Positions 1-64,000 of a stretch of 64,000 nt of DNA are shown here, in pieces. Under the pieces are notes generated by a model. That model had not been told where the DNA came from. It saw nothing but the letters and a program-made list of their open reading frames with translations, and ran no database searches. This stretch comes from Escherichia coli (lineage in GTDB: Bacteria > Pseudomonadota > Gammaproteobacteria > Enterobacterales > Enterobacteriaceae): NCBI RefSeq assembly GCF_036507355.1, contig NZ_AP027877.1; one strand, written 5' to 3'. The first letter of the stretch is position 1, and every line of letters begins with the position of its first letter. Both the position numbers and the translations under genes were made by a program.

Positions 1-503
1 GCCGTTTACCGGGGCAAACTGATAACGACATCTGGTTCTGGCAGGCGATATGCGCCAACGCGCAGGGCGATGAAACTGAAGCGACGCGTTGTTTACGTCT
101 GGCGGCGACCGGCGATCGCACCATTAACATCCACAGTTATTACAACGATCAGCCGGTTGATTATCTCTTCTGGCAAGGAATGGCGCTGCGACTGCTGGGC
201 GAACAACACACCGCACAGCAACTGTTTAGTGAAATGAAACAGTGGGCGCAAGAGATGGCGAAAACCAGTATTGAGGCGGATTTCTTTGCTGTTTCACAAC
301 CTGATCTGTTGTCGCTGTATGGCGATTTACAACAGCAGCATAAAGAAAAATGCCTGATGGTGGCGATGCTGGCGTCCGCGGGACTCGGGGAGGTTGCGCA
401 ATATGAGTCTGCTCGCGCTGAATTGACGGCGATTAATCCGGCCTGGCCGAAAGCGGCATTATTCACCACTGTGATGCCTTTTATTTTTAACTACGTTCAC
501 TAA
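1..503 (+). CDS. yphG: YphG C-terminal part (TPR-repeat protein); 5' end lies outside the window
   Basis: Open frame with codons starting at position 3 runs to TAA at 501-503 with no upstream stop; position upstream of yphF matches K-12 order. Confidence 0.6.
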   Translation, partial: RLPGQTDNDIWFWQAICANAQGDETEATRCLRLAATGDRTINIHSYYNDQPVDYLFWQGMALRLLGEQHTAQQLFSEMKQWAQEMAKTSIEADFFAVSQPDLLSLYGDLQQQHKEKCLMVAMLASAGLGEVAQYESARAELTAINPAWPKAALFTTVMPFIFNYVH

Positions 504-599
504 ACCCTATTAACTGTAATATTTGAGCGGCACGCGCTGCCGCTCACGCTCAAATAATTAAAATAAGCCGTTGTAAATAAAAAACCTACAGGAGGCACT

Positions 600-1583
600 A
601 TGCCTAAAAAAATGAGAACAACCCGTAATCTATTATTAATGGCTACGCTATTAGGTAGCGCTTTATTTGCCAGGGCTGCGGATAAAGAAATGACCATTGG
701 CGCAATATACCTTGATACTCAGGGATATTACGCTGGAGTGCGTCAGGGCGTTCAGGATGCGGCAAAAGATTCTTCAGTACAGGTACAGTTAATTGAAACT
801 AACGCCCAGGGTGATATTTCGAAAGAAAGTACCTTTGTTGATACCCTCGTGGCGCGTAATGTCGATGCTATTATTTTATCGGCAGTGTCTGAAAATGGCA
901 GTAGCCGTACCGTTCGTCGCGCCAGTGAAGCGGGTATTCCGGTGATTTGCTACAACACCTGTATTAATCAAAAGGGTGTCGATAAATATGTCTCGGCATA
1001 TCTGGTGGGTGACCCGCTGGAATTTGGTAAAAAACTGGGTAACACTGCCGCCGATTATTTTATTGCCAACAAAATTGACCAGCCGAAAATTGCCGTCATC
1101 AATTGCGAAGCCTTTGAAGTTTGTGTGCAGCGACGTAAAGGATTTGAAGAAGTATTAAAATCCCGCGTTCCCGGCGCGCAAATTGTCGCTAATCAGGAAG
1201 GGACTGTTTTAGATAAAGCGATTTCCGTTGGTGAAAAACTGATTATCTCCACGCCGGATCTCAACGCCATTATGGGGGAATCGGGCGGTGCGACACTCGG
1301 CGCGGTAAAGGCGGTACGTAATCAAAATCAGGCCGGAAAAATTGCTGTTTTCGGTTCGGATATGACCACTGAAATTGCTCAGGAGCTGGAAAACAATCAG
1401 GTGCTGAAAGCGGTAGTGGATATTTCCGGTAAGAAAATGGGCAATGCTGTTTTCGCGCAAACATTGAAAGTTATCAATAAACAAGCCGACGGTGAAAAAG
1501 TGATTCAGGTGCCTATCGATCTCTATACCAAAACGGAAGACGGTAAACAGTGGCTGGCAACGCACGTTGATGGTCTGCCCTAA
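600..1583 (+). CDS. yphF: ABC transporter periplasmic sugar-binding protein
   Basis: 327-aa ORF with signal peptide, AGGAGG 7 nt upstream of ATG; periplasmic binding protein fold; synteny. Confidence 0.9.
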   Translation: MPKKMRTTRNLLLMATLLGSALFARAADKEMTIGAIYLDTQGYYAGVRQGVQDAAKDSSVQVQLIETNAQGDISKESTFVDTLVARNVDAIILSAVSENGSSRTVRRASEAGIPVICYNTCINQKGVDKYVSAYLVGDPLEFGKKLGNTAADYFIANKIDQPKIAVINCEAFEVCVQRRKGFEEVLKSRVPGAQIVANQEGTVLDKAISVGEKLIISTPDLNAIMGESGGATLGAVKAVRNQNQAGKIAVFGSDMTTEIAQELENNQVLKAVVDISGKKMGNAVFAQTLKVINKQADGEKVIQVPIDLYTKTEDGKQWLATHVDGLP

Positions 1584-1605
1584 TCGCTGATTCGCAGAGG
1601 TCCCT

Positions 1606-3117
1606 ATGTTCACGGCAACAGAGGCAGTCCCGGTAGCAAAAGTGGTGGCAGGAAATAAGCGTTATCCCGGCGTCGTTGCGTTGGATAACGTTAACTTCAC
1701 GCTCAATAAAGGCGAGGTTCGTGCGCTGTTAGGCAAAAACGGCGCGGGCAAATCGACCCTCATTCGAATGCTTACCGGCAGTGAACGTCCGGATAGCGGT
1801 GAAATCTGGATTGGCGAGACGCGACTGGAAGGTGACGAAGCTACGCTGACTCGCCGTGCCGCTGAACTGGGGGTACGCGCGGTTTATCAGGAGTTAAGTC
1901 TGGTGGAAGGGCTGACGGTGGCGGAAAACCTCTGCCTCGGTCAGTGGCCCCGCCACAACGGCATGATTGATTACCTGCAAATGGCGCAGGATGCCCAACG
2001 TTGCTTACAGGCGCTGGGCGTTGACGTTAGTCCTGAACAACTTGTTTCAACACTAAGCCCGGCGCATAAGCAGCTGGTGGAAATTGCGCGGGTGATGAAG
2101 GGCGAGCCGCGCGTGGTCATTCTTGATGAACCTACCAGTTCGCTTGCGAGTGCGGAAGTTGAACTGGTGATAAGCGCGGTGAAAAAGATGTCGGCACTGG
2201 GCGTGGCGGTGATTTATGTCAGCCACCGGATGGAAGAAATTCGCCGCATTGCCTCCTGTGCCACCGTTATGCGCGACGGGCAGGTGGCTGGCGATGTGAT
2301 GCTCGAAAACACTTCCACGCATCATATTGTGTCGCTAATGCTAGGGCGCGATCACGTTGATATTGCGCCGGTTGCACCTCAGGAAATTGTGGATCAGGCC
2401 GTGCTGGAAGTCCGTGCGTTACGCCATAAGCCCAAGCTGGACGACATCAGCTTTACGCTACGTCGTGGCGAAGTGCTCGGCATTGCTGGCCTGCTGGGGG
2501 CAGGACGCAGTGAATTGCTGAAAGCGATTGTTGGGCTGGAGGAGTATGAACAGGGCGAAATTGTTATCAACGGCGAGAAAATCACGCACCCCGATTACGG
2601 CGACATGCTGAAACGCGGCATTGGCTATACGCCAGAAAACCGCAAAGAAGCGGGGATCATTCCCTGGCTGGGCGTTGACGAAAATACAGTGCTGACTAAT
2701 CGGCAAAAAATTAGCGCCAACGGCGTGCTGCAATGGTCCACCATCCGCCGCCTGACCGAAGAGGTGATGCAGCGGATGACGGTTAAGGCCGCCAGTAGCG
2801 AAACGCCCATCGGTACGCTTTCTGGCGGCAATCAGCAAAAAGTGGTGATCGGTCGTTGGGTCTATGCCGCCAGCCAGATTTTGTTGCTCGACGAGCCGAC
2901 GCGCGGCGTCGATATCGAAGCCAAACAGCAGATTTACCGTATTGTCCGTGAGCTGGCTGCCGAAGGAAAAAACGTGGTGTTTATCTCCAGTGAAGTGGAG
3001 GAGTTACCGCTGGTGTGCGACCGCATTCTGTTGTTACAGCACGGTACGTTCTCGCAGGAGTTTCACGCTCCGGTCAATGTGGATGAGCTGATGTCCGCCA
3101 TTCTGTCTGTGCACTGA
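1606..3117 (+). CDS. yphE: ABC transporter ATP-binding protein (duplicated ATPase domains)
   Basis: 503-aa ORF with two Walker A motifs (GKNGAGKST, GLLGAGRSE) and LSGG signatures. Confidence 0.92.
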   Translation: MFTATEAVPVAKVVAGNKRYPGVVALDNVNFTLNKGEVRALLGKNGAGKSTLIRMLTGSERPDSGEIWIGETRLEGDEATLTRRAAELGVRAVYQELSLVEGLTVAENLCLGQWPRHNGMIDYLQMAQDAQRCLQALGVDVSPEQLVSTLSPAHKQLVEIARVMKGEPRVVILDEPTSSLASAEVELVISAVKKMSALGVAVIYVSHRMEEIRRIASCATVMRDGQVAGDVMLENTSTHHIVSLMLGRDHVDIAPVAPQEIVDQAVLEVRALRHKPKLDDISFTLRRGEVLGIAGLLGAGRSELLKAIVGLEEYEQGEIVINGEKITHPDYGDMLKRGIGYTPENRKEAGIIPWLGVDENTVLTNRQKISANGVLQWSTIRRLTEEVMQRMTVKAASSETPIGTLSGGNQQKVVIGRWVYAASQILLLDEPTRGVDIEAKQQIYRIVRELAAEGKNVVFISSEVEELPLVCDRILLLQHGTFSQEFHAPVNVDELMSAILSVH

Positions 3118-3140
3118 TGAATTTTACCGAGGAACCTAAG

Positions 3141-4139
3141 ATGTCTGCTTCGTCATTACCATTGCCGCAGGGCAAGAGCGTCTCGCTCAAACAATTTGTC
3201 AGTCGCCATATTAATGAGATCGGTTTGCTGGTGGTGATTGCCATTCTTTATCTGGTCTTCTCCCTGAACGCGCCTGGCTTTATCTCATTGAATAACCAGA
3301 TGAACGTGCTGCGCGATGCCGCCACCATTGGGATCGCTGCCTGGGCGATGACGCTGATTATTATCTCCGGTGAAATTGATGTCAGCGTTGGGCCGATGGT
3401 GGCTTTTGTCTCGGTGTGCCTGGCATTTTTGCTGCAATTTGAAGTTCCGCTGGCGGTGGCGTGTCTGCTGGTGTTGCTGTTAGGCGCGCTGATGGGAACG
3501 CTGGCCGGGGTGCTGCGCGGCGTGTTTAACGTACCAAGTTTCGTTGCCACACTGGGGCTGTGGAGCGCCCTGCGCGGAATGGGGCTGTTTATGACCAACG
3601 CCCTGCCAGTGCCGATTGACGAAAACGAGGTGCTGGACTGGCTGGGCGGACAATTTCTCGGTGTGCCAGTATCCGCGCTGATCATGATGGTGTTGTTTGC
3701 GCTGTTTGTGTTCATCAGCCGCAAAACTGCCTTCGGGCGCTCGGTTTTTGCCGTTGGCGGTAATGCCACGGCGGCGCAGTTGTGCGGTATTAACGTTCGT
3801 CGGGTACGCATTCTTATCTTTACCCTTTCGGGATTATTAGCGGCGGTGACTGGCATTTTGTTGGCGGCGCGCCTCGGTTCCGGTAACGCAGGTGCCGCAA
3901 ACGGTCTGGAGTTTGACGTCATCGCCGCGGTCGTGGTCGGCGGTACGGCACTTTCCGGCGGTCGCGGTTCCCTGTTCGGTACATTGCTTGGTGTGCTGGT
4001 GATTACGCTAATCGGTAACGGTCTGGTGCTGCTCGGGATTAACTCCTTTTTCCAGCAGGTGGTACGCGGAGTCATCATCGTGGTGGCGGTGCTGGCGAAT
4101 ATCTTGCTGACCCAGCGAAGCAGTAAAGCGAAACGCTAA
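3141..4139 (+). CDS. yphD: ABC transporter permease
   Basis: Polytopic membrane ORF; ATG 3141 has GAGG SD; an upstream ATG at 3117 overlaps the yphE stop (TGATG) and is an alternative start. Confidence 0.85.
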   Translation: MSASSLPLPQGKSVSLKQFVSRHINEIGLLVVIAILYLVFSLNAPGFISLNNQMNVLRDAATIGIAAWAMTLIIISGEIDVSVGPMVAFVSVCLAFLLQFEVPLAVACLLVLLLGALMGTLAGVLRGVFNVPSFVATLGLWSALRGMGLFMTNALPVPIDENEVLDWLGGQFLGVPVSALIMMVLFALFVFISRKTAFGRSVFAVGGNATAAQLCGINVRRVRILIFTLSGLLAAVTGILLAARLGSGNAGAANGLEFDVIAAVVVGGTALSGGRGSLFGTLLGVLVITLIGNGLVLLGINSFFQQVVRGVIIVVAVLANILLTQRSSKAKR

Positions 4140-4204
4140 ACCTTAACGCCCCTGGTGCGGGTGCGGCAGGGATGAAAATTAATCGTATTGTTAATGAGGG
4201 ATTT

Positions 4205-5266
4205 ATGAAAACGATGCTGGCAGCTTATTTACCAGGAAATTCGACCGTCGATCTGCGGGAAGTTGCGGTGCCGACGCCGGGGATTAACCAGGTACTGATC
4301 AAAATGAAATCCTCCGGAATTTGCGGAAGCGATGTCCACTATATTTATCATCAACACCGCGCCACGGCGGCGGCGCCCGATAAACCGTTATACCAGGGAT
4401 TTATCAACGGTCATGAACCGTGCGGGCAAATTGTGGCGATGGGGCAAGGCGGTCGCCATTTTAAAGAGGGCGACCGCGTGCTGGTGTATCACATTTCTGG
4501 CTGTGGTTTTTGCCCGAACTGCCGCCGCGGTTTTCCTATTTCTTGTACTGGCGAAGGAAAAGCGGCTTACGGCTGGCAGCGTGACGGCGGTCATGCCGAA
4601 TATCTGCTGGCGGAAGAAAAAGATCTGATCCTCCTGCCGGATGCGCTGAGCTACGAAGATGGCGCGTTTATCAGTTGCGGCGTTGGCACAGCGTATGAAG
4701 GGATCTTGCGCGGCGAAGTTTCCGGCAGTGATAACGTGTTGGTGGTTGGTCTGGGGCCGGTCGGCATGATGGCGATGATGCTGGCGAAAGGTCGCGGTGC
4801 AAAACGGATCATCGGCGTTGATATGCTGCCGGAACGTCTGGCGATGGCAAAACAGTTAGGGGTGATGGATCACGGCTATTTAGCGACCACCGAAGGTCTG
4901 CCGCAGATAATTGCTGAACTTACCCACGGTGGCGCGGATGTTGCTCTTGATTGTTCAGGTAATGCCGCAGGTCGCTTGCTGGCACTGCAATCCACTGCTG
5001 ACTGGGGGCGGGTGGTTTACATTGGTGAAACCGGAAAAGTGGAATTCGAGGTCAGCGCCGATCTGATGCACCATCAACGGCGGATTATTGGCTCCTGGGT
5101 GACCAGTCTGTTCCATATGGAAAAATGCGCCCACGATTTGACTGACTGGAAGCTGTGGCCGCGTAACGCCATTACCCATCGCTTCTCGCTGGAACAGGCA
5201 GGTGATGCCTATGCGCTGATGGCGAGCGGCAAATGCGGAAAAGTTGTGATTAACTTCCCGGATTAA
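4205..5266 (+). CDS. yphC: Zn-dependent alcohol dehydrogenase family oxidoreductase
   Basis: MDR/ADH-like ORF (GHE, Cys-rich zinc site, GLGPVG Rossmann motif); start chosen at SD-preceded ATG giving 353 aa. Confidence 0.88.
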   Translation: MKTMLAAYLPGNSTVDLREVAVPTPGINQVLIKMKSSGICGSDVHYIYHQHRATAAAPDKPLYQGFINGHEPCGQIVAMGQGGRHFKEGDRVLVYHISGCGFCPNCRRGFPISCTGEGKAAYGWQRDGGHAEYLLAEEKDLILLPDALSYEDGAFISCGVGTAYEGILRGEVSGSDNVLVVGLGPVGMMAMMLAKGRGAKRIIGVDMLPERLAMAKQLGVMDHGYLATTEGLPQIIAELTHGGADVALDCSGNAAGRLLALQSTADWGRVVYIGETGKVEFEVSADLMHHQRRIIGSWVTSLFHMEKCAHDLTDWKLWPRNAITHRFSLEQAGDAYALMASGKCGKVVINFPD

Positions 5267-5277
5267 GGAGTCAGCGG

Positions 5278-6150
5278 ATGACCATCTATACCTTATCTCA
5301 CGGGGGGCTCACGCTGGACGTTTCTGACCAGGGCGGTGTCATAGAAGGTTTCTGGCGTGATACGACGCCGCTCTTACGTCCTGGTAAAAAAAGCGGTGTG
5401 GCAACCGATGCCTCCTGTTTTCCGCTGGTGCCGTTTGCAAACCGGGTGAGCGGTAACCGTTTTGTCTGGCAGGGGCGTGAGTATCAACTGCAACCGAATG
5501 TTGAATGGGATGCGCACTATCTGCACGGCGACGGCTGGCTGGGGCAGTGGCAATGTGTCTCGCGCAGTGATGATAGCTTGTGTCTGGTATATGAACATCT
5601 CAGCGGTGTCTATCACTATCAGGTAAGTCAGGCGTTTCATTTAACGGCGGATACGCTGACGGTGACGCTCTCTGTCACCAATCAAGGGGCAGAGACGCTG
5701 CCATTTGGTACCGGCTGGCATCCTTATTTTCCGTTGTCGCCGCAAACGCGGATTCAGGCACAGGCGAGCGGTTACTGGCTGGAGCGGGAGCAGTGGCTGG
5801 CGGGTGAGTTTTGCGAGCAGCTACCGCAAGAATTGGATTTTAACCAGCTCGCGCCGTTGCCGCGCCAGTGGGTGAACAATGGTTTTGCCGGATGGAATGG
5901 TCAGGCCCGCATCGAGCAGCCGCAGGAGGGTTATGCCATCATCATAGAAACGACGCCACCTGCACCGTGTTATTTCATCTTTGTTTCCGACCCGGCGTTT
6001 GATAAAGGATATGCGTTTGATTTCTTCTGTCTGGAGCCGATGAGCCATGCGCCGGATGACCATCATCGCCCGGAAGGGGGGGACCTCATTGCGCTTGCGC
6101 CGGGGGAATCAACAACCTCAGAGATGTCGTTGCGGGTAGAGTGGCTGTAA
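5278..6150 (+). CDS. yphB: Aldose 1-epimerase family protein
   Basis: 290-aa ORF, AAGGAG SD; synteny. Confidence 0.88.
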   Translation: MTIYTLSHGGLTLDVSDQGGVIEGFWRDTTPLLRPGKKSGVATDASCFPLVPFANRVSGNRFVWQGREYQLQPNVEWDAHYLHGDGWLGQWQCVSRSDDSLCLVYEHLSGVYHYQVSQAFHLTADTLTVTLSVTNQGAETLPFGTGWHPYFPLSPQTRIQAQASGYWLEREQWLAGEFCEQLPQELDFNQLAPLPRQWVNNGFAGWNGQARIEQPQEGYAIIIETTPPAPCYFIFVSDPAFDKGYAFDFFCLEPMSHAPDDHHRPEGGDLIALAPGESTTSEMSLRVEWL

Positions 6151-6157
6151 TTTATAA

Positions 6158-6191
6158 AATGCCGGATAAGGCGTTCACGCCGCATCCGGCA
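6158..6191. repeat. REP (repetitive extragenic palindromic) element
   Basis: atgccggataaggcgttcacgccgcatccggcat palindrome typical of enterobacterial REP. Confidence 0.8.
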
Positions 6192-6197
6192 TCTTTC

Positions 6198-6620
6198 CTA
6201 ACGGCGATCGAGAGAAATTGCCCCCGGCCCGGTAATTGCCAATAGCAAGAACGCGCCAGCGATACTGACATTCTTCCAGAAATTAATCATATTTGGCCCG
6301 ACGGCATCGCCGGTCATATCCCAGTAATGGTGACCAATCACCGCCGTACCCAGCGTGTAGAAAATAAACAGTACCGCCAGCGGACGGGTGAAAAAGCCAA
6401 GCACGATTAATATCGCGGCGGGCACTTCCATAACTACCGCAATAATCGCTGCCAGCATCGGCATCGGTGCGCCCAGCGAGGCCATATATTGGACCGTACC
6501 GTCAAAGCCCATCATTTTGGGAAAACCAAAAATAATGAAAATTAGGACCACGGCGATACGGGCAATTAATAACAAAACGGGGCGGGCAGCACCAAAATCA
6601 AAATAACGTAGTGAGTTCAT
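6198..6620 (-). CDS. yphA: DoxX-family inner membrane protein
   Basis: Hydrophobic ORF; start placed at MNSLRYF (140 aa); ORF track extends to 6665. Confidence 0.85.
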
Positions 6621-6716
6621 AACCAATCCCTTTGCAAGATAATGTGATTTAAACGTAATACACACTCTGGTACCTCGCCACGCCCCAGGCGTTGAGATAT
6701 TCGCTAATTATCCTGG

Positions 6717-7928
<1,212 letters not shown>

Positions 7929-8741
7929 TTAAAGATCCAACCCAGCCGCTACGTGGCGAATGCCGCGAATCGCTAAACCCGCATCAGCGTTGATCATCAC
8001 ACCGCTTAATGCGCGATTATTGCGCCGCGATGCCAACATCACATACGGACCCGTAAAATCAGCCGGTTGCGGGAAAAATTGCAGCGGTAAAATGGCGGCA
8101 ATTTTCTCCGGCGTCAGAGACTGCATTATCGAGGTTTCACTTTGCCCGAGCGCCTGTGGGCCGCGCAGGTCGCTGGCCATACCACACGGGCCGACGCCAT
8201 TCACCCGCACTTTCGGTGCCAGTTCATAAGCCAGTTGGCGAATAAGTCCGGTTGCAGCATGTTTACTGGCGGTGTACAGCGGGCCACCGCCGCCAGGATA
8301 CCAGGCGGCATTTGACAGTGTGAAAATCATGCTGCCTTCACTGGCGATTAACGCCGGAGCGCAGGCTTTTGCGCCCAGCAGGTAACCGAGTACGTTGACG
8401 TTAAACAGCTCGTGGAAGCCGGTTTCGAGCGTCTCTGCGGGAGTATTAACCAGTGAGGCATTGTGATCCCAGATGCCCGCATTGCCGATAAAACAATCTA
8501 GCTTGCCGGAACGAGTCAGGATCTGATCGACCGCGCGTTGATAATCGGCATAACAGGTCACGTTGCCTTCCACCGCCAGAATATGTTCGCCAAATCGCTG
8601 ACGCAGACTGGCGACTTTTGCCGCCGACAGTTCCAGCGTGGCAACCTGCGCGCCTTCTTCGATAAATCGCTCGACCAGCGCCAGCCCTAATCCCGATCCG
8701 CCGCCGGTAATAAAAATGGACTCGTTATGCAGATCGCTCAT
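7929..8741 (-). CDS. hcaB: cis-dihydrodiol dehydrogenase (SDR family)
   Basis: 270-aa SDR ORF (TGGGSGLG); overlaps hcaC by 4 nt. Confidence 0.93.
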
Positions 8742-9057
8742 GGCTGCGCCTCCGGTAAGTCGATGAAAATGTCACCACCTTCAACGTGTACTGGATAAGT
8801 GGTGAGCGGATCGGTAGCGGGCAGGCATAACGCTTTCCCCGTTTTCAGGCAAAAACTGGCGGCGTGTAGTGGGCACTCCACCGTGGCGTCATCTTCCAGA
8901 TACCCTTCTGACATCGACGCATTACCATGGCTGCAACGATCGTTAATGGCATAAAACTCGCCGCCAACGTTGAACAGGGCGATGACGGGCGAGGTATCGA
9001 TCCGGAGAGCCTCACCCTCCGGCACATCCGCAACGGGACACGCATAAATTCGATTCA

Positions 9058-9058
<1 letters not shown>
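8738..9058 (-). CDS. hcaC: Rieske ferredoxin subunit of 3-phenylpropionate dioxygenase
   Basis: 106-aa ORF with Rieske CxH...CxxH motif. Confidence 0.93.
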
Positions 9059-10970
<1,912 letters not shown>

Positions 10971-11069
10971 CTATTTTTGTGTCATAAGGATGTTGCTGGT
11001 TGGTTGCTAATATGTGAAATAGTTAATTTCTACCAGCTGAGACGTTTTTTCGATAACAAGGGGAAGGTG

Positions 11070-11960
11070 ATGGAACTACGGCATTTACGCTATTTCGTCG
11101 CAGTGGCGCAGGCACTGAACTTTACCCGTGCGGCGGAAAAACTGCATACCTCACAGCCTTCGTTAAGCAGCCAGATCCGCGATCTTGAAAACTGTGTCGG
11201 TGTTCCGTTACTGGTGAGGGATAAGCGCAAAGTCGCGTTGACGGCGGCGGGAGAATGTTTTCTCCAGGACGCGCTGGCAATCCTCGAACAAGCGGAAAAT
11301 GCCAAATTACGGGCGCGGAAAATTGTTCAGGAAGACAGACAATTAACCATTGGCTTTGTGCCATCGGCGGAAGTGAATTTACTGCCAAAAGTATTACCGA
11401 TGTTTCGTCTCAGACAGCCAGACACCTTGATTGAGCTGGTGAGTTTAATCACCACGCAACAGGAGGAAAAAATTCGCCGTGGTGAACTCGACGTCGGCTT
11501 AATGCGCCATCCTGTTTATAGCCCGGAGATTGATTATCTGGAGCTTTTTGACGAACCATTAGTGGTGGTGTTACCGGTTGATCACCCTTTAGCACATGAA
11601 AAAGAGATCACCGCCGCGCAACTGGATGGCGTGAATTTCGTCAGTACCGATCCGGCGTATTCCGGTTCGCTTGCGCCGATCGTTAAAGCGTGGTTTGCAC
11701 AAGAAAACAGCCAGCCAAATATCGTCCAGGTGGCAACGAATATTCTGGTGACCATGAATCTGGTGGGCATGGGGCTGGGCGTCACTTTGATACCCGGTTA
11801 TATGAATAATTTTAATACCGGGCAGGTTGTTTTTCGTCCCATTGCCGGAAATGTGCCTTCCATTGCTTTACTGATGGCGTGGAAGAAAGGGGAGATGAAG
11901 CCGGCATTACGCGATTTCATCGCCATTGTGCAGGAACGTTTGGCAAGCGTAACGGCATAA
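11070..11960 (+). CDS. hcaR: LysR-family transcriptional activator of the hca operon
   Basis: MELRHLRYF LysR N-terminus at ATG 11070 (296 aa); divergent from hcaE; ORF track start 10977 is upstream. Confidence 0.9.
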   Translation: MELRHLRYFVAVAQALNFTRAAEKLHTSQPSLSSQIRDLENCVGVPLLVRDKRKVALTAAGECFLQDALAILEQAENAKLRARKIVQEDRQLTIGFVPSAEVNLLPKVLPMFRLRQPDTLIELVSLITTQQEEKIRRGELDVGLMRHPVYSPEIDYLELFDEPLVVVLPVDHPLAHEKEITAAQLDGVNFVSTDPAYSGSLAPIVKAWFAQENSQPNIVQVATNILVTMNLVGMGLGVTLIPGYMNNFNTGQVVFRPIAGNVPSIALLMAWKKGEMKPALRDFIAIVQERLASVTA

Positions 11961-12119
11961 TTACGCATTATCTTTGCAACATGCGTCACGGATCGCAGTT
12001 TTTGAGTGCTTGTGAACTGGCGTTACAGACATCGGGAAGCAGGCTCGAATATTCTTATTTTTCAACTTGCACCAACATTCGATTAACTCCAGACTAACGC
12101 CTCCTGACGGGAGGGACTC

Positions 12120-13259
12120 ATGGTTTTGCAATCCACGCGCTGGTTGGCGCTCGGCTATTTCACATACTTTTTTAGTTACGGCATTTTTCTACCTTTCTGG
12201 AGCGTCTGGCTTAAAGGGATTGGTTTAACGCCAGAAACCATCGGCCTGTTATTGGGGGCAGGTCTGGTTGCCCGTTTTCTCGGGAGTTTGCTCATCGCGC
12301 CCCGCGTCAGCGATCCTTCCCGCCTGATTTCCGCCTTGCGCGTGCTGGCAGTGCTGACACTTATCTTTGCTGTCGCCTTCTGGGCGGGGGCGCACGTAGC
12401 GTGGCTGATGCTGGTGATGATTGGCTTTAACCTCTTTTTCTCACCGCTGGTACCGTTGACCGATGCACTGGCGAATACGTGGCAAAAGCAGTTCCCGCTT
12501 GATTACGGCAAAGTGCGACTGTGGGGCTCGGTGGCGTTTGTCATTGGCTCGGCGCTGACGGGCAAACTGGTCACTATGTTTGATTATCGGGTGATCCTCG
12601 TGCTGTTGACGTTGGGCGTGGCATCCATGCTGCTCGGCTTTCTCATCCGTCCGACGATTCAGCCACAAGGGGCAAGCCGCCAACAGGAGAGCACCGGTTG
12701 GTCAGCGTGGTTGGCGCTGGTTCGCCAGAACTGGCGCTTTCTGGCCTGCGTTTGTTTATTGCAGGGGGCGCATGCGGCCTATTACGGTTTTAGCGCCATT
12801 TACTGGCAGGCAGCTGGCTACTCGGCCTCGGCGGTGGGGTATTTGTGGTCGCTGGGCGTGGTGGCGGAAGTCATTATCTTTGCACTGAGTAATAAACTTT
12901 TCCGCCGTTGTAGTGCACGCGATATGCTGTTGATCTCGGCGATTTGCGGCGTAGTGCGCTGGGGCATTATGGGAGCAACTACGGCGTTGCCGTGGTTGAT
13001 AGTGGTGCAAATTCTGCATTGCGGCACCTTCACGGTCTGCCACCTGGCCGCCATGCGCTATATTGCCGCTCGCCAGGGTAGCGAAGTCATCCGTTTACAG
13101 GCGGTTTACTCTGCCGTCGCGATGGGCGGCAGTATCGCTATCATGACCGTTTTCGCCGGTTTCCTGTATCAATATCTGGGCCACGGCGTGTTCTGGGTGA
13201 TGGCGCTGGTGGCGCTTCCGGCAATGTTTTTGCGCCCGAAAGTTGTTCCCTCATGCTGA
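12120..13259 (+). CDS. hcaT: MFS transporter (putative 3-phenylpropionate permease)
   Basis: 379-aa polytopic membrane ORF; synteny. Confidence 0.9.
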   Translation: MVLQSTRWLALGYFTYFFSYGIFLPFWSVWLKGIGLTPETIGLLLGAGLVARFLGSLLIAPRVSDPSRLISALRVLAVLTLIFAVAFWAGAHVAWLMLVMIGFNLFFSPLVPLTDALANTWQKQFPLDYGKVRLWGSVAFVIGSALTGKLVTMFDYRVILVLLTLGVASMLLGFLIRPTIQPQGASRQQESTGWSAWLALVRQNWRFLACVCLLQGAHAAYYGFSAIYWQAAGYSASAVGYLWSLGVVAEVIIFALSNKLFRRCSARDMLLISAICGVVRWGIMGATTALPWLIVVQILHCGTFTVCHLAAMRYIAARQGSEVIRLQAVYSAVAMGGSIAIMTVFAGFLYQYLGHGVFWVMALVALPAMFLRPKVVPSC

Positions 13260-14531
13260 TTCGAGCATTTTGCGGATCTGCTCCTGTTGATGTGTTGTCA
13301 GTGTCAGGTCCGTATAGATCAGCGGTGGTGAAAAGAGCGGTAACGGCATGGTATAAGGAGCAATAATCAGTGCCGCGCCACGCGGAGCGCCTGTCTGCAA
13401 AAATGCCTTTACCGACATATGTTTAATGTTGAGCGGCAGTAACGTTAGTTCGCGTAACTGCTGCTCAATCTGCGCTTCTCGCTCGCTATCATTCCCGGTC
13501 AGTAGAATAATCTGTTTTTCATGCAGATCGTTTTCCTGCATTAGCCAGGCACCGAAAATCACCGCGACCAGACCACTTTCCTCATCAGAAAGATGGACGC
13601 CGTATTCACTTTCAAATCCGGCCAGCGCCGCGCGGGTGGTGCGTACCAGGCGTGGATACAGTCTGGCGAACTCTTCCGGCAGGGTATTATCAATACCGAT
13701 GGCAAACAAACTGCGATTTAACGCCTGGGCGAGGTGGGTATAAAGCTGATCGCATAACCCCTGTTCATCATAAAAACGAACATTTCCCAGCTCACGAAAA
13801 TGGTTTACCAGACGTTTGATAGACTGACGCAATTGTCTGTCCCGCTGATGCGCATCCCGCAATGGATCGGGAACCCGCAACATGGAAAAAAGTAGTGCCA
13901 TAAACAGTGGCTCATCAGGTGGTACAGGCTGGAGCGCCCGACGCTGCCAGTGGCGTCCAATTTCCTGCGCTACCTGAAATTCAAGGCAGGATTCCGCCCA
14001 GCGACGTTGGAGCGGATTAAACTGAGGCGTAATTCCAGCGTGGTGCTGCAGCAAACAATATTGCAGATACAGACACAGGAAATGAATATCGCGCGATTCA
14101 AAGCGTTTTTGCAGCCGTCGGGAGCAGAGATTCACTAACGCTTGTAGATTGGTATCGTCGTAAAAGTTACGCGCAATTCCGCGCCGCTTCAGTTCACTCT
14201 TCAGGGCGGGGGTGAATTGGCCGGTAATAAATGACGGACACAGACGGAAACCACGTCGTAGCCAGTGAAATAAACACAAACGTTGGTTAAGCACTGTACC
14301 TTCAACCCGGTAGCTACCGTCATAACCAGTCGTCAGTGTGAGTTGATGATAGCGCAGGATCTCCCGTCCTGTTTCGCTGATATCAAGACTGGCAATATCA
14401 TCATCCACACCATTAAGCTCGCTGAAGGTTGCCATGGTGGCGGTCAACCCCGGCTGAAAGAGCGTCAGCAAGATCTGGCAGCGGCGCTGGGGAGCCGAAA
14501 GGACAGATGGTGGAGCAAGCGTAGGCATCAT
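13251..14531 (-). CDS. csiE: Stationary-phase inducible protein CsiE
   Basis: ORF starting MMPTLAPP (426 aa); 3' end overlaps hcaT by 9 bp (convergent). Confidence 0.85.
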   Translation of the reverse strand: MMPTLAPPSVLSAPQRRCQILLTLFQPGLTATMATFSELNGVDDDIASLDISETGREILRYHQLTLTTGYDGSYRVEGTVLNQRLCLFHWLRRGFRLCPSFITGQFTPALKSELKRRGIARNFYDDTNLQALVNLCSRRLQKRFESRDIHFLCLYLQYCLLQHHAGITPQFNPLQRRWAESCLEFQVAQEIGRHWQRRALQPVPPDEPLFMALLFSMLRVPDPLRDAHQRDRQLRQSIKRLVNHFRELGNVRFYDEQGLCDQLYTHLAQALNRSLFAIGIDNTLPEEFARLYPRLVRTTRAALAGFESEYGVHLSDEESGLVAVIFGAWLMQENDLHEKQIILLTGNDSEREAQIEQQLRELTLLPLNIKHMSVKAFLQTGAPRGAALIIAPYTMPLPLFSPPLIYTDLTLTTHQQEQIRKMLESA

Positions 14532-14721
14532 CTGTAGATCTCCCATAAGCATAATTGATAAGAATAGCTAAAGTTTGCTCAGGGAAATGGCGAAGGGAAT
14601 GCTAATCATCAGAAATGTTGGCAAGCGTCACAGAATTTTTCTCATCTTAAACTGTTCTGACCAGTGGATTAGCATGTCTTAAGGTGGTTTTGTGAATGAT
14701 TATCGTGCTAGCGATCATGGG

Positions 14722-15576
14722 TTAGTTCTGCGGATTCAACGCGCTAAGGATAAAGTCCACCATCTGTTCGCGATAAACATCGCCGTGACGATCGGAAAAA
14801 GCATCAATGTGTTCGCCATCCGGGATTAGGATCAACCGTTTTGGCTCTTTTGCCAGGCTATACAACTTTTCGCTGTGCTGCCATGGGATAACGTGATCAG
14901 CTTTACCGTGAATGAGTAAAAGCGGGATCGGGCTGACGCTGGCGATGTAATTTTCGCCGCTGTAACTCTCATCAAGTAAGTAGCCACTGCCGGGGATCAT
15001 CTGGTTGGCGATGGTTGCATAAGAGGCAAATGTGGAGTCGAGGATCACCGCACGTATGCCTTCACGATCACCCTGACCAATAACAGCAAGAATATTCGCC
15101 CCGCCAATACTCTGCCCGAACAGCACCAGCCGTTGTGGGTTTACATCACTGCGATGGCGCACCACATTGATGGCGCTTTGCGTATCGTCCAGCAATCCGG
15201 CCTGGGACGGCGTGCCTTTTGATTTACCAAACCCGCGATAATCAAACATAAAAACGTTGAAATTACGCTCGGGTAACCAACTGACCAGCGGCCAGTGGGC
15301 GGACATATTTCCGGCATTGCCGTGAGCATGAATGATGGTTGCGATGGCGTTGTCAGCAGGGCCCGTCGAAGAAGGGATAAACCAGCCTTGCAGACGAGTA
15401 CCGTCCTTAGCCGTAAATTCGACGGATTCCGCCGACCAGGGGTCGGGACCGTAAATTTTATCGTCAGGATAATAGAAGAAGTTGATGGCAACGCGCGGCA
15501 CTAAATAAACGCAGAAGGCAACAACAAAGAGAATAAACAGAATTTTGAGAACGCGTTTGTTCACTGGCAGCGCCAT
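14722..15576 (-). CDS. yfhR: Alpha/beta hydrolase family protein
   Basis: ORF with TM anchor and GQSIGG nucleophile elbow; start placed at MALPVNK (284 aa); ORF track extends to 15603. Confidence 0.85.
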   Translation of the reverse strand: MALPVNKRVLKILFILFVVAFCVYLVPRVAINFFYYPDDKIYGPDPWSAESVEFTAKDGTRLQGWFIPSSTGPADNAIATIIHAHGNAGNMSAHWPLVSWLPERNFNVFMFDYRGFGKSKGTPSQAGLLDDTQSAINVVRHRSDVNPQRLVLFGQSIGGANILAVIGQGDREGIRAVILDSTFASYATIANQMIPGSGYLLDESYSGENYIASVSPIPLLLIHGKADHVIPWQHSEKLYSLAKEPKRLILIPDGEHIDAFSDRHGDVYREQMVDFILSALNPQN

Positions 15577-15720
15577 AACCTTTCCTTGCGACTTCTTTAT
15601 CATCCATTAATCGGGGAAAGATGGTGGGAGAGTGACGAAAGAAAGTAAAGCGGTGAGGAAGTATTTCGGAATAGCGCCTGAAAGGCGAGGGCGGGTGAGT
15701 GACATCACCCGCCTGAGTCA

Positions 15721-16524
15721 TTAACGCTTCAGAGCGTCGCTTAACTCGTCACGCATGTTCGCCAGCATGGCTTTAACAACACGCGGGTTACCAGCAACGA
15801 TGTTACCGGTCAGCATATAGTTATGACCACCGGTGAAGTCGCTGACGATGCCGCCCGCTTCACGAACCAGCAGCTCGCCTGCAGCGAAGTCCCACGGGCG
15901 CAGACCGATTTCAAAGAAACCGTCAACACGACCCGCAGCGACGTAAGCCAGATCCAGCGCCGCAGAACCGGTACGACGGAAGTCTGCACATTCGTTGAAC
16001 AGTTTGCCGACGATGTTGATGTAGGTAGTGGCGTACTGTTTTGCTTTGAACGGGAAGCCGGTCGCCAGAATAGTACCGTCGAGATCGCGAGCGGTGCTTC
16101 CGCGCAGACGGTAGCCGTTCAGCTGTGCGCCCTGACCGCGAGTGGCGGTGAACAGCTCGTTACGCATAGGATCGTATACCACAGCAACTTCGGTGCGGCC
16201 TTTGATACGAACGGCGATAGATACCGCGAAGTGCGGCAGACGTTTGATAAAGTTGGTAGTGCCATCCAGTGGATCGATAACCCATTGAACATCCTGATCA
16301 GTACCTTCAAGTTCACCGCTTTCTTCGGTGATGATGGTGTGCTGTGGGTAAGATTTACGAATCGTGTCGATAATCACCGCTTCGGCAGCTTTATCTACGT
16401 TGGTCACGAAATCGTTACTGCCTTTCTGGCTCGCTTCTACAGCGTCCGGGGTTTCATAGTTTTTGGCAATTAAATTACCCGCCTTGCGCGCTGCGCGCAC
16501 GGCGATGTTCAGCATCGGATGCAT
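15721..16524 (-). CDS. suhB: Inositol monophosphatase
   Basis: 267-aa ORF with IMPase motifs (DPLDGT, WVIDPLDGTTNF). Confidence 0.95.
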   Translation of the reverse strand: MHPMLNIAVRAARKAGNLIAKNYETPDAVEASQKGSNDFVTNVDKAAEAVIIDTIRKSYPQHTIITEESGELEGTDQDVQWVIDPLDGTTNFIKRLPHFAVSIAVRIKGRTEVAVVYDPMRNELFTATRGQGAQLNGYRLRGSTARDLDGTILATGFPFKAKQYATTYINIVGKLFNECADFRRTGSAALDLAYVAAGRVDGFFEIGLRPWDFAAGELLVREAGGIVSDFTGGHNYMLTGNIVAGNPRVVKAMLANMRDELSDALKR

Positions 16525-16642
16525 CGGTCTCTCTCACTAGATGTTAAAGAACGGGAAAACGGCGCAGAGTATAGCAGCGAGATCGGCATCTGTCTTCGTT
16601 TTATGATAAGATGCGCGAATAATCTTTAGACGAAGAAAGACA

Positions 16643-17383
16643 ATGCTGCAAAATATTCGAATTGTGCTGGTGGAGACGTCACACACCGGCAATATGGGTT
16701 CTGTTGCCCGTGCCATGAAAACAATGGGATTAACCAATCTGTGGCTGGTTAATCCACTGGTGAAACCTGACTCCCAGGCGATTGCCCTGGCGGCGGGGGC
16801 CAGCGATGTGATTGGTAATGCTCACATCGTCGATACGCTCGACGAAGCGTTAGCCGGTTGTAGCCTGGTGGTGGGCACCAGCGCACGCTCCCGCACGCTG
16901 CCGTGGCCGATGCTCGACCCGCGCGAATGCGGTCTGAAAAGCGTCGCTGAAGCGGCAAATACCCCGGTGGCGCTGGTGTTTGGTCGTGAGCGCGTCGGCC
17001 TGACCAATGAAGAGTTGCAGAAATGCCATTATCATGTCGCGATTGCGGCAAACCCTGAATACAGCTCGCTGAACCTGGCGATGGCGGTTCAGGTTATTGC
17101 CTATGAAGTGCGCATGGCCTGGCTGGCAACTCAGGAAAATGGCGAGCAGGTCGAGCATGAAGAGACGCCGTATCCGCTGGTCGATGATCTGGAGCGTTTT
17201 TATGGTCATCTGGAACAAACGCTGCTGGCAACCGGTTTTATCCGTGAAAACCATCCGGGGCAGGTGATGAATAAATTGCGCCGTCTGTTTACCCGTGCGC
17301 GCCCGGAAAGCCAGGAATTGAATATCCTGCGCGGGATTCTGGCTTCTATAGAGCAGCAGAATAAAGGTAATAAGGCCGAATAA
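16643..17383 (+). CDS. trmJ: tRNA (cytidine/uridine-2'-O)-methyltransferase (SPOUT)
   Basis: 246-aa ORF, SpoU-family motifs; divergent from suhB. Confidence 0.93.
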
Positions 17384-17390
17384 CATGGTT

Positions 17391-17476
<86 letters not shown>

Positions 17477-17514
17477 CAGGTACAAACGCCACGATAAAAA
17501 ATGGCACTGAAGGT

Positions 17515-17572
17515 TAAATACCCGACTAAATCAGTCAAGTAAATAGTTGACCAATTTACTCGGGAATGTCAG
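17515..17572 (+). promoter_or_regulatory. Tandem IscR type-1 binding sites in the iscR promoter (autoregulation)
   Basis: ATACCCGACTAAATCAGTCAAGTAAAT fits the IscR type-1 motif; second related site ATAGTTGACCAATTTACTCGGGAAT follows; upstream of iscR. Confidence 0.7.
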
Positions 17573-17650
17573 ACTTGACCCTGCTATGCAATACCCCCAC
17601 TTTTACAATAAAAAACCCCGGGCAGGGGCGAGTTTGAGGTGAAGTAAGAC

Positions 17651-18139
17651 ATGAGACTGACATCTAAAGGGCGCTATGCCGTGACCGCAATGCTTGACGT
17701 TGCGCTCAACTCTGAAGCGGGCCCGGTACCGTTGGCTGATATTTCCGAACGTCAGGGAATTTCCCTTTCTTATCTGGAACAACTGTTTTCCCGTCTGCGT
17801 AAAAATGGTCTGGTTTCCAGCGTACGTGGACCAGGCGGTGGTTATCTGTTAGGCAAAGATGCCAGCAGCATCGCCGTTGGCGAAGTGATTAGCGCCGTTG
17901 ACGAATCTGTAGATGCCACCCGTTGTCAGGGTAAAGGCGGCTGCCAGGGCGGCGATAAATGCCTGACCCACGCGCTGTGGCGTGATTTGAGCGACCGTCT
18001 CACCGGTTTTCTCAACAACATTACTTTAGGCGAACTGGTTAATAACCAGGAAGTGCTGGATGTGTCTGGTCGTCAGCATACTCACGACGCGCCACGCACC
18101 CGCACACAAGACGCGATCGACGTTAAGTTACGCGCTTAA
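17651..18139 (+). CDS. iscR: Fe-S cluster regulator IscR (Rrf2 family)
   Basis: 162-aa ORF with HTH and Cys cluster ligands. Confidence 0.95.
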
Positions 18140-18250
18140 TAAAAAGAATTCAGAATCAGGCCGGAGTGCTAAATACTCCGTAAACACGGTCGTACATCCA
18201 GCCGGTAGCCTGGTTCCTTGCATTGAGTGATGTACGGAGTTTATAGAGCA

Positions 18251-19465
18251 ATGAAATTACCGATTTATCTCGACTACTCCGCAACCACGCCGGTGGACCC
18301 GCGTGTTGCCGAGAAAATGATGCAGTTTATGACGATGGACGGAACCTTTGGTAACCCGGCCTCCCGTTCTCACCGTTTCGGCTGGCAGGCTGAAGAAGCG
18401 GTAGATATCGCCCGTAATCAGATTGCCGATCTGGTCGGCGCTGATCCGCGTGAAATCGTCTTTACCTCTGGTGCAACCGAATCTGACAACCTGGCGATCA
18501 AAGGTGCAGCCAACTTTTATCAGAAAAAAGGCAAGCACATCATCACCAGCAAAACCGAACACAAAGCGGTACTGGATACCTGCCGTCAGCTGGAGCGCGA
18601 AGGTTTCGAAGTCACCTACCTGGCACCGCAGCGTAACGGTATTATCGACCTGAAAGAACTCGAAGCAGCGATGCGTGACGACACCATCCTCGTTTCTATC
18701 ATGCACGTGAATAACGAAATCGGCGTGGTACAGGATATCGCGGCTATCGGCGAAATGTGTCGTGCTCGTGGCATTATCTATCACGTTGATGCAACCCAGA
18801 GCGTGGGCAAACTGCCTATCGATCTGAGCCAGTTGAAAGTTGACCTGATGTCTTTCTCCGGTCACAAAATCTATGGCCCGAAAGGTATTGGTGCGCTGTA
18901 TGTGCGTCGTAAACCGCGCGTACGCATCGAAGCGCAAATGCACGGCGGCGGTCACGAACGCGGTATGCGTTCCGGCACTCTGCCTGTTCACCAGATCGTC
19001 GGAATGGGCGAAGCCTATCGCATCGCAAAAGAAGAGATGGCGACCGAGATGGAACGTCTGCGCGGACTGCGTAACCGTCTGTGGAACGGCATCAAAGATA
19101 TCGAAGAAGTTTACCTGAACGGTGACCTGGAACACGGTGCGCCGAACATTCTCAACGTCAGCTTCAACTACGTTGAAGGTGAGTCGCTGATTATGGCGCT
19201 GAAAGACCTCGCGGTTTCTTCCGGTTCCGCCTGTACGTCAGCAAGCCTCGAACCGTCCTACGTGCTGCGCGCGCTGGGGCTGAACGACGAGCTGGCACAT
19301 AGCTCTATCCGTTTCTCTTTAGGTCGTTTTACTACTGAAGAAGAGATCGACTACACCATCGAGTTAGTTCGTAAATCCATCGGTCGTCTGCGTGACCTTT
19401 CTCCGCTGTGGGAAATGTACAAGCAGGGCGTGGATCTGAACAGCATCGAATGGGCTCATCATTAA
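18251..19465 (+). CDS. iscS: Cysteine desulfurase IscS
   Basis: [10 protein letters not shown] start (404 aa), PLP lysine motif [12 protein letters not shown], active-site SSGSACTS. Confidence 0.97.
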
Positions 19466-19492
19466 TCGGTATCGGAATCAGGAGAATTTATA

Positions 19493-19879
19493 ATGGCTTA
19501 CAGCGAAAAAGTTATCGACCATTACGAGAATCCGCGTAACGTGGGTTCCTTTGACAACAACGACGAGAACGTCGGCAGCGGCATGGTGGGTGCACCGGCC
19601 TGTGGCGACGTGATGAAGTTGCAGATTAAAGTCAACGATGAAGGTATCATTGAAGACGCGCGTTTTAAAACTTACGGCTGCGGTTCCGCTATCGCTTCCA
19701 GCTCCCTGGTCACCGAATGGGTGAAAGGGAAGTCTCTCGACGAAGCGCAGGCGATCAAAAACACCGATATTGCTGAAGAACTTGAACTGCCGCCGGTGAA
19801 AATTCACTGTTCTATTCTGGCAGAAGACGCGATCAAAGCCGCCATTGCGGACTATAAAAGCAAACGTGAAGCAAAATAA
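19493..19879 (+). CDS. iscU: Fe-S cluster scaffold IscU
   Basis: 128-aa ORF with the conserved Cys and LPPVK motif. Confidence 0.97.
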   Translation: MAYSEKVIDHYENPRNVGSFDNNDENVGSGMVGAPACGDVMKLQIKVNDEGIIEDARFKTYGCGSAIASSSLVTEWVKGKSLDEAQAIKNTDIAEELELPPVKIHCSILAEDAIKAAIADYKSKREAK

Positions 19880-19895
19880 GAGTTGAGGTTTGGTT

Positions 19896-20219
19896 ATGTC
19901 GATTACACTGAGCGACAGTGCAGCAGCGCGAGTAAATACCTTTCTGGCTAACCGCGGTAAAGGGTTTGGCCTGCGTCTGGGCGTGAGAACCTCCGGGTGT
20001 TCAGGTATGGCTTATGTACTGGAATTTGTTGACGAACCGACGCCGGAAGACATCGTGTTTGAAGACAAAGGCGTGAAAGTCGTGGTCGATGGCAAGAGCC
20101 TGCAATTTCTGGACGGTACGCAGCTGGACTTCGTAAAAGAAGGCCTGAACGAAGGGTTTAAATTCACCAACCCGAACGTCAAAGATGAGTGTGGTTGCGG
20201 CGAAAGCTTCCACGTTTGA
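19896..20219 (+). CDS. iscA: Fe-S A-type carrier IscA
   Basis: MSITLSD start (107 aa), C-terminal CGCGESF motif. Confidence 0.95.
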
Positions 20220-20233
20220 TGCGCATACCGATA

Positions 20234-20269
20234 ACCCCACCGTGGTCGCCTGCGCGTGGGGTTTGTTTT
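20234..20269 (+). terminator. Hairpin followed by T-tract between iscA and hscB (candidate partial terminator)
   Basis: CCCCAC...GTGGGG stem followed by tttgtttt. Confidence 0.4.
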
Positions 20270-20314
20270 ACCTGATTCGCCGTTATCGCGGCGGATCGCA
20301 GCCCTGAGAATGTT

Positions 20315-20830
20315 ATGGATTACTTCACCCTCTTTGGCTTGCCTGCCCGTTATCAACTCGATACCCAGGCACTGAGCCTGCGTTTTCAGGATCTACAACG
20401 TCAGTATCATCCTGATAAATTCGCCAGCGGAAGCCAGGCGGAACAACTCGCCGCCGTACAGCAATCTGCAACCATTAACCAGGCCTGGCAAACGCTGCGT
20501 CATCCGTTAATGCGCGCGGAATATTTGCTTTCTTTGCACGGCTTTGATCTCGCCAGCGAGCAGCATACTGTGCGCGACACCGCGTTCCTGATGGAACAGT
20601 TGGAGCTGCGCGAAGAGCTGGACGAGATCGAACAGGCGAAAGATGAAGCGCGGCTGGAAAGCTTTATCAAACGTGTGAAAAAGATGTTTGATACCCGCCA
20701 TCAGTTGATGGTTGAACAGTTAGACAACGAGACGTGGGACGCGGCGGCGGATACCGTGCGTAAGCTGCGTTTTCTCGATAAACTGCGAAGCAGTGCCGAA
20801 CAACTCGAAGAAAAACTGCTCGATTTTTAA
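20315..20830 (+). CDS. hscB: Co-chaperone HscB (J-domain)
   Basis: 171-aa ORF with J-domain HPD motif. Confidence 0.95.
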
Positions 20831-20846
20831 TTTCTGGAAGCTAAAC

Positions 20847-22697
20847 ATGGCCTTATTACAAATTAGTGAACCTGGTTTGAGTGCTGCGCCGCATCAGCGA
20901 CGTCTGGCGGCCGGTATTGACCTGGGCACAACCAACTCGCTGGTGGCGACAGTGCGCAGCGGTCAGGCCGAAACGTTAGCCGACCATGAAGGCCGTCACC
21001 TGCTGCCATCTGTTGTTCACTATCAACAGCAAGGGCATTCGGTGGGTTATGACGCGCGTACTAATGCAGCGCTCGATACCGCCAACACAATTAGTTCTGT
21101 TAAACGCCTGATGGGACGCTCGCTGGCTGATATCCAGCAACGCTATCCGCATCTGCCTTATCAATTCCAGGCCAGCGAAAACGGCCTGCCGATGATTGAA
21201 ACGGCGGCGGGGCTGCTGAACCCGGTGCGCGTTTCTGCGGACATCCTCAAAGCACTGGCGGCGCGGGCAACTGAAGCCCTGGCAGGCGAGCTGGATGGTG
21301 TCGTTATCACCGTTCCGGCGTACTTTGACGATGCCCAGCGTCAGGGCACCAAAGACGCGGCGCGTCTGGCGGGCCTTCACGTCCTGCGCTTACTTAACGA
21401 ACCGACCGCTGCGGCTATCGCCTACGGGCTGGATTCCGGTCAGGAAGGCGTGATCGCCGTTTATGACCTCGGTGGCGGGACGTTTGATATTTCCATTCTG
21501 CGCTTAAGTCGCGGCGTGTTTGAAGTGCTGGCAACCGGCGGTGATTCCGCGCTCGGCGGCGATGATTTCGACCATCTGCTGGCGGATTACATTCGCGAGC
21601 AGGCGGGCATTCCTGATCGTAGCGATAACCGCGTTCAGCGTGAACTGCTGGATGCCGCCATTGCAGCCAAAATCGCGCTGAGCGATGCGGACTCCGTGAC
21701 CGTTAACGTTGCGGGCTGGCAGGGCGAAATCAGCCGTGAACAATTCAATGAACTGATCGCGCCACTGGTAAAACGAACCTTACTGGCTTGTCGTCGCGCG
21801 CTGAAAGACGCGGGTGTAGAAGCTGATGAAGTGCTGGAAGTGGTGATGGTGGGCGGTTCTACTCGCGTGCCGCTGGTGCGTGAACGGGTAGGCGAATTTT
21901 TCGGTCGTCCACCGCTGACTTCCATCGACCCGGATAAAGTCGTCGCTATTGGCGCGGCGATTCAGGCGGATATTCTGGTGGGTAACAAGCCAGACAGCGA
22001 AATGCTGTTGCTTGATGTGATCCCACTGTCGCTGGGCCTCGAAACGATGGGCGGCCTGGTGGAGAAAGTGATTCCGCGTAATACCACTATTCCGGTGGCC
22101 CGCGCTCAGGATTTCACCACCTTTAAAGATGGTCAGACGGCGATGTCTATCCATGTAATGCAGGGTGAGCGCGAACTGGTGCAGGACTGCCGCTCACTGG
22201 CGCGTTTTGCGCTGCGTGGTATTCCGGCGCTACCGGCTGGCGGTGCGCATATTCGCGTGACGTTCCAGGTCGATGCCGACGGTCTTTTGAGCGTGACGGC
22301 GATGGAGAAATCCACCGGCGTTGAGGCGTCTATTCAGGTCAAACCGTCTTACGGTCTGACCGATAGCGAAATCGCTTCGATGATCAAAGACTCAATGAGC
22401 TATGCCGAGCAGGACGTAAAAGCCCGAATGCTGGCAGAACAAAAAGTAGAAGCGGCGCGTGTGCTGGAAAGTCTGCACGGCGCGCTGGCTGCTGATGCCG
22501 CGCTGTTAAGCGCCGCAGAACGTCAGGTCATTGACGATGCTGCCGCTCACCTGAGTGAAGTGGCGCAGGGCGATGACGTTGACGCCATCGAACAAGCGAT
22601 TAAAAACGTAGACAAACAAACCCAGGATTTCGCCGCTCGCCGCATGGACCAGTCGGTTCGTCGTGCGCTGAAAGGCCATTCCGTGGACGAGGTTTAA
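20847..22697 (+). CDS. hscA: Hsp70-type chaperone HscA
   Basis: [10 protein letters not shown] start (616 aa), Hsp70 ATPase motifs ([16 protein letters not shown]). Confidence 0.96.
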
Positions 22698-22698
22698 T

Positions 22699-23034
22699 AT
22701 GCCAAAGATTGTTATTTTGCCTCATCAGGATCTCTGTCCTGATGGCGCTGTTCTGGAAGCTAATAGCGGTGAAACCATTCTCGACGCAGCTCTGCGTAAC
22801 GGTATCGAGATTGAACACGCCTGTGAAAAATCCTGTGCTTGCACCACCTGCCACTGCATCGTTCGTGAAGGTTTTGACTCGCTTCCCGAAAGCTCAGAGC
22901 AGGAAGACGACATGCTGGACAAAGCCTGGGGACTGGAGCCGGAAAGCCGTTTAAGCTGCCAGGCGCGCGTCACCGACGAAGATTTAGTGGTCGAAATCCC
23001 GCGTTACACTATCAACCATGCGCGTGAGCATTAA
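22699..23034 (+). CDS. fdx: [2Fe-2S] ferredoxin Fdx
   Basis: 111-aa ORF with CxxxxxCxxC...C cluster ligands. Confidence 0.95.
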
Positions 23035-23045
23035 CAGAGGTTAGT

Positions 23046-23246
23046 ATGGGACTTAAGTGGACCGATAGCCGCGAAATTGGCGAAGCACTGTACGATGCGT
23101 ATCCCGATCTTGATCCGAAAACGGTTCGATTCACCGATATGCATCAGTGGATTTGCGATCTGGAAGATTTCGACGACGACCCGCAGGCATCCAACGAGAA
23201 AATCCTCGAAGCGATTTTGTTAGTCTGGCTGGACGAAGCCGAATAA
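23046..23246 (+). CDS. iscX: Fe-S assembly protein IscX
   Basis: 66-aa acidic ORF downstream of fdx. Confidence 0.92.
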
Positions 23247-23490
23247 TTTCCGCGTCATGCTTCACGCCGCAGATGCGTTGGCTGCGCTCGTTCACCCCAG
23301 TCACATAGTTATCTATGCTCCTGGGGCTTCACTCACTTGCCACGTGATTCGGCCTTTTGGCCTCACCCCTCCGGGGCCAGCGCAAGCGCTGTTCAAAACG
23401 CAATGCGTTTTGTCCTGCAACGCGAATCATTTAGCGGAAAAATCCTGGGGCTGCCAACTGGCGGCCCTTTTACAAAGAAGGATAACTAAA

Positions 23491-24774
23491 ATGACAGAAG
23501 CGATGAAGATTACCCTCTCTACCCAACCTGCCGACGCGCGCTGGGGAGAAAAAGCAACTTACAGCATTAATAATGACGGCATTACCCTGCATTTGAACGG
23601 GGTAGACGATCTGGGGCTGATCCAGCGTGCGGCGCGCAAGATTGACGGTCTGGGCATCAAGCATGTTCAGTTAAGCGGTGAAGGCTGGGATGCGGATCGC
23701 TGCTGGGCATTCTGGCAAGGTTACAAAGCCCCGAAAGGCACGCGTAAAGTGGAGTGGCCGGATCTGGACGATGCCCAGCGACAGGAACTGGATAACCGCC
23801 TGTTGATCATCGACTGGGTGCGTGACACCATCAACGCACCGGCGGAAGAGCTGGGGCCATCGCAACTGGCACAGCGTGCTGTTGATCTGATCAGCAACGT
23901 CGCAGGCGATCGTGTGACTTATCGGATCACCAAAGGCGAAGATCTGCGTGAGCAAGGTTATATGGGGCTGCACACCGTCGGACGCGGTTCAGAACGTTCT
24001 TCGGTATTGCTGGCGCTGGATTACAACCCAACTGGCGATAAAGAAGCGCCAGTGTACGCGTGCCTGGTAGGTAAAGGTATCACTTTTGACTCCGGCGGCT
24101 ACAGCATCAAACAGACTGCGTTTATGGACTCGATGAAGTCGGACATGGGCGGCGCGGCAACGGTTACCGGGGCGCTGGCATTTGCCATTACGCGCGGACT
24201 GAACAAGCGCGTGAAGCTGTTCCTCTGCTGTGCGGATAACCTGATTAGCGGCAATGCGTTCAAGCTGGGCGATATCATCACCTATCGCAACGGTAAAAAA
24301 GTTGAAGTGATGAACACTGATGCCGAAGGGCGTCTGGTGCTGGCCGATGGTCTGATTGATGCCAGTGCGCAGAAACCGGAACTGATCATTGATGCGGCGA
24401 CCCTCACCGGGGCGGCGAAAACTGCGCTGGGTAATGATTATCACGCGTTGTTCAGTTTTGACGATGCGCTTGCCGGTCGTTTGCTGGCGAGTGCCTCACA
24501 AGAGAACGAACCATTCTGGCGTCTGCCGCTGGCGGAATTCCACCGCAGCCAGCTGCCGTCTAACTTTGCCGAACTGAACAATACCGGAAGCGCGGCGTAT
24601 CCGGCAGGCGCGAGCACGGCGGCGGGCTTCCTGTCGCACTTTGTTGAGAACTATCAGCAAGGCTGGCTGCATATCGACTGCTCGGCGACTTACCGTAAAG
24701 CGCCGGTTGAACAGTGGTCTGCGGGTGCTACGGGACTTGGTGTGCGCACGATTGCTAATCTGTTAACGGCGTAA
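23491..24774 (+). CDS. pepB: Aminopeptidase B (M17 leucyl aminopeptidase family)
   Basis: Start [10 protein letters not shown] with AAGGA SD (427 aa); M17 signature NTDAEGRL; ORF track start 23257 is an upstream in-frame extension. Confidence 0.93.
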
Positions 24775-24780
24775 ACTAAT

Positions 24781-24888
<108 letters not shown>

Positions 24889-24916
24889 CCCGAACGTTGA
24901 ATGAATTGTGGTTCTT

Positions 24917-25693
24917 ATGTCCGAAACAAAAAATGAACTTGAAGACCTGCTGGAAAAAGCAGCAACCGAACCGGCGCACCGCCCGGCTTTTTTCCGTACT
25001 CTACTGGAATCCACCGTCTGGGTGCCTGGTACGGCGGCGCAGGGCGAGGCTGTGGTTGAAGAGAGCGCGCTTGATTTACAGCACTGGGAAAAAGAAGACG
25101 GCACCAGCGTCATTCCTTTTTTTACCTCGTTAGAAGCACTTCAACAGGCGGTTGACGGCGAACAGGCATTTGTTGTAATGCCCGTTCGCACATTGTTTGA
25201 GATGACCCTTGGCGAAACGCTCTTCCTTAATGCCAAACTGCCAACCGGTAAAGAATTTATGCCGCGTGAAATCAGTTTGTTGATTGGTGAAGAGGGAAAT
25301 CCGCTGAGCAGTCAGGAAGTACTGGAAGGCGGCGAATCGCTGATATTATCGGAAGTCGCAGAGCCGCCAGCACAAATGATTGATTCACTCACCACCTTAT
25401 TTAAAACCATTAAACCAGTGAAGCGTGCTTTTATCTGTTCAATTAAAGAGAACGAAGAGGCACAGCCTAATTTACTTATTGGTATTGAAGCCGATGGTGA
25501 TATCGAAGAAATTATTCAGGCGGCGGGAAGTGTAGCAACCGATACATTACCTGGCGATGAACCAATCGATATTTGCCAGGTGAAAAAAGGGGAAAAAGGA
25601 ATTAGCCATTTTATTACCGAACATATTGCGCCATTCTATGAACGTCGTTGGGGTGGTTTTTTGCGTGACTTTAAACAGAACCGGATAATCTAA
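24917..25693 (+). CDS. sseB: SseB (enhanced serine sensitivity protein B)
   Basis: ORF MSETKNELEDLL (258 aa); the ORF track start at 24908 is a GTG; synteny next to pepB. Confidence 0.88.
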   Translation: MSETKNELEDLLEKAATEPAHRPAFFRTLLESTVWVPGTAAQGEAVVEESALDLQHWEKEDGTSVIPFFTSLEALQQAVDGEQAFVVMPVRTLFEMTLGETLFLNAKLPTGKEFMPREISLLIGEEGNPLSSQEVLEGGESLILSEVAEPPAQMIDSLTTLFKTIKPVKRAFICSIKENEEAQPNLLIGIEADGDIEEIIQAAGSVATDTLPGDEPIDICQVKKGEKGISHFITEHIAPFYERRWGGFLRDFKQNRII

Positions 25694-25694
25694 A

Positions 25695-26000
25695 ATATGC
25701 CGCCCCAAAGGGCGGCATTCGGGCTTACCTGCTGTTCTGAAGGTTGTTAACCACCAGTAAATTGTTGCCGGAGAGACTCAGGTTATTATTTACCTCGGTT
25801 AACAGCGCACCAGAAACAATAAGTACGATACAAAAGCACCGTATCTTCATTGTGCGGTCCATGCGAAGACCGCATCACGACAGCACCACTGGCGATATTG
25901 CCGCGATAGCAAGCGCTGTGAAACACCTGCATTTACGGCCACGGAACATCCTTTCCTAAAGCCAGCGCCCGTTTGCGAGACGGCGGAAAGGGCCGGTGTC
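25695..26000 (-). ncRNA. ryfA: RyfA-like RNA, copy 1 (mRNA for a small hydrophobic protein); 5' end not determined
   Basis: Minus-strand hairpin gccgccc-tttg-gggcggc plus AUAUUUUA tail at about 25695-25722; location between sseB and sseA as for K-12 ryfA. Confidence 0.5.
25725..25850 (-). CDS. timP: TimP-like small hydrophobic protein, 41 aa (MKIRCFCIVLIVSGALLTEVNNNLSLSGNNLLVVNNLQNSR), copy 1
   Basis: Intact ATG...TAA ORF on the minus strand, below the 60-aa ORF-track cutoff; hydrophobic N-terminus; terminator immediately downstream; weak SD. Confidence 0.5.
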   Translation of the reverse strand: MKIRCFCIVLIVSGALLTEVNNNLSLSGNNLLVVNNLQNSR

Positions 26001-26034
26001 GATAATACGCTAAATAAACAATAATTACTCTCTT

Positions 26035-26063
26035 TTGCTTGACAAAAAGAGAGTTGCTGGCGA
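26035..26063 (+). promoter_or_regulatory. Candidate sigma70 promoter of the divergent sRNA, copy 1
   Basis: TTGACA at 26035-26040, 17-bp spacer, GAATAT at 26058-26063. Confidence 0.4.
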
Positions 26064-26067
26064 ATAT

Positions 26068-26177
26068 TGCTCTGCTGTGAAGCACCTGCGTTGCTCATGC
26101 AACACAAGTCAATCTGCTGGAGAGGCCGCGAACCAAACCGGCAACAAATAACCGCCTGATTTTGGCGGTTTTTTGTT
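26068..26177 (+). ncRNA. TimR/RyfB-like antisense sRNA candidate, copy 1
   Basis: Promoter-like element upstream, terminator ccgcc-tgattt-ggcgg-TTTTTT at 26150-26177; 5' segment complementary to the copy-1 RyfA 5' UTR. Confidence 0.45.
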
Positions 26178-26378
26178 GCTTAAAGAAAGTGAATTTACAT
26201 GTTTAAGTAATATCTTTTACCGGTTAGTATTTTTAATATTGAGCGGGATTTGTTTATATTTGTCTGAATTCGGACTAATAAGCCAGGTCATTTTAATATC
26301 GAACATATTGCGCCATTCTATGAACGTCGCTGGGATGGTTTTTTGCGTGACTTTAAACAGAACCGGATAATCTAAAAT

Positions 26379-26680
26379 ATGCCGCCCCAAAGGGCGGCAT
26401 TCGGGCTTACCTGCTGTTCTGAAGGTTGTTAACCACCAGTAAATTGTCGCCGGAGAGACTCCGGTTATTATTTACCTCGGTTAACAGCGCACCAGAAACA
26501 ATAAGTACGATACAGAAGCACCGTATCTTCATTGTGCGGTCCATGCGAAGACCGCATCAAGACAGCACCACTGGCGATATTGCCGCGATAGCAAGCACTG
26601 TGGGGTGCCTGTATTTACGGTCATGGAACATCCTTTCCTAAAGCCATCGCCCGTTTGCGAGACGGCGAAAAGGGCCATTA
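26379..26680 (-). ncRNA. ryfA: RyfA-like RNA, copy 2; 5' end not determined
   Basis: Second copy of the same terminator hairpin and ORF-bearing block. Confidence 0.45.
26407..26532 (-). CDS. timP: TimP-like small hydrophobic protein, 41 aa, copy 2 (two substitutions relative to copy 1: L24R, N29D)
   Basis: Intact ORF MKIRCFCIVLIVSGALLTEVNNNRSLSGDNLLVVNNLQNSR on the minus strand. Confidence 0.5.
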   Translation of the reverse strand: MKIRCFCIVLIVSGALLTEVNNNRSLSGDNLLVVNNLQNSR

Positions 26681-26756
26681 AGAATAATACTCTCATGTTT
26701 GAATAATTACTCTGTTTATTATCTTGACACAGCCAGGCATAAAAGAGAGTATTTCA

Positions 26757-26862
26757 ACACTGTGGGGTGCCTGCGTTGCTCCGGCAACACAAGTCAACCT
26801 GCTGGAAAGGCCGCGAACCAGACCAGCAATAAAAAACCGCCAAATTCGGCGGTTTTTTATTG
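26757..26862 (+). ncRNA. TimR/RyfB-like antisense sRNA candidate, copy 2
   Basis: TTGACA at 26724-26729; terminator accgcc-aaattc-ggcggt-TTTTTT at 26835-26862 (bidirectional, also serves sseA); 5' segment has a perfect 16-nt match to the copy-2 RyfA 5' UTR. Confidence 0.45.
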
Positions 26863-26874
26863 CCTGTAAAATAC

Positions 26875-27720
26875 TTATTTCACTGGCTCAACCGGTAAAT
26901 CTGCCCGCGCGCCCCATTCACTCCATGCGCCGTCGTACAGTTTCACGTTTGGCACATCCAGCGTCGCGAGTGCTAACAAAACCACGGCTGCCGTTACACC
27001 AGAGCCGCAGCTGACGATAATTGGTTTGTCGTAGCTGACGCCGCGACCAAAAAATATCGCATCCAGTTCATCGGTCGTTTTTAGTTCGCCTTCGCGCACC
27101 AGTTCCGTCCACGGAACGTTCAATGCACCGGGAATATGTCCGCGACGTAAACCTGGGCGAGGTTCATCAACTTCTGCGTTAAAACGTGCAGCCGGGCGGG
27201 CATCAATAATTTGCGCCGTATTTTCATGGCTTGCCAATAACACATCGGTTACTTTCACCACTGCTTCAGGATTAAACGCGGCGTTAAACTCTCCTTCCGG
27301 CAGCTCTACTGCACCTTCTTCTAACAACAGATCATCGCGCTGCCAGCCTGCAAGTCCACCCCCCAGAATCGACACTTTCTCTACACCAAAGGTGCGCAGC
27401 ATCCACCATGCTCGTGGGGCTGAGAAAAGATTACCTTCGTCATAGACAATCAGGTGCTTATCCTGGTTAACGCCTAATTCACGCATCGCCACGGCGAACG
27501 TTTCCGGGCGCGGCAGCATGTGCGGAAGCGGGGAAGTGTGATCAGAAAGCGCTTCGATATCAAAAAACACTGCGCCGGGAATATGTCCATTCAGATACTC
27601 CTGAGCAACGTTACGATCTTCCTGTCCAGGCGACGCCATGCGGGCATCGATAATCTGAATTTCCGGGTCATCAATATGTTCGGCGAGCCAGTCGGCTCCT
27701 ACAAACCATGTCGTGGACAT
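26875..27720 (-). CDS. sseA: 3-mercaptopyruvate sulfurtransferase (tandem rhodanese domains)
   Basis: Start MSTTWFVGADWL (281 aa); rhodanese active-site Cys (CGSGVTA); ORF track extends upstream to 27879. Confidence 0.93.
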   Translation of the reverse strand: MSTTWFVGADWLAEHIDDPEIQIIDARMASPGQEDRNVAQEYLNGHIPGAVFFDIEALSDHTSPLPHMLPRPETFAVAMRELGVNQDKHLIVYDEGNLFSAPRAWWMLRTFGVEKVSILGGGLAGWQRDDLLLEEGAVELPEGEFNAAFNPEAVVKVTDVLLASHENTAQIIDARPAARFNAEVDEPRPGLRRGHIPGALNVPWTELVREGELKTTDELDAIFFGRGVSYDKPIIVSCGSGVTAAVVLLALATLDVPNVKLYDGAWSEWGARADLPVEPVK

Positions 27721-27926
27721 AGGCATCTCCATTTTTGCCGGGGTTAGGCTAAATTGTCGGATGTTTAGTGAAAAGCGACAAGCAAAAGAGGCTGATTTGG
27801 CTGTCTGAGCCACAATTCTCACTAAAATTCGGATTGTATGGGCGTGATACTGAATTACATAACGTAAATTCTCACGCATAATAATTATTCGACGTTGCTA
27901 ACGGGCCATTGTGGCAGGGATGAAAA

Positions 27927-30900
27927 ATGAAAAAGTTACGCGTAGCCGCCTGCATGCTAATGCTGGCGCTGGCAGGGTGCGACAACAACGATAACGCGCC
28001 AACAGCGGTGAAAAAAGATGCGCCTTCTGAAGTTACTAAAGCGGCCTCTTCAGAAAACGCGAGTTCAGCAAAACTCTCCGTGCCGGAGCGACAAAAACTG
28101 GCACAACAGAGTGTAGGTAAGGCGCTGACATTACTGGATCTCTCTGAAGTCCAACTTAATGGTGCAGCCACGCTGGTGCTGACGTTCTCCATCCCTCTCG
28201 ACCCGGATCAGGATTTCTCACGCGTTATTCATGTCGTCGATAAAAAAAGCGGCAAAGTGGATGGTGCCTGGGAGTTGTCAGATAATCTTAAAGAGCTGCG
28301 TTTACGCCACCTCGAACCGAAACGTGATTTGATCGTTACTATTGGCAAAGAGGTCAAAGCACTCAACAACGCAACCTTCAGTAAAGATTACGAAAAAACT
28401 ATAACTACCCGCGATATCCAGCCCAGCGTCGGTTTTGCCAGCCGTGGTTCGCTGCTGCCTGGTAAAGTCGTTGAAGGGCTGCCGGTAATGGCGCTCAACG
28501 TTAATAATGTCGATGTTAACTTCTTCCGCGTTAAGCCAGAATCTCTGCCAGCATTCATTAGCCAATGGGAATACCGCAATTCGCTGGCGAACTGGCAGTC
28601 AGACAAACTGCTGCAGATGGCGGATCTGGTCTACACCGGACGGTTTGATCTCAATCCTGCGCGTAACACCCGTGAAAAATTATTGCTGCCGCTGGGCGAT
28701 ATCAAACCGCTTCAGCAGGCGGGCGTGTATCTGGCTGTGATGAATCAGGCTGGACGTTACGATTACAGTAATCCCGCGACGCTGTTTACGTTAAGTGATA
28801 TCGGCGTTTCAGCTCACCGTTATCACAATCGTCTGGATATCTTTACCCAAAGTCTGGAAAACGGCGCGGCCCAGCAAGGAATTGAAGTCTCTTTATTAAA
28901 TGAGAAAGGGCAGACTCTGACTCAGGCAACCAGTGACGCTCAGGGGCATGTGCAGCTGGAAAATGATAAAAATGCGGCATTACTGCTGGCACGTAAAGAC
29001 GGTCAGACAACGCTACTCGATTTAAAACTTCCGGCGCTGGACTTAGCAGAATTTAACATTGCAGGTGCGCCAGGCTATAGCAAACAGTTTTTCATGTTTG
29101 GCCCGCGCGATCTTTATCGCCCGGGTGAAACGGTAATCCTCAATGGTTTGCTGCGTGATGCAGACGGTAAAGCGTTGCCCAATCAACCCATCAAGTTAGA
29201 CGTGATTAAACCCGATGGGCAGGTACTCAGGAGCGTCGTTAGTCAGCCGGAAAATGGCCTCTACCACTTTACCTGGCCACTCGATAGCAATGCGGCAACC
29301 GGTATGTGGCATATTCGCGCTAACACGGGCGATAACCAGTATCGGATGTGGGATTTCCACGTCGAAGATTTTATGCCAGAGCGTATGGCGCTGAATCTGA
29401 CCGGTGAGAAAACCCCGCTTACGCCGAATGAAGAAGTGAAATTCTCCGTGGTGGGATACTACCTGTACGGTGCACCTGCTAATGGTAATACTTTGCAAGG
29501 GCAACTTTTCCTGCGCCCACTGCGTGAGGCTGTGTCAGCCTTACCTGGTTTTGAATTCGGCGATATAGCTGCCGAAAACCTTTCCCGCACGCTGGATGAA
29601 GTTCAGTTGACGCTGGATGATAAAGGGCGCGGCGAAGTTTCTACAGAAAGCCAGTGGAAGGAAACGCATTCCCCATTACAGGTTATTTTCCAGGGTAGTT
29701 TGCTGGAATCGGGCGGTCGCCCAGTGACGCGCCGCGCTGAGCAGGCTATCTGGCCTGCCGATGCATTGCCGGGGCTCCGTCCGCAGTTCGCCTCGAAATC
29801 GGTTTACGATTATCGCACTGACAGCACGGTGAAACAGCCCATTGTTGATGAAGGCAGTAACGCCGCTTTTGACATCGTTTATAGCGATGCGCAAGGCGTG
29901 AAAAAAGCCGTGTCGGGCTTGCAGGTGCGCCTGATTCGCGAACGCCGCGATTACTACTGGAACTGGTCAGAAGATGAAGGCTGGCAGTCACAGTTTGATC
30001 AAAAAGATCTGATCGAAAATGAACAAACTCTGGATCTGAAAGCGGACGAAACCGGCAAGGTCAGTTTTCCGGTAGAGTGGGGAGCTTATCGTCTGGAAGT
30101 CAAAGCGCCGAATGAAGCGGTCAGTAGTGTTCGTTTCTGGGCTGGCTATAGCTGGCAGGACAACAGCGACGGGAGCGGTGCCGTGCGACCCGACCGTGTC
30201 ACGCTGAAACTGGATAAAGCCAGTTATCGCCCTGGCGATACCATTAAGTTGCATATTGCCGCGCCAACGGCGGGTAAAGGTTATGCGATGGTCGAGTCCA
30301 GTGAAGGGCCGCTGTGGTGGCAAGAGATTGATGTTCCGGCTCAAGGGCTGGATCTGACGATTCCGGTCGATAAAACCTGGAATCGTCATGATCTTTATTT
30401 GAGTACGCTGGTGGTGCGTCCTGGCGATAAATCTCGCTCCGCGACGCCAAAACGCGCGGTTGGTGTGTTGCATCTGCCGCTTGGTGATGAAAACCGTCGC
30501 CTCGATTTGGCGCTGGAAACACCAGCAAAAATGCGTCCCAATCAACCATTAACCGTGAAAATTAAAGCCAGCACTAAAAATGGCGAGAAGCCTAAACAGG
30601 TGAATGTGCTGGTGTCTGCCGTTGATAGTGGTGTGCTGAATATTACTGACTACGTCACGCCAGATCCGTGGCAGGCGTTCTTTGGTCAGAAACGCTATGG
30701 CGCAGACATTTACGATATTTACGGTCAGGTTATTGAAGGTCAGGGGCGTCTGGCAGCTCTGCGTTTCGGTGGCGATGGTGATGAGCTGAAACGTGGTGGT
30801 AAACCGCCGGTCAATCACGTCAATATTGTCGCGCAGCAGGCGCTGCCGGTAACGCTCAACGAACAGGGCGAAGGCTCGGTTACACTGCCGATTGGCGATT

Positions 30901-32888
30901 TTAACGGTGAATTGCGCGTCATGGCGCAAGCCTGGACGGCAGATGACTTCGGTAGCAACGAAAGCAAAGTGATAGTTGCCGCACCGGTGATTGCTGAACT
31001 GAACATGCCGCGCTTTATGGCGAGTGGCGATACCTCGCGTCTGACGCTGGATATCACTAATCTTACCGATAAACCGCAAAAACTGAACGTTGCCCTGACC
31101 GCCAGTGGTTTGCTTGAACTGGTCAGCGATTCACCCGCAGCCGTTGAATTAGCGCCAGGTGTGCGTACTACGCTGTTTATCCCGGTGCGAGCATTGCCGG
31201 GTTATGGCGATGGAGAAATTCAGGCCACCATTAGCGGGTTAGCGTTACCGGGTGAAACCGTTGCCGATCAGCATAAGCAGTGGAAAATCGGCGTCCGTCC
31301 GGCGTTCCCGGCACAAACGGTTAATTACGGTACGGCGTTACAGCCTGGTGAGACATGGGCGATTCCGGCGGATGGATTGCAAAACTTCTCGCCTGTTACG
31401 CTGGAAGGGCAATTGTTGTTGAGCGGCAAACCACCGCTGAACATCGCACGTTATATCAAAGAGTTAAAAGCGTATCCGTACGGCTGTCTTGAGCAAACCG
31501 CCAGCGGCCTGTTCCCGTCACTTTATACCAACGCAGCCCAACTGCAGGCGTTGGGCATCAAAGGCGACAGTGATGAGAAACGCCGTGCATCGGTCGATAT
31601 CGGCATTTCCCGTTTGCTGCAAATGCAACGTGATAACGGCGGCTTTGCGCTGTGGGATAAAAACAGTGACGAAGAGTACTGGCTGACGGCTTACGTGATG
31701 GATTTCCTGGTCCGCGCAGGCGAACAGGGTTACAGCGTGCCGACAGACGCCATTAACCGGGGTAATGAGCGTCTGCTGCGCTATTTACAAGATCCGGGCA
31801 TGATGTCGATCCCGTACGCGGATAATCTCAAAGCCAGTAAATTCGCCGTACAGTCTTACGCTGCGCTGGTGTTGGCCCGTCAGCAAAAGGCTCCGCTGGG
31901 TGCGCTGCGTGAAATCTGGGAGCATCGTGCAGATGCCGCTTCTGGTTTACCGCTGCTGCAACTTGGCGTTGCGCTGAAAACCATGGGTGATGCAACGCGT
32001 GGTGAAGAAGCGATTGTGCTGGCGCTGAAAACGCCGAGAAATAGTGATGAGCGGATATGGCTGGGTGATTACGGTAGTCCACTGCGCGACAACGCGTTGA
32101 TGCTCTCCTTGCTGGAAGAAAATAAACTGCTACCCGATGAGCAGAACACTTTGCTGAACACGCTTTCGCAGCAGGCATTTGGTGAACGCTGGCTATCGAC
32201 CCAGGAAAGTAACGCGTTGTTCCTGGCTGCCCGTACGATTCAGGATTTACCCGGTAAATGGCAGGCGCAAACCTCTTTCTCAGCTGAGCCGCTGACAGGC
32301 GAGAAAGCGCAAAACAGTAATCTGAATAGCGATCAACTTGCTACCTTGCAGGTGACCAACAGTGGCGATCAGCCGTTATGGCTGCGTGTGGATGCCAGCG
32401 GTTATCCGCAATCCGCACCTTTACCGGCGAACAATGTGCTGCAAATCGAGCGTCATATTCTTGGTACTGATGGTAAGAGCAAATCGCTGGACTCGTTACG
32501 TAGCGGCGATCTGGTGCTGGTCTGGTTGCAGGTAAAAGCCAGTAACAGCGTGCCGGACGCGTTAGTCGTGGATCTGCTGCCTGCGGGTCTGGAACTGGAA
32601 AACCAGAATCTGGCGAACGGTAGCGCCAGCCTGGAGCAAAGTGGTGGCGAAGTGCAGAACTTACTGAACCAGATGCAGCAGGCGAGTATTAAGCACATTG
32701 AGTTCCGTGACGATCGCTTTGTGGCGGCGGTTGCCGTTGATGAATACCAACCGGTAACGCTGGTGTATCTGGCGCGGGCGGTGACGCCGGGAACGTATCA
32801 GGTACCGCAACCGATGGTGGAATCAATGTATGTTCCCCAATGGCGGGCGACCGGCGCGGCTGAAGATTTGCTGATTGTCAGACCGTAA
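27927..32888 (+). CDS. yfhM: Alpha-2-macroglobulin family lipoprotein (ECAM)
   Basis: 1653-aa ORF, lipoprotein signal LALAGC, thioester motif CLEQ at 31485-31496. Confidence 0.95.
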   Translation: MKKLRVAACMLMLALAGCDNNDNAPTAVKKDAPSEVTKAASSENASSAKLSVPERQKLAQQSVGKALTLLDLSEVQLNGAATLVLTFSIPLDPDQDFSRVIHVVDKKSGKVDGAWELSDNLKELRLRHLEPKRDLIVTIGKEVKALNNATFSKDYEKTITTRDIQPSVGFASRGSLLPGKVVEGLPVMALNVNNVDVNFFRVKPESLPAFISQWEYRNSLANWQSDKLLQMADLVYTGRFDLNPARNTREKLLLPLGDIKPLQQAGVYLAVMNQAGRYDYSNPATLFTLSDIGVSAHRYHNRLDIFTQSLENGAAQQGIEVSLLNEKGQTLTQATSDAQGHVQLENDKNAALLLARKDGQTTLLDLKLPALDLAEFNIAGAPGYSKQFFMFGPRDLYRPGETVILNGLLRDADGKALPNQPIKLDVIKPDGQVLRSVVSQPENGLYHFTWPLDSNAATGMWHIRANTGDNQYRMWDFHVEDFMPERMALNLTGEKTPLTPNEEVKFSVVGYYLYGAPANGNTLQGQLFLRPLREAVSALPGFEFGDIAAENLSRTLDEVQLTLDDKGRGEVSTESQWKETHSPLQVIFQGSLLESGGRPVTRRAEQAIWPADALPGLRPQFASKSVYDYRTDSTVKQPIVDEGSNAAFDIVYSDAQGVKKAVSGLQVRLIRERRDYYWNWSEDEGWQSQFDQKDLIENEQTLDLKADETGKVSFPVEWGAYRLEVKAPNEAVSSVRFWAGYSWQDNSDGSGAVRPDRVTLKLDKASYRPGDTIKLHIAAPTAGKGYAMVESSEGPLWWQEIDVPAQGLDLTIPVDKTWNRHDLYLSTLVVRPGDKSRSATPKRAVGVLHLPLGDENRRLDLALETPAKMRPNQPLTVKIKASTKNGEKPKQVNVLVSAVDSGVLNITDYVTPDPWQAFFGQKRYGADIYDIYGQVIEGQGRLAALRFGGDGDELKRGGKPPVNHVNIVAQQALPVTLNEQGEGSVTLPIGDFNGELRVMAQAWTADDFGSNESKVIVAAPVIAELNMPRFMASGDTSRLTLDITNLTDKPQKLNVALTASGLLELVSDSPAAVELAPGVRTTLFIPVRALPGYGDGEIQATISGLALPGETVADQHKQWKIGVRPAFPAQTVNYGTALQPGETWAIPADGLQNFSPVTLEGQLLLSGKPPLNIARYIKELKAYPYGCLEQTASGLFPSLYTNAAQLQALGIKGDSDEKRRASVDIGISRLLQMQRDNGGFALWDKNSDEEYWLTAYVMDFLVRAGEQGYSVPTDAINRGNERLLRYLQDPGMMSIPYADNLKASKFAVQSYAALVLARQQKAPLGALREIWEHRADAASGLPLLQLGVALKTMGDATRGEEAIVLALKTPRNSDERIWLGDYGSPLRDNALMLSLLEENKLLPDEQNTLLNTLSQQAFGERWLSTQESNALFLAARTIQDLPGKWQAQTSFSAEPLTGEKAQNSNLNSDQLATLQVTNSGDQPLWLRVDASGYPQSAPLPANNVLQIERHILGTDGKSKSLDSLRSGDLVLVWLQVKASNSVPDALVVDLLPAGLELENQNLANGSASLEQSGGEVQNLLNQMQQASIKHIEFRDDRFVAAVAVDEYQPVTLVYLARAVTPGTYQVPQPMVESMYVPQWRATGAAEDLLIVRP

Positions 32889-35201
32889 ATGCCTCGCTTG
32901 TTAACCAAACGCGGCTGCTGGATAACGCTGGCAGCTGCGCCATTTCTCCTTTTTCTTGCAGCGTGGGGAGCAGATAAACTCTGGCCTCTACCGCTGCATG
33001 AAGTCAATCCCGCACGAGTGGTCGTGGCGCAGGATGGTACGCCGCTCTGGCGCTTCGCCGATGCTGACGGCATCTGGCGTTATCCGGTAACAATCGAAGA
33101 TGTTTCTCCACGTTACCTTGAAGCGCTGATCAATTATGAAGATCGCTGGTTCTGGAAGCATCCGGGGGTGAATCCATTCTCGGTGGCGCGCGCAGCATGG
33201 CAAGATCTCACTTCGGGACGGGTTATTTCCGGTGGCAGCACGCTCACTATGCAGGTTGCTCGTCTGCTTGATCCTCACCCCAAAACATTTGGCGGCAAAA
33301 TTCGCCAGCTCTGGCGCGCGTTGCAACTGGAATGGCATCTGTCTAAGCGTGAAATTCTGACCTTGTATCTTAACCGCGCTCCGTTTGGCGGTACGTTGCA
33401 GGGGATCGGTGCGGCAAGTTGGGCTTATCTCGGAAAGTCGCCTGCGAATTTAAGCTATTCCGAGGCGGCAATGCTGGCGGTTTTGCCGCAAGCGCCCAGC
33501 CGTCTTCGCCCGGATCGTTGGCCGGAGCGTGCCGAAGCCGCGCGTAATAAAGTGCTCGAACGGATGGCCGTGCAAGGTGTGTGGTCCCGTGAGCAGGTAA
33601 AAGAGTCAAGGGAAGAACCCATCTGGCTGGCACCCCGACAAATGCCGCAACTGGCACCGCTGTTTTCGCGCATGATGCTCGGTAAAAGCAAAAGCGACAA
33701 AATCGTTACTACGCTGGATGCCGGTCTTCAACGACGTCTGGAAGAACTGGCGCAAAACTGGAAAGGACGTTTACCACCGCGCAGCTCACTGGCGATGATC
33801 GTGGTTGATCATACCGATATGCGTGTTCGCGGCTGGGTGGGATCGGTAGATCTCAACGATGATTCACGCTTTGGTCATGTTGATATGGTCAATGCGATCC
33901 GATCGCCAGGGTCGGTTCTCAAACCGTTTGTTTACGGTCTGGCGCTGGATGAAGGCTTGATCCATCCGGCATCGCTGTTGCAAGACGTCCCCCGGCGCAC
34001 CGGTGATTATCGACCAGGTAACTTTGATAGCGGTTTTCATGGCCCGATCAGCATGAGCGAGGCGCTGGTGCGCTCGCTGAATTTACCTGCTGTGCAGGTG
34101 CTGGAAGCCTATGGACCGAAACGGTTTGCGGCAAAATTACGCAATGTTGGATTGCCGTTGTATCTGCCCAACGGCGCTGCGCCCAATCTTTCGCTCATTC
34201 TCGGCGGTGCTGGTGCAAAACTGGAAGATATGGCGGCAGCGTATACCGCGTTTGCTCGCCACGGCAAGGCAGGCAAATTGCGCTTACAGCCTGACGATCC
34301 GCTGCTTGAACGGCCTTTAATGTCGTCGGGGGCTGCGTGGATCATTCGCCGGATTATGGCTGATGAAGCGCAACCCTTGCCGGATGGTGCCTTGCCGCGC
34401 GTCGCTCCACTGGCATGGAAAACGGGCACCAGCTATGGCTATCGTGACGCTTGGGCGATTGGGGTTAACGCTCGTTATGTCATTGGGATCTGGACTGGCA
34501 GACCGGACGGCACGCCCGTTGTTGGTCAGTTTGGTTTTGCCAGCGCCGTACCATTGTTGAATCAGGTCAATAATATCTTACTGTCGCGCAGTGCTAATCT
34601 GCCGGAAGACCCGCGCCCGAACTCAGTCACTCGTGGCGTTATCTGCTGGCCGGGCGGACAGTCTTTGCCGGAAGGTGACGGTAACTGTCGCCGCCGCCTG
34701 GCAACCTGGCTGCTGGACGGGAGTCAGCCGCCAACTCTATTACTGCCGGAGCAGGAAGGCATTAATGGCATTCGTTTCCCCATCTGGCTGGATGAAAATG
34801 GCAAACGTGTTGCCGCTGATTGCCCGCAAGCGCGACAAGAAATGATAAATGTCTGGCCGCTACCGCTGGAACCCTGGTTGCCCGCATCAGAACGTCGCGC
34901 TGTGCGCTTACCACCGGCCTCGACAATTTGCCCGCCATACGGTCACGATGCCCAGCTCCCGCTGCAGCTGACAGGCGTTCGCGATGGCGAGATTATTAAA
35001 CGTTTACCGGGCGCAGCGGAAGCGACTTTGCCGTTGCAATCAAGTGGAGGGGCAGGTGAACGCTGGTGGTTTCTGAATGGCGAACCGTTAACTGAACGCG
35101 GGCGCAACGTGACCCTGCATTTGACGGATAAAGGTGATTATCAATTGCTGGTGATGGATGACGTAGGGCAAATCGCGACAGTGAAATTTGTCATGCAATA
35201 G
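32889..35201 (+). CDS. pbpC: Penicillin-binding protein 1C (glycosyltransferase/transpeptidase)
   Basis: 770-aa ORF directly abutting the yfhM stop (TAAATG); GT51 and transpeptidase domains. Confidence 0.95.
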   Translation: MPRLLTKRGCWITLAAAPFLLFLAAWGADKLWPLPLHEVNPARVVVAQDGTPLWRFADADGIWRYPVTIEDVSPRYLEALINYEDRWFWKHPGVNPFSVARAAWQDLTSGRVISGGSTLTMQVARLLDPHPKTFGGKIRQLWRALQLEWHLSKREILTLYLNRAPFGGTLQGIGAASWAYLGKSPANLSYSEAAMLAVLPQAPSRLRPDRWPERAEAARNKVLERMAVQGVWSREQVKESREEPIWLAPRQMPQLAPLFSRMMLGKSKSDKIVTTLDAGLQRRLEELAQNWKGRLPPRSSLAMIVVDHTDMRVRGWVGSVDLNDDSRFGHVDMVNAIRSPGSVLKPFVYGLALDEGLIHPASLLQDVPRRTGDYRPGNFDSGFHGPISMSEALVRSLNLPAVQVLEAYGPKRFAAKLRNVGLPLYLPNGAAPNLSLILGGAGAKLEDMAAAYTAFARHGKAGKLRLQPDDPLLERPLMSSGAAWIIRRIMADEAQPLPDGALPRVAPLAWKTGTSYGYRDAWAIGVNARYVIGIWTGRPDGTPVVGQFGFASAVPLLNQVNNILLSRSANLPEDPRPNSVTRGVICWPGGQSLPEGDGNCRRRLATWLLDGSQPPTLLLPEQEGINGIRFPIWLDENGKRVAADCPQARQEMINVWPLPLEPWLPASERRAVRLPPASTICPPYGHDAQLPLQLTGVRDGEIIKRLPGAAEATLPLQSSGGAGERWWFLNGEPLTERGRNVTLHLTDKGDYQLLVMDDVGQIATVKFVMQ

Positions 35202-35264
35202 TCTGTTTTGTCCCTGATTGTTGCTTAAACTAGGTTTATTTTAAAAAAATGTTACCTTCATCAA

Positions 35265-35293
35265 TAGTCAACGGCTCTGTTGCTCATTATAAT
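35265..35293 (+). promoter_or_regulatory. Candidate sigma70 promoter of ndk
   Basis: TAGTCA -35, 17-bp spacer, TATAAT at 35288-35293. Confidence 0.45.
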
Positions 35294-35349
35294 CCGCGCC
35301 ATCTCGTACGCTGGTACAGACAACAACAGAACAATTTACAGAGGTAAAA

Positions 35350-35781
35350 ATGGCTATTGAACGTACTTTTTCCATTATCAAACCGAACGCGGTAGCAAAA
35401 AACGTCATTGGTAATATCTTTGCGCGCTTTGAAGCTGCAGGGTTCAAAATTGTCGGCACCAAAATGCTGCACCTGACCGTTGAACAGGCTCGTGGCTTTT
35501 ATGCTGAACACGATGGAAAACCGTTCTTTGATGGTCTGGTTGAATTCATGACCTCTGGCCCGATCGTGGTTTCCGTGCTGGAAGGTGAAAACGCCGTTCA
35601 GCGTCACCGCGATCTGCTGGGCGCGACCAATCCGGCAAACGCACTGGCCGGTACTCTGCGCGCTGATTACGCTGATAGCCTGACCGAAAATGGTACCCAC
35701 GGTTCTGACTCCGTCGAATCTGCCGCTCGCGAAATCGCTTATTTCTTCGGCGAAGGCGAAGTGTGCCCGCGCACCCGTTAA
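35350..35781 (+). CDS. ndk: Nucleoside diphosphate kinase
   Basis: 143-aa ORF, active site NGTHGSDS. Confidence 0.97.
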
Positions 35782-35930
35782 TAATTTCGTAAATGCCGCG
35801 TGCAAACGTGGCATCCGTGCGCCAGAATTTGTACAATGCAGCGCCCCCGGACGAGCAGCCGCTCACCGGGGCGTTTCTTTTTTCAACCCTCCAGGGGCCA
35901 TAACGTGTAATAACGAGGCCGGAATAGCAT

Positions 35931-37085
35931 ATGTCTGAACAATTAGTCACACCTGAAAACGTCACCACGAAAGATGGAAAAATCAACCTGCTGGATCTCA
36001 ACCGTCAGCAGATGCGGGAGTTTTTTAAAGATTTAGGTGAAAAACCCTTCCGCGCCGATCAGGTGATGAAGTGGATGTATCACTATTGCTGCGACAACTT
36101 TGATGAGATGACCGACATCAACAAAGTGTTGCGCGGCAAACTGAAAGAGGTGGCGGAGATCCGCGCACCGGAAGTGGTTGAAGAACAGCGTTCATCTGAC
36201 GGCACCATTAAATGGGCGATCGCCGTAGGCGATCAGCGCGTCGAAACGGTGTATATCCCGGAAGACGACCGTGCCACGCTCTGCGTCTCTTCGCAGGTGG
36301 GGTGTGCGCTGGAGTGTAAATTCTGTTCCACCGCCCAGCAGGGCTTTAACCGCAACCTGCGGGTGTCGGAAATTATCGGCCAGGTGTGGCGTGCGGCGAA
36401 AATCGTCGGTGCAGCAAAAGTCACCGGTCAGCGCCCAATCACTAACGTAGTGATGATGGGCATGGGCGAGCCGCTGCTCAACCTGAACAACGTCGTTCCG
36501 GCGATGGAAATCATGCTTGATGATTTCGGTTTTGGCCTGTCTAAACGTCGCGTCACGCTTTCCACTTCCGGTGTAGTTCCGGCGCTGGATAAACTGGGCG
36601 ATATGATCGACGTTGCACTGGCAATTTCCCTGCACGCGCCGAACGACGAAATTCGTGACGAAATTGTGCCGATCAACAAAAAGTACAATATCGAAACGTT
36701 CCTTGCTGCGGTGCGCCGTTATCTGGAGAAATCCAACGCCAATCAGGGCCGAGTCACTATTGAATACGTGATGCTTGACCACGTTAACGACGGCACTGAA
36801 CACGCGCACCAACTGGCGGAACTGCTGAAAGATACGCCGTGTAAGATCAACCTGATCCCGTGGAACCCGTTCCCGGGTGCGCCGTATGGACGCAGCTCGA
36901 ACAGCCGTATCGACCGTTTCTCAAAAGTGCTGATGAGCTACGGTTTCACCACTATTGTGCGTAAAACTCGTGGTGATGATATCGATGCTGCCTGTGGTCA
37001 GTTGGCGGGCGATGTTATCGACCGTACGAAACGTACCCTGCGTAAACGGATGCAGGGTGAAGCCATCGACATTAAAGCGGTCTGA
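35931..37085 (+). CDS. rlmN: 23S rRNA/tRNA m2A methyltransferase (radical SAM)
   Basis: 384-aa ORF with CALECKFC radical-SAM motif. Confidence 0.95.
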
Positions 37086-37089
37086 TAGC

Positions 37090-37133
37090 CATTACGCCAC
37101 GGTTACTTTATGTACCGTGGCGTAATGTTTTAT
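37090..37133 (+). terminator. Rho-independent terminator after rlmN
   Basis: cattacgccacggt ... accgtggcgtaatg hairpin followed by ttttat. Confidence 0.6.
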
Positions 37134-37369
37134 GAATGAAGTATTAAGTTGCAATTGTCTGGTCAATATTAACGGTGCGTTTTTGCTGACTTTAAGGCAG
37201 TATGTAACGATGCAACAGTAAGTTAGCCTTAGTGAATGTGAGCTTTGTCACGAGCACACAGACGGTCTTATACTGTATGATAACGGTTAACTTAACGGAT
37301 GTTTCGCGGTGTGGGTGAGCATGATGGTTCACCGGCATCTCAATTCTCATTTAAACGTACCTGCAGCGA

Positions 37370-38383
37370 ATGAATACTGAAGCCACGCACGACCAAAATG
37401 AAGCACTTACTACCGGCGCTCGCCTGCGTAATGCTCGCGAACAACTAGGACTTAGTCAGCAGGCCGTTGCCGAGCGACTTTGCCTGAAGGTTTCCACGGT
37501 ACGCGACATTGAAGAAGATAAGGCACCCGCCGATCTTGCTTCAACATTCCTGCGCGGATATATCCGCTCTTATGCGCGTCTGGTACATATTCCAGAAGAA
37601 GAACTGCTGCCAGGGCTGGAAAAGCAGGCTCCACTACGGGCTGCAAAAGTTGCGCCGATGCAGAGTTTTTCCCTCGGTAAACGCCGCAAAAAACGCGACG
37701 GCTGGCTGATGACCTTCACCTGGCTGGTGTTGTTTGTGGTTATCGGCCTGAGCGGTGCCTGGTGGTGGCAAGACCACAAAGCTCAGCAGGAAGAGATCAC
37801 CACTATGGCCGATCAATCTTCGGCGGAACTGAGCAGTAATAGCGAGCAGGGGCAGAGTGTTCCGTTAAATACGTCGACAACTACAGACCCGGCTACAACG
37901 TCCACGCCGCCAGCGTCTGTGGATACTACCGCAACCAACACGCAAACACCTGCCGTAACTGCGCCAGCACCAGCTGTTGATCCGCAACAGAATGCGGTTG
38001 TTTCGCCTTCGCAGGCAAATGTTGATACCGCCGCGACCCCGGCACCAACGGCAGCAACAACGCCAGATGGTGCTGCGCCGTTGCCAACCGATCAGGCTGG
38101 CGTGACCACGCCGGTGGCTGATCCGAATGCGCTGGTGATGAACTTTACTGCCGATTGCTGGCTGGAGGTCACTGATGCTACCGGTAAAAAATTGTTTAGC
38201 GGTATGCAGCGTAAAGACGGTAATTTGAACTTAACCGGCCAGGCACCGTACAAACTGAAAATTGGTGCGCCAGCCGCAGTACAGATCCAGTATCAAGGGA
38301 AACCTGTCGATCTGAGTCGTTTTATCAGAACTAACCAGGTTGCGCGTCTGACCCTCAATGCCGAACAATCACCGGCGCAGTAA
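37370..38383 (+). CDS. rodZ: Cytoskeleton protein RodZ
   Basis: 337-aa ORF: N-terminal HTH, single TM segment, Pro/Thr/Ala-rich linker, C-terminal domain. Confidence 0.93.
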
Positions 38384-38409
38384 CAGACGGGTAACGCGGG
38401 AGATTTTTC

Positions 38410-39528
38410 ATGCATAACCAGGCTCCAATTCAACGTAGAAAATCAACACGTATTTACGTTGGGAATGTGCCGATTGGCGATGGTGCTCCCATCGCCGTAC
38501 AGTCCATGACCAATACGCGTACGACAGATGTCGAAGCAACGGTCAATCAAATCAAGGCGCTGGAACGCGTTGGCGCTGATATCGTCCGTGTCTCCGTACC
38601 GACGATGGACGCGGCAGAAGCGTTCAAACTCATCAAACAGCAGGTTAACGTGCCGCTGGTGGCTGACATCCACTTCGACTATCGCATTGCGCTGAAAGTA
38701 GCGGAATACGGCGTCGATTGTCTGCGTATTAACCCTGGCAATATCGGTAATGAAGAGCGTATTCGCATGGTGGTTGACTGTGCGCGCGATAAAAACATTC
38801 CGATCCGTATTGGCGTTAACGCCGGATCGCTGGAAAAAGATCTGCAAGAAAAGTATGGCGAACCGACGCCGCAGGCGTTGCTGGAATCCGCCATGCGCCA
38901 TGTTGATCATCTCGATCGCCTGAACTTCGATCAGTTCAAAGTCAGCGTGAAAGCGTCTGACGTCTTCCTCGCTGTTGAGTCTTATCGTTTGCTGGCAAAA
39001 CAAATCGATCAGCCGTTGCATCTGGGGATCACCGAAGCCGGTGGTGCGCGCAGCGGGGCAGTAAAATCCGCCATTGGTTTAGGTCTGCTGCTGTCTGAAG
39101 GCATCGGCGACACGCTGCGCGTATCACTGGCGGCCGATCCGGTCGAAGAGATCAAAGTCGGTTTCGATATTTTGAAATCGCTTCGTATCCGTTCGCGAGG
39201 TATCAACTTCATCGCCTGTCCGACCTGTTCGCGTCAGGAGTTTGATGTTATCGGTACGGTTAACGCGCTGGAGCAACGCCTGGAAGATATCATCACTCCG
39301 ATGGACGTTTCGATTATCGGCTGCGTGGTGAATGGCCCAGGTGAGGCGCTGGTTTCTACACTCGGCGTCACCGGCGGCAACAAGAAAAGCGGCCTCTATG
39401 AAGATGGCGTGCGCAAAGACCGTCTGGACAACAACGATATGATCGACCAGCTGGAAGCACGCATTCGTGCGAAAGCCAGTCAGCTGGACGAAGCGCGTCG
39501 AATTGACGTTCAGCAGGTCGAAAAATAA
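38410..39528 (+). CDS. ispG: HMBPP synthase IspG
   Basis: 372-aa ORF with Fe-S Cys ligands ([16 protein letters not shown]). Confidence 0.96.
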
Positions 39529-39638
39529 TAACGTGATGGGAAGCGCCTCGCTTCCCGTGTATGATTGAACCCGCATAGCTCCCGAAACATTGAGGGAAGC
39601 GTTGAGGGTTCATTTTTATATTCAGAAAGAGAATAAAC

Positions 39639-40913
39639 GTGGCAAAAAACATTCAAGCCATTCGCGGCATGAACGATTACCTGCCTGGCGAAACGGCCAT
39701 CTGGCAGCGCATTGAAGGCACACTGAAAAACGTGCTCGGCAGCTACGGTTACAGTGAAATCCGCTTGCCGATTGTAGAGCAGACCCCGCTATTCAAACGT
39801 GCGATTGGTGAAGTCACCGACGTGGTTGAAAAAGAGATGTACACCTTTGAGGATCGCAATGGCGACAGCCTGACTCTGCGCCCTGAAGGGACGGCGGGCT
39901 GTGTACGCGCCGGCATCGAGCATGGTCTTCTGTACAATCAGGAACAGCGTCTGTGGTATATCGGGCCGATGTTCCGTCACGAGCGTCCGCAGAAAGGGCG
40001 TTATCGTCAGTTCCATCAGTTGGGCTGCGAAGTTTTCGGTCTGCAAGGTCCGGATATCGACGCTGAACTGATTATGCTCACTGCCCGCTGGTGGCGCGCG
40101 CTGGGTATTTCCGAGCACGTAACTCTTGAGCTGAACTCTATCGGTTCGCTGGAAGCACGCGCCAATTACCGCGATGCGCTGGTGGCATTCCTTGAGCAGC
40201 ATAAAGAAAAGCTGGACGAAGACTGCAAACGCCGCATGTACACTAACCCGCTGCGCGTGCTGGATTCAAAAAATCCAGAAGTGCAGGCGCTTCTCAACGA
40301 CGCTCCGGCATTAGGCGATTATCTGGACGAGGAATCTCGTGAGCATTTTGCCGGTCTGTGCAAACTGCTTGAGAACGCGGGGATCGCTTACACCGTAAAC
40401 CAGCGTCTGGTGCGTGGTCTGGATTACTATAACCGTACCGTTTTCGAGTGGGTGACTAACAGTCTCGGCTCCCAGGGCACCGTGTGTGCAGGCGGTCGTT
40501 ATGACGGTCTTGTGGAACAACTGGGCGGTCGTGCAACACCGGCTGTCGGTTTTGCGATGGGCCTCGAACGTCTTGTATTGTTAGTACAGGCCGTTAATCC
40601 GGAATTTAAAGCCGATCCTGTTGTCGATATATACCTGGTGGCTTCAGGTGCTGATACACAATCTGCGGCTATGGCATTAGCTGAGCGTCTGCGTGATGAA
40701 TTACCGGGCGTGAAATTGATGACCAACCACGGCGGCGGCAACTTTAAGAAACAGTTTGCCCGTGCTGATAAATGGGGTGCCCGCGTTGCTGTGGTGCTGG
40801 GTGAGTCTGAAGTGGCTAACGGCACAGCAGTAGTGAAGGATTTGCGCTCTGGTGAGCAAACGGCAGTTGCGCAGGATAGCGTAGCCGCGCATTTGCGCAC
40901 GTTACTGGGTTAA
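39639..40913 (+). CDS. hisS: Histidine--tRNA ligase
   Basis: 424-aa ORF with class II aaRS motifs; GTG start. Confidence 0.96.
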
Positions 40914-40930
40914 GGAAGGAGAAGGACAGC

Positions 40931-41551
40931 GTGGAAATTTACGAGAACGAAAACGACCAGGTAGAAGCGGTTAAACGCTTTTTTGCTGAAAATGGCAAAG
41001 CACTGGCTGTTGGGGTGATTTTGGGCGTTGGCGCACTAATTGGCTGGCGCTACTGGAACAGCCATCAGGTTGATTCTGCACGCTCCGCTTCTCTTGCCTA
41101 TCAAAATGCGGTTACCGCAGTGAGCGAAGGCAAACCGGATAGCATCCCGGCGGCGGAAAAATTTGCTGCTGAAAATAAAAATACTTATGGTGCGCTGGCT
41201 TCTTTGGAACTTGCGCAGCAATTTGTTGACAAAAATGAACTAGAGAAAGCTGCCGCCCAGTTACAACAGGGGCTGGCAGACACGAGCGATGAAAATCTCA
41301 AAGCCGTGATAAATCTGCGTCTTGCTCGCGTTCAGGTACAGCTCAAGCAGGCTGATGCCGCGCTGAAAACCCTTGATACCATCAAAGGTGAAGGGTGGGC
41401 TGCCATTGTTGCCGACCTGCGTGGTGAAGCATTGCTGAGCAAAGGTGATAAGCAAGGTGCGCGTAGTGCATGGGAAGCAGGCGTGAAAAGCGATGTTACT
41501 CCGGCACTGAGCGAAATGATGCAGATGAAAATTAATAATTTGTCCATCTGA
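40931..41551 (+). CDS. yfgM: Membrane-anchored periplasmic TPR protein YfgM
   Basis: 206-aa ORF, N-terminal TM anchor; GTG start. Confidence 0.9.
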   Translation: MEIYENENDQVEAVKRFFAENGKALAVGVILGVGALIGWRYWNSHQVDSARSASLAYQNAVTAVSEGKPDSIPAAEKFAAENKNTYGALASLELAQQFVDKNELEKAAAQLQQGLADTSDENLKAVINLRLARVQVQLKQADAALKTLDTIKGEGWAAIVADLRGEALLSKGDKQGARSAWEAGVKSDVTPALSEMMQMKINNLSI

Positions 41552-41561
41552 GAGGGACCCG

Positions 41562-42740
41562 ATGCAATTGCGTAAATTACTGCTGCCAGGACTGCTTTCC
41601 GTTACCCTTTTAAGCGGCTGTTCGCTGTTTAACAGCGAAGAAGATGTGGTAAAGATGTCCCCATTGCCAACCGTTGAAAACCAGTTTACGCCGACCACGG
41701 CGTGGAGCACTTCCGTTGGTAGCGGCATTGGCAACTTCTATTCCAATCTTCATCCGGCACTGGCGGACAACGTTGTCTATGCAGCGGACCGCGCTGGTTT
41801 AGTAAAAGCGCTGAATGCGGATGATGGCAAAGAAATCTGGTCTGTCAGCCTGGCCGAGAAAGATGGCTGGTTCTCTAAAGAGCCTGCATTACTTTCTGGC
41901 GGTGTGACCGTGTCTGGTGGACATGTCTACATTGGCAGCGAAAAGGCGCAGGTTTACGCGCTGAATACCAGCGATGGTACTGTGGCATGGCAAACTAAAG
42001 TCGCGGGTGAAGCACTTTCGCGCCCGGTGGTCAGCGACGGTCTGGTGTTAATCCACACCAGTAACGGTCAGTTACAAGCGCTGAACGAAGCTGACGGCGC
42101 TGTCAAATGGACAGTTAACCTCGATATGCCTTCGCTCTCTTTGCGTGGCGAGTCTGCGCCGGCAACGGCTTTTGGTGCGGCCGTCGTGGGGGGCGATAAT
42201 GGTCGCGTCAGCGCAGTGCTGATGGAACAGGGCCAGATGATTTGGCAGCAGCGTATTTCCCAGGCGACCGGTTCTACCGAAATTGACCGTCTGAGCGATG
42301 TTGACACGACTCCCGTCGTTGTTAACGGCGTTGTTTTCGCGCTGGCCTATAATGGTAACCTGACGGCGCTTGATCTGCGCAGTGGTCAGATTATGTGGAA
42401 ACGCGAACTGGGTTCGGTGAATGATTTCATCGTCGACGGCAATCGCATCTATCTGGTCGATCAAAATGACCGGGTGATGGCGTTGACCATTGATGGCGGC
42501 GTTACGCTGTGGACACAAAGCGATCTGCTGCATCGCCTGCTGACTTCTCCGGTGCTGTATAATGGCAACCTGGTGGTCGGTGACAGTGAAGGTTATTTGC
42601 ACTGGATTAACGTCGAAGATGGTCGTTTCGTTGCCCAGCAAAAAGTTGATAGTTCCGGTTTCCAGACTGAACCGGTTGCCGCTGACGGCAAACTGCTGAT
42701 CCAGGCAAAAGACGGAACCGTGTACTCTATTACACGTTAA
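41562..42740 (+). CDS. bamB: Outer membrane protein assembly factor BamB (PQQ beta-propeller lipoprotein)
   Basis: 392-aa ORF with lipobox LLSGC. Confidence 0.95.
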   Translation: MQLRKLLLPGLLSVTLLSGCSLFNSEEDVVKMSPLPTVENQFTPTTAWSTSVGSGIGNFYSNLHPALADNVVYAADRAGLVKALNADDGKEIWSVSLAEKDGWFSKEPALLSGGVTVSGGHVYIGSEKAQVYALNTSDGTVAWQTKVAGEALSRPVVSDGLVLIHTSNGQLQALNEADGAVKWTVNLDMPSLSLRGESAPATAFGAAVVGGDNGRVSAVLMEQGQMIWQQRISQATGSTEIDRLSDVDTTPVVVNGVVFALAYNGNLTALDLRSGQIMWKRELGSVNDFIVDGNRIYLVDQNDRVMALTIDGGVTLWTQSDLLHRLLTSPVLYNGNLVVGDSEGYLHWINVEDGRFVAQQKVDSSGFQTEPVAADGKLLIQAKDGTVYSITR

Positions 42741-42857
42741 TCGTCTCTGTCGTTCACTTTGAAAACGGCTCCTGGACAGGGGCCGTTTTCCTGTTTTTAA
42801 CAACGACGCGAATATAGCGTGCGTTGTCTGATGATTTATAAAAATGAGGCTTTAAAC

Positions 42858-44330
42858 ATGGTACCTGTGGTCGCGCTTGTCGGGCGCCCTAACGTAGGAA
42901 AATCCACGTTATTTAACCGTCTAACTCGCACCCGAGATGCGCTGGTTGCGGATTTCCCGGGTCTGACTCGTGACCGTAAGTACGGTCGTGCGGAAATTGA
43001 AGGCCGTGAGTTTATCTGTATTGATACCGGCGGGATTGATGGCACAGAAGACGGTGTAGAAACCCGCATGGCGGAACAGTCGCTGCTGGCGATTGAAGAA
43101 GCGGACGTCGTACTGTTTATGGTGGATGCGCGCGCGGGCCTGATGCCGGCAGATGAAGCGATTGCCAAACATCTGCGCTCCCGTGAAAAACCGACCTTCC
43201 TGGTGGCAAACAAAACTGACGGTCTGGATCCCGATCAGGCAGTGGTTGATTTCTACTCGCTTGGTTTAGGTGAAATCTACCCGATCGCCGCGTCTCACGG
43301 TCGTGGCGTATTAAGTCTGCTGGAGCATGTGCTGCTGCCGTGGATGGAAGATCTCGCACCGCAAGAGGAAGTCGACGAAGACGCTGAATACTGGGCGCAA
43401 TTTGAAGCGGAAGAGAACGGCGAAGAAGAAGAGGAAGACGACTTCGACCCGCAAAGTCTGCCGATCAAACTGGCGATTGTGGGTCGTCCGAACGTAGGTA
43501 AGTCTACACTCACTAACCGTATTCTTGGTGAAGAGCGCGTTGTTGTTTACGACATGCCTGGCACGACGCGTGACAGCATCTACATCCCAATGGAACGCGA
43601 TGGACGTGAGTATGTGCTCATTGACACCGCTGGCGTACGTAAACGCGGCAAAATCACCGATGCTGTAGAGAAATTCTCCGTAATCAAAACGTTGCAGGCC
43701 ATTGAAGACGCCAACGTGGTGATGTTAGTGATTGATGCGCGCGAAGGTATTTCCGATCAGGATCTCTCGCTGCTGGGCTTTATTCTCAATAGTGGGCGCT
43801 CACTTGTCATTGTGGTGAATAAGTGGGATGGCCTGAGTCAGGAAGTGAAAGAGCAGGTGAAAGAGACACTGGACTTCCGTCTGGGCTTTATCGATTTTGC
43901 TCGCGTGCACTTTATCTCTGCATTGCACGGCAGTGGTGTTGGTAACCTGTTTGAATCAGTGCGTGAAGCTTATGACAGTTCCACCCGTCGCGTGGGTACG
44001 TCTATGCTGACACGAATTATGACCATGGCTGTTGAAGATCACCAACCGCCGCTGGTACGTGGTCGTCGTGTGAAGCTGAAATATGCCCACGCTGGTGGTT
44101 ATAACCCGCCGATTGTGGTGATTCACGGTAACCAGGTAAAAGACCTGCCGGATTCTTACAAGCGTTATTTGATGAACTATTTCCGCAAGTCTCTGGATGT
44201 GATGGGGACGCCGATTCGTATTCAGTTCAAAGAAGGGGAAAACCCGTATGCGAATAAGCGTAACACCCTGACGCCGACCCAGATGCGCAAGCGTAAGCGC
44301 CTGATGAAGCATATCAAGAAAAGTAAGTAA
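42858..44330 (+). CDS. der: Ribosome-associated GTPase Der/EngA (tandem GTPase domains)
   Basis: Start [16 protein letters not shown] (490 aa); two G1 motifs GRPNVGKS; KH-like C-terminus. Confidence 0.96.
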
Positions 44331-44392
44331 TTACTTATCTGGTTTCCCTTTCCATATGGAGAGGGAAATCCATAAAAATGTGAGGATCATTT

Positions 44393-44608
44393 ATGGAACT
44401 CAGCTGCCCAATCTGCCAAAACCCTCTCGAACGTAATGGCGAGGCTACTCACTGCGCAACGTGTAACAAAGATTTCATAGTCCAGGCTCTTTGTCCTGAC
44501 TGCCACCAACCTTTGCAGGTATTAAAAGCGTGTGGTGCGGTGGATTATTTCTGCCAGCATGGTCACGGTTTAATTTCTAAAACCCGTATTGAATTTGTCA
44601 TTGTTTAA
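44393..44608 (+). CDS. yfgJ: Small Cys-rich protein YfgJ (zinc-ribbon like)
   Basis: 71-aa ORF with CxxC pairs. Confidence 0.88.
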   Translation: MELSCPICQNPLERNGEATHCATCNKDFIVQALCPDCHQPLQVLKACGAVDYFCQHGHGLISKTRIEFVIV

Positions 44609-44817
44609 TATCACTGGAATATATGATTTCACATTATATATTCCTAATATAAATATTATAATCTCTTTCCTATTAGATTAACGACTAATTAAAAATGTGT
44701 AAAGTCACATTCTTATAATTTTAAGATTATATTTAGCACTTATGGAGTGCAGTTCCTGTGCTATCTGGAATACAATATTAGACATTATTTCAGAATTAAA
44801 TTTTCACAGAGAAAAAC

Positions 44818-64000: not shown

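Follow-up and report, generated by a model that had tools for sequence, protein, structure and literature searches.

The AT-rich yfgJ-sinH spacer of Escherichia coli as a conserved, putative control region of sinH and sinI

Introduction

What is the strongly AT-rich tract that separates yfgJ from sinH in Escherichia coli: the edge of an acquired island, a target of silencing by H-NS, or a conserved control region of the genes that follow it? In extraintestinal E. coli, SinH, an intimin-like inverse autotransporter, serves as a fitness factor, and it is also a vaccine candidate (PMC9937491). Here we address the question for a stretch of 64,000 nucleotides of E. coli DNA, which is referred to as the window, by analysing the composition of the tract, its conservation across genera, the ancestry of the surrounding DNA and the published work on the regulation of sinH.

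Results

Genes of the locus

The gene order at the locus is bamB, der, yfgJ, sinH, sinI, a RatA-like remnant, xseA (minus strand), guaB and guaA. The features needed first are the following.

42858-44330: der
44393-44608, plus strand: yfgJ, encoding a zinc-ribbon protein of 71 aa, with the TAA stop at 44606-44608
44609-44817, plus strand: AT-rich yfgJ-sinH spacer, the proposed sinH-sinI control region (composition; conserved length and G+C content)
44818-46998, plus strand: sinH, encoding an intimin-like inverse autotransporter of 726 aa, 48% G+C, with the ATG at 44818
47054-48019, plus strand: sinI-family partner gene (match to NF040711)
48191-49573: RatA-like remnant of 460 aa
49642-51018, minus strand: xseA

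SinH matches the NCBIfam equivalog NF033423 with 1477 bits (cut-off 999) and SinI matches NF040711 with 421 bits; the RefSeq annotation of a near-identical locus likewise carries the sinH label and a zinc-ribbon protein at the position of yfgJ. With a SinH equivalog and a SinI partner located between yfgJ and xseA, the locus belongs to the sinH/sinI loci (CS54 / ila). An in-frame sinH start upstream of the ATG at 44818 was not found. According to Shea 2022, as cited in PMC12525524, sinI is co-transcribed with sinH in UPEC.

Several further observations were made on the neighbouring genes. The RatA-like gene is 5.15 kb shorter than in O145:H28 (compare positions 18789-23941 of that locus, L001), its ORF of 460 aa matches NF011844 at the C-terminal end only, and this remnant arrangement was found in no complete E. 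coli genome of the collection, the best coverage being 70%. The sinI product comprises 321 aa in the window versus 297 aa in O145:H28, with an alignment break of about 60 bp at 47821-47882, which suggests an indel or a repeat difference. In the gap that separates sinI from the RatA-like remnant, Rfam gives a match to the sRNA ES036 (CssrF) at 48098-48140 on the minus strand (52.4 bits, gathering score 37.6). Elsewhere in the window, the ordinary E. coli sRNA genes for two copies of ryfA and for an IS128 RNA are located at 25692-26678, each with an Rfam score above 225 bits.

Composition of the spacer

A sequence-only reading of the window had pointed out the 209 bp between yfgJ and sinH as strongly AT-rich, and this is borne out with exact coordinates: positions 44609-44817 are precisely the yfgJ-sinH spacer, whose G+C content is 24.4% (75.6% A+T) versus 51.8% for the whole 64-kb window. 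In the sliding-window GC calculation that had been proposed as a check, only 0.05% of all 209-bp segments of the window were equally low in G+C, and the lowest of them (23.4%, starting at 44592) overlaps the tract. When compared with all intergenic gaps that are 60 bp or longer (n = 25), the spacer also has by far the lowest G+C content, the next value being 34.1% and the median 46%. Measured in 50-bp steps across 44550-44899, the G+C fractions are 0.40, 0.20, 0.20, 0.24, 0.30, 0.36 and 0.42, i.e. the trough at the spacer is sharp and about 250 bp wide. The many TATA and ATAT runs that had been described are indeed present, with 7 and 8 copies, respectively, but they do not reflect an excess of TpA steps, of which the spacer contains 31 compared to 29.8 ± 3.4 in shuffled sequences; since this is the number expected from composition, the runs add nothing beyond AT-richness.

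Only two other places in the window have a G+C content of 30% or less, and both are located at 56.2-57.1 kb around yfgG. These two tracts flank yfgG (56546-56737), which lies upstream of pdeF (57089), and are adjoined by an IS1-like insA/insB pair (55485-56182 and 56176-57065) between yfgH and yfgG.

Conservation of the spacer across genera

We compared 16 orthologous spacers from five genera, which comprise E. coli alleles, Escherichia sp. E1V33, E. whittamii, E. albertii, Citrobacter, Pseudocitrobacter, Superficieibacter and one further enterobacterium; Salmonella loci are not part of the set. All 16 loci have yfgJ preceding sinH, with a spacer of 192-247 bp and 22-32% G+C, and the G+C content of sinH ranges from 47 to 55%. 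The spacers align poorly, with a mean column identity of 45% (n = 16), and all 8 columns that are invariant among the 16 sequences fall within either an upstream block or a -10-like block, those of the upstream block being T44722, T44728, A44731 and T44732-34. The AT-richness, in turn, is kept along the entire spacer across the genera and extends beyond these two motifs, which points to selection on composition. Since the arrangement of yfgJ, spacer and sinH is common to the five genera together with the AT-richness, the tract is part of the sinH module and not an insertion edge. We read the AT-richness as a long-standing feature that has been selected in the sinH module, and not as a scar of island insertion. 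The tract is otherwise an ordinary AT-rich regulatory spacer.

An AT-rich spacer of this kind could also encode a product of its own, i.e. a small RNA or a small protein. It does contain short ORFs, e.g. 44742-44894 (50 aa) and 44705-44785 on the minus strand (26 aa), as well as one stable hairpin, which is described below. However, the spacer yielded no Rfam match, neither at E ≤ 1 on 44000-45300 nor at the gathering score in a scan of the entire window, the 50-aa ORF has a CTG instead of its ATG in the close alleles SCPM-O-B-8794 and E69, and outside the two motifs no conservation of the spacer sequence was found across the orthologues. We therefore regard a product encoded by the spacer as very improbable.

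Promoter model

The elements of the spacer that enter the proposed promoter model, and those located in its vicinity, are listed here.

44616-44644, plus strand: AT-rich hairpin, 8 nt past the yfgJ stop (arms 44616-44627 and 44633-44644, 5-nt loop)
44628-44657, plus strand: promoter-like site TTCACA-18-AATATT (consensus scan; poorly conserved outside close relatives)
44704-44733, plus strand: promoter-like site GTCACA-18-TATATT (consensus scan; overlaps the upstream block)
44720-44736, plus strand: upstream block TTTAAGATTATATTTAG, which as an 18-bp element reads TTTAAGATTATATTTAGC (44720-44737); cross-genus consensus TTTTAGGAATTyATTTAG
44771-44776, plus strand: predicted sigma-70 -10 hexamer TACAAT (TAnAAT in 14 of the 16 orthologous spacers)
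44781-44784, plus strand: predicted transcription start, about 7 nt past the -10 hexamer
44807-44812, plus strand: Shine-Dalgarno-like AGAGAA (sequence comparison)

The hexamer TACAAT is close to the sigma-70 -10 element TATAAT, and no usable -35 hexamer near TTGACA was found at 16-18 bp from it (the best match is 2/6 in the window and 1-4/6 in the orthologues); an extended -10 TG is absent at TACAAT as well. The upstream block, whose motif occurs as a single copy in the 64-kb window, would be located at about -63 to -46 relative to the predicted start. The gap between its 3' end and the -10 hexamer measures 33-34 nt in 14 of the 16 spacers, the exceptions being Superficieibacter with 45 nt (11 bp more, which is about one helical turn) and Escherichia sp. 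MOD1-EC7003 with 42 nt, and the start codon follows the -10 hexamer at a variable distance of 18 to 60 nt. The earlier suggestion that the tract contains the sinH promoter thus gains support from TAnAAT and the upstream block, which keep a fixed spacing in otherwise scrambled spacers, and the conservation pattern indicates that the spacer is very probably the 5' control region holding this promoter. Since a conserved -10 hexamer without a -35 element is combined with an upstream site at fixed spacing, the sinH promoter looks like a weak, activator-dependent one, and the upstream block represents a candidate site for an activator (LeuO-type) or for UP-like contacts.

A consensus promoter scan of the spacer returned 2 sites, compared to 2.6 expected in shuffled sequences, and did not pick the TACAAT promoter. 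One of the two sites, GTCACA-18-TATATT, is a possible alternative promoter (P2), within Escherichia only. Among the candidates for known binding sites, the palindrome TGTG-N6-CACA at 44696-44709 was rejected as a CRP site, its spacing being wrong and its left half unconserved, and by-eye comparisons of the upstream block with the consensus sequences of RcsB, PmrA, Fis, SlyA and sigma-E gave partial matches, none of which was convincing.

The predicted leader of about 35 nt is without significant structure (fold z = -0.49). Within the Shine-Dalgarno-like element, which is a weak one, A44810 is derived: O145:H28, E1V33 and E. whittamii have a G (AGGGAA), and the A is common to the window and 33F4. 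As judged from the sequence, this G-to-A exchange may lower the translation of SinH.

The hairpin downstream of yfgJ is formed by an inverted repeat of 92% complementarity with a fold z of -2.6 versus shuffled sequences. Among 7 Escherichia alleles, 3 of its 9 pairs change on both sides, and the consensus energy amounts to only -4.2 kcal/mol. With only 2 G-C pairs and no U-tract the hairpin does not qualify as an intrinsic terminator, and the terminator scan found 0 terminators; possibly, it weakly terminates or attenuates transcripts coming from der-yfgJ. We also observed a 24-nt direct repeat, CTGGAATA...CATTAT, at 44614-44637 and 44765-44788 (79% identity), which is not conserved outside close relatives; one of its copies overlaps the hairpin and the other one the predicted -10 hexamer.

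Boundary and exchange of the locus

In a survey of 5426 complete E. coli genomes, the locus was found in three states. The allele of the window, at an identity of at least 95%, is carried by 48 of the 5426 genomes, including O145:H28 and 33F4, the latter being 100% identical to the window over 44331-44900. A common sinH allele, which is about 76% identical over yfgJ, the spacer and the 5' part of sinH, is present in about 1700 genomes. In the remaining genomes (K-12 type), the whole interval from the yfgJ stop to the xseA stop is missing, yfgJ abuts xseA with an overlap of 4 bp, and homology to the window ends at 44609. The tract had been interpreted as the left boundary of an island. This holds for the edge of presence and absence relative to K-12, which is located at 44609, but not for the switch in ancestry, which lies further upstream inside der.

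43860-43864, no strand: crossover within der at the left end of the imported E1V33-like segment (discriminating sites)

The window is identical to K-12 over 42598-43864, and from 43865 on it is 98-100% identical to Escherichia sp. E1V33 and 90-95% to K-12. Indeed, all 26 sites between 43481 and 43859 that discriminate K-12 from E1V33 are K-12-like (26/26), and those from 43865 on are E1V33-like. The crossover is thus located 745 bp upstream of the spacer, and yfgJ lies inside the imported block; the YfgJ protein shows an amino acid identity of 100% to that of E1V33, 82% to that of the common sinH-positive allele and 65% to that of K-12. At the right end, the divergence from K-12 runs into xseA to about 50.65-50.9 kb. 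Upstream of the crossover, E1V33 itself is 90-95% identical to E. coli, from which it follows that E. coli received the DNA from an E1V33-like donor. In O145:H28, which has this imported allele as well, the crossover lies at 44060-44093, again inside der (L001 14668-14701). According to these alignments, homologous recombination with an E1V33-like donor replaced the segment that begins at about codon 335 of der, comprises yfgJ, the spacer, sinH and sinI and ends within xseA; the AT-rich tract thus moves together with sinH.

The question remains whether the spacer could nevertheless be the insertion junction of a mobile genomic island, representing its attachment site or a scar. The end of homology at 44609 and the absence of the locus in K-12-type E. 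coli would fit such a junction, and the locus is described in a review as an island gained by horizontal transfer (PMC12525524). However, no tRNA gene is located within 38-58 kb (tRNA scan), the two junctions have no direct repeat of at least 10 bp in common and no integrase is annotated in the locus. In addition, the same arrangement of yfgJ, spacer and sinH is found in five genera and the ancestry switches inside der, at positions that differ between two E. coli lineages. We therefore consider an insertion junction extremely unlikely. Crossovers that are located inside der and differ by lineage rather imply homologous replacement, accompanied by deletion in K-12-like lineages, and the simplest history is that of an old yfgJ-sinH-sinI-ratA-xseA locus, which was deleted in many E. 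coli and exchanged via der and xseA.

Two side observations concern sequence divergence in this region. The 5' half of yfgJ (44393-44500) is hypervariable, and only its 3' half still shows homology to K-12 at the DNA level. A patch at 51780-52350 is 91-97% identical to K-12 within a guaB gene that is otherwise 99-100% identical; it is probably another small recombination tract.

Possible silencing by H-NS and activation by LeuO

H-NS binds preferentially to DNA whose A+T content is about 65% or higher, and LeuO is an antagonist of H-NS. Over its 209 bp, and thus over at least 100 bp, the spacer exceeds the genome average in A+T by far, and we consider an occupancy by H-NS likely. The sequence TCGATAAATT is reportedly a high-affinity H-NS motif; none of its 85 matches in the window within 2 mismatches is located in 44609-44817, the nearest one being at 44388-44397. 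A 10-11-bp periodicity of AA/TT, which we used as a simple proxy for curvature, was not detected in the spacer either, and 59% of the shuffled sequences reach its value. Since the AT-rich stretch is short (about 250 bp) and the adjoining genes have 47-50% G+C, island-wide xenogeneic silencing is not expected. Extended H-NS filaments at the sinH locus are therefore unlikely, and silencing by H-NS would be promoter-level at most and not island-wide. In the papers searched, H-NS ChIP or hns-mutant data naming sinH, STM2517 or CS54 were not found.

Goh et al. 2019 gave the name iatB to the E. coli orthologue of sinH (PMC6714894). In strain SMS-3-5, an iatB::lacZ fusion placed on the chromosome was silent in the laboratory, and a Tn5 screen of about 30,000 insertions yielded 12 up-mutants, all of which drive leuO (PMC6714894). 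Over-expression of LeuO raised iatB mRNA about 15-fold without detectable iatB protein, and SinH could not be detected in cultures (PMC6714894). Up-regulation of sinH has been reported for urinary tract infections in humans (PMC9937491). The spacer of SMS-3-5 is orthologous to that of the window, with which it shares the length of 209 bp, the TACAAT hexamer and 67% identity. Taken together with the composition of the spacer, these results make silencing of the sinH promoter by H-NS plausible; whether H-NS would be the main cause of the silence of sinH is, in our assessment, an evenly balanced question.

Alternatively, the spacer could hold an ordinary activator-dependent promoter, whose AT-richness serves melting, UP-like contacts and factor binding, with H-NS being unimportant and the activator being absent under laboratory conditions. 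This explanation is consistent with a conserved -10 hexamer that lacks a -35 element, with the conserved upstream site at fixed spacing, with the spacer being free of an H-NS motif or curvature signal and with the short AT-rich stretch next to a gene body of average G+C content; moreover, no hns insertions were reported in the published Tn5 screen for iatB up-mutants (PMC6714894). However, the sole activator so far is LeuO, which is known for counteracting H-NS, a stretch of 200 bp with 75% A+T falls well within the range that H-NS binds, and the AT-richness is conserved spacer-wide and not at the two motifs alone. We thus consider it rather unlikely that H-NS is unimportant for sinH in this way.

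Discussion

We favour, as the somewhat more probable explanation, that the tract is the conserved control region of sinH and sinI, from which H-NS keeps sinH off in the laboratory and a LeuO-type antagonist turns it on. According to this proposal, the AT-rich hairpin in the first 40 bp might damp read-through from der-yfgJ, and the TACAAT promoter without a -35 element would be intrinsically weak and need an activator. The spacer with its 75% A+T would be a good substrate for H-NS/StpA, so that H-NS might occupy it under laboratory conditions and sinH would be off. In the host, an antagonist of the type of LeuO (LysR) could act at or near the upstream block and turn sinH on. The transcription start, the H-NS occupancy and the factor binding to the upstream block are elements that we infer. 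Going further, and only tentatively, one may speculate that the upstream block is the operator of a dedicated activator of SinH-type inverse autotransporters, which predates the divergence of Escherichia, Citrobacter, Pseudocitrobacter and Superficieibacter, that this activator acts from a fixed position some 34 bp upstream of the promoter without a -35 element, and that the AT-rich spacer represents a switch between H-NS and anti-H-NS which has been conserved, and not a consequence of horizontal transfer; we regard this as doubtful.

Three things come out of the analysis: a concrete model of the promoter, a candidate operator that is conserved across genera, and a corrected transfer boundary. 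The promoter model pinpoints TACAAT at 44771-44776 and the block at 44720-44737 as targets for mutations and fusions in the search for the inducing signal. Besides, the sinH locus is a clean example of a so-called island that is exchanged by homologous recombination via flanking core genes with lineage-specific crossovers; it would therefore be a mistake to take the AT-rich edge of a gene for the limit of transferred DNA.

Among the known systems, the xenogeneically silenced islands SPI-1 and LEE resemble the sinH locus in that AT-rich DNA is associated with variable virulence genes. However, in these cases the entire island is AT-rich and H-NS coats kilobases, whereas the sinH locus has about 250 bp of AT-rich DNA and genes of 47-50% G+C, close to the 51.8% of the window. 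The sinH promoter would rather belong to the AT-rich adhesin promoters that are silenced by H-NS and counter-silenced. In Yersinia, inv is under silencing by H-NS/YmoA versus RovA. In EHEC, fdeC is controlled by H-NS and temperature (Easton 2014, as cited in PMC6714894). Both share with sinH an inverse-autotransporter adhesin gene and an AT-rich control region and, going by the SMS-3-5 allele, a lack of expression in standard culture and a proposed switch by an H-NS antagonist. They differ in that H-NS binding and hns derepression were demonstrated there, whereas they are proposed for sinH, and in that the proposed antagonist for sinH is LeuO and not RovA/SlyA.

The gene order in the CS54 island from Salmonella enterica is xseA-shdA-ratB-ratA-sinI-sinH-yfgJ (Kingsley 2003, as cited in PMC4943183). 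Gene-order comparison shows that this island, the 'ila locus' of UPEC and the window have in common sinH and sinI between yfgJ and xseA, followed by a gene for a RatA/RatB-type adhesin, whereas, unlike CS54, the window is without shdA and its RatA-like gene is cut to the 460-aa C-terminal remnant. Of the known cases, the one nearest to the window is the iatB/sinH promoter of SMS-3-5, which has the orthologous position between yfgJ and sinH, the same length at about 24% G+C, the TACAAT hexamer and a related upstream block. It nevertheless represents a separate allele, given the 67% identity of the spacers and about 76% over yfgJ, the spacer and the 5' part of sinH; the G-to-A exchange in the Shine-Dalgarno element is a feature of the window, whereas the LeuO tests were made on the SMS-3-5 allele.
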